Sequence record: NC_027402.1
Length of the DNA: 64,000 nt
Reading direction: 5' to 3' (one strand)
The stretch's first letter is position 1. Every line of letters begins with the position of its first letter. Shown here one piece after another: positions 1 to 64,000 of this stretch. The notes under the pieces are model-generated. The model was not told the DNA's origin. It did not search any database and saw only the letters and a program-made list of their open reading frames with translations. The translations under genes and the position numbers were made by a program.

Positions 1-8
1 TTGGATGT

Positions 9-275
9 GTGCTCGTGAAACGTTTAATAAATTTTCTCTACTGGATGGAGAAACGCTATAGCCACAACATTCCGATGATGTACGGTTTGCTATTCTCCAC
101 GGTAATGTTGGTAATCGGTGCGATTGTCGCACATCTGATGGAACTCACGTCCCCATGGGCGCAACTCTTTCTTGCCATCTGGATGTTGTTCTCAGGCTAC
201 CACGTGCGTGGTTTCATGACCCGATTCTTTCGCTGGCGTAGTACCTGGCACGTCTTTAATTCCGACCGTAACTAG
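9..275 (+). CDS. small membrane protein (2 predicted TM helices), hypothetical
   Basis: 88-aa ORF with two hydrophobic stretches (MMYGLLFSTVMLVIGAIVAHL; WAQLFLAIWMLFSGY). Start uncertain because it lies at the window edge. Confidence 0.5.
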   Translation: MLVKRLINFLYWMEKRYSHNIPMMYGLLFSTVMLVIGAIVAHLMELTSPWAQLFLAIWMLFSGYHVRGFMTRFFRWRSTWHVFNSDRN

Positions 276-335
276 TTTTTTACAGCAGTAACTAATCATC
301 TGAAAATACCGTTTACTTTTATAAGGACTATTAAC

Positions 336-1469
336 ATGCAATTTCCAATTTCCGTAATCGAAGATATGGCTCGTGTAGTACGTAACCGTGCCTATGTGCT
401 TAGCTACGAAGGTGTTCGTGCTTATTCAGAAGCTCTGATTGCACAACACGTCACTGGCACCGGTGTTATCAACCCGGATCTTTACAATGCGCTGGTCGAT
501 AACAATGTGGAGGCTTACCTGCCGCTGCCGCACCTGCGTAATAAGTTGTGCCTTTCTTCTCAAACTCTTCAGTTTGATAACCTGCCGCCACTGAAATATT
601 CGCCGGATGACCGTTGGGGAAGTATGCTGGGCGTAGCTTTCCAAAATTGCCACGCGCCTTATAACTGGTCTATTCTCGTTGAAGGTGTTGATGGTGTCTG
701 GTATGCCATTGCACATTCTGACGAATTCTTCTTCGAGCCAGGTGAACTGATTAAACCCGTAAGTGCTCCACATGGTCGTGTTAAGGTTGGGCATTGTTAC
801 ATTGAATTGACTCATGTTCAGTGGACTATCGAAGACTGGCGTGCTGCCTCCGTTATCTTCGGTGACGGTAAACCACACTCAGTCACTTTCGAGCGTTGCG
901 AAGCAGTGCATGTTGAAGAGCCTGACAATGACGAAGTGGGAGATCGCTACGCGCCGCTGGAAGAGTGTCGCAGCATCGCAAACATCGACTGGGTGAAAGT
1001 CTTTACGGCCAACCCCGGTTTCCGTGGTCAGACTATCAACCCCGGCGAAGTAACCTGGGAAGGTTTCGTACAACTCGCAGATAAACTCGGTTATGATGTG
1101 TGGGATTACACCTACAAACGTCCATACCCGAATGCGTCAGAAGATGAAGGCCACGATGAGATCATTCTGGAAAACTTAGTTGATGTCGAAAATGTGTTTA
1201 TTGACGACGAAATCTTTGTTACCCTCGGTATCGAACGTCCAAAATCAACAGCTTATCCGGTATCGGTTGCCAGTGTGATTCAGGAACTGGGCAAAATGCA
1301 GGAGCAGACCGTCGAAGTGAAAATCGACGAAGAGCAAATGCAGATTGTTGCTCAGGTACAGAAAACTCTGAACCTGGATAAACTGTACGCGGAAATCCGC
1401 AAGCTGCCGAAAAAGAAACGTACTGCTGCCACAATCAAAGCAATGGTCCGCGACATCGTCGGTAAATAA
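336..1469 (+). CDS. hypothetical protein (377 aa)
   Basis: Long ORF with RBS AAGGA upstream, followed by a terminator. No recognisable motif. Confidence 0.75.
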   Translation: MQFPISVIEDMARVVRNRAYVLSYEGVRAYSEALIAQHVTGTGVINPDLYNALVDNNVEAYLPLPHLRNKLCLSSQTLQFDNLPPLKYSPDDRWGSMLGVAFQNCHAPYNWSILVEGVDGVWYAIAHSDEFFFEPGELIKPVSAPHGRVKVGHCYIELTHVQWTIEDWRAASVIFGDGKPHSVTFERCEAVHVEEPDNDEVGDRYAPLEECRSIANIDWVKVFTANPGFRGQTINPGEVTWEGFVQLADKLGYDVWDYTYKRPYPNASEDEGHDEIILENLVDVENVFIDDEIFVTLGIERPKSTAYPVSVASVIQELGKMQEQTVEVKIDEEQMQIVAQVQKTLNLDKLYAEIRKLPKKKRTAATIKAMVRDIVGK

Positions 1470-1475
1470 TGCGAT

Positions 1476-1524
1476 AAAAAATAAAAGCCTACCTACTCCC
1501 AAGGGAGTAGGTAGTTCTTTTTTT
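1476..1524. terminator. bidirectional intrinsic terminator
   Basis: Stem CTACCTACTCC/GGAGTAGGTAG (1489-1514) flanked by an A-run and a T-run, between convergent genes. Confidence 0.85.
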
Positions 1525-1526
1525 CT

Positions 1527-2150
1527 TTAATTTGTTAACCCGTTATCTTTCAGGATTTTCAACATCGCATCATTCAACGCCTGCAGTTCTTGATTCTGCT
1601 TAGTGAGTGTTGCAACTTGTTCTGTCAGAGGAACCTGCTCACGGATTTTGGCTTTACGCACCGCTTCCATTTGCAAGTGTTCTTCTTCCGTCACCGTTCC
1701 TTCGTAATCCATCGATGTGATGTCCACACGTGCATCGATTCCTAAACCGCGTTCTAAAATGCTTTTCAGGTCGTTCGTTAGCAGTGTGACGTCGACGTAT
1801 TCGGGTATTAATGCCAGGTCAATAACCACAACATTGCGTCTATAATTTAACCCGTTCAGTCCGGGATACGTCTCAATGTACGTATCAGGCAACTCGTAGA
1901 CTTGACCGTCCCTCGACTTTAATGTTACAATCGAAGCTTCGACATTAGCGTCGCTGATATAGTCGTCACGAGTTAGGCCGACGGGTTTATAATACTTGCT
2001 ATAAACGTCAATATTATTACGTTGGAGCTTCGGAAAGTTCTGTACCGCGTCAACACGGTAAATCACTTTATCTGGCAACGTATAAGGTGCCTTAACCTTG
2101 AACAACCCCTCAAGGTTAACCTGAGGCGTATTAGGCAACAGTTGTGCCAT
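1527..2150 (-). CDS. conserved jumbo-phage protein, probably virion-associated (207 aa)
   Basis: ORF co-oriented with the 459-aa gene upstream; C-terminal coiled coil. Virion role inferred from context and recalled phiKZ-like synteny. Confidence 0.55.
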   Translation of the reverse strand: MAQLLPNTPQVNLEGLFKVKAPYTLPDKVIYRVDAVQNFPKLQRNNIDVYSKYYKPVGLTRDDYISDANVEASIVTLKSRDGQVYELPDTYIETYPGLNGLNYRRNVVVIDLALIPEYVDVTLLTNDLKSILERGLGIDARVDITSMDYEGTVTEEEHLQMEAVRKAKIREQVPLTEQVATLTKQNQELQALNDAMLKILKDNGLTN

Positions 2151-2160
2151 TTAACCCTCC

Positions 2161-3540
2161 TTAGGCTTCTGGCTCTACCGCAGGGACATCCCAAACAGCT
2201 TTGCGGGCCAAGACACGATACTCCACGTTATCGAATTCGAAGACGTAGAAGTAAACATTAGGATCAACGTCGTCTACGAGCTTCACGATATCCAGCGGGG
2301 TGGAATGTGGGTGATACTCTTCCGCTGCGATTAACGCCTGGAAGAACAGGTCCAGCCACTCGGTGGTTTTCTTCGACATTCTCGCAATATCTGCATTGTT
2401 AGTGCCGATTAATGCGTAGTCGGGAATCGTATCGTGCAAGGTCGTTTTGCGTGAATCGTTTTCAGGGCCTGCGATAACTACAGCGTTTAGTGATTTATAG
2501 ATGGACGGTAAATCCGTTACATCGGTAGTTGGAGTTGAGATTGCTCCACTATTTTTTTCCGTAATGGTTTGAACAGTCCACTCCCCAAATCGGGAGATTG
2601 CTTTGACCCAGAAATCATATGGGAGAATCGGCGAGTATAATGCCGCAACATCTTCCTCATTTGGAATCCCACGAATTGACCAACCGGGAACAATTGTGAA
2701 CTTGGTGGTCGTAAAGATTTCTGGGAACACCTTGACACCCAACGCCACAGTAAAACTGGAGTTTGCCAAAATGTAATCACGTAACGCTTGTTTAATCCTG
2801 CTCGGGTTACGACCTGCGCGGCCGTAGATGATAACCGACATCGGTATCGGTAAGGTGGAATCAAAGTCTTCCTGGTCGTGCCAAGTATAGATGTTAGTAA
2901 TCAGGCTAGTGTACGGATAACCGTCAGCTAATTCGTTAATCTTATTATGGTGATCCGGAAGGTTGAACCCTTCCATTGCCTTTTCGACTACAGATTTCAC
3001 AGCCAAGAAAGTATCAACCGGTAATATCGGCATTTGGACTTCAATTTCAAATCCGGTATAGTCCTGATTGAAATCTTCATCAGCAAACCAGAGAATAATC
3101 TGGTTATTCACATCAGATGGGTCTTCGACTTTATCTGCTGTGGTTTCAAGTTTCCAACTGACCCAACGTGGGAACCAGTTACTGTTAGTCTGAATCATCG
3201 CGCCAGACTGAACACCGCTGATGACACTATTAAATTGCCCCAACAGCAAACGCTGGAATTCAACTTCGTCGTTTCTTAAGTTGCCCAGGATAGACTGTTG
3301 GTAGATCCATTGGGAAACAGTAAGAACGTGGTCGCTAAAGACGGCCGGGGTCTTAATAGGCAACTCGTCACGTTTAGAAGTAAAAGCAACCAGTTCCACC
3401 TGCAGATTTTCTTTAGTAAAATACTGCTTGCTTTTAGCGAACGAATATGACAGCTCAGACAACTCACCTACCGGAGCGGTGTTGCCAGGGCCATTATCAA
3501 TCAGAGCCGCTATTTGAATAAAGCCTTGTAAATCATACAT
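2161..3540 (-). CDS. probable virion structural protein (459 aa), phiKZ-like
   Basis: Long ORF with RBS GGAGAG. Family assignment is from recollection of phiKZ-like virion proteins and is not verified. Confidence 0.6.
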   Translation of the reverse strand: MYDLQGFIQIAALIDNGPGNTAPVGELSELSYSFAKSKQYFTKENLQVELVAFTSKRDELPIKTPAVFSDHVLTVSQWIYQQSILGNLRNDEVEFQRLLLGQFNSVISGVQSGAMIQTNSNWFPRWVSWKLETTADKVEDPSDVNNQIILWFADEDFNQDYTGFEIEVQMPILPVDTFLAVKSVVEKAMEGFNLPDHHNKINELADGYPYTSLITNIYTWHDQEDFDSTLPIPMSVIIYGRAGRNPSRIKQALRDYILANSSFTVALGVKVFPEIFTTTKFTIVPGWSIRGIPNEEDVAALYSPILPYDFWVKAISRFGEWTVQTITEKNSGAISTPTTDVTDLPSIYKSLNAVVIAGPENDSRKTTLHDTIPDYALIGTNNADIARMSKKTTEWLDLFFQALIAAEEYHPHSTPLDIVKLVDDVDPNVYFYVFEFDNVEYRVLARKAVWDVPAVEPEA

Positions 3541-3564
3541 AATTAAAAACTCTCCGAGGTGAGC

Positions 3565-4074
3565 ATGATAGCATCAGTTTTCAAACTGCTTCCATTCTTA
3601 CAGATGCTGTGGGAAGCATTTAAACCGGGCGAGGGGGAGAAAGTAACACGAGCCGGGAAAATAGTGACACTAGTGATAGTGGCACTGATCGCGTTCTCTG
3701 CATTTGTCTCATATGCCTATATTGTTCAATACCACACACTGGTTAGCGTTCAATCGCGTACTCAGTATCTGGAGATATCCTATAAGGAGCTAAAAGAGAA
3801 GTCCGATCACGGCGAAGTGGAGAACAATAAGTTGTACGATCGTCTCTTCACGTGCCTGGGTTCTCGACCGCCATATGATGGTACCAAATCTCCAACAGGA
3901 ACAGGCACTGGGGCCGCGGTTCCGCCTGTAGAACCCAAGCCGGTAACACCGCCGGCACCGTTAAATCCGTCTAGCCCACCTGCCAAGAAACACCAGGCCG
4001 CTTCTCGCCCGGTAGGGTCGCAGGAGGCAAATGATTTCCGACAGGAGATTATCAGTACGCTTAATAATCCATGA
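3565..4074 (+). CDS. bitopic inner-membrane protein, candidate i-spanin (Rz-like)
   Basis: Single TM (IVTLVIVALIAFSAFVSYAYIV), then a heptad helical segment, one Cys and a Pro-rich tail. ATG 3565 follows RBS GAGGTG; the track start at GTG 3559 overlaps that RBS. Confidence 0.45.
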   Translation: MIASVFKLLPFLQMLWEAFKPGEGEKVTRAGKIVTLVIVALIAFSAFVSYAYIVQYHTLVSVQSRTQYLEISYKELKEKSDHGEVENNKLYDRLFTCLGSRPPYDGTKSPTGTGTGAAVPPVEPKPVTPPAPLNPSSPPAKKHQAASRPVGSQEANDFRQEIISTLNNP

Positions 4075-4083
4075 GGAGCATAC

Positions 4084-4563
4084 ATGAAGTTATTTTTGGC
4101 GGCGATATTGGTGCTATTGTTGACAGGATGCCCTGGGGTCATCCGTCACGTAGACCCAGATTACTCCTCAACCGGAGATTGGCCTTTTCGTCCTTTAGAA
4201 CACCCACCAGTTTATGTCGGTGGGAACAGTCCTGAGGCGAAAAAGCTGGCAGGGAAAATGTTTGTTGCGGATGTGAACGCTTATGCTTATTACGTTTATC
4301 TGTACGCTAAGTCGTTGAACAATTACGCAGAAGCTAAGGGGTGGCGCACCCCGATGGCCGCACCGCTTTGTGAAGAGTTTATTCGCCCCACTCTTCATGA
4401 TATACCCACTGGGATATATCTCGACCCTGGTTCTCGTAGCCCTCAAGACATTAGTCGTGATTTGTCACGACAGATTAAGTCTCTCATTCGCGGCTATCGC
4501 GAAGACAGAGAGTCTTTTAATCGTGCCTACGAACGGCACAGAAGTAGTTGCCTTGTGCAATGA
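4084..4563 (+). CDS. lipoprotein, candidate o-spanin (Rz1-like)
   Basis: Signal peptide MKLFLAAILVLLLTG-C with lipobox LTGC; residue +2 is Pro, not Asp, so outer-membrane sorting is expected. RBS GAGGAG. Confidence 0.6.
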   Translation: MKLFLAAILVLLLTGCPGVIRHVDPDYSSTGDWPFRPLEHPPVYVGGNSPEAKKLAGKMFVADVNAYAYYVYLYAKSLNNYAEAKGWRTPMAAPLCEEFIRPTLHDIPTGIYLDPGSRSPQDISRDLSRQIKSLIRGYREDRESFNRAYERHRSSCLVQ

Positions 4564-4567
4564 AAAC

Positions 4568-4604
4568 TCCCTCTTACCTTCGGGTAAGAGGGATTTCCTT
4601 TTTT
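4568..4604 (+). terminator. intrinsic terminator
   Basis: Stem TCCCTCTTACC-TTCG-GGTAAGAGGGA followed by a T-rich tract. Confidence 0.85.
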
Positions 4605-4650
4605 ACGTTAGTAGTTAATAGTGTGATATATAATCTCGTGGAGAGTTGAA

Positions 4651-5370
4651 ATGACCTATCCTAAAATTCTGCCTGTTTTAACACCAACCGTGGTTGTTGG
4701 TACAGACTTAGAGACCCTGGCTTTACGTCCAGATGCCTACATCTTAACGTTGGCAAACGTGGCATTCGATGTTCCGACAATGAAAATGATCGGTTCATGT
4801 TACCACAAAATCGACCCCAATGATGCAAAGGCAAAAGAAATCTTCTACATCGACCCACAAACGGTCGGCTATTGGGAAGGTAAAGGCGACCCCGAATACG
4901 CACCGAGCGAGAAAGCACGTATTGAAGCGTTTTCTGGGACCACTCCACTGCCAGAGGCACTGTGGGCGGCCAAAAAATGGTTGGATGATCTGGGCAACGT
5001 GAAAATGGTTATCACCATGCGCGGTCCCGATTTTGATGCTCCAATTCTGATGAACGCGTTCGCGCAGTGCGATATCCCGCCGGGCAAGTACCGCAAGTTT
5101 TCTATATTGGACTCTGACCGGACCGCAGAACGTATTGCATATGCGTTTGGCCTGGAACCGAACTGGCACGCAGAAGCGCACCACTGGACCCGTGGCAAAG
5201 AAGCGTACGAGCATAACGCTAACTTTGATGCTGCGAAGGAAGCGTATTCTACGGCACGCATCTATCATTTGGCCCTGGTCGCACGTACGTACGGCTTCGA
5301 ACGCATGTTAGAAGCCCACCGCGAAATGTGCACAGGTGAATACATTCCACCGCAGTTGCGAGGAGAATAA
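4651..5370 (+). CDS. DEDD-family 3'-5' exonuclease
   Basis: ExoI-like TDLETL, ExoII-like RGPDFDAPIL and ExoIII-like HNANFDA motifs. Confidence 0.75.
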   Translation: MTYPKILPVLTPTVVVGTDLETLALRPDAYILTLANVAFDVPTMKMIGSCYHKIDPNDAKAKEIFYIDPQTVGYWEGKGDPEYAPSEKARIEAFSGTTPLPEALWAAKKWLDDLGNVKMVITMRGPDFDAPILMNAFAQCDIPPGKYRKFSILDSDRTAERIAYAFGLEPNWHAEAHHWTRGKEAYEHNANFDAAKEAYSTARIYHLALVARTYGFERMLEAHREMCTGEYIPPQLRGE

Positions 5371-6884
5371 TGAAAGACGTCGACGTAGCGGTTATTTATA
5401 CCGATGGTAGTCATACTGAGTCCCCGAAAGGTTCGGGGGCTGGTATTCATGGTTATTTATTCAACAACGGAGATTTGGAAGACAGTCAGGCTTATAGCCA
5501 TCCGGGTGTTTCAGAACGGATTACCACTGTTGGATACAAAAAAGTGCCGCAGGATGTGAAGTGTCCGGAGTTGCCGGACACCGTTCAATTTGTCGACGCC
5601 GTTATTCCCGTTCCGAAAGAGTTCTACTCAGATGTGGGCGAGTTAATCGCCTTCATCACGTTGTTTGAGAACGCGCCATTCCGTGCGAAGAACTATATCA
5701 TCTACGTGGATGCCAGTTACGTTGTAAACACTTTTAACGAGTGGATAGACGGCTGGCATAAACGTGGTTGGGTTCGTGCTGATGGTACTCCGCTGGCGAA
5801 CAAAGAACTTATTGTTCGTATCTGGGAAATCAAACAGCAGATGAAAAAAGAAGGACGGGGTGTTAAGGTTATCAAAATCAAAGGACACTCCGGCCACTAC
5901 GGTAACGACCGGGCGGACGAATTGGCTAGAAAAGGTTCAGCTATCACAGCGACCAACGACGGCGTTCCATATCAGCCGTACTGGTCGAAGGATGAGTTGC
6001 CTGCATCCGCGGAACCCGAGCCCATCGCCGCTGGGATGAACCTTGCGGCATATCCGCCGATTTGTACGGTTAAATATTGCTATCCGTTGGTGAACGAGGA
6101 CCATCCTACTGTAAAAGTGAAAGATGAAACTTTCTATTACATGTTTGGTGGTAACCATGCAAAGAACAAGGACGACTTGGTGTTTATTGGGAAAATGATT
6201 CCTGATGCACACTTTTCCGTAATGTTCACTAAACAACCGTGGGATAACATCTACACGATTGTAAATACCCACGCCGCCCTGGCATGGAAAGATACACCGA
6301 AGATGCGGCAGTATGATCCAATCGGTGTTGTTAACAATGAGTTCGTTAAACGTAAGAAGTTCGTTGATGTGGCAGGTGATGGATTACCGGCAGACAAGAT
6401 GCATTTCAGTGGAGAAGATTCCAATGTCTGGTTCTTTGAAGACCTGGCCATCTCCAGAATGCTTCGCCCGCCCTTATTGTCGTATCGTGCGCTGGATATT
6501 CGTGACGAACTCGCTACAACGTTGAGAGATGTTCTGCATCAGGAAAAGGGTTATGTCTTAAACGACATTACCGACTTGCTATTCGACGACAAAGGTAAAC
6601 CTGTCAAGGAATACTACCGTAGCGTCGATAAGTCAATAACGTTAAAGATTGACTTTCCGATGGGTAAACGACCTGTCTCGGTTATTTTGACTCGCGGCAT
6701 CGATATTCCATCGCGTACGGAAATCAACCGTATTAAAGAACCGGAAGGCCGTTATTACATCGCGGTGTGTCGTCCTGAAAAATACTACATCCGTTACTTC
6801 TTAATCTATATCGGTAAAGAGTATCATGGGTTGTGGTGTGCGTATTACGCAAACCGTCGCATACTGCGAGAAGAAGAGGTGTAA
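5370..6884 (+). CDS. rnhA: ribonuclease HI with long C-terminal extension (phiKZ gp155-like)
   Basis: Catalytic motifs IYTDGS, GELIA, YVDASYV, W-x-x-R-G-W, N-K-E-L and KGHSGHYGNDRADELARKG; about 290 extra C-terminal residues. Confidence 0.92.
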   Translation: MKDVDVAVIYTDGSHTESPKGSGAGIHGYLFNNGDLEDSQAYSHPGVSERITTVGYKKVPQDVKCPELPDTVQFVDAVIPVPKEFYSDVGELIAFITLFENAPFRAKNYIIYVDASYVVNTFNEWIDGWHKRGWVRADGTPLANKELIVRIWEIKQQMKKEGRGVKVIKIKGHSGHYGNDRADELARKGSAITATNDGVPYQPYWSKDELPASAEPEPIAAGMNLAAYPPICTVKYCYPLVNEDHPTVKVKDETFYYMFGGNHAKNKDDLVFIGKMIPDAHFSVMFTKQPWDNIYTIVNTHAALAWKDTPKMRQYDPIGVVNNEFVKRKKFVDVAGDGLPADKMHFSGEDSNVWFFEDLAISRMLRPPLLSYRALDIRDELATTLRDVLHQEKGYVLNDITDLLFDDKGKPVKEYYRSVDKSITLKIDFPMGKRPVSVILTRGIDIPSRTEINRIKEPEGRYYIAVCRPEKYYIRYFLIYIGKEYHGLWCAYYANRRILREEEV

Positions 6885-6885
6885 C

Positions 6886-7626
6886 ATGTTGCGAGTCGTG
6901 AGTGAATCGCTCACGCTCCACACACAAAGTCTGATTAACTGTGTGGAGCAATACGGATGGATGTCGTGGATGGCAACGAACCGTGAGTTCGGTGCTGCGC
7001 CCATGGAAGATTACGACGTGTTGTACAAGTGGGGATTTGAAGCGGCTTGTGATGTTGTGGCAGAGCTGGTTACCGAAACAATTGCGCGTTACAATGCAAG
7101 ATGTGATGAACCGATGCCTAAACAAGTCCCGCCGCAAATACCTCCCCTACCGACAATCGATCGTGAGCAGTGTCGAATCTGGACAATGGAAGAGTTGTAC
7201 GACGAACACGTTAGAATGCTGAAACCGAACGAGCTAATAACCGGTGCGTTGAACTGGTTCTTACATCGTTTCTGGACAGAGTTGGTCGATGTGGCGGGTG
7301 ACGAAGATAATTGTTCTCAGGTTATTTGGTACGATCGAGCGATGTTTCATCGCAGTCTTAAAGATCGCAGTCTCTGCAACCTGTATATTGTTGACCCGTG
7401 TGTAGACATTGTAAGGGTAGCAGAAGGTAACTCTTATTCGGACTTAGTGATGCCCGTGGTAGAAAAACCGATGGGTATTTTCCTGCAAGGGGACGCTTGG
7501 GTTTTAACGGATGATATCTCGGGCTACCTGCTGGACCCGGACGACATTCACTCGGACGAACCTGATACCATCGAGTATTTTCACTTTACAGAACAGGCAG
7601 CACGCTTCTTGCATCTCTTAAAGTAA
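6886..7626 (+). CDS. hypothetical acidic protein (246 aa), member of a putative tandem paralog cluster
   Basis: ATG 6886 immediately follows the rnhA stop and RBS GAGGT. N-terminus MLRVVSESL. Confidence 0.7.
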   Translation: MLRVVSESLTLHTQSLINCVEQYGWMSWMATNREFGAAPMEDYDVLYKWGFEAACDVVAELVTETIARYNARCDEPMPKQVPPQIPPLPTIDREQCRIWTMEELYDEHVRMLKPNELITGALNWFLHRFWTELVDVAGDEDNCSQVIWYDRAMFHRSLKDRSLCNLYIVDPCVDIVRVAEGNSYSDLVMPVVEKPMGIFLQGDAWVLTDDISGYLLDPDDIHSDEPDTIEYFHFTEQAARFLHLLK

Positions 7627-7647
7627 TCTGAGATAGATATTATCTAC
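7626..7647 (+). promoter_or_regulatory. putative early (virion-RNAP) promoter
   Basis: ATCTGAGATAGATATTATCTAC in an intergenic gap; shares its core with the motifs at 15178 and 46853 and resembles the phiKZ early consensus TATATTAC. Confidence 0.6.
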
Positions 7648-7679
7648 AGGGACGTAACCTTAAGGAGAATTTATTCACG

Positions 7680-8414
7680 ATGCTTAAAGTCGAAGTGCCA
7701 GTGCTTTTAAACCTCACGCCCCAGTTCTTTGAAGCGTTGTTCGAAAAGCATTGGCCCGCGTTCGCGAAGAACGAACTAAAGGATAACCCACAGTGGTATC
7801 CTCTGCGCGATGAATTCAAGTATACAGCCATCAACGTCTGTATAGAAGTCTTCACTGCATGGTTACAAGAGATGTACGACTGCATCAACACCGAACGGTT
7901 GTTCACGCTAGAACATGTAGAGATTAATGTTGTTGACGTCTACGAAGGTTACTCCTACGAAGAAGGCATTACTGCCACGGGGTTAAGCCAGCAAGACGTT
8001 GAAGAACAAATCTTTGCGTGGATCGAGTGGTTCACGGAAAAGTTGATGCTGGCTGATTTTGTCACGCAAGTGGAGGACGTATTCATCCCAATGTACGAGC
8101 GGTTAGCTGAGATACGTCGTAACCATCGACTGCTCGGTTACTGGTATGACACTTATACCACCTCCTCAACACTGTGGTCTTCCGCTACTGCCGCATTTGG
8201 CATAACTGATGGCGATTACGATGTCGTTCATTCCGGCCCTTGGCAGTATGGTTTCGGCACCCTGTGGCACGAGCTGACCGATGCCATGTGTCTGGACTTT
8301 TATCTGTGTGAAGGTAAGTTTTACACGGATAACTGCGTGAGCCAAATTCCGAATGGTGCGATGGTGGTGATGTGTCGCATCCGTAAAGAAGTCTCTGAGA
8401 AACTAAACTACTGA
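7680..8414 (+). CDS. hypothetical acidic protein (244 aa)
   Basis: RBS AAGGAG; N-terminus MLKVEVPVLL; weak similarity to the 6886 ORF. Confidence 0.75.
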   Translation: MLKVEVPVLLNLTPQFFEALFEKHWPAFAKNELKDNPQWYPLRDEFKYTAINVCIEVFTAWLQEMYDCINTERLFTLEHVEINVVDVYEGYSYEEGITATGLSQQDVEEQIFAWIEWFTEKLMLADFVTQVEDVFIPMYERLAEIRRNHRLLGYWYDTYTTSSTLWSSATAAFGITDGDYDVVHSGPWQYGFGTLWHELTDAMCLDFYLCEGKFYTDNCVSQIPNGAMVVMCRIRKEVSEKLNY

Positions 8415-8427
8415 AGGAGTATTTAAA

Positions 8428-8799
8428 ATGACGCAAGACGAATTTGAAACGATGGTAAAACAATACTTTAAAGAAGGGACTATTCTGTACATAGTCGCAC
8501 CCGAGAGCGAAAACTGGTTGACGTTATCGTCGCGGGTAACCACCCTACGCGGCCCAGTTTCTCAAGAAATAAGACAGATGGCTCGTATAGTTCGAGATAC
8601 CGCCATCCAGGGCGGTAAAGTCGTCAGCTTCTCCCACCTCTTTCCGATCGGCCACTCTAACTTAGAAACCGAAGTTGATGTGGTTGCAACCGTCGGTTTC
8701 GATTTAGACGGCTCCCCAGGCACTAGCCTTGTTGCCATTAAGAAATGGCGTGGATACGATGCGATTCCATCGCCGGGGGTTTGGCCAGCTACCAGCTAA
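8428..8799 (+). CDS. hypothetical protein (123 aa)
   Basis: RBS AAGGAG; tight operon packing. Confidence 0.7.
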   Translation: MTQDEFETMVKQYFKEGTILYIVAPESENWLTLSSRVTTLRGPVSQEIRQMARIVRDTAIQGGKVVSFSHLFPIGHSNLETEVDVVATVGFDLDGSPGTSLVAIKKWRGYDAIPSPGVWPATS

Positions 8800-8809
8800 T
8801 GGGGGCGGT

Positions 8810-9217
8810 ATGTTAAAGGTGTATAGCGAGTCATTGATGGACTTGCAAGAGTATCTAAAGCATGTGGAAATTAACGGCAACCGTGGAATGATATACTCCA
8901 TGGTTGTCGAGATTTTAATTAAAATCGTGCTTGTTTCATTCCACGCGGCAGAAAATGGCACTGCTGTACCAGGAGATGTTTATAAAGGCGTTATTAAGCA
9001 TCTTAGCGACCGCTACAGTTGTTTACGTGAACCGGATATCTTTAATGAGGTGCAGCGTGTTGTGTTGCTTATCCTCGACAACCGTGAAGATTTGGCGTAC
9101 AAGCTTGCGCATGAACTGGCAGACACGTCACAGCACGGCGGACAACTGAAGTATAACGTTGTGGATCTCGTAGCGTGCAGATACTGGTATACGCAGCCCG
9201 AGGTAAGTAACTTCTAA
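8810..9217 (+). CDS. hypothetical protein (135 aa)
   Basis: ATG 8810 after GGGGGCGG; N-terminus MLKVYSESL, near-identical to that of the 6886 ORF. Confidence 0.65.
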   Translation: MLKVYSESLMDLQEYLKHVEINGNRGMIYSMVVEILIKIVLVSFHAAENGTAVPGDVYKGVIKHLSDRYSCLREPDIFNEVQRVVLLILDNREDLAYKLAHELADTSQHGGQLKYNVVDLVACRYWYTQPEVSNF

Positions 9218-9227
9218 GGAGTATTAG

Positions 9228-9767
9228 ATGCAAATCGTAATAGACTTCGCTCTGTCGGAGTCGAGACGTCAGTTAGATGAAATTCTGTTAGGATTAAAAC
9301 GTGACGTGGAATTTGAACTTCACGACGCGTTGACCGTCCACGAAAATCGTTTGTCTGACGAAATAGGTTCGGGTGTAGATGTGGCTATCTGCGACACTGG
9401 GGATATGGTAAATCAGCTTATTGAACGTATGTTCACTCGGCTGCGTAACATTCTGAACTATCCCCATCGTTTTGAACTGGTAGAAGGGACGGACCAAATT
9501 ACCGACTTATTGAGTGAAGCCTTTGATAAGGTCGGTGAGTCTCTGGCGGGGTTACATCAAGAGAACCTGGGCGAGACATACGTTGCTGTGGTCATTAACG
9601 GGCAATCATCGAACGTTACGGACACGGTAACATGGTCTGATATCGTTGACCAGCCAATCATTGACAAAATCACCAAGCTGTATCGTGAGGCGGAAATGAA
9701 GGTGCTGGCTATCTGTCGTCGTGAACTACTGTATCTCGGCGAGAAATATGGGAAACCTGTTGAATGA
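9228..9767 (+). CDS. hypothetical helical protein (179 aa)
   Basis: RBS AAGGAG; ATGA-type overlap with the next gene. Confidence 0.7.
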   Translation: MQIVIDFALSESRRQLDEILLGLKRDVEFELHDALTVHENRLSDEIGSGVDVAICDTGDMVNQLIERMFTRLRNILNYPHRFELVEGTDQITDLLSEAFDKVGESLAGLHQENLGETYVAVVINGQSSNVTDTVTWSDIVDQPIIDKITKLYREAEMKVLAICRRELLYLGEKYGKPVE

Positions 9768-10306
9768 AAATATTCATTGATTTACTCGATGACGAATTTC
9801 GCGAAATATTTCCAGCGGCGTTGTTCGAGTTTAAGCGTAAGTGTGAAGACTATCTGATACCAAAGAATATCGATCGTCAGCACCTCGCCGGGCTTATCTC
9901 TGCGGCGTACGTCAACATCGCGGTAAATGAAGTTCATCAACTCGCGCAACGTATTGCTTGTTTTGAATACAACGATGAAGACATTGAAGACGGCTTCCTG
10001 CAGTCTAAGATGGGTCGTTTCTCGCTCGAACTTAAAACCGATGAGGTTATTGATAAAGTCGGTAAGGCGTTTGATGAGATGAAAGACATCGAAATGATGA
10101 TCAAGATGTCTGGTCCAGAAGCAGGCCCATTGAAAGAAGCGTGGGAACATCTCAACCGCGACGAGTATAAAGAGATGTACATGGGTGAGTTCACCACCAT
10201 GTTACGTCACCTTGAAGCACAGGTCTGGGAGCATATCGTTTCGCGTCTGAAAGAAATACTGATTGTGGTCGAGCCAATGCAGCCTCTTTCTATCAGTAAA
10301 TTCTAA
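9764..10306 (+). CDS. hypothetical acidic helical protein (180 aa)
   Basis: Overlaps the previous stop; followed by a terminator. Confidence 0.7.
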   Translation: MKIFIDLLDDEFREIFPAALFEFKRKCEDYLIPKNIDRQHLAGLISAAYVNIAVNEVHQLAQRIACFEYNDEDIEDGFLQSKMGRFSLELKTDEVIDKVGKAFDEMKDIEMMIKMSGPEAGPLKEAWEHLNRDEYKEMYMGEFTTMLRHLEAQVWEHIVSRLKEILIVVEPMQPLSISKF

Positions 10307-10317
10307 ATCGGTCCGAA

Positions 10318-10377
10318 ATAAAATAAAGCCTACCCACTCCCGTAAGGGGAGTGGGTACTGCTTACTTTTTATTTTTT
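10318..10377. terminator. bidirectional intrinsic terminator
   Basis: Stem TACCCACTCCC/GGGAGTGGGTA (10331-10357) with A-rich left flank and T-rich right flank, between convergent genes. Confidence 0.85.
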
Positions 10378-11124
10378 GTTTGCTTTCAGGGTCTTGAGGC
10401 GATCACCGGTTACGTTCAGGCATTCTGTCAGTTCATTAATCTGTTTCATAAACAGTCCGAACAGCTCAACCCAGTCAGCACCCATGTCAGCCATTTTCAC
10501 TAACTCTGCCGCCACATTAGGATGGACTTGTGAATTAGAGATAATGTCCACAGAGACATTGATGCTTTCAACTGTACGGTCAATACTTTTCTGAAGTTTC
10601 TTAGTCACTTCCAGGTTCAGCGCTTTGGCACGATTAAATGCAACGTCAATCTCGCCTGCGCTGTGGTAGGTCTTTTCAATCGGACGCTGGTCAATGACGT
10701 TGTTGGTATACGACTTCGCCAGTTTCTCAACCAGATCTTTTGGATTGATATTTTTCAGCGGGTAGTTCAGGTCTTTGAACTTAAACCCAATCGGCAGAGT
10801 TAACATGCCCAGGTCATGGGTCATCGCACCGAAACGTTTATCGATGGGTGTTAAAACCCCTTCCTGAATCTTCTGGAGCACAGCCCATACAGATTCCAAC
10901 CGTTCTATGTGGTCCATCACATACGTGTTGAAGCCCGGAGGTACGGGTACAAGCATTCCGGTAAAGTTTAAAAACTTCTCTTGCTGCATCCACTTGGACA
11001 CATCAGACATGTCGTCATAGGTGGTCAGCGCGAGTTCCTGTTGAGAGCCGCTAAAGGCTTTAGGCAGAATCGTGGATGCTTTGGCAACAAAGCCCGACAA
11101 CGCTGCAAGTGGATTAACATTCAT
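10369..11124 (-). CDS. probable virion (head) protein, 251 aa
   Basis: Isolated minus-strand helical ORF next to the RecA-like gene. Position and size match my recollection of a conserved phiKZ-like head protein. Confidence 0.55.
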   Translation of the reverse strand: MNVNPLAALSGFVAKASTILPKAFSGSQQELALTTYDDMSDVSKWMQQEKFLNFTGMLVPVPPGFNTYVMDHIERLESVWAVLQKIQEGVLTPIDKRFGAMTHDLGMLTLPIGFKFKDLNYPLKNINPKDLVEKLAKSYTNNVIDQRPIEKTYHSAGEIDVAFNRAKALNLEVTKKLQKSIDRTVESINVSVDIISNSQVHPNVAAELVKMADMGADWVELFGLFMKQINELTECLNVTGDRLKTLKANKK

Positions 11125-11222
11125 TCTATCAACCTCGAATATATAAGGGATTGGGCTACATAGTAAGTCTTTTACGTATCACCCAAACCTTATGTACGAG
11201 AACTGCATAAAGGTAACATCTG

Positions 11223-11522
11223 ATGAGAATCAAATTACTGACTCGCGCTTTAACCTCTCGTATCGAACCTGAGATTTACACCACCCCGACGAAGAAGAAT
11301 ACCGATGGTAGTCCGATCGTGGTTGGTAAAATCCTGAACGTGACCACTCGTGCTGATGGTCAGCGCGTTCTGGAAATCGAAATCGACGAACGTAACCGTA
11401 ACCGCTTCAAGGGCATTTCTAATATCAACCCTAAAGATGACAGTCAAGTCACCGAGTGGGCAGAAATGCATTTCGAAGTTTGGCATAAACGTCGTCTGTT
11501 ACTCCCACTGAAAAAACGCTAA
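11223..11522 (+). CDS. small basic hypothetical protein (99 aa)
   Basis: ORF with RBS AAGG, directly upstream of the recombinase. Confidence 0.6.
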   Translation: MRIKLLTRALTSRIEPEIYTTPTKKNTDGSPIVVGKILNVTTRADGQRVLEIEIDERNRNRFKGISNINPKDDSQVTEWAEMHFEVWHKRRLLLPLKKR

Positions 11523-11537
11523 TTGACGGAGCGCTAA

Positions 11538-13031
11538 ATGGCAGGTCCAGCTAAACAAGTCATGGGTGAAGTGATTCGCCCTCGTTTTAACGTATATACC
11601 ATCATGGACCACGCTCTCGGTAACTACGAGCGCGGGGAAGATGGTTTGTACTACCTCAACGGTGGTTTTGCCCACATCATGGGCTTCGCAGGTCGTGGGA
11701 ACACCTTTAAGTCTACCCTATTAGACTTCTGCATTTTCATGATTCTGCAACGTTATAATGCGGCCTGGGGATCGAAATACGATACCGAAGTTACGGCTGC
11801 ATTAAGTCGTCTGGAAACAGGGTACATTTCCGCAGCGAAAGCAAACGGATTAGAAGTATCACCAACTGGCGGCGTGCTGGACCTGATCCACGAAGGTCGT
11901 TACAACATGGTTGGCTCGGATATCATGGCGGGTGAGGAGTATTACTCTGCTTATATCCGTGACGAAGTCGAAAAACGTTTCAAAGAGTATATGGCTGGTA
12001 AGGCACGCGAAACACCATTCCCTGACCCAATCCGTCGCTCTGCGAAAAAGATTCTCGACCCGTGGTTGTACTCGATTGACTCCCTGTCCGAATGGCACAC
12101 CTCTTCTCTGGAAGAGAAACATGCCAAATCAGAAGTCGGTGATTCTGAACAGAACATCCTGAACGCCCACGATGCCCTGCAGAAATCGAATATGATGAGC
12201 CGTTGGCCGTCTGCGTTTGCGCGTGGTGGTTTCTATATGGGCTTCGTTGCTCAGTTGGCCGACGATGCGGGTAAAGCAATGGCGGCAGGTGGCCGTGGTG
12301 GACCGAAGGCGAACGGTAAACTGTTGGACGATGCAGGCGATGATCTGAAGTTTGCGGGTATCCCGCGCCGTCAGTTGTCGTTCTTAACTAACTCCCTGCT
12401 GGTTGCAACCAAGTCTGGTGAGTTGAAGCAGGATCAGACTTACAACGCGAAGACCGGTGTAAACGAAGAGAAATACCCGACTGCGCGTTCGAAGGCAATG
12501 AATGCTTCGGTGAACGACCTGAAAGAAATCGTGTTCACGCAGTACCGTGCGAAAGGTGGTCACACAGGCGTTAAGTTCAAAATGGTCTTCTCACAGGAGA
12601 TGGGTCTGCTTTATCACCTCTCTCTGTGGCATTACCTGAGCGACACACTGAAAGATGAATGGGGCTACAAACGTAGTGGTGCTAATTATACCCTCGATTT
12701 GCTACCTGGTACATCTTTCATGCGTACCACGATTCGCGACATGTGTGACAGCAACCCGCGTTTGCGCCGTGCGTTGGAAATCACCGCCGCACTAGCGTAC
12801 ATGCAGAATAACTACCACCGACTGGAAATGAAATACCATCTCTCACCGGCGGAGCTTTATAAAGTTATCGACGAAAAGTGGGACTGGAATGAAATTCTGG
12901 ACAATACAGTGGAATACTGGATGTTCAAGGATCAGGAAGTCAAAGGTGGTAAGCGTTGCTTAACAGCAATGTCATTACTGGCGATGGCCGTGGATGGTCT
13001 GGAACCTAAGTTCTTGACTAAGAAGAAATAA
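11538..13031 (+). CDS. uvsX: RecA/UvsX-like recombinase (phiKZ gp152-like)
   Basis: Walker A GRGNTFKST, Walker B YSIDSLS, RecA-like order of motifs; synteny with the RNAP beta-C gene. Confidence 0.8.
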   Translation: MAGPAKQVMGEVIRPRFNVYTIMDHALGNYERGEDGLYYLNGGFAHIMGFAGRGNTFKSTLLDFCIFMILQRYNAAWGSKYDTEVTAALSRLETGYISAAKANGLEVSPTGGVLDLIHEGRYNMVGSDIMAGEEYYSAYIRDEVEKRFKEYMAGKARETPFPDPIRRSAKKILDPWLYSIDSLSEWHTSSLEEKHAKSEVGDSEQNILNAHDALQKSNMMSRWPSAFARGGFYMGFVAQLADDAGKAMAAGGRGGPKANGKLLDDAGDDLKFAGIPRRQLSFLTNSLLVATKSGELKQDQTYNAKTGVNEEKYPTARSKAMNASVNDLKEIVFTQYRAKGGHTGVKFKMVFSQEMGLLYHLSLWHYLSDTLKDEWGYKRSGANYTLDLLPGTSFMRTTIRDMCDSNPRLRRALEITAALAYMQNNYHRLEMKYHLSPAELYKVIDEKWDWNEILDNTVEYWMFKDQEVKGGKRCLTAMSLLAMAVDGLEPKFLTKKK

Positions 13032-13035
13032 GCAT

Positions 13036-13060
13036 GGGCGGGGCAACCCGCCTGTTTTTT
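13036..13060 (+). terminator. intrinsic terminator
   Basis: GGGCGGG-GCAA-CCCGCCT followed by GTTTTTT. Confidence 0.75.
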
Positions 13061-13077
13061 CCCCCTGAGGATTAGCG

Positions 13078-13353
13078 ATGCGTTATCAGAAAGATATTGT
13101 AGAGCGTCTGTGTCTGGGTCTCGCTGGTATTAGCCAGGAACTTAGCACCGCGTTCCATAACGAGTTCTCAGCACCGCGACATGCACTGTCTGAATTTAGT
13201 CATCAGGTAAATGCCCATTACGGCAACCTGATTAATGATAAACCGAAGGTTGATGCGGTCGGTGTGCCTGAACACAATGAAGATATCCCGTACTGGATTG
13301 AAGACCTGGAACGTGTGGTTCTTCCAGTGCTCCGCGAGAGGATGAAAAAATGA
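13078..13353 (+). CDS. conserved hypothetical protein (91 aa)
   Basis: RBS GAGGA; ATGA overlap with the RNAP beta-C gene. Confidence 0.65.
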   Translation: MRYQKDIVERLCLGLAGISQELSTAFHNEFSAPRHALSEFSHQVNAHYGNLINDKPKVDAVGVPEHNEDIPYWIEDLERVVLPVLRERMKK

Positions 13354-14018
13354 GATTAGACCCGGCACGGCGAAAAAAAGCAGAAGCTTATGCTTTACAG
13401 TTACTGAACTTAGTTGACCCGACCGGGATTAACGCGGAAGCTGCCAAGCGCGCTTTCTCACGAATGTCTGACGAAGAGTTCAATCGTCTGCGCGAAGGGT
13501 TGCCTGTTTACAACCCAACTGGCGGCAAGGTCAAAATTGACCATATGCGCAATATTAAAATTTGCGAAGCGATGGGACTGAGCTTGTGTCAGCGCCTGTG
13601 GCTCACGGAACCGAAAACCGGTATCCTGCAACGTACCCGTTACCCCCATTTAGTCTTCCGCCTGCCTGCACGTCGCCAGACGCAGATGCAAGAGAAGAAA
13701 ATGGCGGTGGCGAAGAACGATAAAGTCCGCGATAAACTCTCAGGTCAGGTAGTAGGTCCTTCCAAAGCTTCGGGTGTTTCGTTTCCAGAAGCGTACATCA
13801 TGTACTCGGATGGACACGACTCAACGCTCCAGGAGTTCCTGTGGGCGCGTGGTGGTAACGATACGTTACAACGTGCGTTCTATCAATCGCTACGGCAAAC
13901 CGGTAAAGGTCGCATCAACCTGGAAGGGGCTGAGCGGACCAGTTCAAAAGCACCGCGTACATGGTCTTCGTACTTTAAAGCAATGCACATCGGTAACAAC
14001 TTAGGACGCCCGGAATGA
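13350..14018 (+). CDS. virion RNA polymerase beta subunit, C-terminal fragment (phiKZ gp149-like)
   Basis: RDKLSGQVVGPSKASGVSFPEAYIMYSDGHDSTLQEFLWARGG corresponds to the RpoB C-terminal GQR.GEME...L.E.LT region; 222 aa. Confidence 0.75.
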   Translation: MRLDPARRKKAEAYALQLLNLVDPTGINAEAAKRAFSRMSDEEFNRLREGLPVYNPTGGKVKIDHMRNIKICEAMGLSLCQRLWLTEPKTGILQRTRYPHLVFRLPARRQTQMQEKKMAVAKNDKVRDKLSGQVVGPSKASGVSFPEAYIMYSDGHDSTLQEFLWARGGNDTLQRAFYQSLRQTGKGRINLEGAERTSSKAPRTWSSYFKAMHIGNNLGRPE

Positions 14019-14743
14019 GATTAGGACGCCGTTTCTTAGTCGATATCGACACAATCTTCGATACACGAATTGGTTGGGCGAAAGTGTTGCAGCCTGATGT
14101 ATTAGAGAAGCTTGATTTAGAAGTGTATCGGATGCGGTTCACGGATGCGTGGGCCGAAGTGGTAGGAATTCAGGACTGGAATAAAAAGTTCGCGGAGCGT
14201 GATAAACGCGCGTTGCAGAACGCGCAGCCAACAGAAATGTTGCTTACGCTAAAGAACGAAGTACAGGCAATGTTAATGACGATACAGATGCACGCTCCTA
14301 TCGAGCGACCTGTCTTAACGTTTAACCTGTGGCCATACGCCGATCTCGATGATGAAGAACGTCATGCGTTTTTGGAAGAACTGCGCTACTACTACAACGA
14401 AGTGCAAGTAGACGTCGTTGTTATTCCTCACAGCGATCTTACACCAGGACGACTTGCTTCTGCATGGGATGGTTGGATAATGTACGATTGGTATCCGTGG
14501 ATAGAACAACACGCGAGCCATTTCCAGAAACCGATTCCGGATTTTACGATTACCCGACCGAGTATGCTGACCAGCGAATTAACGGAAGAAGCAATCGCGC
14601 AAATAAAAAGAGATAAGGTGAACCCCTTTAAGGAGTCCACCCGTTTTCTTGCCCAATACGTCGGTACTGACGTAAAGGACACTGCGCTGTTTAGTCTTCG
14701 TCGTCATCAGCAGGACGACGACTCGCAAACGCAGACGCCATGA
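14015..14743 (+). CDS. conserved jumbo-phage protein with HAD-like N-terminal DxD motif
   Basis: FLVDIDTIFDTR at the N-terminus; other HAD motifs not evident. Confidence 0.5.
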   Translation: MRLGRRFLVDIDTIFDTRIGWAKVLQPDVLEKLDLEVYRMRFTDAWAEVVGIQDWNKKFAERDKRALQNAQPTEMLLTLKNEVQAMLMTIQMHAPIERPVLTFNLWPYADLDDEERHAFLEELRYYYNEVQVDVVVIPHSDLTPGRLASAWDGWIMYDWYPWIEQHASHFQKPIPDFTITRPSMLTSELTEEAIAQIKRDKVNPFKESTRFLAQYVGTDVKDTALFSLRRHQQDDDSQTQTP

Positions 14744-15161
14744 TCTGGTCAACGTCAATCTTTTCGCCTACTGGTGCCAACTCACCTTCTTTCGGAGGCC
14801 GTACTGCGGCAATCTGTGGGACGGTGGGTTGGTATCCGTTATTTAAATCTTCTTCATCGTCGTGACGTTTGATACCAACGCCTGCACGGGTCATTAAGAA
14901 GCCGTTTAAACTGTTGGCCAAATCTTGAGTCGCCTCAGCGCCTTTCTCAGCAGCTTTAATTTTCCGCTTCGTCATGACCTGTTTGTCGATGCCGTTGATT
15001 AGGCGCTCGATTCGGTCGACGGCTTTTAAGTCTTTGTGTACTTCACCGTCGTTAACCATATCTGTGACGAGCTTAACGCGTAGCTGTTGTGTTTGGCGGA
15101 GAAGCGAATCTTCGTTGTCCACATCTCCGTCGAACGCTTGGTATTTCACTTCTTCGCTCAT
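14691..15161 (-). CDS. hypothetical protein (156 aa, coiled-coil)
   Basis: RBS GAGG upstream on the minus strand; 3' end overlaps the convergent gene by 53 nt. Confidence 0.65.
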   Translation of the reverse strand: MSEEVKYQAFDGDVDNEDSLLRQTQQLRVKLVTDMVNDGEVHKDLKAVDRIERLINGIDKQVMTKRKIKAAEKGAEATQDLANSLNGFLMTRAGVGIKRHDDEEDLNNGYQPTVPQIAAVRPPKEGELAPVGEKIDVDQIMASAFASRRPADDDED

Positions 15162-15177
15162 GGGATAACCTCATCTC

Positions 15178-15205
15178 AAAAAGAACTCAGACAGATATTA
15201 TCTAT
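15178..15205 (+). promoter_or_regulatory. putative early promoter
   Basis: AAAAAGAACTCAGACAGATATTATCTAT, near-identical to the motif at 46853-46880. Confidence 0.65.
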
Positions 15206-15237
15206 CCGAGACAACATCTCATAATAGGATAACACCT

Positions 15238-15768
15238 ATGCTTTTTAAATGGCTTTCAACACTCCTGCGTCGTAAGGCTGTAGAAGCTCGCAGACGCTCT
15301 TTGGAGGCTGAGTTTCATAAGAATACCCATAACACCCTGCACAGAGTGATGGTGGGCTTAGAACTCATTACAGAGCCTCTGGAATATAATGGGAAAGAAT
15401 ACCTTCCTTTTTCATTGCGTGGACAACTCGAATTACGTATTCGAGATTTTGACACGTTGGTGGAGCGATTGGAATTCTTCATTTCTGAGTATAACCGTGT
15501 ATCCAGTAGCAACATTCCCAATCAACGTTGGTTAGAGTTGCCTGAGGCAATCGATAGAAAAGGAGAGAGTTCAGAACCACGATGGCTTGATCACTATTTC
15601 GGTGCATCCGATCCTGAAGTCGCGCGCGAAAAACTGCGCACGGTCTTCGCTATGTTAGAACAGTATCAGCGTGCATTTGATAAACAAACACCCGAACAGG
15701 ATACGCTGTTTAATCAAACCGCACATATCTTCCGCGAGTTAGAAGTGATAGTGGAACACTATCTCTAA
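15238..15768 (+). CDS. hypothetical protein (176 aa)
   Basis: RBS AAGGA; downstream of the promoter motif. Confidence 0.7.
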   Translation: MLFKWLSTLLRRKAVEARRRSLEAEFHKNTHNTLHRVMVGLELITEPLEYNGKEYLPFSLRGQLELRIRDFDTLVERLEFFISEYNRVSSSNIPNQRWLELPEAIDRKGESSEPRWLDHYFGASDPEVAREKLRTVFAMLEQYQRAFDKQTPEQDTLFNQTAHIFRELEVIVEHYL

Positions 15769-15801
15769 CTTTTAATCTATTCCCTTGTAACAAGGTGATG
15801 T

Positions 15802-16680
15802 ATGGATGATGAGAAAAAGCCGCCGCTGAATAGCACACGCGAGCAAATTTGGCACGGTACGCCACCGGCGTCAGATTCCAGCTACCCGTTAAGGAAAGCT
15901 TATTGGAATCTGGTTAAGTTGATGGGCATTAGCGACGGGATATGGAAAAACCTTATCCGTCAACATGTCAACGACCCGGAGTATCTGAAACAGTTTCGCG
16001 ACAGCAAACTGACCACGATGACCGACCGCGTTAACCGGCTGAACACCTCACTTACGGGTGGTTCAGTACGTAACCTGACAGTCGATTTTACGTGGAAACG
16101 TTTCATCGAGGGATTAGTTATCCTGGAGATGCAAACGCTAACAGTCACCCTGCTGACTAAGCGGGGAAGCTTTGACACGAAGTGTTTTGTATTCGACAGT
16201 ACGTTTGTGCGTGAGGACTTCATTAAGAACTTACGTAATGAGAATAGGAAGAAACGTAAAGAGCGTTTCGAGCATCCTGCATCTCACGACGTTAACGAGT
16301 ATGTCGCGAACATCGACCACACCATCGAACATGTGATGAAGCATATTCTCCTGCGTCTAATCTACAAAGTTATTCGTGGGTATAAAATCGATGGCGATAA
16401 ACTGGAACGGTGGACGACGAACTACGTCAACAACCCTAAGTTGTGCCCAGGCACATCATCCAAACGTGGGGACAGACGAAACAACATGAAACAGGCGATG
16501 CGTCACACCGAGGCAATCACCTGGCGTTGGTTTCTAATAATCTTACAAGCGCTGGACGTACGTGAGTTCGAAATCACTTTCAAAGTTCGCCATCGCAGTG
16601 GTAGAGAATATGAGGTCAGCGACAACGTTCCGTTAGCGACGTATAGATTCTGGAGTTCCAATGAAACTGAACAACCTTGA
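15802..16680 (+). CDS. protein with two tandem homologous domains (292 aa)
   Basis: Repeat units ...HVNDPEYL...SKLTTMTDRVNRL...TWKRFIEGLVILEMQTLTVTL and ...YVNNPKL...SKRGDRRNNM...TWRWFLIILQALDVREFEITF. Confidence 0.7.
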   Translation: MDDEKKPPLNSTREQIWHGTPPASDSSYPLRKAYWNLVKLMGISDGIWKNLIRQHVNDPEYLKQFRDSKLTTMTDRVNRLNTSLTGGSVRNLTVDFTWKRFIEGLVILEMQTLTVTLLTKRGSFDTKCFVFDSTFVREDFIKNLRNENRKKRKERFEHPASHDVNEYVANIDHTIEHVMKHILLRLIYKVIRGYKIDGDKLERWTTNYVNNPKLCPGTSSKRGDRRNNMKQAMRHTEAITWRWFLIILQALDVREFEITFKVRHRSGREYEVSDNVPLATYRFWSSNETEQP

Positions 16681-17935
16681 TGGGATTACCAACCAGATAA
16701 GCAGCACAACGGGCGCAATAGAGAACAAAGTTAACGATGTTCAAAACCGTGTCCAGTCAACGATTGGTAATGCCGAGCGCGGTATTGAAAGTGCTCAAAA
16801 TTTGTACAATAACGTAACTGCTAAAGCCGGAGAGACGTTCGACAAGATCTCCAACATCGGCAACACGATAAGTGAGAAATTTGGTAACGTGTTCGGGGGT
16901 GGCGACCAAGTCACGGTAGGCGGTAAAAAGGCAGCAGGTTCAGCGGCTTCCGGAGTATCGCCGCCACAACGTGTGCCTACTTTTGCTTCTAACACGAAAG
17001 AAGCGCTGCCGGTTATCGATCCGCAGAAGCGCGATGTGTCCGAACCCTTTCAGAAGGTAAACCAGGAAGGGAAAACTGCACTGAGCTATCTCTCACCGGG
17101 TGGCGCAGGTAGCCTGTTAAGTAAGGGATGGGATACGCTGACTGATCTTCGCGATAGCGCTTTAAGCGCGGTCGGGACAGATTATGCGTCGGTGAAAGCT
17201 CGCCTGGAGTCCACGATGAATATCGCGGGACAGCTTGCCAAACTGCCTGGTGAGGTACAGCGTGAAATCGGTAACTACGTCGATATGGCCAATAGCGCCA
17301 AGTGGCAAGTCACCGCACTGATTGACGATGTTACGCACACGTTTGATAGCTTTAAGGACCTGGACGACTTCTTGTCTATCGACGGGATCATTGATAGCTT
17401 TACGGGCGGGAGTGGGAATTTCTCCTCGCTGGATATCAACACCTCGTCTGCGTTGATATACGGTATGTCCACGAAGCTCAATCAATACGGTCTGCCGAAT
17501 CGCATCGATCCGATGATTCAGGCTATCACCGATCCTGTTGCACAACAAGCGTTGTACGGCGAACTGATGATACAGGCTGCGGCTGCGGGTAATCTCAATT
17601 CTGTTGAGTATTACTTGCCTAAACTACAGCCAGGTCAAGGTGCTGAGATTGCAGATACTGTTATTCAGAATCTTCTGATGAACCTTAACGTTGAGCCGGG
17701 TGTGGGTTACAGCACCTACGGCCAACGACTGTTGACGTTGTTTAAAGCGCTTAATCCAAACTGGGATATCTCTAAAACGAATCCTGGAATGGTTGAGCTT
17801 AAGCTTTACACATACGCCAACAGTAATGCGATTCAAGCACTCCTGACCACCGAGAAACGTCCGTACGTTATCGCCGGTGGTAGTGTCCAATATCAGTCTG
17901 CCAGTACGCTGGTGCAGAGCTATTTCGCCTTGTAA
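16661..17935 (+). CDS. probable virion structural protein (424 aa)
   Basis: N-terminal amphipathic N/S/G-rich helical repeats typical of tail-associated proteins. Role inferred. Confidence 0.55.
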   Translation: MKLNNLDGITNQISSTTGAIENKVNDVQNRVQSTIGNAERGIESAQNLYNNVTAKAGETFDKISNIGNTISEKFGNVFGGGDQVTVGGKKAAGSAASGVSPPQRVPTFASNTKEALPVIDPQKRDVSEPFQKVNQEGKTALSYLSPGGAGSLLSKGWDTLTDLRDSALSAVGTDYASVKARLESTMNIAGQLAKLPGEVQREIGNYVDMANSAKWQVTALIDDVTHTFDSFKDLDDFLSIDGIIDSFTGGSGNFSSLDINTSSALIYGMSTKLNQYGLPNRIDPMIQAITDPVAQQALYGELMIQAAAAGNLNSVEYYLPKLQPGQGAEIADTVIQNLLMNLNVEPGVGYSTYGQRLLTLFKALNPNWDISKTNPGMVELKLYTYANSNAIQALLTTEKRPYVIAGGSVQYQSASTLVQSYFAL

Positions 17936-17944
17936 GGTACCTCT

Positions 17945-18796
17945 ATGTCGAAAGATGAAGGTAAGTTTTTGCGTAGTGCGTTGGAACGTCTACGTGTCGA
18001 TGGTGCATCGGTGGATGCTTTGGCGGCTGCTTTTGGGTTTACGTTGCCCGCCTCGGTAGAAGCCACATATCCTGTTTTACGTCCCATCCTCCCACCAGAA
18101 GAAAAGGAAGCCTTTGTACGCTATTTACTGCGTATGGGTTACCAGAGTACCTTGGTGGATATCACGCCGTCTACAGACGGTCTGAATCACTTCAACATCT
18201 ATTCGCAGGGTCGAACTGAGATAGGTCGGATGGCGAGTAACTTCTATGCTCGCCCTGGTGAGTATTTTGTTACCCCCCACGGGCCTTTCCGAACGCTCGA
18301 GGGTTATTACCACTATCTGCGTATTCTGGATTACCTGATGCGTGAGATTGATGACCGCACTCTGGTGATGGAATTTGATATCATGCGACAGGCAGTGAAC
18401 ACCTGGCCTGATATTGAGAAGTTGCGTGCACTAGATGGCACCGACTGTATCCGGCTAGGTCGTAATCTGAAAGCGGAAATCTACGGAGGAACCAGTTATA
18501 AGCCCGGTTCATTTACCCCGGTTACAGAAAGCCGTTTTATCCATGCGCTGGTAAATAAACTCTTTATACTGTCGGTCGACGGGACATCGTTAGGTAATGT
18601 ATTTGCAGAGATTCTGCGAGCACGTATCCCGCTTAAGCATTATTACATGATGCAAGGGCGTAAGATATTCCCAGCACACTGGGACTGGCTACCAAATCTG
18701 ATTGAGATGATAGCTGAACATATCGATCCTGAGGACAGTACGTTTGATCGAACCGAACTTTTGAAGAAACTAGGAATCGATGATGGGACTATTTGA
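17945..18796 (+). CDS. NADAR-superfamily-like protein (T4 gp30.3-like) with N-terminal extension
   Basis: NIYSQGRTEIGRMASNFY...F.TPHGPFRTLEGYYHYL and LRALDGTDCIRLGR match my recollection of the NADAR/T4 30.3 motifs LSNF...F..dG..F..lEG and LSG.aA...GR. Confidence 0.6.
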   Translation: MSKDEGKFLRSALERLRVDGASVDALAAAFGFTLPASVEATYPVLRPILPPEEKEAFVRYLLRMGYQSTLVDITPSTDGLNHFNIYSQGRTEIGRMASNFYARPGEYFVTPHGPFRTLEGYYHYLRILDYLMREIDDRTLVMEFDIMRQAVNTWPDIEKLRALDGTDCIRLGRNLKAEIYGGTSYKPGSFTPVTESRFIHALVNKLFILSVDGTSLGNVFAEILRARIPLKHYYMMQGRKIFPAHWDWLPNLIEMIAEHIDPEDSTFDRTELLKKLGIDDGTI

Positions 18797-19442
18797 TATT
18801 CTCAAAAACTTAGACGAGCAGCAGGAAAAAGAAGTCATTACTGTTGCGCGTGAGTCTATCTCTACGGAGAAGGAACGTGAGTATTGCATGTGGGTTAAGC
18901 CCACTGAAGAAGGTTGGCAATGGCTGTTTGGTCAGACAGGCGAAACCTTCCTGGATGTGATTATGCCGGTCGTTAACGGCAAACGCCGGGTGCGGTTGTC
19001 CACCGATAAAACCGCGGTACTGACGTTAAAAAGGCAAGCATCTGATGGTCGTATCGAAGAGAACTCGGATATCGGGTTTGCTTCCGGTCTGACCTTCTAC
19101 GAAGATGGCAATCTTGCGCATCTCGTGCGTCGTATCAAACTCGAGCCAGGCGAGCTGGCAGAGCAAGGTGCGAAACATTGGGATATCGACCTGTTCTTTA
19201 AACTGGCTGGTCATCCGGTTATCGAATCGCAGGCAGGTTTCGAAGACCTTGTCAACGAACTGCGCGACTCCACTACATTCGGCGAGTGGGTAAAAGTCGA
19301 ACTGGAAGTTGAACGATTTGAGCTGACGTCTATCAAGGACGTATTGCCGTTTGCAGTAGAAGACGCTATTCCAGGCAATCCTTCTAACCCAGATGACCAA
19401 GAAGTCATTCGGGACTACTGGGATAATGAAACCCGCATCTAA
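18780..19442 (+). CDS. CYTH-like (triphosphate tunnel metalloenzyme) protein
   Basis: N-terminal EKEREY (ExExK-like), RRVRL, LTLKR, IEENSDI, WDIDLF and KVELEV follow CYTH motif order. Confidence 0.65.
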   Translation: MMGLFDILKNLDEQQEKEVITVARESISTEKEREYCMWVKPTEEGWQWLFGQTGETFLDVIMPVVNGKRRVRLSTDKTAVLTLKRQASDGRIEENSDIGFASGLTFYEDGNLAHLVRRIKLEPGELAEQGAKHWDIDLFFKLAGHPVIESQAGFEDLVNELRDSTTFGEWVKVELEVERFELTSIKDVLPFAVEDAIPGNPSNPDDQEVIRDYWDNETRI

Positions 19443-19445
19443 GTC

Positions 19446-19482
19446 GTGCCCTCTCCTTCGGGGGAGGGTATCTTCATTTTTT
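19446..19482 (+). terminator. intrinsic terminator
   Basis: GTGCCCTCTCC-TTCG-GGGGAGGGTAT followed by a T-tract. Confidence 0.8.
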
Positions 19483-19500
19483 ATCTTAAGGAGTATGTAA

Positions 19501-19863
19501 ATGCAAATCGGCTTCTTCTTTAATCGTCACGGAATCGTGTTTGTTTGTGGGGTTGCGGATAGCGACGGGAGACGTGTACGCACGTTAGAACTCGACGAAT
19601 CATCTATGGTCGAGTGGAAAGAGAAACTTGCTCCCTTCGCAGAAGGTAAGTTTCAACTGCTGCAGCTCTACACGCAAGCTGCATCACCACGCGTTGCTTT
19701 CTCCCGACTTGGAGACGGCGAAGACACCACACACCTGGTTATCTTCAGTGGGCAGCCTGGTCGTGTATTGAGCGAATTATTGATGGGATTCAATCCGCCT
19801 AGCAAGCCCAGGATGAATACGTACAATGTGCACGACAGTAGCCAAATTCTTATTCTTCGATAA
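19501..19863 (+). CDS. hypothetical protein (120 aa)
   Basis: RBS AAGGAG. Confidence 0.7.
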   Translation: MQIGFFFNRHGIVFVCGVADSDGRRVRTLELDESSMVEWKEKLAPFAEGKFQLLQLYTQAASPRVAFSRLGDGEDTTHLVIFSGQPGRVLSELLMGFNPPSKPRMNTYNVHDSSQILILR

Positions 19864-19911
19864 TTTACGGCCACGGCTGTACGTATGTAAAAGACCTCAA
19901 GGAGAACTATA

Positions 19912-20334
19912 ATGAACAATATCGCGTTTGAAAAAGGCGTTGGGTTACTTCTGAACAACACCATCGTCGCTGGCACTAATAACGCTAACTGGGAAGCGTT
20001 AGCGCAACGTCTCAAAGACAAGCCTGTGAAGATTGTGGTAACGAGCGAGCTGCCGTTAAACGGCACGATGGCGGACTGTGGTCCAATGTTTGCAGCGTTT
20101 AACGTCGACTATGATTGCGGTTCCGCTTTCTTACAAAACGCGGCGTTACGTAGTCGTCTGTACAGCTGGCGTTTGTTGGGTCCGGTAAGTAAAGCCGCTG
20201 GCCAGATGGTTAACCAGGGCACACCGATGTCGGGTGTAGAAGACCAGACTATCGCCGTTGTGGTTTCTCGCGCAACCGGCCAGCTTAACTTTGCAATCTG
20301 CTACGCGTATCAGGAGGAAGAAGTCTGTGCCTAG
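19912..20334 (+). CDS. hypothetical protein (140 aa)
   Basis: RBS AAGGAG. Confidence 0.7.
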   Translation: MNNIAFEKGVGLLLNNTIVAGTNNANWEALAQRLKDKPVKIVVTSELPLNGTMADCGPMFAAFNVDYDCGSAFLQNAALRSRLYSWRLLGPVSKAAGQMVNQGTPMSGVEDQTIAVVVSRATGQLNFAICYAYQEEEVCA

Positions 20335-21196
20335 CATCATTCAGCAAGTTCAGGCAGTCGAAGAATGGTTTCGCAAGACAGACATTTACCAACAGAAAGC
20401 GACTGAGCGTCAGTTGGTAAAGTATTACGTCACACTCGGCAGGATCTCAGCAGGTGTCGATGAACTGGATAACCTAAAGGTGGCTGCCGGTATCGGCGAA
20501 TCGATTTGGACATTTGCCGCGCTGCTACACCTCGGTCCACATTCTAACTTCGGCGATATTATCGTTCCGCTGAGTGACGCGCTATCCGTTCGTACTACAA
20601 CTGGAACGAAAGAAGGGCAGCTGCAGCAACTCATGTTAATTGCGGTCGAGGCCGTTAGTGTTGTTTTGCGAGAACCAGAACACGACCCTAAGAGTTACAG
20701 CGCGCTGCTTCGTAAGTTGATGAGGCAGTATCAATTGTTAGCGTGTCGCTGCGGGCTGGAGTTTGACCGCGTTGTTTTTAACGGTCATCGTAAGCTCGTT
20801 AAGACTCCCGAAACATTAAGCACGCTCGGCGAACTGCTTAAAGCAACGTTGCCGTTACCCGACAACGATTTGGCGAAACAAACCTATCAGGCGGTGTACA
20901 AAACCAACGAGTCAGTTCACGACATTATTGTAAATTGCCTTTTGGCCACATCGAATGATTTACAAACCAAACATAACGGTGAAGTCGCCATGCCGCAGCT
21001 ATTGCTGCGGATGGAGGACATTATGAACGAAAAGCTGCAAGAGCTTCTCAAGGCGCACTTTGAACCGTGGATAGTAAGAAAACAAATGTTGTTCAATCGT
21101 AACCCTCGCGTTGATGTTAAGTTCGATGGTAACGCTGTAAACATTTGTGCGAACGACGATTTAAGAGACATTTTGAATTTATTGAAAGGAAAATAA
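20327..21196 (+). CDS. degenerate (pseudoenzyme) paralog of the MazG-like NTP pyrophosphohydrolase
   Basis: GTG 20327 after AGGAGG. Gapless alignment to the 24558 ORF (W..I..Q..K.Y...G....G..GIG; DI.....DA.S.....G..AV), but the metal-binding EExxE and D residues are replaced. Confidence 0.6.
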
Positions 21197-21198
21197 TT

Positions 21199-22236
21199 GT
21201 GAAACAATATCTTGAGATGATGCAGAACATTCTGGACGAGGGTCATGTTAAAGGCGATCGTACTGGAACAGGGACGCTTTCTGTCTTTGGACGCCAGATG
21301 CGTTTTGATTTGCGTAAAGGTTTCCCGTTAGTCACGACTAAGAAACTCCACCTGCGTTCTATTATCCATGAACTGCTGTGGTTCCTTAGTGGGGATACCA
21401 ACACCAAATATCTGGAAGATAACGGCGTTACCATTTGGCGGGAGTGGCAAGATGAAAATGGGAACCTTGGCCCCCTGTATGGTGCACAATGGAGACGTTG
21501 GAAAGATGTGAAACTGGTGCCTAAGAAAAATGCAGCTTTACTCGAGAAACTGCAAGCTGCTGGATACGCGGATTATGGCGACGCGGACGACGGTTCACAA
21601 ATGTTCGATGCGCGTGTACTTCTGAAAGAGCACGACCAGATCTCTAAGGTGATTGACCAGCTGCGTAACGATCCTGACAGTCGCCGTATTATTGTCAGCG
21701 CATGGAACGTGGGTGAGTTGGATCAAATGGCGTTAGCTCCGTGTCATGCGTTCTTTCAGTTCTACACTCGTGAGCTGTCTATCGACGAGCGTCTTGATTG
21801 GTTTGAAAAGAACCTTCCAGATCAATTTAACGATTCCCGCTTTAGTAATGAAGCTGTAGCAGATGACGCAGTGTTCCACGTTGAGATGGACGCACTTGAA
21901 ATACCTCGCCGCATTCTTTCATGTCAGCTCTATCAACGCAGTGCGGATTTTTTCCTCGGCGTGCCGTTCAACATCGCGTCTTACGCATTACTCGTGCACA
22001 TGGTTGCCCAGCAGGTTAACATGGTGCCGGGCGATTTCATTTGGACGGGCGGTGACACACATCTCTACTCTAATCATCTGGAGCAGGCCAAGCTCCAGCT
22101 GACGCGTGAGCCGTTACCTTTACCGAAACTGATCATCAAGCGTAAACCGGAATCTATCTTCGATTATAAATTCGAAGATTTTGAGATCGTTGGGTATCAG
22201 TCTCATGAAAAAATATCTGCACCGGTGGCTATCTAA
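21199..22236 (+). CDS. thyA: thymidylate synthase (with two loop insertions)
   Basis: [61 protein letters not shown] and HLYSNH. True start is GTG 21199 after GGA. Confidence 0.97.
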
Positions 22237-22248
22237 TTAGGAGCGTTT

Positions 22249-22785
22249 ATGGCTGACAACGTCGTTCCCTTCAAGCCTAAAGCGGTGGTTACCACGGACG
22301 AACCACCGTTCATTCCTATCAATGGACAGAAAATCGTGGAGTTTCCGGATGAGCACCGTGGACAACTTCACGTGCCGCAGCCGGACGGTACGATGAAAGC
22401 TATCGGCTTCCCGATAGCTGAGCAGGAATGGTGGACGCTACTGGCTATTCAGATGATGACTCGTGGTCTGGGTGAATCTATGGAACCAGTCGTCCGTATT
22501 AACACCGATCCGTATATCCACGAACAAGGTAGCTGGATGGAACGGCGTCGGACAATGGAGATACAGATTAGCAAAGAAACGCTTTTGCAAATCGCCGAGT
22601 CCACACCCTTTATCCTGACCTCGTCTTTTAACGGAGATATGGATGAAGACCTCTACATGCATCTTTCAGGCTTAGCAGCCGAGCACCGTATTGCAGAGGA
22701 AGAACCTATCTATACCGAAGCGATGATTATCCATCCGACTGGCTTAGAAGGTAATACCTTTAAACTGATTTGGGTGGAGCTATGA
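22249..22785 (+). CDS. hypothetical protein (178 aa)
   Basis: RBS AGGAG. Confidence 0.7.
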   Translation: MADNVVPFKPKAVVTTDEPPFIPINGQKIVEFPDEHRGQLHVPQPDGTMKAIGFPIAEQEWWTLLAIQMMTRGLGESMEPVVRINTDPYIHEQGSWMERRRTMEIQISKETLLQIAESTPFILTSSFNGDMDEDLYMHLSGLAAEHRIAEEEPIYTEAMIIHPTGLEGNTFKLIWVEL

Positions 22786-23033
22786 CAGACCGTCTCAGTA
22801 AAACAATTCGACTACCACAACAGCGTAATGTCCGCAAGGGCGACGTATTCACCGCGGAAGAATGGGTCGCATTAAAAGCTCTGTTCCCGGACGAAACCGA
22901 TTCGCATGTCGTCCAAATGGCACTGAAAGAGTTTGCAAAGAACGCTCCTGAAATGCTGCTGCGTAAGAAAGAAGAAGAACTGAATATGCTCCGTAATAGC
23001 GTAGATGTTCTCTTTAAAACAATGGAGAAATAA
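22782..23033 (+). CDS. small protein, possibly ribbon-helix-helix DNA-binding
   Basis: ATGA overlap with the previous gene. Strand KTIRL, helix AEEWVALKALF, then TDSHVVQMALKEF; C-terminal coiled coil. Confidence 0.45.
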   Translation: MTDRLSKTIRLPQQRNVRKGDVFTAEEWVALKALFPDETDSHVVQMALKEFAKNAPEMLLRKKEEELNMLRNSVDVLFKTMEK

Positions 23034-23034
23034 G

Positions 23035-23802
23035 ATGATGAAACTCTTTGCGTTCTCCGATGAATTCTACACGGTGGAATTCGACGACTACGAATACGGG
23101 TTATTAGGGGCCGTCGACATGGAGGACGCTAAACGGCAGCTTCCTACTAGCGAAATAGAAATCATTGAGATTGGGGAAACTAATCTTAGTGGGATTTTGA
23201 TGCTGGGGCGGCGACCACGACCTGCGGAACCTGAGCAGGAAAGAGAGCAAGTGCAAGCGATTTGTCTGGTCTATGAGCCGATAGACCCTGCAGCGATAGC
23301 GAAGGTGGTCGATACACTACGGCCACAGATTGGCGTCGCGATTGAAAATTATCGCTGGGCTCGTTTCTCAGGCGACACGCCGATATTTTCGAATAAGCAC
23401 TGGTTGCTGTGTATCAACAACGACACGATAATGGTACCTTTAACAGGGGAGAAGAATTTTGAAGATAACTTCGTCCCTGGCGAAGAGTCTGTTATCTTCG
23501 AGTATACCCATGTCATCGGAAAGCCGAGCTTCTACCAAGTTCTGATTGATGTATTGACTCACGTCGGTCGAACCATCGAATACCACTACTGGGCACGCCA
23601 TGCGCGTTTTAAATGGTTCTCGTTGACGTACGTCGAAGGTTGGGAACGTGTTGTTGAAAAGATTGACGGGCGCTATGAGCAGATTTGGTTCCTGAACCCG
23701 GCATTCCGTGAAGAATTACCCGCATGGGTAAAAGAAGAGGCGAGCAAGCTGACGGTTGGCTTTACTAAGCAGGGCGCGCCGTATATGGTTAACTACAAAT
23801 AA
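23035..23802 (+). CDS. hypothetical protein (255 aa)
   Basis: ATG directly after the previous stop, RBS GGAG. Confidence 0.7.
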   Translation: MMKLFAFSDEFYTVEFDDYEYGLLGAVDMEDAKRQLPTSEIEIIEIGETNLSGILMLGRRPRPAEPEQEREQVQAICLVYEPIDPAAIAKVVDTLRPQIGVAIENYRWARFSGDTPIFSNKHWLLCINNDTIMVPLTGEKNFEDNFVPGEESVIFEYTHVIGKPSFYQVLIDVLTHVGRTIEYHYWARHARFKWFSLTYVEGWERVVEKIDGRYEQIWFLNPAFREELPAWVKEEASKLTVGFTKQGAPYMVNYK

Positions 23803-23813
23803 GGTGAAAACAG

Positions 23814-24293
23814 ATGTCTATAACTCGGATCGATTATCGCGCCGTAGTAAAAGAACTGTCCAAAGGTCTTATCGAACTGGACTCCGATGAAGCCCGTAGC
23901 TGTGGCTTTTTACCGCATATTGCACTGAGCGAGTTCCGCACTATCCGCTATGGCGCTGGTCGTCAGAAAGGCGTTACAACACACGCTGTTGATATGTCAG
24001 CAAAGTTCCACGGCAGCGTTCTGTATCTGGTTCACAATGAAGCGTTACGGAGCGAAGTGGTGGAGAAATTCCATGAAAAAGCCGCTGGGAACGGTTGGCT
24101 GACCGTGCACTGTAACTACTTGCCTGAGGGTTGGAAACGCGCGACGGGTGCTGGTATATCCGGCTACGAGAAATTCGGCTTGGTTATTGTCGATGAAGCG
24201 GGTTTCTTCTTCAACAAGTTCAGTTACGATAAAATCTATCGCAGTCTGGTCGACGTAGTAACGCCAGACGTTGTGATACACCTGATTAATTAA
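23814..24293 (+). CDS. small stand-alone P-loop/terminase-ATPase-like domain, Walker A Lys replaced
   Basis: GAGRQKGVTT (compare RQHGKT of the terminase in this window) and Walker B LVIVDEA; only 159 aa. Confidence 0.55.
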   Translation: MSITRIDYRAVVKELSKGLIELDSDEARSCGFLPHIALSEFRTIRYGAGRQKGVTTHAVDMSAKFHGSVLYLVHNEALRSEVVEKFHEKAAGNGWLTVHCNYLPEGWKRATGAGISGYEKFGLVIVDEAGFFFNKFSYDKIYRSLVDVVTPDVVIHLIN

Positions 24294-24305
24294 GTAGAGG
24301 AAAAT

Positions 24306-24494
24306 ATGGCTGGAGAACTCGGTCGTGGGCAAGCCACAACGTTCATGCATCGTGATGGGTTAGGTGCGGATGTAAACATGTCTCCGGATGACGAGATGGT
24401 TATCCCTGGACTTGACCCTGACGCAGGTGTGGAAGGTGGCGTTGACCCGTCGAAAGACGACGACAACTGCACTGGTGGTGCGTGCAAGATTTAA
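24306..24494 (+). CDS. 62-aa acidic peptide resembling the NrdA C-terminal redox tail
   Basis: RBS AGAGG, terminator immediately after. Ends PSKDDDNCTGGACKI* versus E. coli NrdA PSIQDDGCESGACKI*. Confidence 0.7.
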   Translation: MAGELGRGQATTFMHRDGLGADVNMSPDDEMVIPGLDPDAGVEGGVDPSKDDDNCTGGACKI

Positions 24495-24503
24495 AATACG
24501 TAT

Positions 24504-24539
24504 TAGGGTGTCCATATGGACACCCTACTTATTTTTTTT
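24504..24539 (+). terminator. intrinsic terminator
   Basis: Perfect 24-bp palindrome TAGGGTGTCC-ATAT-GGACACCCTA followed by a T-run. Confidence 0.85.
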
Positions 24540-24557
24540 GTTTAAGGAGCTATCAAA

Positions 24558-25499
24558 ATGGGCGACCGTTTCATTATCCAGATTCCGTATAACGTTATTG
24601 TTGAACCTAACCAGTACCTGGCACAGATTAATGAGCTTCTGGCTGGATTCTGCCAACGTCAGTTTGTTGAACCGTGGTCCTTTGAGAAACTGTACACCCT
24701 GTGCGTGAACAGTGAAACCGGTCACACTTACGTCGAAGGTAAAGTATTCACAGGCGACCAGAGTTTGGAAATAAATGATTTCGAAATGCCGTGGACGTTG
24801 GAAGGTGTCGAGTATCGTGGTACGGTTGATCGTCCACGTTACGTACCTTTGTACACCATCCCACAATGTATTACTAACGTTATGGGTTGGTCTAAAGCGC
24901 GTGGTATTCTGGATAACGGCGTCTGGTATAGCCAAGCCACCAAACTCTACGAAGAAGACGGTGAAGCGGCAACCGGTATCAGTAAAAACAAACGTCGTTA
25001 CATCATGGACGGTATCGGTGATGCTCTGGTCGTGTTGGTTAACTTGATGGAACTCATTAAGTTTGACTCAACCGATATCAGCACATACGTCAACGACGCA
25101 CGTTCAAAGAAACCACACGCCGGGAACAGTCATTACCTGTTCCACAAAATGCGTTTCCATCTTACTTGTGCAGTTGATTATATCTGGGATCAGGCAGGCA
25201 TCGACTCAGCTAAGCAACTCGAATATAAACACTTCGAGAACAGCGACGCGGTAATGATCGAATGTCACTTCGCTCAGATGGTCGAATACGCCAATGCGCT
25301 GGCTATTGCGTACGATATGACTCTGGAACAGTGCTTCTCCTTGGCGTGGGATGAAATCAAAGACCGTAAGGGTTTCCTGAATGCGGACGGTATCTTCGTT
25401 AAAGAAGCAGACATGACTGCTGCTGAAATCGAAGTAAACGGTTCCCTTACTGTAAAAGATGAGGCGTTTACCGATGGCGAAGAAACTGTTCACGGTTGA
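24558..25499 (+). CDS. mazG: MazG-like NTP pyrophosphohydrolase with N-terminal extra domain and internal insertion
   Basis: WSKARGI...QATKLYEEDGE...DGIGDALVVL and AWDEIKDRKG...GIFVKEAD, hallmarks of the phage MazG-like family. Confidence 0.82.
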   Translation: MGDRFIIQIPYNVIVEPNQYLAQINELLAGFCQRQFVEPWSFEKLYTLCVNSETGHTYVEGKVFTGDQSLEINDFEMPWTLEGVEYRGTVDRPRYVPLYTIPQCITNVMGWSKARGILDNGVWYSQATKLYEEDGEAATGISKNKRRYIMDGIGDALVVLVNLMELIKFDSTDISTYVNDARSKKPHAGNSHYLFHKMRFHLTCAVDYIWDQAGIDSAKQLEYKHFENSDAVMIECHFAQMVEYANALAIAYDMTLEQCFSLAWDEIKDRKGFLNADGIFVKEADMTAAEIEVNGSLTVKDEAFTDGEETVHG

Positions 25500-25896
25500 T
25501 TACGACGAATACGTTGATCGTTTACTGGTCAACAATATCGTCTGGGAAGACCACGGTCTAATGCCATGGCATCTGAAATTCCTAGCGGAGCGTTCAGAAC
25601 AATGCGGTGGTTTGGAGTTCGTACTCACCGACACACCAATTCCGGTACCACACATTGCGCCGGTAGAAAATCTGTACTTCTTCGATGCTAATGTGAAGTT
25701 ATTACAGCAGGTACTCTATACACACGACTGGCGTGGTGGTTGTCAGTTCCCAGAGAACGTTTTAAAGCTCTCTGAGCGCTTCGGCACCGACATTGCATAT
25801 TGCCAAACGTTTCCAAAAGACTTGGGACGAAACAGTGTGGTGTTGTGGTATTACCCTCCGGTAGAAGATATCGTAAAAGTGATTATCGAACGCTAA
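25474..25896 (+). CDS. hypothetical protein (140 aa)
   Basis: ATG 25474 after GAGG; overlaps the end of mazG. Confidence 0.65.
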   Translation: MAKKLFTVDYDEYVDRLLVNNIVWEDHGLMPWHLKFLAERSEQCGGLEFVLTDTPIPVPHIAPVENLYFFDANVKLLQQVLYTHDWRGGCQFPENVLKLSERFGTDIAYCQTFPKDLGRNSVVLWYYPPVEDIVKVIIER

Positions 25897-25950
25897 AAAT
25901 AAAAGCAAACGAGTACCCCGTTAGGGGTACTCGCATTACTTATTTTTTTG
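25896..25950. terminator. bidirectional intrinsic terminator
   Basis: CGAGTACCCC-GTTA-GGGGTACTCG with A-rich and T-rich flanks, between convergent genes. Confidence 0.85.
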
Positions 25951-26502
25951 TTACGCTTGAGCCATGTCGGAAACGTCATAAACCAAACCGTTCAACTCAG
26001 TAACGGTAATCAGTTTACTGATATCGACACCATCGCTCGGAACTTCGGTCAAATAAACCTCAACCGTACCTGTCCACGCCAGCGACTTTCCATTGAAACG
26101 CAGATTGTGTTTCGTGGGGGAAGTCATTGATTCTGTCGCGTAAATCTCGGTTGCGTCGATTAACCAATTGTATTTGGTTCGCAGCAAGGGAACAAGATCG
26201 GCAGCGGTCGACACGCCGGTGCCATCGACAGACAACACGACGTTCTCAAACAAATGTGCTACGTCCAATCGTCGATAAGTAAGACCCATCTTACCGAACG
26301 TACCCTTCTCAATGATACCAGAAACATCAAGGTTGGTGTTCAGTCTGGTGTATTGCTCTGGGTCAGGATCGGCTGCGGTGATGTGTGCCGGGTTACCGAA
26401 CGACAATTTATCGATGGTCACGCCCTTACCAGTCAGTCCAGGATTCTGAGACACGATGAGATCGTAAACCAGCTCTTTTGCGGTCTTTCCAAATAAACTC
26501 AT
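25951..26502 (-). CDS. virion structural protein, phiKZ-type tail/baseplate-associated repeat family (183 aa)
   Basis: LSFGNP...NT...G..G...YRRLD.AHLF pattern; lies in the tail operon. Confidence 0.6.
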   Translation of the reverse strand: MSLFGKTAKELVYDLIVSQNPGLTGKGVTIDKLSFGNPAHITAADPDPEQYTRLNTNLDVSGIIEKGTFGKMGLTYRRLDVAHLFENVVLSVDGTGVSTAADLVPLLRTKYNWLIDATEIYATESMTSPTKHNLRFNGKSLAWTGTVEVYLTEVPSDGVDISKLITVTELNGLVYDVSDMAQA

Positions 26503-26524
26503 AACGCACTACCTCTATGGTATA

Positions 26525-28786
26525 TTAACGCGCTTGTGGTAGGAAAATGTTCGCGATTTGTCGGGCTGGTATGATATCTAAGGCGGCGTTGACGATGCTA
26601 CCCTGCGACCAAGCACTTGCCCAGTTCTGCGCCCAGATAGACGCATTGATTTTAGCCTGCGCGATGCCGTTGGTACGCTCGTAAAGTGTGGCAGCGCCCA
26701 ACACAGACATAAATTCACTGAACTTGTTATCATCATCAAACACACCAATATCAGTTACAATCGGCATGTACATAACACGCGACAGGTCACGAATAGTTAC
26801 CTGTATATCACACGACAACGGCAGACCGTCAGCACGCCAACCTAAACCACCTGTACCGAACTGGAGACTCAGGTTAGTTACCATGGCATTACGCATGGAA
26901 TAACGACCGCGAGAATAGCACTCCAGATAGAACGGGTGTGTAAACGATTGTTTACCGGTTGCTAACGGACAAACTGCCGCTAACCAGAACGACAACGGGA
27001 CAATCAGATCCTGAAACACATCTAAGTCATTACCCGACCAACAGCGAAGGGGAATACTTAGCGAGATATCGTCACCTGAGGTGTCTGAGGAGTCCCACAC
27101 TTCCGGGAAGTCAATCACCGACGAGTTGTACAGTGACATAATCCCTGATAAATGTAAGAAATCGAGTGCGCCTGTAAAGGCGGACTTCAGCCCAGTAATG
27201 AGACCATCGACTGCGTCGAAACCAGTCTTACCACCGGAGAGGTTTACTTCCAAAGAACGTGCTTTCTGCGTGGCGGAGTTAACCGTGCCAGAGATTTCAG
27301 GTTCTTTGGTGGTGTTGGAGAACGAACGCCCTACGGTATCGCGCCCATCAACACGCCAAGTAATCCATTGCGAACCGTTACGTATCTCCGAAGCGATGTT
27401 CGAAGTTAGCCCATCCATAGCGCCATCTAAAATATCGATATAGTCTTTAAAGACGCTACCGACAGATTCTTTCTGACCTTGGTCCATCCAGTTTTCAATT
27501 TTCCCAATGTCGAGATTGTTCTCATCCATCGAGTTTGCTTCAGTCTGACTTTTAGCAACCTGAGCCTGGTTCTTTTCAACCTGCGCCATGCGATCGGCAA
27601 GCTCTTTACGTTGCACGTCACCTTCGTTTTCGAAGTTTTCAGCTTTACCTCCTTGTGACTGAGCATCCTGAATGCTTCCATTCATCCCTGCTACCAGTTC
27701 GTCTTCTTTGTTGTCGACGTTTTCAAAACCAGCATCGTACCCTTTACCAGCTTTGGCTACGTATTCAAGGTTACGTAAAGAAACCTCGTACTGCGCAGCT
27801 TTTTCCAAATGGGTTGTTGAGTACGTCGCTTCCAGATAGAAGTTTCGCAAACGGCGAGCCATGTCCTCTTCGTTACTCGACTCTTTACGAATCTTATCGA
27901 TGGTTTTCGCCTGGTAGTTGGCCAAAGTTTGGTAGCGGTTAATCATTCGATAGATATCGAACTCACCATCAGCTGTCCAGATTTCTGGCAGCATGGAGTA
28001 CCACTCTTTACGGTCGCCGTTGTACTTATTAGCAGTACCGCCTTTCTCAGACCCATCTACAGCATTAGCAAGCTGGAAAGTCCCTAACACACCCGTTGGT
28101 ACTAATCGACGATAAACTAACTGGGTGTTGACCATATTCTGCACAGCGCGCAGATACAAGTGCATTGTCGGTTTCACGTAGTAGTAGCGAGAAGTCTGCT
28201 TGTTCAGCACCATCTTCAACATACGTGGCGTAATCAGAATAACCGCAAAGGCAACCGTACCTACTGCGGCCCATATTGCTGCGGCGGCAACATACGTCCC
28301 CATCGCACGTAACATACCTGGGTAATCACCTGTGCGTGCCAGATACGCTAGGTTGGAATCGTACATATTCGCGAAGAATGCAGCGACCCCGATATATCGA
28401 GGTTTACCGAAACGACAATGAAGATAAAAACTGTTTTGGTTAATAGCTTCGTAATAGAAAGTCCCTAGACGATAGGAACCACGTTGGTCTTGACCTTTAA
28501 CGTACTTTGAGTACGAACCACGACCTGCATCAGGTTGTGCAAAGGCACCTGTTGAACTCGGATCAGCAAACATCGTAAACTGCGGCGGCGCATTTAACGC
28601 TTGCGAACCACCCATCGTGGTATCTTCAAACGAGAGCATCGCGTTAGAGTAACGACGCAAACCCAGGAAACGCTCATCGCGTTGTGCGGTTGTACCGCCA
28701 AACAGGCCGGTTACCCATCCTGAATCTTTTAGTTGTCTTGCTTCCACGTAAAACCTCTCTGTAAGATGATTAGGGGGTGTTGCCAC
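26525..28786 (-). CDS. baseplate hub / tail-tube-initiator-like virion protein (phiKZ gp182-like)
   Basis: 753 aa, directly downstream of the tape-measure gene; C-terminal FPEVWDSS...PFYLECYS.G...N.MVT.LS...G..G motifs. Confidence 0.6.
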   Translation of the reverse strand: MATPPNHLTERFYVEARQLKDSGWVTGLFGGTTAQRDERFLGLRRYSNAMLSFEDTTMGGSQALNAPPQFTMFADPSSTGAFAQPDAGRGSYSKYVKGQDQRGSYRLGTFYYEAINQNSFYLHCRFGKPRYIGVAAFFANMYDSNLAYLARTGDYPGMLRAMGTYVAAAAIWAAVGTVAFAVILITPRMLKMVLNKQTSRYYYVKPTMHLYLRAVQNMVNTQLVYRRLVPTGVLGTFQLANAVDGSEKGGTANKYNGDRKEWYSMLPEIWTADGEFDIYRMINRYQTLANYQAKTIDKIRKESSNEEDMARRLRNFYLEATYSTTHLEKAAQYEVSLRNLEYVAKAGKGYDAGFENVDNKEDELVAGMNGSIQDAQSQGGKAENFENEGDVQRKELADRMAQVEKNQAQVAKSQTEANSMDENNLDIGKIENWMDQGQKESVGSVFKDYIDILDGAMDGLTSNIASEIRNGSQWITWRVDGRDTVGRSFSNTTKEPEISGTVNSATQKARSLEVNLSGGKTGFDAVDGLITGLKSAFTGALDFLHLSGIMSLYNSSVIDFPEVWDSSDTSGDDISLSIPLRCWSGNDLDVFQDLIVPLSFWLAAVCPLATGKQSFTHPFYLECYSRGRYSMRNAMVTNLSLQFGTGGLGWRADGLPLSCDIQVTIRDLSRVMYMPIVTDIGVFDDDNKFSEFMSVLGAATLYERTNGIAQAKINASIWAQNWASAWSQGSIVNAALDIIPARQIANIFLPQAR

Positions 28787-28795
28787 CCCCTACGA

Positions 28796-31700
28796 TTAGC
28801 TTGCTTTCCGACTTACGTTTAACGACGGTGTCGGTTGGGTTATTTCCTGCCTGCGTGCAGCTGAGCCCGGAGGAGGCACATTTGCCGCTTGCTGGATACT
28901 ACCACCACGCGTGTCGTTTGCTGCTCTCGGATTTGATTTCAAAATATCACGAATCTCTTTCAAGTAATCGCGAGACTGAATCAGTACCTTGAGCTGCTGA
29001 ACATCTATCGGGTCACCATTCAGCGTTGGCGTCGATGCTGTAGCATCAGAAGTTGGAGCGGCAACTGGACGAGCTGCTGCGTTAACCTGCGCTTCCGCGC
29101 CTGCTTTCACTTTAGCAACATCCGTTGCAGACAATCCTTCTGCTGCAGCTTGCGACGCTACGGTTTCGGCTGTTGTTGAGGCATCGGATGTTCCGGAACC
29201 ACCTGTAGTTGGTGTAGGTGCTGCTGGTCCTACATTACCTGCGGCGGTAGCCATTGCATCTTGTGCCGCCATGGCCCCTTTCTGCGTCAATGCGTCATCA
29301 CGACGATTAGCATTATCTGCCGGCAGGTTATCTGCTGGCGACAGACTCGGATCATTAGCGGCCGGTGCACCCATTGCTGCTGCCGGGTTGGTTGGTGAAT
29401 TAGGCGACAAGCCTGCAACCATATCCTTCGTCTTACTCGGATCGGCAGCGACTTCGTTGGCGGAAATTGCGCCCATGCGGCGGTTCAGTTCCTGAATAAC
29501 CCCGTCTACGCTACGTATACGACCGTTGCTGTAGAAGACGTTGGCATTCCCTCTCAGTATTGCAGATGTAATCCCAGGAGCACTTGATGCCGCCATATTC
29601 GGATTACGCTTCCATGCTTCCAAGAACTTCTTACCGCCGCCTGCACCCAAGAAGTGGTACAGATAAGCCACGGCTGGAGGTGGTGCTTTACCACCCAGGT
29701 CACGCTGTGCTTGTTGGATGTTGTCACGAATGAACTGTACACCCAATATAGCATTCGCCCACGGGTCCATTTGGTTAACGCGCGGAATACCAAACTTCCG
29801 CGAATACCCCTTCATCATCCCGTTCCACGTGCCGTCAACAAACTGGAACAACCCAGACGCCGAAGCATACGGGTTTTTAGCGGTGTAGTTAAATCCGGAC
29901 TCCGCTTTAGCCATTGCTAACGCCACTGCAGGTGGCACGCCCATCATGTTCGCCGCATCGGTAATCAATGCTTTGATATTCGGAACGTTCAACGCACCCT
30001 TTCTACCCAACATTTCTATCGGGTATTTTTCAGCCAGTGACTTATAATCACCGTCTTTCACATCACTCAGGTTAATCGAAGACGAACCAGTGGTCATTGC
30101 GGCGTAGTTCCGCACACCGCCAACCGCATCGACGACTTGACCCAAGTTACCCGGCACACCACCACTCGTACCCGACGGGATGTAGCCTGAGGCGCGAGCA
30201 CCGTCAGATGACAAAGAATCTCCCGAGCTGATGTTCGAGTCTTCTTCATCTTCGCCGGTAACTTCCAGAGAACTGCGGTTCTTGTTACGATCCTTCCAGC
30301 GTGCACGCTTGCCATTATTTTTAATGGCTTTAATCATGTTACGCACGGCAAGGTCAGCTTCTTTTGACAACAGCTTCAGCGTTTCCAGCTCGGCTTTGAT
30401 AGACGACGGATTAGTGTTAGCATCGCCCCCTAATGGGTTGATATTCACTTCCCACACCGACTGTCTTATACCGCCTTTCAAACTGTAGGCAGTTGACATC
30501 ATCAGACTGATTTCGTACAGGTAGCCGCCGGTCAGTTTCAAGTTCAGCGGATCGGCTGTTGGCAGGTAACGCTTCACCCCAACCAAATACGTCATGAATA
30601 CCGGTAAGAAACGGTCAAAGAACCACCGTTTCAAACGATCTTCTTTCGGTGTACCGATAGCGTCTGGAACCATCGAGGCGATTGCTTTCTTCCAATCTCC
30701 TTTGTAGCTTGCGGTTTTCACGTCAATGTCTTTGATGACGTTCTTCTCGAATACCGTAATCAACGTGCGGGTGGCGTTGTCGATGGTGGTAAAACCATAA
30801 GTCTTCCAACGTACCGACTCCATCGCATTCATGTCTTTCTGGTCGAGCACCGCATTCCAGTCTACCTGAATCTGAACCTGCTCTGTTCCGTCTTCCCAAC
30901 CCTCCACCTTCGCCAGATTTTTATTACGTTCGTTATCCAACTGTCCAAGTTTGTTGATAGCTTCATCAACGCCCGCGGACTTAATCCCCTCCACGGCCGG
31001 TGCCATTCCGTACTTACGTGCTTTCTTATCGTCCATTCTGAACTTGATTGCACGTTCGACTTCATTCTGCACTTCCATAACCTCTTCACCGCTCAAAAAC
31101 TCCTTCGGTGTAAAGGTTACGACGTCCCAGGCCTTCGAGAAGAAACCTTGGTTGACTTTGCGTGGGTCAGTTAACGAAGAGAACGCTTTTGCATCCTTAG
31201 TCATCTTCATTTTGTTGAAGAGTGTCTGCATGTCCTCTTTCGATACTTTCTTCGCATCGCCGACGTCAGCCAACTGGATACTATTCGGCATTGATTTCAG
31301 TGCCGTAATCCAACGGAGATAAATCGGAATGAAGCGCTGAAGCATAAACGCTTGGAAGGCCAACATCTCGCCTTTTTCCTCAACGTTGATACCGAACCCT
31401 TCAGCTAACTTCTGAACGTCTTTTCCACTTAGCCCACGGAGACTGGCTTGGCCATCTTCCGCGTAAGACACATACTCACGCAATGCGTCTTCTAAGTAAC
31501 GCGCTTTCGCCCCGTCGTCCGACGACCACTTATCGTAATCACGGAAACCGTACTGAGCTAAACGCATCTTATCCAGGTACTGGGTATAGGTAGTCGTTGC
31601 GATTTTGTACGCGGCGTAACCTGCCGCGGCGATCGCACCACCGATAAGAATTGCCGGCCAGCCCACTGCGGTCACGACGGCAGATGCCGCAGTTGCCACA

Positions 31701-34700
31701 GCGGACACCGCGGGTGCCGCCAAGCGGGTTACTGCGAACTTACCAACATTCCACGCAGCCTTCCCTAAAAGGCCTACGGGTTTTAACACACCCCATTTCG
31801 TGATAGAACCGAGTATATTACCCACAGTTCCCAAGATACTGACGATGGGACCGATGATAGGTAAGCCCTTCACCATATCCCACAGACCGCCAGATTTCCC
31901 TTTGGAGCCCTGCGCTTTCTCTTTCTTCTCCTTACGTTTCTCACGCCAACGTTTGAAGAAGTTAAAGTAGTCGCGTTTTTCATCACCTTCAGGCGGCTTG
32001 TTACGTTTACCGAACTTCGCAAACATGGTACGAATAATGCCATCGTCACCACCTGCACGGGATACTGATTCGCGCATGGTGTTAAACCACGACATCTCTT
32101 GCAAGCCAATCATTCGGTCCAAGCGTTCGAATAACCTTGCACCTGCAGACTTGGCAGCATTCTTCCCTTTGTTAATAACTCTCCCTGCTGCATCACGGGC
32201 GGTCTCAAGGTCTTCCTTCGCATCACCGTAGACTTTACGGCCAGAAAGGCCACCTTTCGCGTTCAAATGACTGCGATAAAACTCAGCAACATCATCATCA
32301 CGTCCAGCCAACCGACGTTCAACTTCGTAACGTGTAGCAATGTCGTGTCGTGCTCCACGATATCCATCGAGCATATCCCCAGCCCGGCCTCGGAAACCAC
32401 TGAACCAACCACGCAGGCGGTCACGTCCACGACCAAAGAACGCTTTTGTTCTTGACCAACGTCCACCAAAACGTTCAGACAACGACGATTTCGCACGATT
32501 ATACGCCCCGCGAACTGCACGGCCGATCGTACTACCACCGCCACCGACACCCTTCTCCATTTCTTCTGTCCAACTTTCGTCTTCCGGTTCGCCCGGTAAA
32601 CGTTGGTTCAACAGTTTATAGATACGGATAAGGATGTGGTTGGTTTTCTTGCCGGTTGATGAGAAGAGACTGAAACCACCACCCCCACCATCTTTACGGC
32701 CTTTCCACCAACGCGTCAGTGGGTTGTCGGTAATCATGTCTTTCAGACGGTCGACACCACGTTTCGCAAAACCGAGCACTTTACCCGGTAAGCTCGTTAC
32801 GCGGTTGAACGCTTTCTGGAGACGTGTCTTTTCTTCGCCTTCCGGAATCTCGTTCAGCCAGTCCTTAATCTTACCAACGATGCTGCCCGCTTTCGGTGAC
32901 AGGAAATCCAGGAACCGTTTCGGTAGCTTAGCCACCTTATTAAAGCCTAAGCCAATCTTACTGGCCAGACCTTGGGTCAGTGCTTGGATTTTCCCGCCTT
33001 TATAGTAGCGGAGTTTACCCGCAGCGGCTAAGTCAGCGGCTGCTAATACCAGATTACCTGCGGAGTCAACAATATCACTCCCCAGTTTGATGTCGTCCAG
33101 CGTTTTCAGCTGAACCATTTTACCATCAATGACCTGATAGTATTCTCCAGCTTCCAGACGTGCACCTTGCAGAACAACATTACCGTGGTCATCGTAAACG
33201 TCGCGGATACCCAGCAATCCTTTACCGAAAGAGCTTACCGCTTCAAAGCCCCCACGGACACTACCGCTGATAAGGCCACGCATCCGGGTTAAGAAACCAG
33301 GACCTTCTCCGCCGCCCATCCCCGCGATTTTACCGCGCGCCCAGCCACCGAACTGATTCAGTTTATTCCAGGCACCTTTAACACCACGTTTTGCAAAGCC
33401 ACCGATTCCTGCTGCAGTGTCGAACAACACACCGCCCCAACGACGAATAAGCCCATCCTCACCGATGATAATACGGCGGCGTTTACCGCCACCGCTACCA
33501 CCAGGACGAGGTGGTCCCATCTCTTCGTCACCAGAACCAGCACCCCCTGCTAACGAAGCCAGGAGAACCCCTTCTTCGTCCATACTTCTGACGTGTTCCA
33601 GAATTTTCTGGAGGGTGTCACTGTTGTTATTACCCCGAATCGCTTCGATGATGCCGTCAAAGTTATTCCGTGGTGCTTCTTCGCCACGGTTACGTTGACT
33701 CAACAATTCAACAAAGTTAGTCGAGGTTTCACCGTAGAGAACTGCGGCTAACTGCCGAGGCGACATTCCGCGGCCTTTACCACCGCCACGTAAAGCCGGC
33801 GGCAACGACGTGTCATCGACACCACCATTTGCCCCTTGGTTCATCCGGCGCAAGTAGTCGCCTAACGCTGAACCATTTTGCAGTTTACGTTGAATCTCCT
33901 GGTCACGAGTCAGTGCACGACCACTGCGTGTCTTACCCATCGCCAAGTCATTAAACAAGGTGTAGGGATCGGAGAGGTCTTTATCTACGCCGAAGGTGTC
34001 ACTCTTTGCGTCGTAGTTGAATATACCTGCATCACGCAGCGCACGTTCGCCGTAAATGTTCACCGCTTCGTCAATAACTGCCTGACGCTGGGTGATAGAC
34101 GATTGTACTGTGGAGATTTTACGAGCCAGTTCGTTACTTAATTCGTTACTACCACCGGTTAGGCTATCAGAATGCCCCTGTAAGGCTTCCTTAATGCGTT
34201 CTGCGGAGTTTCCTGGCATATACCGATGAAGATGCATCGGGTCTTTCAGAATCGCTTCTACGTCGAATGCGCGGCCCTGCGAGGCTCGCGACTCGATATA
34301 GTCGGCGAGATGCTGTCGATCCTTCTGCGAGAGCGTTTTGCCGCGGTCAACAAAATCCACAGTGCTGTTAATGGAATTTTGGAGACGCAGGCGTTGTTCA
34401 TCGTTTGCAACCGCCTTGCGTACACGGTTACCGACCACTTTGCGGTCTACGAATCCACGACTGGTGATGTCGTATTCCAGATCGGCGTGTTCGCCATAAC
34501 CCCGACGAACGGATTTGTTAATCTCTGCCAGCCAGGCAGGAATAACTTCAACCAGGCTAAGATACGCTTTACGGTCAAATTTCGCCGAACGGCTTAACGT
34601 TTCGCCATTACGTTCGTCAAGGAAGGCTTTCTCACGGTTTAACGGTTGGACAATACCGAGTTCATTCAATACCCGGAACAAATCCGCCAACGGCCCTTGC

Positions 34701-35914
34701 GTTTCGCCTGCGATGGCTGAGTTAGAGATAGAGGAAAGATTACCAAAGGTGAACGCGCCTTTCTGCAGGCGTTTCATGACCTCTGGATTTTTCTCCATCT
34801 CCTCGCGAGTCCATTTCTGGAGTTTCTCGATTTGTGGACCGAGTAGTTTCTTCGCAAGGAATCCACTACCCCACGCAGTTGCTTTATCGCGAGCATTTGT
34901 TTTGCGACGTTCAGCAGTCAACGAAGAGCTGTCGCTCATGCCGAAATCGTCTTCAACGCCCATGCCGAGAACAGATTCTAACAAACCGCGACCTTCGCCA
35001 AATATACCAGAAATTTTCTTCTTGGTATTTTCGCGAATCATGTCCATAAACCCGTCAGCATACCGCAACGGGTTCATCCATTCCGCAGCCTGGCGTTTAA
35101 CGTTCGCCCAACGGACTTCTGAGAAATCTTCCTTCGCGTAATCCGGCAATGCCGTGTTCTTCACGATGGCTTCTAAAGCAGGCGTATTACGATCGAACTC
35201 CGACTGCTTCATCTTCACGATGTCTTGGATGGCAAACAGGGTACGGTATTGCAGTTCGAGTTTCTTACGCTCGATGTTTAAGAATACCCCGCGGCTTAAC
35301 CCGGTTAGCAGGTTAATGTCTTTCGCCATCCCAATCATGGTTTGGTGCATTGCATCCGCACGCATCTCTTTGATGCTGTCGCGGAGCTTATCCTCTACCA
35401 TGCTGTCCTGCAGCTGACGTTGTTCTTCGGCGTCCTTTGGCACACCTGAGAAAACGTCGCCCAGTTCACGATCCATCAACGCCTGATTAGGATCGTAATT
35501 TTGGTAATCCAACTGGTCAGATTTTGACCACTTGTCGAAGCGCTTAGTAACTGCATCCGGCAAGTATTTCTTCATCGTCGGACCGAGTTGGCGTGCTTGC
35601 ATCTTCAGCGTGCGCTCGGTCTTCTCAAGCTCCCCTTTCGTATGGGCGTAAATGTCCTTTGCTGCAGCTGCCGCTGACTGATAGCCCTCGTATGCATCAG
35701 CTGCCGGCTTAGGCATCCCCTTGAGGATAACTTGGTCACGTTTCCCTTCTGGCCAGATAGTTGACAACGCCGACTTCCTGGCAACATTCAGGGTACTGAG
35801 TATCGGGCTTCGTTTTTTCTCGTCTTTGGGACGGGGTGGTTCACCGAAATCATCCCAGTCGTCGAGTCTATCTAAATCGATATCATCGAAACCGTCTTTG
35901 CCTCTTTTTGCCAT
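28796..35914 (-). CDS. tape-measure protein with lytic transglycosylase (SLT) domain (phiKZ gp181-like)
   Basis: 2372 aa, helical and G-rich. SLT motifs AKAESGFN...ASGLFQF...TW...DPWANAILG...AYLYHFLGAGG at about 29640-29960. Confidence 0.88.
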   Translation of the reverse strand: MAKRGKDGFDDIDLDRLDDWDDFGEPPRPKDEKKRSPILSTLNVARKSALSTIWPEGKRDQVILKGMPKPAADAYEGYQSAAAAAKDIYAHTKGELEKTERTLKMQARQLGPTMKKYLPDAVTKRFDKWSKSDQLDYQNYDPNQALMDRELGDVFSGVPKDAEEQRQLQDSMVEDKLRDSIKEMRADAMHQTMIGMAKDINLLTGLSRGVFLNIERKKLELQYRTLFAIQDIVKMKQSEFDRNTPALEAIVKNTALPDYAKEDFSEVRWANVKRQAAEWMNPLRYADGFMDMIRENTKKKISGIFGEGRGLLESVLGMGVEDDFGMSDSSSLTAERRKTNARDKATAWGSGFLAKKLLGPQIEKLQKWTREEMEKNPEVMKRLQKGAFTFGNLSSISNSAIAGETQGPLADLFRVLNELGIVQPLNREKAFLDERNGETLSRSAKFDRKAYLSLVEVIPAWLAEINKSVRRGYGEHADLEYDITSRGFVDRKVVGNRVRKAVANDEQRLRLQNSINSTVDFVDRGKTLSQKDRQHLADYIESRASQGRAFDVEAILKDPMHLHRYMPGNSAERIKEALQGHSDSLTGGSNELSNELARKISTVQSSITQRQAVIDEAVNIYGERALRDAGIFNYDAKSDTFGVDKDLSDPYTLFNDLAMGKTRSGRALTRDQEIQRKLQNGSALGDYLRRMNQGANGGVDDTSLPPALRGGGKGRGMSPRQLAAVLYGETSTNFVELLSQRNRGEEAPRNNFDGIIEAIRGNNNSDTLQKILEHVRSMDEEGVLLASLAGGAGSGDEEMGPPRPGGSGGGKRRRIIIGEDGLIRRWGGVLFDTAAGIGGFAKRGVKGAWNKLNQFGGWARGKIAGMGGGEGPGFLTRMRGLISGSVRGGFEAVSSFGKGLLGIRDVYDDHGNVVLQGARLEAGEYYQVIDGKMVQLKTLDDIKLGSDIVDSAGNLVLAAADLAAAGKLRYYKGGKIQALTQGLASKIGLGFNKVAKLPKRFLDFLSPKAGSIVGKIKDWLNEIPEGEEKTRLQKAFNRVTSLPGKVLGFAKRGVDRLKDMITDNPLTRWWKGRKDGGGGGFSLFSSTGKKTNHILIRIYKLLNQRLPGEPEDESWTEEMEKGVGGGGSTIGRAVRGAYNRAKSSLSERFGGRWSRTKAFFGRGRDRLRGWFSGFRGRAGDMLDGYRGARHDIATRYEVERRLAGRDDDVAEFYRSHLNAKGGLSGRKVYGDAKEDLETARDAAGRVINKGKNAAKSAGARLFERLDRMIGLQEMSWFNTMRESVSRAGGDDGIIRTMFAKFGKRNKPPEGDEKRDYFNFFKRWREKRKEKKEKAQGSKGKSGGLWDMVKGLPIIGPIVSILGTVGNILGSITKWGVLKPVGLLGKAAWNVGKFAVTRLAAPAVSAVATAASAVVTAVGWPAILIGGAIAAAGYAAYKIATTTYTQYLDKMRLAQYGFRDYDKWSSDDGAKARYLEDALREYVSYAEDGQASLRGLSGKDVQKLAEGFGINVEEKGEMLAFQAFMLQRFIPIYLRWITALKSMPNSIQLADVGDAKKVSKEDMQTLFNKMKMTKDAKAFSSLTDPRKVNQGFFSKAWDVVTFTPKEFLSGEEVMEVQNEVERAIKFRMDDKKARKYGMAPAVEGIKSAGVDEAINKLGQLDNERNKNLAKVEGWEDGTEQVQIQVDWNAVLDQKDMNAMESVRWKTYGFTTIDNATRTLITVFEKNVIKDIDVKTASYKGDWKKAIASMVPDAIGTPKEDRLKRWFFDRFLPVFMTYLVGVKRYLPTADPLNLKLTGGYLYEISLMMSTAYSLKGGIRQSVWEVNINPLGGDANTNPSSIKAELETLKLLSKEADLAVRNMIKAIKNNGKRARWKDRNKNRSSLEVTGEDEEDSNISSGDSLSSDGARASGYIPSGTSGGVPGNLGQVVDAVGGVRNYAAMTTGSSSINLSDVKDGDYKSLAEKYPIEMLGRKGALNVPNIKALITDAANMMGVPPAVALAMAKAESGFNYTAKNPYASASGLFQFVDGTWNGMMKGYSRKFGIPRVNQMDPWANAILGVQFIRDNIQQAQRDLGGKAPPPAVAYLYHFLGAGGGKKFLEAWKRNPNMAASSAPGITSAILRGNANVFYSNGRIRSVDGVIQELNRRMGAISANEVAADPSKTKDMVAGLSPNSPTNPAAAMGAPAANDPSLSPADNLPADNANRRDDALTQKGAMAAQDAMATAAGNVGPAAPTPTTGGSGTSDASTTAETVASQAAAEGLSATDVAKVKAGAEAQVNAAARPVAAPTSDATASTPTLNGDPIDVQQLKVLIQSRDYLKEIRDILKSNPRAANDTRGGSIQQAANVPPPGSAARRQEITQPTPSLNVSRKAS

Positions 35915-35943
35915 AATGTTTCTTCCAATTCAGGAGCTTAAAA

Positions 35944-37557
35944 GTGAGAAAGCTAAACTGGGTTGACTTTTACTTGTTAAACGTCAACAAGTCCCTGGTG
36001 TCGCATTTAAAACCAGTTACAACAACAGACACCTTTCAGGGACTGACGAAAAACTTTCACCCTGAAGGACTGTATTCAACCGAAATATTTGGCCTCACAG
36101 GGAGCGAGGCACGAGACTCAACGTTCTCGTACATTGATATCAAACTGGATATCATTTCGCCGACCGTTTGTTTGGCGTTGTTCCAGCTGAAACAGCTGTA
36201 CGAAGAAATCTGTTCCGGGAAGCGATTCGCTATCTGGAATGAGAAAGAAAAAGATTTCGAGCCGGCTCTGCCCAGTGATAAAGGTGCAGACACCGGCTTC
36301 AACTTCTTCCTACGCTACTACGAACAACTGACGCCAGGACGCAACGAATCAATGCGTCGCGACGAGACAGTCGATTTCTTCAATAAGTTCCGTCCGGTCA
36401 GTCTCAGCCGCTATGTGCTGGTTCTGCCTGCGGGATTACGTGATTTGGTCATTCGTCAGGATGGCCGCGACCAAGAAGAAGAGATTGGCGGACTCTACCG
36501 CCGTCTGATTTCTCTGGCACGTGCAATCCCCGACCGCAGTACGCGAACGGAACTGACTGACCCGGTTCGCTGGAAGCTCCAACAAACCTTTAATGACATC
36601 TGGATGTACTTTTTCAACATCCAAGACGGTAAAGGTGGTTTTGCACGTCGTAAAGTGACGTCACGTAAGTTAATGAACGGTACGCGTAACGTACTGTCTT
36701 CATTCTCAACCGGTTCCAAGGTCATGGGTCGCGAAGATGCGATTCGTCCAACGGATACCCGTATCGGTTTGTACCAAACCCTGAAGGCATTACTGCCTGT
36801 GGCGCAATACCACATCCGTGAACGTTACCTCAGTAACATCCGGGCAGGGGACGGCAACTTATACGGCGTTAACACCAAAACACTCAAGCGTGAGTTCCTG
36901 GAAGTCTCCGGGCGGGTGTATGACCTTTTCACTACCGACGATGGCATCGAAACACTCATCAACAGAATGGAAGCGCGCGAGCTTCGACATAAACCGCTGA
37001 TGATTGATCCGGACCATTACGTGGCATTAATCTACCAAGACAAACGCAGCTTCAAAATCTTTTACGATATTGAAGACCTGCCGGAAGGACGTGACCGTAA
37101 GCTTGTCCGCGGACTGAGCTTAGCAGAACTCCTCTATTTGTCAGGTTACGATATTTGGAATGACTACTTCTCGTTCATCACGCGTTATCCGGTTACGGGA
37201 CGCGGTTCGACTTACTCCTCGACCATAAGATTGGAGACCACCACCTCTTCCCTCTATTTGCATGAACTGGAAGACGATTGGGTCACGTTAAAAGAGAAGG
37301 GTGCAATTAGTTTCCCTGACCGTACCGTGAAAACCTTTGTGGAATCCATGGCACCACATCCATCCCGATTAGGTGGATTGGGTGGTGACTACGATGGTGA
37401 CACCGGCTCAGCAAACTGCCCGATGTCAACCGAAGCGCTCGAGGAAAATCGGAAGTGGGTCAGTTCGAAAAACTACTGGTTTGCAACAGACGGCAGTTTC
37501 AAAATCAATCCGGTTAACAACGTGATTAAAAGAACGACTGCTGCGCTGTTGAAATGA
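35944..37557 (+). CDS. virion RNA polymerase beta' subunit, N-terminal/catalytic fragment (phiKZ gp180-like)
   Basis: Catalytic LGGDYDGD (NADFDGD equivalent) at about 37378-37401; VLPAGLR and GKGGFAR motifs. GTG start after AGGAG. Confidence 0.88.
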   Translation: MRKLNWVDFYLLNVNKSLVSHLKPVTTTDTFQGLTKNFHPEGLYSTEIFGLTGSEARDSTFSYIDIKLDIISPTVCLALFQLKQLYEEICSGKRFAIWNEKEKDFEPALPSDKGADTGFNFFLRYYEQLTPGRNESMRRDETVDFFNKFRPVSLSRYVLVLPAGLRDLVIRQDGRDQEEEIGGLYRRLISLARAIPDRSTRTELTDPVRWKLQQTFNDIWMYFFNIQDGKGGFARRKVTSRKLMNGTRNVLSSFSTGSKVMGREDAIRPTDTRIGLYQTLKALLPVAQYHIRERYLSNIRAGDGNLYGVNTKTLKREFLEVSGRVYDLFTTDDGIETLINRMEARELRHKPLMIDPDHYVALIYQDKRSFKIFYDIEDLPEGRDRKLVRGLSLAELLYLSGYDIWNDYFSFITRYPVTGRGSTYSSTIRLETTTSSLYLHELEDDWVTLKEKGAISFPDRTVKTFVESMAPHPSRLGGLGGDYDGDTGSANCPMSTEALEENRKWVSSKNYWFATDGSFKINPVNNVIKRTTAALLK

Positions 37558-37575
37558 TACCCATAAGGCACATGT

Positions 37576-40500
37576 ATGATTTTTCTGAAACAGTTTAACC
37601 AGCGCTTTACCGTGCGCAAGACCGATGAGTTCGGTCGCCCGCGTATTATCCCGCTGGAGAAGCTCCAGCTCCCACGTGGTTCTATCTACCACACCATCGA
37701 TTTAGACCAGGTGGTTTTAGCGCCGCCGTTAACTACACCGTGTTTTGGCCAGCTGGAAAAACCGGCGATGATTCGCCATCACTTCCAGCTACCTGAAGAC
37801 GGCATTATTGGCCATCCGCGTAAGAAACCTGTTGTTGGCCAAGAACGTCAAATCTTCCAGTACCATCGTAACAACCGTCGTATTCGTCGCATGATTGAAG
37901 ACGGCGTGGTACGTTCCGATCCAAAAGTGCTGCTCATCGAAAACTACACCCCGATGCTGCCGCATTATTTCTACCCTGATACTCTGATGTCCTGGTACGA
38001 ACGTCTGCACAACATTCAGCTGCTGATAACTAACCAGATGAAAACTGACTCACGTGAGTACATGCGTCAGAACTACTACATCATCGAACTGGGTAACGTA
38101 CTGCCTTCTTTCGATCGTTTTAAAATGACGTATAACGATCGTGTTAAAACCAAACTGGAGCGCTTTAAGGACTTTAATCTCCTGTGGTTACTGGAACTGT
38201 TCGGTTGGGCTTACGGCGATCAGCAAGCAACCCTGTTTGACGGTATGGACATGAACCAGCTGTCACGTGTGAACTTTATCTTCACGCACAACGGTGGTTT
38301 TACATCCATGAACATGGGTGTAATTGAAAGAATGCGTAAGTCTGCCGGTGGTCGTTTGACTGACGTACAAATGGGTAGAATGTTCTACCGTACGTTGACT
38401 ACCGTGATGACTGTACCGCCGTCTACTGACTACGAAGATGATAAGTTCGTTACACCGGAAGGTGACGAGCGTGTCCATCTGGGTGAGGACGACGATGCTG
38501 TTGATACCGTTGCCAATAAGCCGGAAGAAACCCTCGATATCGTCGATGACGAAGCAACACAAGGCGACAACGTTGACGATACATTGAACGATCATGAGTT
38601 CGATGAGAAAGAAGATCTGGTCATCGAAGCACCGAAAGAAGATGTCAAACCAACCACCATCGTCGTAGAACGCACCATCCCACACGATGCTGTGATTAAA
38701 CAGGAAGTTGAGCGCCTGGCAGAAGCGGGCCGCGTCACCGCCAAAGCGTATCAGTTCCTGAACGAATCTTCTAAACGTTTCGTAAACTTACCCAACCCGT
38801 ACAATCCTAAAGAGACGTACGGCGAAGGTCTGACCATCGATCCGAAGAAACTCGAAGTTAAAGCCGAGCCTAAGAAGATTGAACGCTTAGTTACGGATGA
38901 AGCCTGGGCGGAAAATACCACCGACCAAATCATTCGTCAGTACAACCAGGAAATCTTCCCGAAAGATGTTCTGGGTGCAGTGGCGTCATCTCAGCGTCTC
39001 GGTTTGGCGATTCACAATCACACTGTTGAGAAAGAGATTTCCGTTACCGGGAATATCGAACACCACACGTTGCGTATTCAGCCGATTGGCGGAGAACCAA
39101 CCACGGTACGTTTCTCAATTCCTGCATTAACCGAAGACGGTACTTGGGTTGCAAATGGTGTGGAATATACAATGCGTCGTCAGCGCGTCGATGTTCCTAT
39201 CCGTAAAGTGTCCCACGATACTGTAGCGTTAACCACTGCCTACGGGAAGAACTTTGTCCGTCGCAGCGATAAAGTCGTCAATGATTACGGACGTTGGCTC
39301 ACTAACGCGATTATTACTCGTGCAGTCGATCCAAAGAACACCGAAATCACTGATGCAAAACTGGCGAATGTGTTCGATCCGCTGTCTAAACTGCCGCGAC
39401 AATATACCGAAGTAGCGCGTCGTGTAGCAACGTTCAACGCAATTGGGTACCAATGGAACTTTGACATTAAACAGAAAGCGGTATTCTTTAACGAAGGGCA
39501 ACTGGCAGATGCGGACCGTGTCGAGCTGGTACCTGTGGCGAAGAAACCGCGGAGTCATGTCATCGTCGGTATGGATAAAAACTCCCAGCTCTATCGAGTG
39601 GATAAGGATAAGACCGAACCACTGGGTACACTCGCCGAAGTCTTTGGCGTGGACACCGCTAAGGCTCCACGTGAAATGACTGAATTGTCACTGATGGGTA
39701 AATCAATCTCGCTGGGCTTTGTGTTTGCGTACTATCTCGGATTAACCGGGATGTTGAAACACTTTGGTATCAGTTACGAGGTTCTCTCTGTCGGACAACG
39801 TATCGATAAAGGTCAGTTCGACTCCATTATTCGTCTCCAGGATGCGAAAATTGCAATTGTCTGCGAGAACGATCAACAGAGGATGATTGTCAACGGCTTA
39901 GACCGTTACATTAAACACTTTACCACGTATACCGAGTCGGAAGTTGACCGGGAAGACATTTACCTGAACCTGTTACGCGATGCAGATGGGCTAACACCAC
40001 GCTACATCAAAGAGCTGAAGCTGATGCGGACCGCATTTGTTGACGACATGCACGCGCGTATCCTCAGGAAAATGGGCGAGCCGGAAACCTTTATCGGCTT
40101 ACTGGAGCGTTCTAACGAACTGCTGCAGACGGACCACACGTTACCGGAAATTAACGGTGACGAAATGATGTTCATCGGGAACCAACGTATTTCGTATCAC
40201 ATCTACACCGCGATGGTGCGGGCGATGCGTAACTACAACAACGCGCCTAACTCGAATCGTAAGTTTGAGTTGACGCAGGACATGGTGTGGGGTGCAATTA
40301 ACTCCGACCCGTCAGTTCTGCTGGCACCTGGCGCAAACCCGGTACAGAACATCAAAGAAAAGGATGTCGTTACCATGGGCGGTACAGGCGGTCGTAACCG
40401 CAAAACCATGGTCTACAGTACCCGTGAATTCCAACCGAGCGACCTGGGGATTGTCTCCGGTAACACGGTCGATAACGGCGACGTAGGTATCACCGCCTTT

Positions 40501-41781
40501 GCAACAAACAACCCGCGCTACGATACCGTGGACGGCACGACCTTTAAAAAGGACCTCGATAAACTGAAGCCGGGTGAGGCGCTGTCGTTTATTGATGGCT
40601 TGGTGCCGGATACCCTGATGGACGATGCTAAGCGTCAGAACTTCGTTGGGATTCAATTCGGTTCTGCGACCAGTTGTGTTGGCGCAACCACCACACCGTA
40701 TCGTACCGAGCAAGAAAAGTTCGTGGCACACCGTACTTCTGTGAAGCACGCACGCGTAATCGATAAACCTGGCAAGATTGTGGAGGTTCTTAACGACCAC
40801 GTTAAAATCAAATACGACGACGGGGAGGAAGAAGCTTTCCCACTGGGCCGTTGGTTCGGTCCGCACGAAGGGACTTACTACCCACACACCCTGGTAACGA
40901 AATGGAAGCGCGGAGATAAACTCCCTGCCGGTGCCGTTATCACGTACAACGAACAACACTTTGAACCAGACATCTACGATCCAACGCAGGTCAGTTTTAA
41001 AAACGGGATACTGGCAACTGTCGCTTTGATTGAAGGGGAAGAAGTAATTGAGGACTCCAACGCCATTAGTGAGCGGTTCGCTGCTAAGGCCGAAGCCGAT
41101 GTTACCAAACTCAAAGAAGTCACAATGACATTCACTCAGAACCTGTTGGAGATGGTAAAAGAAGGGGACCACGTAGACGTGGATTCAATTCTATGCACCT
41201 TCACCGACAACCTGACTGGCGATATGAGCGGGTTCAGTAAAGAAGCAGCGGAGACGCTGCGTGAGTTAAGCTCCTTTGCACCACGCTCTGGTGTTCGTGG
41301 GTTTATCGACAAAATCGAAGTGGTTTACCACGGCGAGTTGGAAGATATGACCCCGTCTTTGGCGGAGATGGTTCGTAAATACGACCGTATACGTCGGAAG
41401 ACTGCGCTGGCTCTCAAACGTGACGAGCCGAAGGACGGTCGAGTCAACGGTGATTTTCGTGTTGAGGGGGTGCCGTTAGCGTACAATAGCCTGTGTGTCC
41501 GATTCTACATCACACACCGGGTAGAGATGGCAGCAGCGGATAAGATGGTTATTGCTAACCAGCTGAAAACGACGGTTCAGGAAGTGATGTATGGAACCAA
41601 CAAAACGGAAGACGGGCAGGAACTCGACATTATCTTTGGTCGTGATTCCGTCGACGCACGTATCGTAGGTTCTATCATGCGCATCGGAACCACCAACGCT
41701 GTCGGGTATCGTGGTGGGGAGAACATCGGACGCATCTTAGATGGTGAAGACGTCCCAGCCTTGCCGGCTAAAATCAACTAA
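37576..41781 (+). CDS. virion RNA polymerase beta subunit, large N-terminal fragment (phiKZ gp178-like)
   Basis: 1401 aa; NGVEY...RQ, GGTGGR, D.G.VS...D.GDVG, DDAKRQNF, EDSNAISE and DKMVIANQLKT...D.IF (RpoB GDK...H.NKG equivalent). Confidence 0.9.
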   Translation: MIFLKQFNQRFTVRKTDEFGRPRIIPLEKLQLPRGSIYHTIDLDQVVLAPPLTTPCFGQLEKPAMIRHHFQLPEDGIIGHPRKKPVVGQERQIFQYHRNNRRIRRMIEDGVVRSDPKVLLIENYTPMLPHYFYPDTLMSWYERLHNIQLLITNQMKTDSREYMRQNYYIIELGNVLPSFDRFKMTYNDRVKTKLERFKDFNLLWLLELFGWAYGDQQATLFDGMDMNQLSRVNFIFTHNGGFTSMNMGVIERMRKSAGGRLTDVQMGRMFYRTLTTVMTVPPSTDYEDDKFVTPEGDERVHLGEDDDAVDTVANKPEETLDIVDDEATQGDNVDDTLNDHEFDEKEDLVIEAPKEDVKPTTIVVERTIPHDAVIKQEVERLAEAGRVTAKAYQFLNESSKRFVNLPNPYNPKETYGEGLTIDPKKLEVKAEPKKIERLVTDEAWAENTTDQIIRQYNQEIFPKDVLGAVASSQRLGLAIHNHTVEKEISVTGNIEHHTLRIQPIGGEPTTVRFSIPALTEDGTWVANGVEYTMRRQRVDVPIRKVSHDTVALTTAYGKNFVRRSDKVVNDYGRWLTNAIITRAVDPKNTEITDAKLANVFDPLSKLPRQYTEVARRVATFNAIGYQWNFDIKQKAVFFNEGQLADADRVELVPVAKKPRSHVIVGMDKNSQLYRVDKDKTEPLGTLAEVFGVDTAKAPREMTELSLMGKSISLGFVFAYYLGLTGMLKHFGISYEVLSVGQRIDKGQFDSIIRLQDAKIAIVCENDQQRMIVNGLDRYIKHFTTYTESEVDREDIYLNLLRDADGLTPRYIKELKLMRTAFVDDMHARILRKMGEPETFIGLLERSNELLQTDHTLPEINGDEMMFIGNQRISYHIYTAMVRAMRNYNNAPNSNRKFELTQDMVWGAINSDPSVLLAPGANPVQNIKEKDVVTMGGTGGRNRKTMVYSTREFQPSDLGIVSGNTVDNGDVGITAFATNNPRYDTVDGTTFKKDLDKLKPGEALSFIDGLVPDTLMDDAKRQNFVGIQFGSATSCVGATTTPYRTEQEKFVAHRTSVKHARVIDKPGKIVEVLNDHVKIKYDDGEEEAFPLGRWFGPHEGTYYPHTLVTKWKRGDKLPAGAVITYNEQHFEPDIYDPTQVSFKNGILATVALIEGEEVIEDSNAISERFAAKAEADVTKLKEVTMTFTQNLLEMVKEGDHVDVDSILCTFTDNLTGDMSGFSKEAAETLRELSSFAPRSGVRGFIDKIEVVYHGELEDMTPSLAEMVRKYDRIRRKTALALKRDEPKDGRVNGDFRVEGVPLAYNSLCVRFYITHRVEMAAADKMVIANQLKTTVQEVMYGTNKTEDGQELDIIFGRDSVDARIVGSIMRIGTTNAVGYRGGENIGRILDGEDVPALPAKIN

Positions 41782-41828
41782 TGTAGGGCGGGTCGCTCCC
41801 GCCCGGTAAATAAACTCCGGAGTTAATA

Positions 41829-42122
41829 ATGGGAATTTTAGATACGCTCAAGCAGCAGCATGGGATTCCGGTGGGTCGTAATAGCACGAATCCGGAAACG
41901 GAAGGTTATTCCCCACAGCAACGTATGAACTTTGTTGTTCTGGGCAATGCGGTTGAATTGGCCACCGAAATTATTCACGGACTGCTGAAGGGCAGCAATG
42001 GCCTGTCTGACCGCATGGGCGATCAGCGTTTGCTGAAACGAGACATCGCTGATATGGTGGGTGCGCGCATTACTGGTCGCATCCAGGATTCCATCAGCAC
42101 CAAAAACGGGGGTCAGGCATGA
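41829..42122 (+). CDS. small conserved hypothetical protein (97 aa)
   Basis: RBS GGAG; ATGA overlap with the next gene. Confidence 0.65.
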   Translation: MGILDTLKQQHGIPVGRNSTNPETEGYSPQQRMNFVVLGNAVELATEIIHGLLKGSNGLSDRMGDQRLLKRDIADMVGARITGRIQDSISTKNGGQA

Positions 42123-43594
42123 TCAACTTATATTCACTTAATGCTGTCACCAACGCAATGAAACTGGCGAAACAACACCAGATTCGTTTGGATGCTGACG
42201 TTGACAGTCCTGTTGGTCTACTGACAAAAGCGACTACGCAGCAGAGCGTTTTCGATACGCAGATAACTGACGAAGAGTTCTTCCAGTCTCTGCCGGATAT
42301 CACTGCACTGAAAACGCCGCAAGCTGGCACGGGCGAAGCGTCTGTAATCGCGGATACGGCAGCGGGTCCAGAAACGCTGAACGTCGAAGACCACGAACCA
42401 ACGCTGTTTGAACTGAAGCGCATGGCCATCCAGCGTTGTCAGGGTATGCTTGACTTTGCCCGTAACGTTATTCAGCCGTTTGTTCAGCTGGTCATCCAAA
42501 ACAACCAGGGTATTGAAAACCAGGCAGTTAGCGAAGAGTGGGCACTCGTACCTGCAGGTATGGACCCGGCGTTGAACTCCCCGGTGGTACAGGCATTAAT
42601 TGATTCGGTAGAGAACCCGCTGGGTAACGGTACCACACATCCCGCAGTTAAAGCTAACGTCCCTGCTGATATCGAACTGCCAGAAACCGGCAGCAAAGCT
42701 TACGACGATCTGGTTAAAGAACTGCTGAATGCTCTGGGTTGGAGTATCAACGAAGCCGTTCGCACCATGCTCGAAGGGAACATGCTCTCTCCGGTAAGCG
42801 ATCGGGCACCACACAACCTGAAACGCAACATTCTGTTTATGTTGCTTTCTGGCTACTACCTGGAAATGCCGTGGAAAGACTCTGGTCTGAATAGCGGGCA
42901 GTGGAAAGCACAGATGCTGCCATTGCATTACAGCTATATCGGCTGGGTTTACGCCTACACCCAGAACATCGTTACACGCATCAAGACCGGTAACATTGTC
43001 TTCGGATACGACAACGTTGAGAAGAAAGTGTATATCTGTCAGGAAGTGATGGACGACTATCTGGAAAAAGGCGGTAGCGTTGAAGCGTTACTGGGCGCTA
43101 TTTACCAACTGGACGAAGGTGACACCAATGTCTCCACGCGTGTAGCTTCACTGTTGGAAAAACAGAAAGACTACATCGCTGCCTGGAGCCACCGTTCCGC
43201 GATTCAGCGTGCTAAGCTCGATAGCAATTGGGTAACACGCAATCGCCAGTCACTGAAACAAGCGTTTAACGTGGCCATCGATGCAACCGATCCTGAACTG
43301 TTCTGGCGTGGAGAAGACGGTCAGGTAGCAACGCCAGAACTCATTAAGCGTTCGACGGCGAGCTTCATCGACGCGTTCTTCACCACCGACACCACCGACA
43401 TCACAGAGTTCGTTATCAAAGTCTCAGCAACCGAAGTCTTTGGTGAGTACGAGCTGTCCAAGCTGATGCTGGATATTCATCGTGGTATGATTGCTAACCG
43501 TCAACCTGACGAGGTAGCGACCGACTGGATGATTAACTACGTTCTGGATTGGATTTGTGGCGGTGTGGTTATTTCTGTACCGAGCAAAGTTTAA
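42119..43594 (+). CDS. probable virion head protein (491 aa)
   Basis: Long helical ORF between the RNAP and protease genes; assignment by recalled phiKZ-like synteny. Confidence 0.6.
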   Translation: MINLYSLNAVTNAMKLAKQHQIRLDADVDSPVGLLTKATTQQSVFDTQITDEEFFQSLPDITALKTPQAGTGEASVIADTAAGPETLNVEDHEPTLFELKRMAIQRCQGMLDFARNVIQPFVQLVIQNNQGIENQAVSEEWALVPAGMDPALNSPVVQALIDSVENPLGNGTTHPAVKANVPADIELPETGSKAYDDLVKELLNALGWSINEAVRTMLEGNMLSPVSDRAPHNLKRNILFMLLSGYYLEMPWKDSGLNSGQWKAQMLPLHYSYIGWVYAYTQNIVTRIKTGNIVFGYDNVEKKVYICQEVMDDYLEKGGSVEALLGAIYQLDEGDTNVSTRVASLLEKQKDYIAAWSHRSAIQRAKLDSNWVTRNRQSLKQAFNVAIDATDPELFWRGEDGQVATPELIKRSTASFIDAFFTTDTTDITEFVIKVSATEVFGEYELSKLMLDIHRGMIANRQPDEVATDWMINYVLDWICGGVVISVPSKV

Positions 43595-43609
43595 TAAAGA
43601 GAGGTGGTC

Positions 43610-44332
43610 GTGAGCGCCATTGAAACAGCACGTCGTGACGCGACGAAAATTCATGCAGATTTAGTGGACCAAGGCACGGCCACCATCACCAAAGGGGGAT
43701 GTTACATTTACATCCCTGTTGGCTTCGTGGCTAAAGAGCTGGCGGTAATTTCTTCGCAAGTAGAAATCGTCGGTATTTTCGCTATCTCCACTGACCGCAA
43801 AACCTACGGGGTATCGAACGTCACGACGTTCATTGAAATTACCCCGTCGGCGTTTGAGGAAATTGATGTTCAGGGTGTGCCGTATTACGAGTTCCGTTTT
43901 GACCCCGGCACGGTGGTGTTCCCCAACCGAATGCTGCAAGTGCTATCCTCGCCAGTCTACAACATCGCTTCGTACATCTACGACTTCGGCAACCGGCCTT
44001 TCTGGTATACCGCAGTAGATGACGCTGAGCTATTGTCTGACACTAAGACGTGGAACGGCTTTACGGTCTTTAACGACCAGATCACCGCTGACTGTTATGC
44101 TGCCCACACACAGCGTAAGGTTGGCGACCCGCGGACGTATTTCCGCTACACCCTGAAAAAAGACAGCGATTTGATGAATCGGGTGCAGTTTATTCCGCTG
44201 CGTTCAGGTTCATTGAACAAAACTTCCAGGTTGGCCAAGATTGCAGATGTGGAGCTGAAACAGGGTATCCGTTCTGCACTCCAGGTCGATCCGGTACGTG
44301 CAGAGCCACTCGAGGATTTGTATATGAGGTAA
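43610..44332 (+). CDS. virion RNA polymerase beta' middle fragment (phiKZ gp176-like)
   Basis: 240 aa from GTG 43610 (RBS GAGGT), immediately upstream of the protease; C-terminal FIPLRSGS...TS..AKI. Assignment relies on recalled synteny. Confidence 0.6.
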   Translation: MSAIETARRDATKIHADLVDQGTATITKGGCYIYIPVGFVAKELAVISSQVEIVGIFAISTDRKTYGVSNVTTFIEITPSAFEEIDVQGVPYYEFRFDPGTVVFPNRMLQVLSSPVYNIASYIYDFGNRPFWYTAVDDAELLSDTKTWNGFTVFNDQITADCYAAHTQRKVGDPRTYFRYTLKKDSDLMNRVQFIPLRSGSLNKTSRLAKIADVELKQGIRSALQVDPVRAEPLEDLYMR

Positions 44333-44394
44333 CTGAGGTAGGGTTATTGTACGTCCCCAATAACCCGCCTCGGTAATAACAACTGGGGAAACCA

Positions 44395-45198
44395 ATGGAA
44401 AACTTGTCACTACGTTATAACTGCGTGGCACTCGCTGGGGTCAATAAAGGGGCAACGCTAAAGAAAGATGCGGACGGGTATTACTACGTCCTGTTAGGTG
44501 CACTGAATATTTTCAACTCTGAGAATATTTACTACGCCTATAACGAGTCAAAACATGTCTTCGAGCGCTCTAACGTTTTCATGCGTAAAGTTTTGGCGGG
44601 GAATCTCTTCGGTGAAGAAGACCATCCGCAATACGAACAAGGCATGAGCGAAGCCCAGTGGATCGAACGTAACGAATGGATCGAAACGCGTAACGTGTGT
44701 ATGCACATTCGCGAAGTAGAAGTGAAACCGACCGACCAGATGTGTAACGGTCTGCCGGTAATGGAAATCTGGGGTTGGATTAAACCTAACCGTGAACGTG
44801 GTCCGCTTCTGGCGGAAGCACTAGAGAACCCACATCAGAACGTGTGTTTCTCACTGCGTGCTATCGTTCGTGAAGGTCGTCTGGGTACGACTATCGTACG
44901 CCGTATCGATAAACTGGTCACCTTTGACTGGGTTATTGAAGATGGCCTGCAAATCTGTAACAAATACTCTGCGATTCAACGCGGTAGTAAAGTGGCACAG
45001 GAATCTACTCGCACTTACGTCGACCGCCCTATCAGTCGTCAAGTGTTGGAAGACATTCTGTACAATCCGACAACGACCAGCGCTGTTGCCACTGAGTCCC
45101 GTCGTGGTGCTCTCCAGCAACTCGCGCAGGAATACCTGCAGCTGGCTCCGAAAGTGTCCAATCTGCGGGTAATGGGCATGGGTGTAAGGAGCTGGTAA
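44395..45198 (+). CDS. prohead (head maturation) serine protease, phiKZ gp175-like
   Basis: GEEDHP (His), NVCFSLRA (Ser) and TFDWV (Asp); C-terminal AQE/ATE/AQE candidate autocleavage sites. Confidence 0.85.
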   Translation: MENLSLRYNCVALAGVNKGATLKKDADGYYYVLLGALNIFNSENIYYAYNESKHVFERSNVFMRKVLAGNLFGEEDHPQYEQGMSEAQWIERNEWIETRNVCMHIREVEVKPTDQMCNGLPVMEIWGWIKPNRERGPLLAEALENPHQNVCFSLRAIVREGRLGTTIVRRIDKLVTFDWVIEDGLQICNKYSAIQRGSKVAQESTRTYVDRPISRQVLEDILYNPTTTSAVATESRRGALQQLAQEYLQLAPKVSNLRVMGMGVRSW

Positions 45199-45202
45199 AA
45201 AA

Positions 45203-45832
45203 ATGGCAGAACATATCGACCCGTCATTAGAGCGGTGGTGTGAACGCCAGATGCCGCACGTCGCCAAAAAGTTGACGTTGCGTAAACTGACTGAACAGCC
45301 GCTGCATTTAAGCAAGTGTAAGATACCGACGTTTTCGCCGCGTATCCCACTTTCGTGCGCGCCAGATGAAGACAAGACCGTGCCCAGGATTTGCTGCTCG
45401 GTAGATTTAGAGCGAGCGATTAAGGGTGCACGTCACAACTTCTCTGCAATCGAAATACCCACACGATTGTATCTTTACGGTTTTGATGAACGTGATGTAG
45501 CGCAGCCTTCGGTCAACCTGACGCAGGAACCGAATCGGGCGGGTGAAGTATGGATTGTACCGCACCGCATGTCGAACTGGGATATCAAACCGATTTACCT
45601 GGGCGAGATGCGGTTGTCAGAACTTCGCAACGGCGGCCACGTTTTTGTCTATCACTTAAGTTTCGGACAAGATGTGCGCCTGTCTACCAGTCAACTGCTG
45701 AAAGCCGGCGAATTTTATCGACTGATTATCAGCGTCAACTGGGAGCGCGGTGAAGTTAAGGTCTCGGAGGCGGTCGCCACTGCGCGTACTGCTTTTGATA
45801 ACGCACTGAACGAATACGTCGTTACACCGTAG
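45203..45832 (+). CDS. hypothetical protein, possible ADP-ribosyltransferase-like fold
   Basis: LHLS...F.PRIP...ED..VPRICCS..L..AI...GEVW. Fold assignment is speculative. Confidence 0.35.
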   Translation: MAEHIDPSLERWCERQMPHVAKKLTLRKLTEQPLHLSKCKIPTFSPRIPLSCAPDEDKTVPRICCSVDLERAIKGARHNFSAIEIPTRLYLYGFDERDVAQPSVNLTQEPNRAGEVWIVPHRMSNWDIKPIYLGEMRLSELRNGGHVFVYHLSFGQDVRLSTSQLLKAGEFYRLIISVNWERGEVKVSEAVATARTAFDNALNEYVVTP

Positions 45833-45887
45833 TGCCTAGTTCGTGGTCTGCAAATCACAACTAAAAACCACTACAGTAGGGGGACGC

Positions 45888-46187
45888 ATGAAGGTCGTTA
45901 ACATCGCAATACCTCCGACCCTTCGTTGTTTGACGCCGGAAGAACTGAAAGCGTTAGCGATCTACGCCATCCAAGGAAAGGCTGGTAAGGAAGTGCTTGC
46001 CGAAATCTTATCGGAACGTTTTGATACAAAACGCAAGATTAATAACATCATCTCCGGAATCGCGTCGCTAGATATCATGGCACTCTATTGCGACATTAAA
46101 GAGGCTGGAGTGACAATCGACTATCGCCGTACTTACTTTCTACTCACTGAGCCGTATCGTTCGAATATGGCAATAAAGCAGATGTAA
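45888..46187 (+). CDS. hypothetical protein (99 aa)
   Basis: ATG 45888 after GGGGGA. Confidence 0.55.
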   Translation: MKVVNIAIPPTLRCLTPEELKALAIYAIQGKAGKEVLAEILSERFDTKRKINNIISGIASLDIMALYCDIKEAGVTIDYRRTYFLLTEPYRSNMAIKQM

Positions 46188-46240
46188 TTTTTTACATGAC
46201 GTTGGTTTCATGTGTTGGGGAACAAAATAAGGACAAGAAA

Positions 46241-46789
46241 ATGTTTTATCTGGATAGCGATGGCGTTTTTGCACGCTGGCGTAAATACGTTTTATCCACA
46301 CATTTTCCCGGAATGACGATTAAAGAGTTTAACGCATTACCTGAACTCCGCCGTCGTAGTTTGGTTCGTTCGATGTATCAGAACGATCCTGACCTGTTTT
46401 ACAAACTCGAACCAATTGAGGGTGTAGAGCGAATCCTGGAAACGGTAGATAGACTTTGCGACAGTTGGGCAATACTCACCTCTGGGTCAGAAGATCACTA
46501 CGACCACCAATTGGTTGTGGATTCAAAACAACGGTGGTTCATGAAGCACTTTGGGGTACCAGCTGACAAAGTCATCGTCACCGAAAGTTCAGGGCAGAAG
46601 AAAGCTTACGCCTCGCGAGGTAATTTGCTTGTCGACGATTATGGTCGTAACTGTCGAGAATGGATTTTGCAAGGTGGCGCGGCAATATGGTCGCGAACTG
46701 AAGAACCGAACATTGATGGCATTTGCCTCCAGTGTGAAGCGTTCTACAATGACCCGATTACACACTCGGGGACACTACTGCAAGTCTAA
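46241..46789 (+). CDS. HAD-superfamily 5'(3')-deoxyribonucleotidase-like phosphatase
   Basis: Motif I FYLDSDGVF, motif II ILTS, KQRW..KHF, and LLVDDY..N..EW...GG. ATG 46241 after TAAGGA. Confidence 0.82.
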   Translation: MFYLDSDGVFARWRKYVLSTHFPGMTIKEFNALPELRRRSLVRSMYQNDPDLFYKLEPIEGVERILETVDRLCDSWAILTSGSEDHYDHQLVVDSKQRWFMKHFGVPADKVIVTESSGQKKAYASRGNLLVDDYGRNCREWILQGGAAIWSRTEEPNIDGICLQCEAFYNDPITHSGTLLQV

Positions 46790-46797
46790 GCTCCACT

Positions 46798-46840
46798 AGG
46801 CTCATCCTATCTTCGGATACGGGTGAGCCTTTTTATTTTA
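46798..46840 (+). terminator. intrinsic terminator
   Basis: AGGCTCATCC-TATC-TTCG-GATA-C-GGGTGAGCCT followed by TTTTATTTT. Confidence 0.85.
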
Positions 46841-46852
46841 TTAATTGCATTC

Positions 46853-46880
46853 AAAAAGAACTGAGATATATATTACTTAG
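46853..46880 (+). promoter_or_regulatory. putative early promoter
   Basis: AAAAAGAACTGAGATATATATTACTTAG, which contains the phiKZ early consensus TATATTAC exactly; sits just after a terminator. Confidence 0.7.
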
Positions 46881-46935
46881 GTGAGCGTTACACGTTAACG
46901 CTTTAATCGACTATTACCCAGAAGGAGTATTTACA

Positions 46936-47334
46936 ATGACTAACCAACTACGCCAAGACCCCTTTGTTGCCATGATGCTTTGTGCTAAAGCCGAGAGCAA
47001 CGAAGCCGATTTAATTCGTCTGTTGACTGATGACGAATACCTTATCGCTGAGCGCGATAAACGTTTAAAAGAACTCTACAAGCCAGAAACCGGTGAATCG
47101 CTCGACAATCAAAACGCCTGGAAGTTTCTTATTCTCATTGCTGATGAAAAGTGGCGAGCAGAAAATCCCATCGTCTGTGATATTATAGACCTACCGTACA
47201 AATACGGTGGACTCATCACCAGCGACCTGCATCTTAAAGCGTACTTTGATGGCGAAGCAATACAAGAGCTGCAAGATGTTCTTATTACAGCAACGAACAC
47301 TTTGAGACGTTTGCGCGCTGAGCAGCTGATCTGA
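46936..47334 (+). CDS. hypothetical protein (132 aa), probably early
   Basis: RBS AAGGAG; first gene after the promoter motif. Confidence 0.7.
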   Translation: MTNQLRQDPFVAMMLCAKAESNEADLIRLLTDDEYLIAERDKRLKELYKPETGESLDNQNAWKFLILIADEKWRAENPIVCDIIDLPYKYGGLITSDLHLKAYFDGEAIQELQDVLITATNTLRRLRAEQLI

Positions 47335-47388
47335 TCTCTCAAAAATAACGAATCGTACAAATCCTTTGACTGTGTAGGAAGGAATAAA

Positions 47389-47778
47389 ATGAAAATCGCA
47401 GAGGGGTTAGTAGATGCGTGCAGAGATCCATTTACGCTATGGGTTCTTTGTGGCTTGCGCCGAGACGATCGTTTCGGTGAGTTTGTTCGAAATCCAGATG
47501 CTTTACTAAGCTTCGTAGAAAGCGAGGAGAAGCGTTTAGAGGAGATTAAGGAGGAAAGTAGTACCCTTACACCAGATATGGTGGTTTATAGCCGTATGAC
47601 GTCACACAGGTGGCGTACGACCCATCGGCTGAAGGGAACCTCAATGAAGGAATTGATTGAAGGGTTATCAAAGGCGCTTTCGTCTGATAACATTATCTGG
47701 CCGGTGATGTATACCAACGAAGACCATTCTGATAACGCGAAGGTTACACTGACACGTTGTTACCACACATTCTCTTAG
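47389..47778 (+). CDS. hypothetical protein (129 aa)
   Basis: RBS AGGAAGG. Confidence 0.65.
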   Translation: MKIAEGLVDACRDPFTLWVLCGLRRDDRFGEFVRNPDALLSFVESEEKRLEEIKEESSTLTPDMVVYSRMTSHRWRTTHRLKGTSMKELIEGLSKALSSDNIIWPVMYTNEDHSDNAKVTLTRCYHTFS

Positions 47779-47812
47779 TAGTTAATCGACCATTATCGTA
47801 AGGAATATTTAC

Positions 47813-48484
47813 ATGCAGGGCACTGAACTCAACAAACTTTGGGAAAAACTGGTTCGTCAATTCCGCGACTTCTATCGTTATACCGATAGTGCGCATCGCA
47901 TGGATCACATCAACTCAGTTAAATCAAATGCGATTCGTATCGCGTATATGCTTGGGCAAACCGAACACCTGAAGCTGATACTGATTGCGGTGGCAGCTCA
48001 CGATATCTTCTCTACCAAAGAAGACCGTGCGTCGCACCACATCAAAGGGTATAGCTGGATACTGGATAACAAGCCAGTGCTCAAACGTAAGTATAAACTT
48101 ACCGATGATGAATGTTTGACGATTGCCCATGCAGTCTTAGAACACCGCAGTTCTCACAAAGGGAACTACAACGGGATTGTCTCTGAGATAGTTGCCGCAG
48201 CTGACCGCGGTATACCGTCTGTAGATGACGTGAGCAATTACATGCACCGTTCTTATCTGTTTGCCCGTGAACAGGGTAAAAGCAAAGGTGATGCAAAATT
48301 CCATGCCGTTGGTCATGTCCAACAGAAGTTCGGACGCAACGGCGTTAGTAATGTCCCTAGTTGGTACGGTACGCTCTTCGCAGAGCGCATTCTGGAACGC
48401 AGGGATTTCGTGGAGCAGCTAGATATTAGCTATTTCACAGATACCATTATCGACGACCTCGAAGCTCGTCTTTCACACGATTAA
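47813..48484 (+). CDS. HD-domain metal-dependent phosphohydrolase
   Basis: AHRMDH, AAHDI, HHIKG, LEHR and AAADR motifs in HD-domain order. Confidence 0.82.
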   Translation: MQGTELNKLWEKLVRQFRDFYRYTDSAHRMDHINSVKSNAIRIAYMLGQTEHLKLILIAVAAHDIFSTKEDRASHHIKGYSWILDNKPVLKRKYKLTDDECLTIAHAVLEHRSSHKGNYNGIVSEIVAAADRGIPSVDDVSNYMHRSYLFAREQGKSKGDAKFHAVGHVQQKFGRNGVSNVPSWYGTLFAERILERRDFVEQLDISYFTDTIIDDLEARLSHD

Positions 48485-48510
48485 TCACACTGACCTTAAG
48501 GAATATTAAG

Positions 48511-48999
48511 ATGGCTGAAGTAACTTCAATGAAAGCACTGCACAAACTGATCGCTGAACTGGACACGCCGGCAGCAACCCTGTCCGAAGACCTGGCGCTG
48601 AACGCTGACCCGCTGGTTAAGATTTACGAAGACACATTGCCGGTAACGAAAGTGGGCGATGTGGACTATCGCTTCACACTGGAAGACGCGGACGCTCTGC
48701 GACAGCACGACGCAAACTTCACTGAACTGTTCGGTGGCGTTGCCGGTGGTCTGATTGCTGACCGTGCAAAAGCGGATAGCGATATCGGTGCACTGGACTT
48801 AACGCTTGATATCGGTAACGCCGCATTCTCTACCGTGTTCTCTCGCCCGGTTACTGAAAACCCAACTCAGAAAGAATGGGCAGCGTCCATCTCTTACGGT
48901 TTCGGTTCTCCGAAGTCTAAAGCGTTGGAAGGCAAACTGCGTAAAGAGTTTGCCAAGTCCATGATGGCAACCGATGAAGAAGACGAAGACGACGAATAA
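48511..48999 (+). CDS. conserved protein with acidic C-tail, possibly divergent HU/IHF-like
   Basis: RBS AAGGA; helix-helix-strands with SRPVTENPTQKE; ends DEEDEDDE. Confidence 0.4.
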   Translation: MAEVTSMKALHKLIAELDTPAATLSEDLALNADPLVKIYEDTLPVTKVGDVDYRFTLEDADALRQHDANFTELFGGVAGGLIADRAKADSDIGALDLTLDIGNAAFSTVFSRPVTENPTQKEWAASISYGFGSPKSKALEGKLRKEFAKSMMATDEEDEDDE

Positions 49000-49202
49000 T
49001 GATTCCGTCCAGCCCAAAGGAACTCGCTGAGCTACTCGGGGCTAAAGTGGAATGCCATCCTAATGTGAATCCTGCTACTGGGTTACGTTGGGATGGCACC
49101 ATTGCGTCACACGAGGAAATCGGTCTCACCGTCACCTTCCCTAAACCCATGCCGAAGCCGCTGCAGTTAGAAGGGCTTGCTTCGCTATACGGTCGGAAGT
49201 AG
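48999..49202 (+). CDS. small hypothetical protein (67 aa)
   Basis: TAATG overlap with the previous gene; followed by a terminator. Confidence 0.55.
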   Translation: MIPSSPKELAELLGAKVECHPNVNPATGLRWDGTIASHEEIGLTVTFPKPMPKPLQLEGLASLYGRK

Positions 49203-49209
49203 TAAACAA

Positions 49210-49241
49210 TGGGGTGGTCTTATGACTGCCCTATTTTTTTT
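49210..49241 (+). terminator. intrinsic terminator
   Basis: GGGTGGTC-TTAT-GACTGCCC (with G-U pairs) followed by a T-run. Confidence 0.65.
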
Positions 49242-49256
49242 GATTTTGGAGCTACA

Positions 49257-49799
49257 ATGAAGCAACTTAATACTCTCGGTCAGGATGATATCAAACCGAT
49301 TCCATCTGATATGAAACGTGAAGACATTATTCGCCACATCAATCAGATCGGTGACGTGTTTACGTTGTCCATGAAAGCTATACTGGAAGATGCTTTCGAA
49401 ACCATTGCCGAATATCCGGTTGAGATTATTCCGCACACCATCAACGGCTACCAGCGTTTTCTCGACACGATCACCAAAGGTAGTAGCGGTCGTATTATCG
49501 CGGGTTTTATCATTCGCTTTAAATGTCTGTTGCAAGTAGAGCTGGGTGACGATGTACTCCGTCGGCTGGAACACGAACTCATTAGCATGTCCGCCAACGA
49601 CATTCTCGCGGCAGAATCAGGACAAGGTTATAAAGACGGGATGTCTCTCTGGAAGATTGCCCACCCCGACTTGGGCGATGTTCAACCGCCGTCTGAATTC
49701 GATGTGCTCGTAACCTATCTATTATTGCTGCAAATCAAGAACTTGCTGATTCGTGCCAATGCGCAGCGTGAGATCGATGCTGGCCAACCGAAAAAATAA
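49257..49799 (+). CDS. hypothetical protein (180 aa)
   Basis: ATG 49257 after GGAG; the track start at 49209 falls inside the terminator. Confidence 0.65.
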   Translation: MKQLNTLGQDDIKPIPSDMKREDIIRHINQIGDVFTLSMKAILEDAFETIAEYPVEIIPHTINGYQRFLDTITKGSSGRIIAGFIIRFKCLLQVELGDDVLRRLEHELISMSANDILAAESGQGYKDGMSLWKIAHPDLGDVQPPSEFDVLVTYLLLLQIKNLLIRANAQREIDAGQPKK

Positions 49800-49844
49800 A
49801 ACGTACCTCTCTCCAAATGGAGAGAGGTAACGCTTGTTTTTTTT
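49791..49844. terminator. bidirectional intrinsic terminator
   Basis: TACCTCTCTCC-AAAT-GGAGAGAGGTA with A-run and T-run flanks. Confidence 0.85.
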
Positions 49845-49847
49845 GTC

Positions 49848-50723
49848 TTAGCGCATCTGGTTGGCCATCTGCTCGTCGGAGACAGAGTTGTAACCACCTG
49901 GGGTTGCGTTGACGTCCGGGTTGATACCGTCGGTCTGCTGAGACGGAGTAAGCCACAGTTTGCGTTCGTAAGGACGCAGACCGTACAGCTTCATACGATC
50001 CAGCTCTTTCGCAGCGGCCTGCATCGGACCCCAACCTGTCCATTGCTGGGAGGTAAAGGCGATTGACAGTTCGTTAATCTGCGGACCGGTGTTGGTTTCA
50101 CGCTCACCGATATCCTGGCCAGCGGTTTCCGGAATCATGTTCGTTAACCACCACGCATTCTGCGGTTTACGCTGATATGCATCCGGTTCGATGAACAGCA
50201 CGGTCATGCTGTACATATCCGGCAGGTGGTCAGGAACGTTCGGGTTGATTGCGGCCAGGCCTGGGTGACCAGTCTGGGGATCGCAAACACCGTAAACCAG
50301 CCACGCCCACAGCATGTTCTGGTACACCTTCCCGAGTTTATCCGGGGTGGTGAAGGTAACAGAGGACAGTGCTTCCGTTACCAGACCAGCTTCATACTGG
50401 GTACGGTTGTTACGACCCTGCTGAGTTTCAACAGCCGCATGGCTCAGGGTTTTATCCAGGCCAGTAATCTCGGAGTGAACCTCGATAAAGGACTTGATAG
50501 CCTGACGCCACATCTGTGGGTTCGGCATGTAATCCACCCAACGAGGGAATTCCATGACACGCGCAATGACGTTACGACGCAGACGAGAGGCGTTAGTAAC
50601 GAACTTGCCAACCTGTCCAACCGGGCCGTTTTGGCCCGAGGAGAACGCGTTGACCATATCGTACTGGCCGCCGTCGACGTGCAGACCCTGATCAGGCAAA
50701 ATGAGACGATCTTTGATTGCCAT
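49848..50723 (-). CDS. tail tube protein (phiKZ gp30-like)
   Basis: 291 aa directly downstream of the sheath gene; LFIEPD...AWWLTNM.P...G motif. Confidence 0.82.
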   Translation of the reverse strand: MAIKDRLILPDQGLHVDGGQYDMVNAFSSGQNGPVGQVGKFVTNASRLRRNVIARVMEFPRWVDYMPNPQMWRQAIKSFIEVHSEITGLDKTLSHAAVETQQGRNNRTQYEAGLVTEALSSVTFTTPDKLGKVYQNMLWAWLVYGVCDPQTGHPGLAAINPNVPDHLPDMYSMTVLFIEPDAYQRKPQNAWWLTNMIPETAGQDIGERETNTGPQINELSIAFTSQQWTGWGPMQAAAKELDRMKLYGLRPYERKLWLTPSQQTDGINPDVNATPGGYNSVSDEQMANQMR

Positions 50724-50726
50724 CTA

Positions 50727-52772
50727 TTAGCTCTCCCGACGGTAAACTTTGATAGTGGTGTTGAACTGGGTGAGCAGCACACCGCCTTCAGCGATCAGGT
50801 CCAGCGTCACAGAGTAACCATTGGATTTATCGTCTGCAGTGAAGTACGCCTTCGGAGTGACGACAGCAACGTTATCGAGACGGCCTTCCAGACGTTCGAT
50901 AATTTTGTTCTCAATCATCTTCGCACGTTCATCATCCGTCATGGCCGCTTCGCCAGACATGTCCGCCCATACACGGTCGGAAACACGATAGACGTAGGTC
51001 ATCATGAAGTTGAACAGGGCGTTGTTCAGTACAGAACGATCTTCGCTGTAGATTGACTGAATCGCCGGAATGAACAAGCGATAGTAGTCGTAGGAACGGG
51101 CAGTGATCAGCGACACATCCCAGTCAGATGCATACACTTCGTTGCCTTTCCACGGCATACTCAGGTCAGTCAGATCTTCGATAATCGTCAGTTCGCCACG
51201 GCTGAAACGATAAGCCGGTTTTGCACGACCTTCAGCAGCACCCAGGTACTTCGAGAAGAAGTTCGCCAGGGAATAGTTCATCGGAACAGGCTTCTTGTAG
51301 GAAGAGTTCTTGATGAACGCCGATTGGCCGGTGACCATACCACGTGCAGCCGGAGTGCCGTAATAGGCAGATTCCGGTACCGCTGTGATCAATTCGATCA
51401 GGGCGATTTTTGCACTTTCTTCTGCCTGCTCATCGTTACGGCCTTGGCTGTAAACGTGAGTCGCCAGCGTCAAGAAGGTGTTACGTGAACGACCGATGAA
51501 GTTCACGAGCGCAGCTTTAGTATCGAAGCTAAAGCCGGAGTCCCAGAAACAACCCAGCGAGTATTTCAGCTCGTTGTCGTAACGGACTTTACCGCCATCC
51601 GGGAACAGCAACATTTCACGGCGAACGAGTTCGTCGTAAACATCGTTGTTCATGGTACCATCGCTACCACCTTGCAGGTAGTGGATGTTGGATGAGGAGA
51701 ACACAACTTTACCGGTTTCAGTAGCCGGGTTTACCTGAAGACCATCGTAAGGCTGGCCCAGTAAATCATAGCCGCCAAAGATGTCAACCATATACGGGTC
51801 AGTAGGCGCTTCAGTCGTGATAGCGGCCTGAGCCAATCCCAGTACAGTTTCCAGGTTCTCGCGATACAGATAGAACTGCTCGAAAGGACCATAATCTGGC
51901 AGCTCGCCAATGTCAGGCATCGTCTGACGATATGCATCCGCAACAACAACTTCGAAGTCGAGTTGCGTTCTCATCGGCTGATAGTATGCATCGGGCTTAA
52001 AGCTAAAATTGATGCTACTCATGCCAGTGAGAGTTTTCCACACTACCGGAGAAGTCACACCTGCCAGGGTTTCGAACCATTGCAGGGTGTAAACACGACC
52101 ACCGACTTCATTTTGATAGGAGGAGGTCAGAGCCGGGCTGGATTTCTCGCTGAGTGGGATCAGTTTGAAACCGAAACCGTTGACGTCAGCACCCGCATAC
52201 GGGCCTGCGATATCGAACAACGGATACAGCTTCGATTTCGTGCCGCCTTCGCCAGTCATCGTCCCCTCGATAACCACACCTGCGCCGATGGCCGGGGTAG
52301 TTTCGTCGATTACGACAGAACGGAAGACGATTACCAAACCGTCAACTTGTTCTTTGATCTTGGGCTTGCCCGAGTTGTCGTACTGAACGATCCCGTTGCT
52401 GTCGCGTTCGTAGGACGGAACTTTCGTTTCGAGTACGTCGGCGAATACGCGAACACTTGCGGTTTTCGCATCTTCAGGGATCAAGCGCTGATACATACAC
52501 TCGTTTGCGTTAGCGTTGAACATCGCCTGATAGGGCGTGTTGAACGTCGCGTAGGGGCCTCGCAAGTCAAAGACATTGCGACCAAGCAGAGACAGTGCAT
52601 TATCCCCGGTTAACGGGAACGCCTCGTTGTCTACCCCGCGCGCGGCAAAGGTGAAGATCAGCGGCTTATGAATTGCGTCACCCGTAGGGGTACGCACAAG
52701 CTCGGGGACAGAGTTATCCTGCCAACCTTGCTTGTTATTCAACGGCGCGCCGTTTCGTGGAATAAAAGTCAT
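50727..52772 (-). CDS. contractile tail sheath protein (phiKZ gp29-like)
   Basis: 681 aa; YLQGGSDGTM, FWDSGF, K..L..F, PES..YGTP..R, sheath-like C-terminus. Confidence 0.88.
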   Translation of the reverse strand: MTFIPRNGAPLNNKQGWQDNSVPELVRTPTGDAIHKPLIFTFAARGVDNEAFPLTGDNALSLLGRNVFDLRGPYATFNTPYQAMFNANANECMYQRLIPEDAKTASVRVFADVLETKVPSYERDSNGIVQYDNSGKPKIKEQVDGLVIVFRSVVIDETTPAIGAGVVIEGTMTGEGGTKSKLYPLFDIAGPYAGADVNGFGFKLIPLSEKSSPALTSSYQNEVGGRVYTLQWFETLAGVTSPVVWKTLTGMSSINFSFKPDAYYQPMRTQLDFEVVVADAYRQTMPDIGELPDYGPFEQFYLYRENLETVLGLAQAAITTEAPTDPYMVDIFGGYDLLGQPYDGLQVNPATETGKVVFSSSNIHYLQGGSDGTMNNDVYDELVRREMLLFPDGGKVRYDNELKYSLGCFWDSGFSFDTKAALVNFIGRSRNTFLTLATHVYSQGRNDEQAEESAKIALIELITAVPESAYYGTPAARGMVTGQSAFIKNSSYKKPVPMNYSLANFFSKYLGAAEGRAKPAYRFSRGELTIIEDLTDLSMPWKGNEVYASDWDVSLITARSYDYYRLFIPAIQSIYSEDRSVLNNALFNFMMTYVYRVSDRVWADMSGEAAMTDDERAKMIENKIIERLEGRLDNVAVVTPKAYFTADDKSNGYSVTLDLIAEGGVLLTQFNTTIKVYRRES

Positions 52773-52829
52773 GGAACGTCTCCATATATTCGTCTTAAAG
52801 ACCTGATGGTCATACTAAGGATCATACTC

Positions 52830-53735
52830 ATGGCACTCGAAAACGCTTACAGCGGTAATCCCTTTAATGCACTTGACCTTACTCGCACCAAGGCAGACCT
52901 GGAATTAGCCCGTAAACTTAACCAAACTGTCTCGCAGTCCGATGAAGTTCATTACGTTGTTGAGACCGCTGATGTAAAACCGTTTCCTTTGCCGATTGTT
53001 ATCGGCGACGACGTTTATGTATACGCAGCCACGTTTACCACGCTGGATAAGACCAACGAGCTAAAAATACGAAACCCAGTCGAACACGCATTGCGTCTCG
53101 ACCAGGCTCGCTGGGAATTGGTGTGGAAACGGAGTAATGGTAAGCTTGCTGCACTGATGGCACAGATGCCCTACCACCATGAGATTTTCAGCAAATGGGT
53201 GTCGGATGCGATTACCCACACGTTTGCACTTGCTCCATATCAAAGTGGGCAAATCAAAGCGTTGGCTGCATTATTCTCAGTGGGGCAGTTCTATAACCAC
53301 GTCGAAGATGACGTGAAAGCGTTACGTTTGCAGCAGATGCTGGAGCAGCAATTAGGCTTACCTGCAGAACTGTTTGAATCAGTGACAGGCCACACAGAAT
53401 ATCTTTTCCCGCGCAATATCGCAGAATTCGTCGAAATGGTGCAGGCTGCAGATATCACTCCGCGGGTGCGTGACCTGAGCATTCTGTCTCTGCAGCAGAT
53501 GCTGAATACCAGCTTCTTCGGGGTGAGTTATGAAAAACAACTCGCTACCAGCGCCATCGAATATCCGCCTAGTCTCTTCGTTATGATTAAGGCTTGTCTG
53601 GATAATAACATGTTTAACCGCAGTCGGTTAGGTGGGATTGTGAAGAAGTCAGACACCGCTAAGAAACGCGATAAGTTTGAATTCACTTACAACCTTCTGT
53701 TGAATCAAAACACCAAACCACTGAACATCAAGTAA
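52830..53735 (+). CDS. virion structural protein (phiKZ gp28-like)
   Basis: ATG 52830 after TAAGG; synteny sheath-(divergent)-three virion genes-terminase. Confidence 0.6.
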   Translation: MALENAYSGNPFNALDLTRTKADLELARKLNQTVSQSDEVHYVVETADVKPFPLPIVIGDDVYVYAATFTTLDKTNELKIRNPVEHALRLDQARWELVWKRSNGKLAALMAQMPYHHEIFSKWVSDAITHTFALAPYQSGQIKALAALFSVGQFYNHVEDDVKALRLQQMLEQQLGLPAELFESVTGHTEYLFPRNIAEFVEMVQAADITPRVRDLSILSLQQMLNTSFFGVSYEKQLATSAIEYPPSLFVMIKACLDNNMFNRSRLGGIVKKSDTAKKRDKFEFTYNLLLNQNTKPLNIK

Positions 53736-53745
53736 GAGGCCCACT

Positions 53746-56259
53746 ATGGAGAACTGGCTGGTCGCTCACGCCGTTAAAAATGCGTGGCAGCGTCCGTACC
53801 TCGATGGGGTGTTGAACATTGCGCCTTTTCGATTAACTGAAAAGACCGGAGCGATCGGGTTTTTCAAGCACGGGCGTAATCCGATTCCTTTACCGGGCGA
53901 GGGGTGGTGGCACGCGTTTGTAATTGACAAGCTCCACCTCAACTACGGCAACTTGAGCATCCCTCTTGAGCGCTGGAAGAAACTTACTACGTGTGTAAAT
54001 AACTTCCATGCGTGGATGCAGGTGTACAACGAAGATGGGACAATTATCCCGTCGAACTCTGTGTATTTCTGGCGGACACTCTCTGGTCAGATTTACATGG
54101 CGATTCCGCAAACGGAACGCTACAAGTGGTTAGACGACACGCCATGTTATCTGCGCATTTATGCCGGTAATGATGGCGGTGAAAACGCTCCTGTTGTTAA
54201 ACCGACATTCATCGAACCGTATAATCCGCCGAACCCACAACAGATTCAAATCGTCTTAGACCGTTATAATCTATTGAAGAGCCAGAAAATCGGCTATGTC
54301 GATTTCTGGGTAAACGGAAAGATGATTGTCGATCCTAAACCTGGGGATATCAAAGCATGGGATGATGTTGAAATCCGTGTCGATGGACGTATTCGTCGTG
54401 TGGTTGAATACCGTTGTGGGGATTTGCAAACGTTCTACTCAACGCTTGACCAAACACGAAAATACCTGCTGCACATTCCAAAAGGGGACGGCGTTTGGAT
54501 TTTCAACAACGACTGTGAACTTCAGTTGTTGTGGAAAGGCGAGGGACGTTACTACCATCGTCACCGCCATCTGGCCGTACGACAATTGACGTGGAACGAT
54601 CTATCGATTCCTTCGATGCGGATTTCGAAGTACCGCACCGCGTTCAATACCCCGATGAACGATATCGACGAACTAACGATTCGTTTATTGATACGTGACG
54701 ATTTCCTTGACCTGAAGCCGCTGTATAATTCCACCCACACGCACGATCTCTATCGTCTTAACGACGAGCAAATCATCGGTGCGATGGTGGGGGCAAACTC
54801 CAACGTACCAGAGTGGACCGCAGCGGCGCTCGAAGAATCGGCAGCGAATCGGTTAGCGGCAGCCAAACTCCGGAACATCACACGCGATCTCTGCACTGAC
54901 GCGTACGGCTACAATGCCGCCGCACGTTACAGTGCCGACACTCCACAGCGTCTGGAACTTACATCCGGTGGTTATCGCGGTACTCTGCCCGACTTACTGG
55001 CAACGCTGTCAACTGTATACGAGTACGATGCCGATGGGTTGCTGTTAGAACATCACCGCAATGCTGGCTACGATGTTTACATCCCTCGCAATCCAGAAGC
55101 ACGAATCATCGAGGCTATTGCAGGCGAAGTCTCGGATGCGGTGAAGGTTGTTGACAACGCTCCTGACTTTGAAATTGAGCCAGGTTCAAACGTTGGGCTC
55201 TGGATTCGAATGGTCGTCGGGGAAGTTCCAACTAACGACTACTACAAAGCCGAGGAAGGAACGGATTATACCCGCGACGGAAATAAAATCACCTGGACCG
55301 TAGATCGGACACGACGCCACCCGACAGTGATTTACGACGACTTCCATCTGTTCTTCGAAGTGGATGTTAAGGTGTCGGAAGGTCAGATACGTATTCCGAT
55401 TGTAGCACGTAACCAAGACGGGCAGCAGCGCACGCTGTGGCTACCGATGGAAACGGTTGAAGTGTGGTTGAACAACCACCCACTGGTGCACGGTATCGAT
55501 TACCACACCCGCTGGCCGGAAATTGTGGTGGTTTGTAAAGCGTGGATGGCGGACGGGGATACAAATAAAATCTCAGTGCGTTGTCGTGGCGTGACCGGTG
55601 AACTCCGTATTCCTAAACACGGTTTCGTGTCAAGCGGACTGCTGTCTAATAACAGCCAGTTTGATTGCCGTGACGACAAAGTGATTCGTGTCGTGGGTGG
55701 TGGTTCACTGCTATTGCGTGACGAAGTCGTGTTCCGTGAAGACAACACTGTAGGTGTCGACATCGTACAAGACGGCTTCCCATACTCGGTCGACGATCCG
55801 ACTATTCCGTTGCGGACGCTGGTAAGCGGCGATACGTACGACTTGCGCGACACTGCCCGTGATTTGGATACACGCGTCGAGGCTTATCTGTCTAACTGGT
55901 TCCCGACACCCCCACCGGTTAACCCGGTACCGTTGCCGTATCTGTATCACCTCTATTCGCCAACCCTGAACAAGATCTTGTGGGACTACTTGCAAGGTAT
56001 TCTGATTCTGCGGGAAGACGATCCGGAGTATCGTATCTCGACGTCACAGCTGGATAACATCATGGAGCGTTATAAAGACCTCCTGCCGTTTGACCCGGCC
56101 TATATCGGTTACGATAAAGCGTTTGTGAAACTGCATCCGCATGTGAAGTACGAAACGGTAGAAATCAACGAACTTGGCTTTGCTTTCTTAGACCGCGTCA
56201 ATGAACGTTATCTGAATGGCGAAGTGCAGCTTAATCAGTATCTGATAATCAAGGGTTAA
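53746..56259 (+). CDS. virion structural / baseplate protein (phiKZ gp27-like, 837 aa)
   Basis: Long beta-rich ORF; synteny. Confidence 0.65.
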   Translation: MENWLVAHAVKNAWQRPYLDGVLNIAPFRLTEKTGAIGFFKHGRNPIPLPGEGWWHAFVIDKLHLNYGNLSIPLERWKKLTTCVNNFHAWMQVYNEDGTIIPSNSVYFWRTLSGQIYMAIPQTERYKWLDDTPCYLRIYAGNDGGENAPVVKPTFIEPYNPPNPQQIQIVLDRYNLLKSQKIGYVDFWVNGKMIVDPKPGDIKAWDDVEIRVDGRIRRVVEYRCGDLQTFYSTLDQTRKYLLHIPKGDGVWIFNNDCELQLLWKGEGRYYHRHRHLAVRQLTWNDLSIPSMRISKYRTAFNTPMNDIDELTIRLLIRDDFLDLKPLYNSTHTHDLYRLNDEQIIGAMVGANSNVPEWTAAALEESAANRLAAAKLRNITRDLCTDAYGYNAAARYSADTPQRLELTSGGYRGTLPDLLATLSTVYEYDADGLLLEHHRNAGYDVYIPRNPEARIIEAIAGEVSDAVKVVDNAPDFEIEPGSNVGLWIRMVVGEVPTNDYYKAEEGTDYTRDGNKITWTVDRTRRHPTVIYDDFHLFFEVDVKVSEGQIRIPIVARNQDGQQRTLWLPMETVEVWLNNHPLVHGIDYHTRWPEIVVVCKAWMADGDTNKISVRCRGVTGELRIPKHGFVSSGLLSNNSQFDCRDDKVIRVVGGGSLLLRDEVVFREDNTVGVDIVQDGFPYSVDDPTIPLRTLVSGDTYDLRDTARDLDTRVEAYLSNWFPTPPPVNPVPLPYLYHLYSPTLNKILWDYLQGILILREDDPEYRISTSQLDNIMERYKDLLPFDPAYIGYDKAFVKLHPHVKYETVEINELGFAFLDRVNERYLNGEVQLNQYLIIKG

Positions 56260-56261
56260 TC

Positions 56262-57905
56262 ATGGCGAAGATTGCGTCCAAATTAATCGACAAGGATCGC
56301 GGGTTCGAAGTCTGGGACCCGAGTGAATTGTACGAACCAAACAAACCAACAGGTTACGTACCTAACCCACGTGACCTTATCGTGAACGACATGACCTCCG
56401 GTTTTGACCGTGTGGTTAGCGTAAACTATTCGGTACCGTCGTGGGAAACAGAACCGTTCGGTGGCGTTGGTGTGGCAAACCAAGACGGGCGTCTTAATGG
56501 TCACTACCCACTACGCTCTGACAGATATCGCGTCTACGTGGACAGCACCAAACTTCCACCGACGATGGTTATCGATGATGCCGTCACTTTCAACGGTCCC
56601 GATATCGACGGTGTGCGTATCTTGCGTGGCTCATCTGTAAACGATGATGCGGAAATCCTGTCTGGTTATTACAAAGACGGGGTTCTGAAAAAGAACTATC
56701 TGCCGGTGCAGACTATCAGTGCGGCTGACGCAGAAACCGTGGTGAAGCAAGCGATTCCTGGGAGCTGCCTGGCCGAAGTCAGTAACGGCGAAGAGTGTAC
56801 CTTCCTGGTCTACTCCGACGTCGGTAACGTTGTTCAGATCGCACACGGTCACATCATCAAGACCAATCTGGTGATGGCGCAAGAGACTCCGTCTCGCACT
56901 GTGCTAGGTATTAAACTGGTTTCTCCGTTCCTGGTAGACGACAACGGTACTACGCTGACGCTGCCGATTAACATCCCGCTGGAATCTATTCCGCTGTGGT
57001 GTGACATCCAGTACAGCGACGGAACCAAACGCCTACCTATTGATGGCTCGCGTGTGAAGTTTAACGGTCTGCGCAACTCTGGTGCTCACGACACATTCTA
57101 CATTGCGTCAAACGCCGGTAATGAGTTACCTTGCCAGTTAAGCTATCAGCTGGCCCGTGGTGAAACCTACGGTGGCACCGATATCGTTAAAGATACGATT
57201 GTCAAAGACTATACCGCTGTGACCGAAACTGTTGATGGGGCGTACTCCATGAAGCTGTTTGTGGTTCCGCGTTGGTTGGATGCGAACCGTGGCTATCGTC
57301 TGTCGTTCCTATTGTACAACCTGACTCGCGGCCAAGTCTACGACGCGACCGCAAACATCCAGTACACCACAGGGACTACTTTCGACCCACTATTGATGGG
57401 TGTGAAACAGCGTCTGAACGTGCAGGTGGATATCAGCAAAGTGAATCCACAGTTCCGCGCATTCATCCAGGCGCAGTCTTTCGCTATCACACTGGTTAAC
57501 CCAGGTAACGAGTTGAACACCAACTTCCTTATCGAGTACCTGCCTGATGGGCTGGTCTATGGTAATGAAATTTGGGCGGAGTTCAAATACTCTAACGTCA
57601 ACTACTCCACGCTGAACCTTCGTTGTGGTTGTGCCTCTAAAGCCGAGTGGCTTAAAGCGTTGTACGAGCCGGTTTATCCACTCTACGATCGTCGTAATGA
57701 ATCTGAGGCTCCCGAGCCTACACACTTTGAGGTGCATGTCGGTGGTAAGGTTTACACCCACAGCGTCGATGAGTGGTTAAATGAGCAAACGGTAGATTAT
57801 CGTATCGCTCTGGACGATTCGTTAGTTATTCGCTGGATTCGTCGCACTCCTACGGATACGCTTAACCTCGCGGCTACGCCAATGCTGGCGCACCACATCG
57901 AGTAA
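56262..57905 (+). CDS. virion structural protein (phiKZ gp26-like, 547 aa)
   Basis: Beta-rich ORF immediately upstream of the terminase; synteny. Confidence 0.6.
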   Translation: MAKIASKLIDKDRGFEVWDPSELYEPNKPTGYVPNPRDLIVNDMTSGFDRVVSVNYSVPSWETEPFGGVGVANQDGRLNGHYPLRSDRYRVYVDSTKLPPTMVIDDAVTFNGPDIDGVRILRGSSVNDDAEILSGYYKDGVLKKNYLPVQTISAADAETVVKQAIPGSCLAEVSNGEECTFLVYSDVGNVVQIAHGHIIKTNLVMAQETPSRTVLGIKLVSPFLVDDNGTTLTLPINIPLESIPLWCDIQYSDGTKRLPIDGSRVKFNGLRNSGAHDTFYIASNAGNELPCQLSYQLARGETYGGTDIVKDTIVKDYTAVTETVDGAYSMKLFVVPRWLDANRGYRLSFLLYNLTRGQVYDATANIQYTTGTTFDPLLMGVKQRLNVQVDISKVNPQFRAFIQAQSFAITLVNPGNELNTNFLIEYLPDGLVYGNEIWAEFKYSNVNYSTLNLRCGCASKAEWLKALYEPVYPLYDRRNESEAPEPTHFEVHVGGKVYTHSVDEWLNEQTVDYRIALDDSLVIRWIRRTPTDTLNLAATPMLAHHIE

Positions 57906-57913
57906 CAAACCTT

Positions 57914-57937
57914 CCTCCACCCCTTCGGGGGTGGAGG
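57914..57937 (+). promoter_or_regulatory. stable hairpin without U-tract just upstream of the terminase RBS
   Basis: CCTCCACCCC-TTCG-GGGGTGGAGG, followed by TATGGAGATTGT-ATG. Confidence 0.5.
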
Positions 57938-57949
57938 TATGGAGATTGT

Positions 57950-60061
57950 ATGATACTGCGAAAAAACGATTGGCGACACTATCCGGGCGCGATTGTTGAC
58001 GATGTCACACCAAACGTGCACTTCCTTCAGTTCGCCACAACACTACAAGGATTAGGTGTCCAGCATTGGTACGTCCACCTGGCATTACACAATCCCGAAC
58101 TCCGTGGTGTTGATCCATTTAGCCCGGATTTAACACTCGAACAAAAAGCGATGATTGTTACGGAGTGTGCGGAAAACCCATGGTACTTCTTTCGTGAGTG
58201 TGTCCGGGTCCCTGCGGATGGTGTAAAGAACGGGATGCCGTTTCGTCTAGACCGCGGTAACTTTTCGATGTATTGGATTTTCTTCAACAACATCGACGCC
58301 GCTATCGAGTTTCTCCGTCAGCATGGTAAAACTGTCGGGATGTCCGCATTGCTATTGTGGCTGATGCGCTTCCTGGAGAACTCACGTACGATTCTTATCA
58401 CGAAGGGTCCTGCCCTGCGTGAAGAAACTATCAACAAAATGAAACAACTGCGTAACGCGTTACCGGATTATCTCTGGCCTCATCACCCGGACGATCCTGA
58501 TAACCGTGAGACGTTTGCATGTCTAGCGCAGGGTAACAAACTTATCACCGGCATCGGTCAAAACGATAAGGAAGCTGCGAACGGGGTAGGCCGTGGACTC
58601 ACAGCCGGACGCCTGTTCTCGGATGAAGGACCGTTTACCAACAACATCCACCATATCCTCCCCGCTGCACTAGCATCGGGTACTGCGGCGCGTCGTATTA
58701 ACGAAGCCGAAGGTGTTCCATACGGCAACGTCTTCGCAACAACACCTGGGGATTTGGCGACAGAAGAAGGTGAGTACATGTACAGCCTGATGACGTCGGG
58801 GATTTCGTGGGATGAACGGTATATCGACATTCCGACTCGTGCACAACTGATTGACATGATTCGAAAAGGCTCTACTGCGAAGATTCCACGTATCATGTTC
58901 TACGTGAAATACAACCACCGCCAACTCGGTACCACGGACGAAGAACTCGCAGATATGATTGCGAACGCCCCAGGTACACCAGACCAAATCCGCCGTGACT
59001 TCGGTGGTGAATGGACAACCGGTGGTTACAACAAACCGTTCTCAGGCGATGATGCAAGACGTATGAACGCCTCGCGTATTCGGGCAGCACAGAAAATTAT
59101 CTCTGCTTCCAACTACGTAACGGATTGGTATTACACTGAAGAACAGATGCTGGTTAAAATGCAAGACCGCCACATCATCGGTTTGGATACTTCCGAAGCC
59201 GTTGGACGTGACGCCATTGCCATGTCAATCGTCAACTCTGTCACTGCCGAATATGCCGGCAAGCTCACCGTGAACGAAACAAACGTCATCGGGTTTGCGA
59301 TTCACTTAGCAGACTTCATGATCGAATATCCGAACACGGTACTCATTCTGGAACGACGGTCTACCGGCTCCTCGGTAGCAGATGCCATCATACTGCAGCT
59401 GCAATCTAAGGTTCGCGATTTGCATCGTCGTTTGTACGTGAAAGTGACCCAGGATTACTCAAGGAACGATGAACTTTACAAAGAGTTCCATCGTGGCCCT
59501 GTGGGCAGTCCAGAGCGCTTCTGGGACAAATTCCGTAAATACATCGGTTTCTCAACCGACCAGGATAAACGCCGTAAGTTGTATGGTGAAGTATTTACCA
59601 CGGCGTTGCGTCTTTCTGCGGACTTACTGCGGTCAGGCGAATTGATCGACCAAATCCTCGGTCTCGTCGAACGAAACGGGCGCATAGACCACCGTGCATC
59701 CGGTCACGATGACCTGGTAATATCCTGGCTTCTGGCAATGTGGTTACTTCTGTTCGGCAACAACTTAGGCCACTACGGTATAAGTAACAGCCGACTGATG
59801 ATGCGCAACCGCAATATGCTCGGGGGCATGGCAGGTGAATTCGATGAAGAGGCTGCAGTCGAGGAAGAAGAAAAGCAACAACAACTGATGGGGCAAATTG
59901 AAACGATGATTAGACAGAGTCAAGTTGTAGCCGACCCGGTACAACAGCTCATGTACAAGAATCGTATTCAAGCGCTCGTCTCTCAACTCAACACTGACGT
60001 TCGTAACGTCGCATCGATGGAAAGCTTGAAAGAGCTAATCCAACGACAGAGGATGAAGTGA
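57950..60061 (+). CDS. terL: terminase large subunit
   Basis: ENPWYFFRE, Walker A LRQHGKT, Walker B FSDEGPF, coupling motif FATTP, nuclease IGLDTS...RD and HDDLVISW. Confidence 0.93.
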   Translation: MILRKNDWRHYPGAIVDDVTPNVHFLQFATTLQGLGVQHWYVHLALHNPELRGVDPFSPDLTLEQKAMIVTECAENPWYFFRECVRVPADGVKNGMPFRLDRGNFSMYWIFFNNIDAAIEFLRQHGKTVGMSALLLWLMRFLENSRTILITKGPALREETINKMKQLRNALPDYLWPHHPDDPDNRETFACLAQGNKLITGIGQNDKEAANGVGRGLTAGRLFSDEGPFTNNIHHILPAALASGTAARRINEAEGVPYGNVFATTPGDLATEEGEYMYSLMTSGISWDERYIDIPTRAQLIDMIRKGSTAKIPRIMFYVKYNHRQLGTTDEELADMIANAPGTPDQIRRDFGGEWTTGGYNKPFSGDDARRMNASRIRAAQKIISASNYVTDWYYTEEQMLVKMQDRHIIGLDTSEAVGRDAIAMSIVNSVTAEYAGKLTVNETNVIGFAIHLADFMIEYPNTVLILERRSTGSSVADAIILQLQSKVRDLHRRLYVKVTQDYSRNDELYKEFHRGPVGSPERFWDKFRKYIGFSTDQDKRRKLYGEVFTTALRLSADLLRSGELIDQILGLVERNGRIDHRASGHDDLVISWLLAMWLLLFGNNLGHYGISNSRLMMRNRNMLGGMAGEFDEEAAVEEEEKQQQLMGQIETMIRQSQVVADPVQQLMYKNRIQALVSQLNTDVRNVASMESLKELIQRQRMK

Positions 60062-60300
60062 TGACTCAACTCTACTATGCAATCGTGATGGTAATGTGGA
60101 TTTGTCTGTACTTTGGCTTACGCCACACCATCGAAGTAATACGCATCCACGCACAAAGCCACGATGTCTGCACACGCACAATGCGGCTCGGACAGATCAC
60201 CTGTAGCTTTGGCGTATTGCTTATCGGTGGACTATCGACCGCGGGGCTACACGTTGTGTATACCCTACATCAAGTTGCCGTATCGGGAGCACTCGCCTGA
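60058..60300 (+). CDS. small membrane protein (2 TM)
   Basis: GTGA overlap with the terL stop; two hydrophobic segments. Confidence 0.5.
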   Translation: MMTQLYYAIVMVMWICLYFGLRHTIEVIRIHAQSHDVCTRTMRLGQITCSFGVLLIGGLSTAGLHVVYTLHQVAVSGALA

Positions 60301-60315
60301 ATCAACTTTAACTCG

Positions 60316-60372
60316 AAAAAATACGACGTAGCCACCTCTCCGAAACTGGAGAGGTGGCATTTTATTTTATTT
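60316..60372. terminator. bidirectional intrinsic terminator
   Basis: GCCACCTCTCC-GAAACT-GGAGAGGTGGC followed by a T-tract, between convergent genes. Confidence 0.82.
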
Positions 60373-61743
60373 CTGCAAAGAGCGGATCAAGAAGTACAAC
60401 AACAACGCATTACGCAAAGCGGCCAATGCGGCTTCATGGCGGATATGTGTTTCTCGTGCAGCCAGTTTCTCAATACGTTCACGTAACGATAACACGTACG
60501 GGTTGGGGGACTTCGAAGCCTGGTACAACGAACGCATACGCAGTAGAACCGTACTCGCATCGTTAAAGTTCAGACGAGAAGTAACAATTTCGTCGAACGC
60601 GTGCGATAGCGTGTCCTCCATGATAGCGTTAATCTCATCGCGCTTTTTGCCAAGCGGCAGACTTGCAATATACGCCAGCAAAGTTTTCAGTGCCGCGGGA
60701 GATGCTTTGGGTACTAGCTCCAACACCACTTTTGCTAATTGCTCTTTGTAAAGATTGTTGATATCGTAAGACGCATCGAACAGATTCTGCTTAGCGATAT
60801 CCAGTGCACCCACTTTGTCACGGATAATCGATTCGCCGTCTAACTCAATTCGGGTTGACTGCGTAATCACACGACTGTTATCACGACGCACTTTGTCCAG
60901 CACCGCGTAATAGTCCTTCACGGTTTGTTTGGTACGGGTGTTCAGGTCGGTGATAAAACGCAATACCAGGTCTGGCGTATCAAAACGTTTAACCGCGTCG
61001 TAGTTTGGGTACTCCGGAGAACAGAAGTATTCTGAACGCTCCTGCATGTGCAGACCCCAGTTGCCTAAACGACGGATATCGAACTTTAACGACAACATCG
61101 AGTATGCGGCGTCGGCAGCGGCCATGTCGACCGGCTTGGGGAAGAAGTGATAATATATACTGGAGTAGAATTTGAATTGCAGAAGCGTTACTAACGATAC
61201 CGCCGCGGCGTGGATTTCACGATCGGCGAATTTCGACATCATTCGATGTAGAGTATACACCGTAGAGAGGTTATACGGATCACCCGCCACTGCCCAGTCG
61301 GTGTTAATCGTACCTGATTCTTTAATCATCTCGAACAGATAATCTTCATCCACTTTCAAGACATCTTCAAAAAAGCGGTTACGGTCAGAATCGTAGAAAC
61401 GAATGGTGTGGACGCCTAATAGATTAGACCCTAGCCACTCCACATTGCCTTCACGTTTAAGAATGTTATCCACGTGAAGTTGAATTTGCTTTGCAAAACG
61501 ACGATCGATAACGACATGTTTAAAACATTCGTCAAACACTTTACGTAATCGGTCATTCTTCATGGCTTCTGCAGCAACCACCAGTCCCATCGGAACGTAG
61601 CCACCAAAACCATAGTCGTAATACAAGCCCGTAGAATACGTGTCATCGTCGAAGAATGGGTCACGTCCGAATGATTCGACGGCAACCTTCACTCCGGTAT
61701 CACGATAACAACCGGCACTGAAATCATAAACCAATTCAGACAT
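60367..61743 (-). CDS. conserved phiKZ-like protein, probably virion-associated (458 aa)
   Basis: Long helical ORF with RBS GAGG; family assignment recalled, not verified. Confidence 0.6.
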   Translation of the reverse strand: MSELVYDFSAGCYRDTGVKVAVESFGRDPFFDDDTYSTGLYYDYGFGGYVPMGLVVAAEAMKNDRLRKVFDECFKHVVIDRRFAKQIQLHVDNILKREGNVEWLGSNLLGVHTIRFYDSDRNRFFEDVLKVDEDYLFEMIKESGTINTDWAVAGDPYNLSTVYTLHRMMSKFADREIHAAAVSLVTLLQFKFYSSIYYHFFPKPVDMAAADAAYSMLSLKFDIRRLGNWGLHMQERSEYFCSPEYPNYDAVKRFDTPDLVLRFITDLNTRTKQTVKDYYAVLDKVRRDNSRVITQSTRIELDGESIIRDKVGALDIAKQNLFDASYDINNLYKEQLAKVVLELVPKASPAALKTLLAYIASLPLGKKRDEINAIMEDTLSHAFDEIVTSRLNFNDASTVLLRMRSLYQASKSPNPYVLSLRERIEKLAARETHIRHEAALAALRNALLLYFLIRSLQK

Positions 61744-61815
61744 GGCGCTAAACCTCTAAAAATTTACGGATATATGTTATCATACTGAGAGTATACCTGA
61801 AGGAGATTTTACCCA

Positions 61816-62949
61816 ATGATGAACTATGAACGTAAGCACGCGTGGCAAGAAAAGCTACGCACGGGACAGATACATTCTGCCCAACAAGTGAAGATGTGGG
61901 TGCTGCCACACGGCGTCATCTGCGAAATGGTCCAGGTCGGAGGATTACCTATTCTTCGAAATGGTAAATACGATTCGATGAACACGGTACTCGCACGCTT
62001 GCTGGCCGATGCAGGCATAATGGGTACCGTGATTTTATATTCAACCGCAACGATTCCTCAGAACCTTTCTCGCTGGTTAACACATTGGCTTTCCAATGAC
62101 CCTAGCGAGGACGATCCGTGGCTACGTTCGATGACAGTGACAACAATGGGTCAACGGCCGACGAAACCCCTCCCATTCCAGGTCAATGTAATTGAACCAG
62201 CTATTCTGGAAGCGGGTGAAGTGTTTGAAGCAATCAAACATCGATCTCGCGATGTTAGCATCAGTCAGTTTCTTATCGAAGCGAATGATGTGACTTACCG
62301 GCTGGAGCCTGTACGACGTATGGACGCTCGTATCGTCGACTGCACAGAGTTTGGGTATGTCTTGCGCACACAGGGCAACCACACGTTCCTGGCATCGATG
62401 CTTTCTCGCCGCGTGCAGGGACAATTAGCACACTACAAAGTGTCCCCTGCTGACCTCGTCGGTACCGACGTTAAGGTCGAATACACAATGTTTACCGAAG
62501 GGAATCGACTGTGTAATTTTAAGTCTCCGGTAGTCTATCGGAGTAAGGCACTTGATGCCTTAGGCGACCAGAATGTCCCGACATACGATGGCCCCTATCC
62601 GTTTAAATCGCAAGCATCTGCAAACCGTGCGCTCCTTACGGTAACTCGGTGTAAACGTGCAGCGATCACACGGACTGATGGGGAAATCTATGGTAAGGAC
62701 ACTGAGTCTGACGCAAAACTCTTTTCGTTCCGGCGTGGTGTAAAACCTGGACTATATGCCGCAACGTTTGAAAAGGGGGATGACGTCGAGTTCTGGCAGT
62801 TCGACAGTGATTTTGCGGTAGATGCAATAGACCCGGAAGCGTTAGTGAGTGTCATCACAGACCAAATCTTTTACGCGACGGGTATGAGCCTGCTGGAAAT
62901 CTTTTTAATGTACGATGCCAGATTACCTTCACAGTCAGTCAAAACGTAA
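61816..62949 (+). CDS. conserved hypothetical protein, possibly degenerate ATP-dependent ligase-like (NTase + OB)
   Basis: RBS AAGGAG. RLEPVRRMDARIVDCTEFG and LVGTDVKVEYT..T.G..L..F..PV..R recall ligase motif V and the OB domain; KxDG is absent. Confidence 0.4.
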   Translation: MMNYERKHAWQEKLRTGQIHSAQQVKMWVLPHGVICEMVQVGGLPILRNGKYDSMNTVLARLLADAGIMGTVILYSTATIPQNLSRWLTHWLSNDPSEDDPWLRSMTVTTMGQRPTKPLPFQVNVIEPAILEAGEVFEAIKHRSRDVSISQFLIEANDVTYRLEPVRRMDARIVDCTEFGYVLRTQGNHTFLASMLSRRVQGQLAHYKVSPADLVGTDVKVEYTMFTEGNRLCNFKSPVVYRSKALDALGDQNVPTYDGPYPFKSQASANRALLTVTRCKRAAITRTDGEIYGKDTESDAKLFSFRRGVKPGLYAATFEKGDDVEFWQFDSDFAVDAIDPEALVSVITDQIFYATGMSLLEIFLMYDARLPSQSVKT

Positions 62950-62959
62950 GGAGCATCCT

Positions 62960-63469
62960 ATGTTTACTGCGCCAACCATGCGGGTGGGGCAAGGTCTTAA
63001 CCTGGTGGTACACGACCAGCGGTTAATCGACCTCTGTGACACAAGCATAATTACTGCGATGATGGACCATAACCCTTTAGGTGACTACGGAAATACCAGC
63101 GAGATTTTGGCTGTTGCTGCCGTCCTCCGTCGTATTTACGGTCAAATAACCATCGTAGATCTCTGTAACTTCATTGACAACCACAGAGATTTAACTAAAG
63201 GGTTGGTCGCACTTACTCAAGATGGTGTGTCAAGTTTTGACAGTTCTCTTGGTAATTTCTTAGACATCGGTTCCGGGTTCGACTCCGGGTTAATGTTCAT
63301 CACACGTGAACGCTACGTCGCCGTCTGGGAATTTCTGCAGCGCATGGGTGTGCATGTTCCTGCAAAGATCATGCATTACCAAACTTACGACCTGAATATT
63401 TTCGGGGAGCCAGGGTTATGGATAAAACCAGTACACCTTGGCCTTGATGGCTATACCATCAAGTGTTAA
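62960..63469 (+). CDS. hypothetical protein (169 aa)
   Basis: ATG 62960 after TAAGGAG; followed by a terminator. Confidence 0.65.
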   Translation: MFTAPTMRVGQGLNLVVHDQRLIDLCDTSIITAMMDHNPLGDYGNTSEILAVAAVLRRIYGQITIVDLCNFIDNHRDLTKGLVALTQDGVSSFDSSLGNFLDIGSGFDSGLMFITRERYVAVWEFLQRMGVHVPAKIMHYQTYDLNIFGEPGLWIKPVHLGLDGYTIKC

Positions 63470-63476
63470 GTCACTA

Positions 63477-63520
63477 GGCGTACTCTCTTCGGGGAGTACG
63501 CCAATCTTATTTTTTTTTTA
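63477..63520 (+). terminator. intrinsic terminator
   Basis: GGCGTACTCTC-TTCG-GGGAGTACGCC followed by long T-tracts. Confidence 0.88.
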
Positions 63521-64000
63521 TTTTTTTGATTATTTTTTAACCGGCTGGTTAAAGGGGGTCTAGGAGACGTCAGAAAACGATTAAGTGGTCTGGATGTAGG
63601 GTAGCTCGTTTTTGGCAGTTTATCGTTTTCTAGGGTCGGTTACGTGCGTTTTAGAGGGGGTTATGTATCGAGACAGAGAATTTATTTTTGTCGGGGCGAG
63701 GAAATTCAGGGAATGGGGATTCAGGATTGTATGTTTTTTAACCAGTTATTAAAAACGCTCTAGAAAGCGCTAGAACGAGATTTATACCTGACCCGGTACA
63801 CTTGGGTTCCCCCTACCGAAAAATCGCGCCAGCGGGCCGTTGAGAGCGCGAGAGTGCCATCCCCGTTTCGGTTCCGAGGTGACGGTCGCGGCCGGCGACG
63901 ACGATCACACGTTGGGTAGCACTTCGTGCCATGTCTGGGTGAAAACTGGATCGTTCTGTAACCGACACACACTGTCGGTTACTTACGAGTTCTTTGGGTT

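Follow-up and report, generated by a model that had tools for sequence, protein, structure and literature searches.

A probable non-catalytic paralogue of the phage MazG-like pyrophosphatase encoded beside thyA in Salmonella jumbo phage SPN3US

Gene organization around thyA

The 64,000 bp stretch of DNA analysed here (from record NC_027402.1; "the window") is 100% identical to Salmonella jumbo phage SPN3US, and all features described below lie on its + strand. The two open reading frames singled out in an earlier sequence-only reading, 20327–21196 and 24558–25499, are real at those coordinates and match annotated SPN3US coding sequences. The first is gp228 (SPN3US_0228, YP_009153522; 289 amino acids, PHROG 10269), which is annotated as hypothetical, and the second is gp235 (SPN3US_0235, YP_009153529; 313 amino acids, PHROG 7855), which RefSeq annotates as MazG; the thymidylate synthase gene thyA (SPN3US_0229) lies between them. 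The stop codon of gp227 (SPN3US_0227, 19912–20334; a hypothetical protein of 140 amino acids, PHROG 9744) and the start of gp228 overlap by 8 nt, and a Shine-Dalgarno-like AGGAGG can be read at 20312–20317, 9 nt 5' of the gp228 GTG start codon. On the other side of gp228, thyA (Pfam PF00303, E = 4.6e-112) occupies 21199–22236 if its true start is, as is likely, the GTG at 21199, which gives the N-terminus common to its orthologues, and not the annotated position 21220; this GTG is 2 nt past the gp228 stop codon. We infer that gp227, gp228 and thyA form one tightly packed unit in which gp228 is translated with thymidylate synthase, and the strong ribosome-binding site and operon packing suggest that gp228 is made as a protein. 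Gene 235 is 3.4 kb and five genes away from gp228, and directly 5' of it a consensus scan alone identifies a terminator-like hairpin (24504–24540; 10 pairs, 6 of them G-C, followed by a T-run).

gp228 is a homologue of the MazG-like protein gp235

The motifs of a MazG-like NTP pyrophosphatase are intact in gp235, from which we infer that it is active. It matches PHROGs 7855 (3.8e-145), 1992 (8.8e-38) and 715 (3.6e-24); against Pfam PF03819 it scores 17.7 bits, under the cut-off of 22, and 13 of 20 relatives have similarly sub-threshold matches (best E = 0.0011). A broad gp235-type profile finds solved MazG proteins (5ie9, 2gta, 1vmg and 2yxh) through their ligand helices with E values of 3.3e-4 to 0.02. 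The AlphaFold2 model has an N-terminal alpha/beta domain (residues 1–97, 24558–24848), 16–98% identical among orthologues, followed by the MazG-like domain (residues 98–287, 24849–25418), including a helical insert and a beta-hairpin tail.

The pairwise BLASTP match between gp228 and gp235 (23/111 identities, one gap, E = 0.005 as a single comparison) is marginal when taken alone. The stretches quoted in the earlier reading do line up in the way stated there, the BLASTP gap falling outside the 59-residue block. At the level of families the similarity is well above chance: hhalign comparison of the two family alignments gives a probability of 96.5% (E = 9.9e-10 over 174 columns), which becomes 97.1% (E = 4.9e-11) when the gp228 N-terminal domain is compared with the gp235 MazG domain; a gp228-family HMM finds every gp235 orthologue at 26–55 bits, and in the reverse direction the gp235-family HMM gives gp228 orthologues scores that reach 43 bits. 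In addition, gp235 matches PHROG 10269, the gp228 family, at 3.3e-7, gp228 matches the MazG-like PHROG 715 (E = 1.5e-3), and the depositor's note for the pSal-SNUABM-04 orthologue of gp228 cites the CDD MazG domain; there are no Pfam PF03819 matches for gp228 or its 11 aligned relatives. Co-resident gp235 orthologues score 27–55 bits on the gp228 profile and MazG-like proteins of unrelated phages 1–28 bits, which argues for paralogy.

The predicted structures agree with this relationship. In the AlphaFold2 models (pLDDT 80.7 for gp228 and 87.4 for gp235) seven helices occur in identical order with an offset of 97 residues, so that gp228 is predicted to have a MazG-like arrangement of helices and not some other fold. 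Its residues 1–160 are modelled as all-helical with pLDDT values mostly of 85–94, and hhalign, AlphaFold2 and BFVD together delimit an N-terminal all-alpha domain (residues 1–162, 20327–20812) homologous to the MazG-like domain of gp235. Foldseek searches of BFVD with gp228 return a gp235 orthologue (E = 8e-4) and phage NTP-PPases (8e-4 to 1e-3). Searches of the PDB give nothing significant for either protein; the negative result for gp228 is thus uninformative, as gp235 is likewise without a match. Family profiles, reciprocal HMMs and models together identify gp228 as a homologue, most likely a paralogue, of the phage's MazG-like enzyme.

Residues 163–191 of gp228 (20813–20899) are predicted to be disordered (pLDDT below 50), and hhalign pairs them with the gp235 tail; they are a degenerate version of this C-terminal hairpin together with a linker. 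The tail had been described as missing; it is degenerate in the SPN3US allele and retained in most gp228 orthologues, its glycines and aromatic residue being present in 18–19 of 19 family members. The C-terminal domain (residues 192–289, 20900–21193; two long helices, a beta hairpin and a helix) is specific to the gp228 family. It is absent in the Wellingtonvirus and Caitlin orthologues, and in one contig it is free-standing.

Loss of the metal ligands throughout the gp228 family

In solved MazG structures four acidic residues on the same helices that are aligned here coordinate the Mg2+ ion, and metal is indispensable for MazG activity (PMC10014863). Codons for gp228 residues 35–58 (20429–20500) lie opposite the two metal-ligand helices of gp235 in the alignment, and gp235 residues E132, E133, E136 and D151 are replaced by V35, T36, R39 and A54 in gp228, as had been noticed from the sequence. 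These four ligands and D155 are invariant in 14/14 gp235 orthologues. Nineteen gp228-family members from four phage genera and metagenomes were compared, and the loss extends through the family: none has an acidic residue at the E132, E133 or D151 columns, two have one at the D155 column and ten at the third-ligand column (E136), while 18 carry an arginine in place of the first metal-binding glutamate. Much of the remaining framework is kept. The W111, Q126, G135, G154 and G278 columns (gp235 numbering) are retained in all 19 members, and K129, G140, K143, G272 and F280 in 18. The SPN3US-type allele itself has about ten deviations at positions that are otherwise near-invariant, among them those of the arginine and of a family-specific glutamate, so its function may be unlike that of its orthologues.

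In theory gp228 could still be a hydrolase that uses other residues. That family-specific glutamate, one turn past the third-ligand column, is found in 17/19 members, an acidic residue lies opposite gp235 E257 in 16/19, and the third-ligand column is acidic in about half of the family as noted above. However, no acidic column is invariant among the 19 members, and in SPN3US the two most promising columns are occupied by R39 and A42, although purifying selection acts on this allele (dN/dS 0.09). The last-helix residues E266, K268 and D269, invariant in active relatives, are also lost from the family, and R270 persists only in the form of a lysine, in 11/19 members. We consider an alternative hydrolase very improbable.

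gp228 is maintained by purifying selection

The reading frame of gp228 is uninterrupted in all good-quality genomes of four genera. For unsaturated pairs NG86 dN/dS is 0.07–0.17 in both domains; one recombinant pair gives 0.38. The idea that gp228 is a functionless, decaying duplicate might draw on the absence of catalytic residues, and on an SPN3US allele that is degenerate even within its own family and has a predicted disordered tail. The intact frames, the 12–14 invariant columns of the family, the low dN/dS and the strong ribosome-binding site all speak against it; the last two indicate that gp228 is not a relic, and this idea is close to refuted. With ligands lost family-wide and purifying selection in force, "pseudoenzyme", the term used in the sequence-only reading, appears to fit gp228.

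Distribution, linkage to thyA and lack of covariation with gp235

The gp228 family is very small, with 13 clusters among 1.84 billion, and is restricted to SPN3US-like genera. Its orthologues adjoin thyA on the upstream side in 14 phage genomes of four genera as well as in metagenome contigs, with a spacing of 3 nt or less, or an overlap, in 17/18 loci. The strict linkage of gp228 is with thyA, which had earlier been used only as a landmark. Derbicusvirus and most organisms have a ThyA that works with no gp228, and the adjacency may simply record where a duplicate landed.

An earlier suggestion was that gp228 forms a mixed oligomer with gp235 and so tunes or silences its pyrophosphatase activity. 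The two proteins have a common fold, residues that both families conserve map to the same helices, MazG-family enzymes are dimers or tetramers (PMC10014863), and both genes are present in 14/14 genomes checked (Seoulvirus, Erskinevirus, Machinavirus and Wellingtonvirus). On the other hand, gp235 orthologues occur without gp228 in Derbicusvirus and many unrelated phages, and the gp235-type domain is found in many small phages. The two genes are also well separated on the genome, and the hairpin preceding gp235 would place them in different transcription units. Covariation gives the suggestion no support, since the identities of the two proteins are uncoupled: gp228 is 39% and gp235 98% identical between SPN3US and EC001, 86% and 54% between ChrisDB and SNUABM_8, and 71% and 99% between Machina and pSal-SNUABM-04. 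The overall correlation of identities (Spearman 0.19–0.44) is of a size that shared phylogeny alone could yield. A mixed oligomer therefore seems to us unlikely.

Exchange of gp228 alleles as cassettes

Alleles of gp228 are exchanged as cassettes between closely related phages, independently of gp235; proteins only 39% identical lie within flanks that are 95–100% identical, the replacement boundaries are sharp, synonymous sites are saturated, and purifying selection acts on each allele. The C-terminal domain is exchanged separately or duplicated. Such exchange suggests a contact partner that varies between hosts or between phages, and it speaks for a further possibility, that gp228 serves in conflict, either as a sponge that binds but does not hydrolyse a nucleotide (an alarmone, a toxic analogue or one used in immune signalling) or as a decoy for a host factor that recognises MazG-like or ThyA-linked proteins. 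Framework residues without metal ligands would suit a sponge, and there is a precedent in the phage MazG-like protein Atd1 (bioRxiv 10.1101/2022.06.09.495361). Against this, gp228 is located in a nucleotide-metabolism operon, no described sponge or anti-defence family in PHROG, BFVD or PADLOC resembles it, and PADLOC has no match for gp228, three of its orthologues or its neighbours. The variable ThyA inserts and the gp235 N-terminal domain are, moreover, as mosaic as gp228, so its exchange may be a regional property. We regard a role in conflict as rather doubtful.

A possible role for gp228 in dTMP supply

The reading that we prefer, with a probability of roughly 0.45, is that gp228 is a non-catalytic, nucleotide-binding accessory protein that is co-expressed with ThyA and diverged from a gp235-type paralogue. 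From the phage's own long-type MazG-like nucleotide pyrophosphatase, gp228 has retained the all-alpha fold and much of the non-catalytic framework. It has lost the acidic residues that bind the metal, and most of its lineages have acquired the family-specific C-terminal domain. As its metal-binding residues are lost, gp228 probably binds nucleotides without cutting them; hydrolysis would have been given up and the binding of a nucleotide-like ligand retained, and the arginine found in most members at the first-glutamate column could touch phosphate directly. Its most likely function would then be a non-enzymatic one in the pyrimidine/dTMP supply of the phage, as sensor, adaptor or regulator, and not that of a gp235 subunit. 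Deep allelic diversity and cassette exchange characterise conflict genes more than metabolic accessories, which counts against this accessory role, and gp228 shows no covariation with the variable ThyA inserts (Spearman -0.06 to 0.11), which also counts against it. If this reading is correct, gp228 is a modest addition to the known pseudoenzymes.

Comparison with known MazG-like systems

The closest known relatives of gp228 are the long-type phage MazG-like pyrophosphatases of PHROGs 7855, 1992 and 715, which include gp235. They have the seven-helix all-alpha domain, helical insert and C-terminal hairpin tail that are also found in gp228, W, Q, K, Y and G framework columns in common with it, and a similar location in a nucleotide-metabolism region. 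Unlike them, gp228 has none of the invariant acidic ligands and has lost the charged residues that are conserved in the last helix, and it evolves much faster; its extra domain is C-terminal and helical, whereas that of gp235 is N-terminal and alpha/beta. The relation to canonical MazG/YpjD-type proteins (5ie9, 2gta, 1vmg and 2yxh) is remote: the gp235-type profile matches their two metal-ligand helices, but the phage proteins have an insert of about 90 residues and the tail in addition. Mycobacterium tuberculosis MazG, like gp235, has an extra N-terminal alpha/beta region.

Atd1 is a phage MazG-like enzyme that removes (p)ppGpp and counters TIR-based defence (bioRxiv 10.1101/2022.06.09.495361). 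It is phage-encoded and MazG-like, as is gp228, and acts at the phage-host interface, but Atd1 is catalytic and gp228 is predicted from its residues to be unable to use the same chemistry. The dimeric dUTPases/dCTPases (for example the C. jejuni dUTPase 2cic) also belong to the all-alpha NTP-PPase superfamily, as Moroz 2005 is cited in PMC10014863. A thyA neighbourhood makes sense for relatives of dUTPases, since their product, dUMP, is the substrate of ThyA. Phage T4 gp56 is a further dimeric dUTPase/dCTPase of this superfamily. The fold matches of gp228 to this group, 2cic (E = 1.7) and the PhiW-14 dUTPase (E = 0.05), are weak and neither is significant.

The MazG protein of E. coli has two domains, and its MazG repeats differ in activity. 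It thus resembles the gp228/gp235 pair in that an active MazG module is accompanied by a less active one; however, the E. coli modules are fused in one chain, whereas gp228 and gp235 are the products of separate, independently evolving genes.

Two MazG-like genes of phage SPN3US

Over bases 19900–25900 the sequence matches that of the Salmonella phage SPN3US with 100% identity; this Seoulvirus is a jumbo phage with a genome of 240 kb. Salmonella and E. coli assemblies contain several hundred Seoulvirus-like contigs of about 240 kb. Gene SPN3US_0228 (gp228, 20327–21196, 289 aa), annotated as hypothetical, is followed by thyA (SPN3US_0229), five small hypothetical genes and SPN3US_0235 (gp235, 24558–25499, 313 aa), which RefSeq names MazG nucleotide pyrophosphohydrolase. 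No mention of either SPN3US protein was found in the literature searched, where the names "gp228" and "gp235" refer to proteins of other phages. The fold similarity of gp228 has been glimpsed before without interpretation, since the depositor's note in the GenBank record of pSal-SNUABM-04 gives the gp228 orthologue there a CDD MazG-type domain. With the analysis below, a gene that is called hypothetical in every source, and that is conserved 5' of thyA across a whole group of 240–250 kb enterobacterial jumbo phages in use as model and candidate therapeutic phages, receives both a fold and an origin.

Gp235 scores 17.7 bits against the Pfam MazG model (threshold 22), and 13 of 20 relatives are likewise below threshold, but it has strong matches to PHROG MazG-like families. 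When the PDB was searched with profiles of the narrow gp228 and gp235 family alignments, nothing was found; only a broader alignment (A4), which includes MazG-like proteins of Streptococcus, Vibrio, Xanthomonas, Klebsiella, Acinetobacter and Serratia phages, reached solved MazG proteins. These are MazG/YpjD-type enzymes (E 3.3e-4 to 0.02), and the matches coincide exactly with the two ligand-bearing helices, on which four acidic residues of the solved enzymes hold the Mg2+ that is indispensable for activity (PMC10014863). E132, E133, E136, D151 and D155 (gp235 numbering), as well as the last helix's charged residues, are kept in gp235 and in all 13 orthologues examined. Because the metal ligands and last-helix charges are intact, it is reasonable to infer that gp235 is active; the sequence-only reading had called it active outright.

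The MazG domain of gp235 is preceded by an α/β domain of about 97 residues (24558–24848), in which one helix packs against an antiparallel sheet and which has weak, cystatin/monellin-like fold matches. It behaves as a swapped module, with 16–98% identity between orthologues whose MazG domains are far more alike. The MazG of M. tuberculosis, like gp235, has an extra N-terminal α/β region, and there it is needed for activity. The Wellingtonvirus gp235 orthologues (L009:8443–9825 and L010:9119–10453 in the related loci) have in addition a C-terminal extension of about 150 residues; a relationship between it and the C-domain of gp228 was considered and rejected (hhalign probability 0.1%).

Gp228 is homologous to gp235

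Compared directly by BLASTP, gp228 and gp235 have 23 identical residues in an alignment of 111 positions that contains one gap (E 0.005, in a single comparison), a match that alone is only suggestive of homology. At the family level the similarity is strong. An hhalign comparison of gp228 orthologues from four genera (alignment A1) with gp235 relatives (A2) pairs gp228 residues 3–177 with gp235 residues 98–285 over 174 columns (probability 96.5%, E 9.9e-10), rising to 97.1% (E 4.9e-11) when the flanking domains are trimmed. The gp228-family HMM gives 26–55 bits on every gp235 orthologue, the gp235 HMM up to 43 bits on gp228 orthologues, and the two proteins also cross-match in PHROG. AlphaFold2 models of gp228 and gp235 (pLDDT 80.7 and 87.4, respectively) have seven helices in identical order, offset by 97 residues. 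When the gp228 model is compared by Foldseek with predicted viral structures, its own family ranks first, followed by the gp235 orthologue from phage Wellington (E 8e-4) and further NTP pyrophosphatases of phages. Foldseek found no significant match in the PDB for either model; among the insignificant ones, the 16th place for gp228 goes to a dimeric dUTPase, and the 49th for gp235 to a MazG-like protein. Because gp235 fares no better, the lack of PDB matches is not informative about gp228 specifically. That the two genes are homologous, and most likely paralogues, is seen from the families rather than from the pair.

The family HMMs found no third paralogue in the 64-kb window or the related loci. 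In the Erwinia phages that belong to Erskinevirus and Machinavirus, the MazG gene is followed directly by an additional gene of about 275–285 aa (L004:10848–11675, L005:11237–12061 and L012:7867–8721) that is absent from SPN3US; by HMM this additional gene is unrelated to either MazG-like family, and it was rejected as a third paralogue.

The metal site is lost in the whole gp228 family

When 19 members of the gp228 family are aligned together with 14 gp235 orthologues, the columns of E132, E133 and D151 are acidic in none of the 19, that of D155 in two and that of E136 in ten, so that the family has no invariant acidic column. The E132 column is arginine in 18 members and valine in SPN3US. 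The metal ligands, said from SPN3US alone to be replaced, are therefore lost throughout the family. The framework has been kept: the columns of W111, Q126, K129, G135, G140, K143 and G154 are retained in 18–19 of the 19, and Y131 is tyrosine in 16. It is very improbable that gp228 retains residual catalysis.

A missing C-terminal tail, also proposed earlier, is true only loosely. In SPN3US gp228 the tail (residues 163–191) is degenerate and predicted to be disordered (pLDDT <50), but it is recognisable in most orthologues, since the tail positions G272, G278 and F280 are kept in 18–19 of the 19 members. The SPN3US-type allele also deviates at about ten positions that are identical in 17–18 of the other 18 members.

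Selection has maintained gp228

Nei-Gojobori dN/dS values for gp228 are 0.07–0.17 in pairs whose synonymous sites are unsaturated; between SPN3US and an allele of 83% identity the value is 0.09, as low in the N-terminal domain as in the C-terminal one. An AGGAGG lies 9 nt before the GTG start, which overlaps the stop of gene 227 by 8 nt. The low dN/dS and the AGGAGG argue against a functionless relic, which is the least probable of the readings considered, and by its sequence gp228 is not one. Nine of the SPFM records (LR535901–LR535917) match gp228 only as 5–10 separate tblastn pieces each, with several frame disruptions per record. These genomes are otherwise near-identical, so the disruptions probably stem from faulty sequencing or assembly rather than from genuine pseudogenes, and the nine records were excluded from the gp228 analysis. 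A break in gene 235 of the phage with the 83% allele, suggested by a gap in its gene table, was likewise discarded, as the reading frame is intact. Gp228 is very probably a MazG-like paralogue that has lost its ligands and is under selection.

Gp228 is a small family packed against thyA

Searched exhaustively by phmmer with the single gp228 sequence, 1.84 billion cluster representatives yielded only 13 matches, and a profile search of 5.8 billion proteins gave 79, all members of the gp228 family and all hypothetical where named; a wider family was rejected on these counts. The orthologues occur in Seoulvirus, Erskinevirus, Machinavirus and Wellingtonvirus, always immediately 5' of thyA, as they are again in metagenome contigs; at 17 of 18 loci gp228 and thyA either overlap or have ≤3 nt between them. 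In SPN3US the annotated thyA start (ATG 21220) is probably too late; the true start appears to be GTG 21199, seven codons upstream and 2 nt past the gp228 stop. This GTG is preceded by a purine-rich stretch and yields the N-terminus common to 13 of 13 orthologues, and the SPFM4 record has the earlier start annotated.

Judging by consensus patterns only, genes 226–234 (including gp228 and thyA) look like one unit and 235–236 like the next, since strong intergenic, terminator-like hairpins with T-runs lie on the + strand at 19446–19471, at 24504–24527 just 5' of gene 235, and at 25910–25933, the last bidirectional and between convergent genes. In all, 17 terminator-like sites are found in the region, where shuffling predicts 8.2.

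What remains is a nucleotide-pyrophosphatase scaffold without a metal site, translationally packed with ThyA and unusually polymorphic. The reading that we rank first, at a probability of roughly 45%, is that gp228 would be a non-catalytic accessory of the thyA unit that binds nucleotides. Should its target be ThyA, gp228 would represent a novel kind of thymidylate synthase partner.

Old alleles of gp228 are exchanged by recombination

SPN3US and EC001 belong to one species, and their DNAs are 95–100% identical up to base 20300, drop to 37–70% exactly over gp228 and return to 87–98% inside thyA; protein identities are 99% for gp227, 39% for gp228 and 98% for gp235. Synonymous divergence between SPN3US and the phage with the 83% allele is 1.08 in gp228, 0.12–0.17 in gp227 and thyA, and 0.48 in gp230. 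From such comparisons gp228 is a set of several old alleles that have moved by recombination among near-identical genomes. Its domains are separable modules, because the C-domain can be replaced alone (Machina versus pSal-SNUABM-04), can be free-standing, or can be absent (Wellingtonvirus, whose gp228 orthologues have only 191 aa, and Caitlin). The free-standing copy is a 112-aa ORF, 41% identical to the SPN3US type, between a full EC001-type gp228 and thyA on a Seoulvirus-like metagenome contig (L026:4141–6379). No relative of the C-domain was found in the gp235 N-domain, the Wellingtonvirus MazG extension or the MazG domain (hhalign ≤0.9% for all), and no meaningful match in Pfam, NCBIfam or PADLOC.

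The ThyA inserts and the gp235 N-domain show the same exchange behaviour as gp228. ThyA (21199–22236; alignment A5) has a highly conserved core of 72–96% identity and two or three hypervariable insert blocks, which are exchanged independently of the core and of one another; EC001 and Caitlin, for example, share one insert at 91% identity and the core at 77%. A published screen lists thyA among the "positively selected" genes of SPFM phages (PMC6614189). Two phage pairs differ in both gp228 and the ThyA inserts, which suggested that these co-evolve; the idea was rejected on 78 pairs (Spearman ~0, clear counter-examples).

The sequence-only reading had proposed that gp228 could hetero-oligomerize with and tune gp235. 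Such a heteromer predicts coupled evolution of the two proteins, and none is seen; moreover, Derbicusvirus phages CR5 and EarlPhillipIV have thyA and a gp235 orthologue, which does without gp228. We consider the heteromer improbable and place it third. Second, though still unlikely, is a binder or decoy of the conflict type. Removal of (p)ppGpp as counter-defence, and also nucleotide-pool cleaning (PMC7824862), have been associated with MazG-like enzymes of phages. Residual catalysis and the relic follow in that order. A related and equally tentative proposal is that gp228 represents a small jumbo-phage-specific family of non-hydrolysing MazG-fold nucleotide binders, whose deep alleles are kept by balancing or diversifying selection and shuffled as cassettes, and not a housekeeping ThyA accessory. 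Should the ligand be an alarmone or signalling nucleotide, gp228 would be a new sponge fold. Strict thyA adjacency, cassette-like exchange of alleles and a detachable C-domain point to a possible accessory layer, so far unrecognised, either in the pyrimidine metabolism of the phage or in a conflict between phage and host that is based on nucleotides.

Relationship to known NTP pyrophosphatases

The all-α NTP pyrophosphatase superfamily includes MazG and HisE as well as dimeric dUTPases (Moroz 2005, cited in PMC10014863). In the literature searched, no non-catalytic family with this fold turned up. Gp228 lacks the catalytic motifs and falls below the Pfam threshold, but belongs to the superfamily by descent and fold. 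It appears to be a clear natural case in which such an enzyme became non-catalytic and was then retained under selection, and in these respects it resembles a pseudoenzyme derived from the superfamily.

Follow-up and report, generated by a model that had tools for sequence, protein, structure and literature searches.

SPN3US_0234 of Salmonella phage SPN3US is, judged from its sequence and that of its relatives, a real and conserved micro-protein, made up of an acidic, probably disordered linker that ends in a copy of the C-terminal redox tail of NrdA, the large subunit of class Ia ribonucleotide reductase. Profile comparison confirmed that this C-terminus is a stand-alone copy of the NrdA tail. 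The preferred reading of its role, to which a probability of roughly 0.45 is given, is that the free extra tail would be charged by thioredoxin or glutaredoxin and would act on the host NrdA in trans, raising the output of dNTPs. Reduction by these host proteins, action on NrdA and activation rather than blockage of the enzyme are all features that we infer for SPN3US_0234. The DNA analysed (hereafter the window, 64,000 nucleotides) is the final 64 kb of the SPN3US genome (240,413 bp, genus Seoulvirus; 100% identity), so that a position in the window equals the position in the SPN3US record minus 176,413. The features discussed are collected in Table 1.

Table 1. Position of the peptide gene, its parts and its neighbours, and of related features at other loci. 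Positions given without a locus name are those of the window.
Feature	Position	Strand	Basis and remarks
Thymidylate synthase, SPN3US_0229	21220-22236	+	Annotation; opens the co-directional run; kept upstream in relatives
SPN3US_0232, 255 aa, unknown function	23035-23802	+	Synteny
SPN3US_0233, 159 aa, small P-loop-like protein	23814-24293	+	Syntenic with the peptide gene among the jumbo phages (tblastn)
Ribosome-binding site AGAGG	24296-24300	+	Five bases 5' of the ATG; read from the sequence
Peptide gene, SPN3US_0234	24306-24494	+	Stop codon included; ORF list and annotation
Variable N-terminal region, residues 1-27	24306-24386	+	Unalignable between genera
Second conserved region, residues 28-47	24387-24446	+	Acidic-hydrophobic, then Gly-rich, ending G45 V46 D47
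Copy of the NrdA redox tail, residues 48-62	24447-24491	+	Cys55/Cys60; Cys60 third from the end
Putative terminator, hairpin and T-run	24504-24541	+	10 bp, 6 G-C pairs, G+C-rich; consensus scan and sequence
MazG-like nucleotide pyrophosphohydrolase, SPN3US_0235	24558-25499	+	PHROG 7855, E 4e-145; weak Pfam MazG match
Two-way terminator-like hairpin	25909-25934		10-11 bp, 7 G-C pairs
Neisseria 42-aa tail ORF	L162:3167-3292	+	Has the upstream motif of the phage peptides
Neisseria 42-aa tail ORF	L023:500-625	-	Has the upstream motif of the phage peptides
Neisseria 42-aa tail ORF	L047:7771-7896	-	Has the upstream motif of the phage peptides
45-aa family member beside an Nramp gene	L241:5001-5138	+
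SPN3US_0232-like domain fused to tail peptide, 355 aa	L196:79-1146	+
Zinc-ribbon-like protein with NrdA-type tail, 70 aa	L205:458-670	+
NrdD, anaerobic class III reductase	L205:789-2651	+	E 6e-155
Paired radical-SAM genes, SPN3US	L010:40024-42139	-
Paired radical-SAM genes, CR5	L238:32830-34978	-

The peptide gene starts with ATG and encodes 62 residues according to both the ORF list and the annotation of the record. It is labelled as a hypothetical protein in GenBank (RefSeq tag ACQ60_gp032), and no mention of 'gp234' was found in the SPN3US literature searched. The product is Gly/Asp-rich and of low complexity, with 13 Asp and Glu residues against 4 Lys and Arg, 11 Gly, a single aromatic residue and exactly two cysteines, Cys55 and Cys60. 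The first-pass annotation had described an acidic 62-residue ORF with an AGAGG ribosome-binding site that closes a run of genes just before a terminator, and both the sequence and the annotation agree with it: SPN3US_0234 is the last gene of a co-directional run, and the first feature on its 3' side is a terminator-like hairpin (stem and loop at 24504-24527) followed by a T-run. The PHROG families matched by the protein (38753, 14561 and 24014) are all of unknown function, and neither SPN3US_0234 nor the other family members match any Pfam or NCBIfam model.

The likeness to NrdA was established with a profile in which seven relatives, drawn from five phage genera, were each represented by their C-terminal 32 residues; it was searched against 177,635 PDB sequences. 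The best matches correspond to residues 747-761 of the 761 residues of E. coli NrdA (E 6e-4), the two ends coinciding, and the top ten are all E. coli NrdA chains. The profile also matches 1qfn_B, a 25-residue peptide of the NrdA C-terminus solved with glutaredoxin 1, as well as two further reductase alpha chains, both at their extreme C-termini. As a single-sequence query, SPN3US_0234 gave no match in the PDB. When an Escherichia NrdA taken from a genome locus was compared with the whole of SPN3US by tblastn, the sole match was the tail segment of the peptide gene, with 10 of 15 residues identical. At the DNA level, the pattern D-x-x-C-x-x-G-A-C-K-I-stop has a single occurrence in the window, and 100 shuffled versions of the window contain none. 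The ORF that ends at this pattern in bacterial genomes holds an NrdA body in 105 of the 120 matches listed, and therefore the pattern is nearly diagnostic of the NrdA tail. Endings in K-I and in K-L both occur on NrdA as well as on stand-alone peptides.

A closer comparison with the E. coli tail (Cys754/Cys759) shows two cysteines separated by four residues at the same distance from the C-terminus and five identical terminal residues. Acidic residues precede the motif in both proteins, in a region that is flexible. The Cx4C spacing and the terminal GACKI that had been claimed from the sequence are thus recovered in an alignment with NrdA 747-761 that runs end to end. The other proposed resemblances fared less well: the 'PS' match is in register with NrdA but is replaced in the relatives from Erwinia phages, and the 'RDG' match lies about 20 residues out of register, is missing in relatives and must be attributed to chance. 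The peptide differs from NrdA in being a separate protein of 62 residues, without catalytic body, ATP cone or Tyr-Tyr dyad, in having an extra conserved motif and in being encoded by a phage without NrdA, NrdB or NrdD. The absence of Tyr-Tyr and of an NrdA body had both been noted at first pass. SPN3US_0234 indeed holds no Tyr-Tyr, it matches none of the Pfam domains of the reductase body (ATP cone, ten-stranded barrel), and the NrdA search of the whole genome finds the tail alone.

The gene is present in 82 of 50,697 phage records searched by tblastn. With the exception of a handful of matches at chance level (E of 4 or more), these belong to jumbo phages, whose hosts are Salmonella, Escherichia, Proteus, Cronobacter, Serratia and Erwinia. 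Thirteen relatives found by similarity, distributed over five jumbo-phage genera, are 48-94 aa long and 40-72% identical. Seven columns of the tail (D52, C55, G58, A59, C60, K61 and I62) and five columns upstream of it (G35, L36, G45, V46 and D47) are invariant in all thirteen, and the N-terminal part cannot be aligned between genera. Therefore the Cys pair and the last five residues have been kept while the N-terminus drifts, as the first-pass annotation had suggested could be the case. All synonymous codons occur at the conserved tail positions, which indicates that the DNA has diverged and the protein has not changed. Exactly two cysteines are present in 37 of 42 distinct peptides; for the peptides retrieved with the pattern, invariance is partly a product of the way in which the set was built. 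A profile search of 1.84 billion representative proteins yielded 26 clusters with an E value no higher than 1e-3, all of them of 39-157 aa and nearly all with a match that reaches the C-terminus; K-L replaces the terminal K-I in a few of them, and Ala59 is Gly in one.

The acidic-hydrophobic motif placed upstream of the tail is common to all the peptide sub-families and is lacking in NrdA. By this sequence criterion the peptides are a gene family and not nrdA debris. The region (residues 28-47) has no match in the PDB, and a profile built from 20 peptides over their N-terminal parts had a Qnr protein (E 1.4) as its sole match there. The idea that the motif imitates the C-terminal tail of NrdB, or else the acidic tip of single-stranded-DNA-binding protein, was rejected as unsupported, since this profile found neither of them in the PDB. 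A recent capture from host DNA was also discarded, as the SPN3US_0234 gene has no blastn match in 5,426 E. coli genomes. In several of the SPFM assemblies (LR535901-LR535912; H43-H48, H51) the peptide gene and its neighbours appear split into two or three pieces; in one SPFM record, 1.7 kb is broken into 20 pieces, so that error-rich assemblies and not biology are the likely cause.

The family is not restricted to jumbo phages, as had been assumed for its carriers, and is also found on viral contigs of about 60 kb and other sizes and in bacterial chromosomes. A scan of IMG/VR with the K-I pattern gave at least 95 matches, among which at least 53 are NrdA (many of them split genes) and at least 40 are stand-alone ORFs that do not exceed 140 aa and lack an NrdA body; the remaining matches listed are one 355-aa fusion (L196) and one ORF truncated where its locus ends. 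Several sub-families are recognised among the stand-alone viral peptides, many of them from contigs no longer than about 60 kb. With the K-L ending, the pattern retrieved at least 108 NrdA and at least eight stand-alone peptides. A separate sub-family with the K-L ending (L271, L277, L282, L283, L297, L326 and L329) consists of stand-alone proteins of about 55 aa, the N-terminal part of which looks helical, unlike that of the K-I peptides. A 685-aa gene directly upstream of one K-L peptide was considered as a tail-less NrdA from which the peptide would have been detached, and was rejected because it has neither NrdA similarity nor a Pfam family.

At least nine credible stand-alone ORFs were found in bacterial chromosomes by the pattern scan, and the genera that carry them also have a tail-bearing NrdA. 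In Neisseria, a 42-aa ORF with an NrdA-type tail occupies the gap between iscS and iscU in the iron-sulfur assembly operon. In Rheinheimera and Alishewanella the stand-alone tail ORF adjoins pyrC. The Alishewanella peptide is flanked by pyrC and an MFS transporter, in the position of yceB-grxB-mdtH of E. coli; it was therefore examined as a positional replacement of glutaredoxin 2, and this was rejected because the transporter, with 23% identity to MdtH over part of its length, is not its orthologue. The search of representative proteins added to these nine a 45-aa family member on a metagenomic, Neisseriaceae-like contig (L241), 48 bp after an Nramp (MntH-like) manganese transporter gene on the same strand and about 2.4 kb upstream of nrdG-nrdD. 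The Nramp neighbour is a second link of the tail peptides to metal homeostasis.

Stand-alone tail peptides usually adjoin genes of dNTP metabolism. The thyA/MazG neighbourhood proposed for SPN3US_0234 is supported by annotation and synteny, which place the gene in a thyA-MazG nucleotide cluster. The MazG-like SPN3US_0235 is the next gene on the 3' side, and a MazG-like gene stands beside the peptide in relatives too. In the jumbo-phage group the peptide clusters with thyA, with genes like SPN3US_0230, 0232 and 0233 and with MazG genes, in an order that varies; in CR5, for instance, the 0233 homologue is found 3' of the peptide gene and not 5'. SPN3US_0233 has no Pfam family; it contains Walker-A-like and Walker-B-like motifs, and its AlphaFold2 model (pLDDT 67) gives weak matches to RecA/DEAD-box domain 1 (best E 2e-3, TM about 0.5). 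The model of SPN3US_0232 (pLDDT 42) is unusable. On a 236.9-kb metagenomic jumbo-phage contig, a SPN3US_0232-like domain continues in frame into the tail peptide within a 355-aa ORF (L196), and no 0233-like gene intervenes; only one such contig is seen, and the fusion may be an artefact of assembly.

Other phages present other surroundings. On the contigs of about 60 kb, the peptide is found among an RdgC-like gene, a weak deaminase match, a dNMP kinase and ThyX, and on further contigs it follows a dUTPase, is near ThyX or follows a primase-helicase. In L205, a 70-aa protein with two C-x-x-C pairs (zinc-ribbon-like) and an NrdA-type tail is encoded directly 5' of NrdD. Since these neighbourhoods are distinct in unrelated phages, the peptide is flanked by unrelated dNTP-supply genes in independent lineages. 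Considered as a possible RiPP precursor, the peptide has no maturation enzymes (cyclase, radical SAM, protease or exporter) adjacent to it, its neighbours being thyA, MazG, dNMP kinase, ThyX and dUTPase.

In the complete genomes of SPN3US and CR5 (Derbicusvirus), tblastn with a set of five queries (two NrdA, two NrdB, one NrdD) detected no NrdA, NrdB or NrdD, and the tail alone was matched. Thus, in these two carriers nrdAB is absent, and so is nrdD. Their annotation contains no reductase, thioredoxin or glutaredoxin. The loci of the stand-alone peptides hold no nrdA or nrdB, and there is no nrdA beside the peptide in any of the relatives. Two whole-contig scans found, among the matches listed, no contig with both a tail-bearing NrdA and a stand-alone peptide; the set examined for this exclusion comprises at least 16 peptide-carrying contigs longer than 200 kb. 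NrdA with a matching tail is present in the host orders of the isolates. The related phage phiKZ encodes a reductase, the knock-down of which lowers plaque formation (PMC12571901). No phiKZ-type Pseudomonas phage appears among the matches of the peptide gene in the 50,697 phage records searched by tblastn.

Several known systems resemble the peptide in part. Sml1 of yeast is a small disordered inhibitor of ribonucleotide reductase that competes with the C-terminal domain of the large subunit itself. SPN3US_0234 is like Sml1, Spd1, Hug1 and Dif1 in being small and probably disordered, and by analogy its target would be the large subunit, at the stage when the C-terminal tail regenerates the active site; no sequence relation to these proteins was found in Pfam and PDB searches or among the 26 clusters. 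Sml1 lacks a redox Cys pair and inhibits, whereas the peptide is a copy of the tail itself. Thioredoxin, glutaredoxin and NrdH are also small redox proteins, some of them phage-encoded, that phages carry for dNTP synthesis. These are folded proteins with the thioredoxin fold and a C-x-x-C motif, and the peptide, which has its cysteines four residues apart and no match to the thioredoxin family in Pfam, NCBIfam or the PDB, would be their substrate and not their equivalent. Finally, phage nrdA genes split by introns, inteins or homing-endonuclease genes also give rise to a separate ORF that ends in the tail. The last pieces of these genes are about 160-470 aa long, keep the body and stand beside other nrdA pieces and nrdB, none of which applies to the peptides. 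In IMG/VR, nrdA was found in two to four pieces at L146, L147, L158, L163, L165, L173, L176, L180, L184, L185, L195, L216, L219 and L224, a pattern usually left by introns, inteins or inserted homing-endonuclease genes.

Ribonucleotide reductase determines how much DNA precursor is available. The NrdA tail receives electrons from thioredoxin or glutaredoxin through its two cysteines; it then swings into the active site to re-reduce the disulfide formed there at each turnover. This re-reduction is a slow, limiting part of the reductase cycle. Because the phage has no reductase of its own and requires DNA far above what the host chromosome could supply, it is proposed that many free tails would be made in the host cytoplasm. 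Host reductants would charge these tails, which could then pass electrons to the host NrdA in trans, so that a second route of re-reduction would be active while the oxidised tail of NrdA itself is away recharging. The added route would in turn lead to a higher dNTP output. In this scheme the conserved upstream motif may serve to dock the peptide on its partner. The bacterial copies coexist with tail-bearing NrdA and are found in metal-homeostasis operons, which hints at regulation and not at simple boosting. The wider statement, that phages and some beta- and gamma-proteobacteria encode free electron-shuttle arms with which a reductase-less virus would tune the host enzyme in trans, is put forward a little more tentatively.

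The same data also fit a peptide that blocks the active site or acts as a thioredoxin/glutaredoxin sink. Such a competitive antagonist or decoy would occupy the entrance of the NrdA active site or soak up the reductants, lowering or re-timing the reduction of ribonucleotides in the host, in the manner of Sml1 in yeast; a decoy for thioredoxin or glutaredoxin was also one of the two roles offered by the first-pass annotation. The peptide tail is identical in kind to that of NrdA, the second conserved motif could anchor it on its target, and the bacterial copies, located together with tail-bearing NrdA in stress- or metal-regulated operons, would suit a regulator. This main rival is nevertheless considered unlikely, in view of the absence of NrdA, NrdB and NrdD from SPN3US and CR5: a 240-kb genome could presumably not be built from host DNA alone, and thus a block of the host reductase would leave the phage short of precursors. 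Those phages that have an NrdA of their own could afford the blockage, yet none with the peptide is seen among the matches listed, and both cysteines are invariant although a blocker would need no pair. More doubtful is a role as an adaptor, in which the tail would draw electrons from thioredoxin or glutaredoxin for another phage partner, such as SPN3US_0232, SPN3US_0233 or a further enzyme encoded in the cluster. Throughout the jumbo-phage group, 0232-like and 0233-like genes accompany the peptide, L196 fuses the peptide to a 0232-like domain, and elsewhere the tail is carried by other small domains (the zinc ribbon beside NrdD and a domain of 75 residues). However, the other sub-families and the bacterial copies lack relatives of 0232 and 0233, the structure models of these two uncharacterised proteins are weak or unusable, and the fusion is seen in one metagenomic contig.

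A convergent motif with another role, for instance an acidic metal- or iron-sulfur-binding peptide whose likeness to NrdA would be a coincidence, has a low probability. The location of bacterial copies between iscS and iscU and directly 3' of an Nramp manganese transporter gene would agree with it, as would a very acidic peptide with one Cys pair, but eleven positions match in the C-terminal register, NrdA shows the corresponding K-I and K-L variants, the pattern is near-diagnostic of NrdA (105 of the 120 matches listed) and the phage contexts are those of nucleotide metabolism and not of metal handling. That the gene is a decaying nrdA fragment or a spurious ORF is already contradicted and is highly improbable, even though the peptide covers only the last 15 residues of NrdA and split nrdA genes are common in viral contigs. 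Intact ORFs with their own start are present in five genera at 40-70% identity, the 26 clusters defined at 50% identity are all short, no remnants of an NrdA body flank the gene in any relative and the second conserved motif does not derive from NrdA. Moreover, the pieces of split nrdA genes keep the last helix of the body and the Tyr-Tyr, and the peptides keep neither. The shared upstream motif, the intact starts and the lack of flanking nrdA remnants together rule out gene debris.

The first-pass annotation knew of no described system of this kind, and the stand-alone tail peptide is apparently undescribed: it has no Pfam or NCBIfam family, no paper describing it was found, and literature searches on the motif and on a phage tail peptide returned nothing relevant. 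If the action on host NrdA in trans is correct, the gene would be the first example of an auxiliary gene encoding a moving part of a host enzyme in detached form, and its product the first protein-level modulator of the regeneration of bacterial class Ia ribonucleotide reductase. The tail gene would then represent a new external control on ribonucleotide reductase and would explain how large phages without a reductase obtain sufficient dNTPs. Being unannotated, of 40-90 residues and present in several phage lineages and in some bacteria, the family shows that a conserved micro-protein may go unnoticed in standard annotation or be recorded there as 'hypothetical'.

Two further observations were made in these genomes. 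A pair of adjacent radical-SAM genes is kept in both SPN3US and CR5; in SPN3US the pair lies about 60 kb from the peptide gene, outside the window. Downstream of the MazG-like gene, the two-way terminator-like hairpin listed in Table 1 is placed between the convergent genes SPN3US_0236 and SPN3US_0237.
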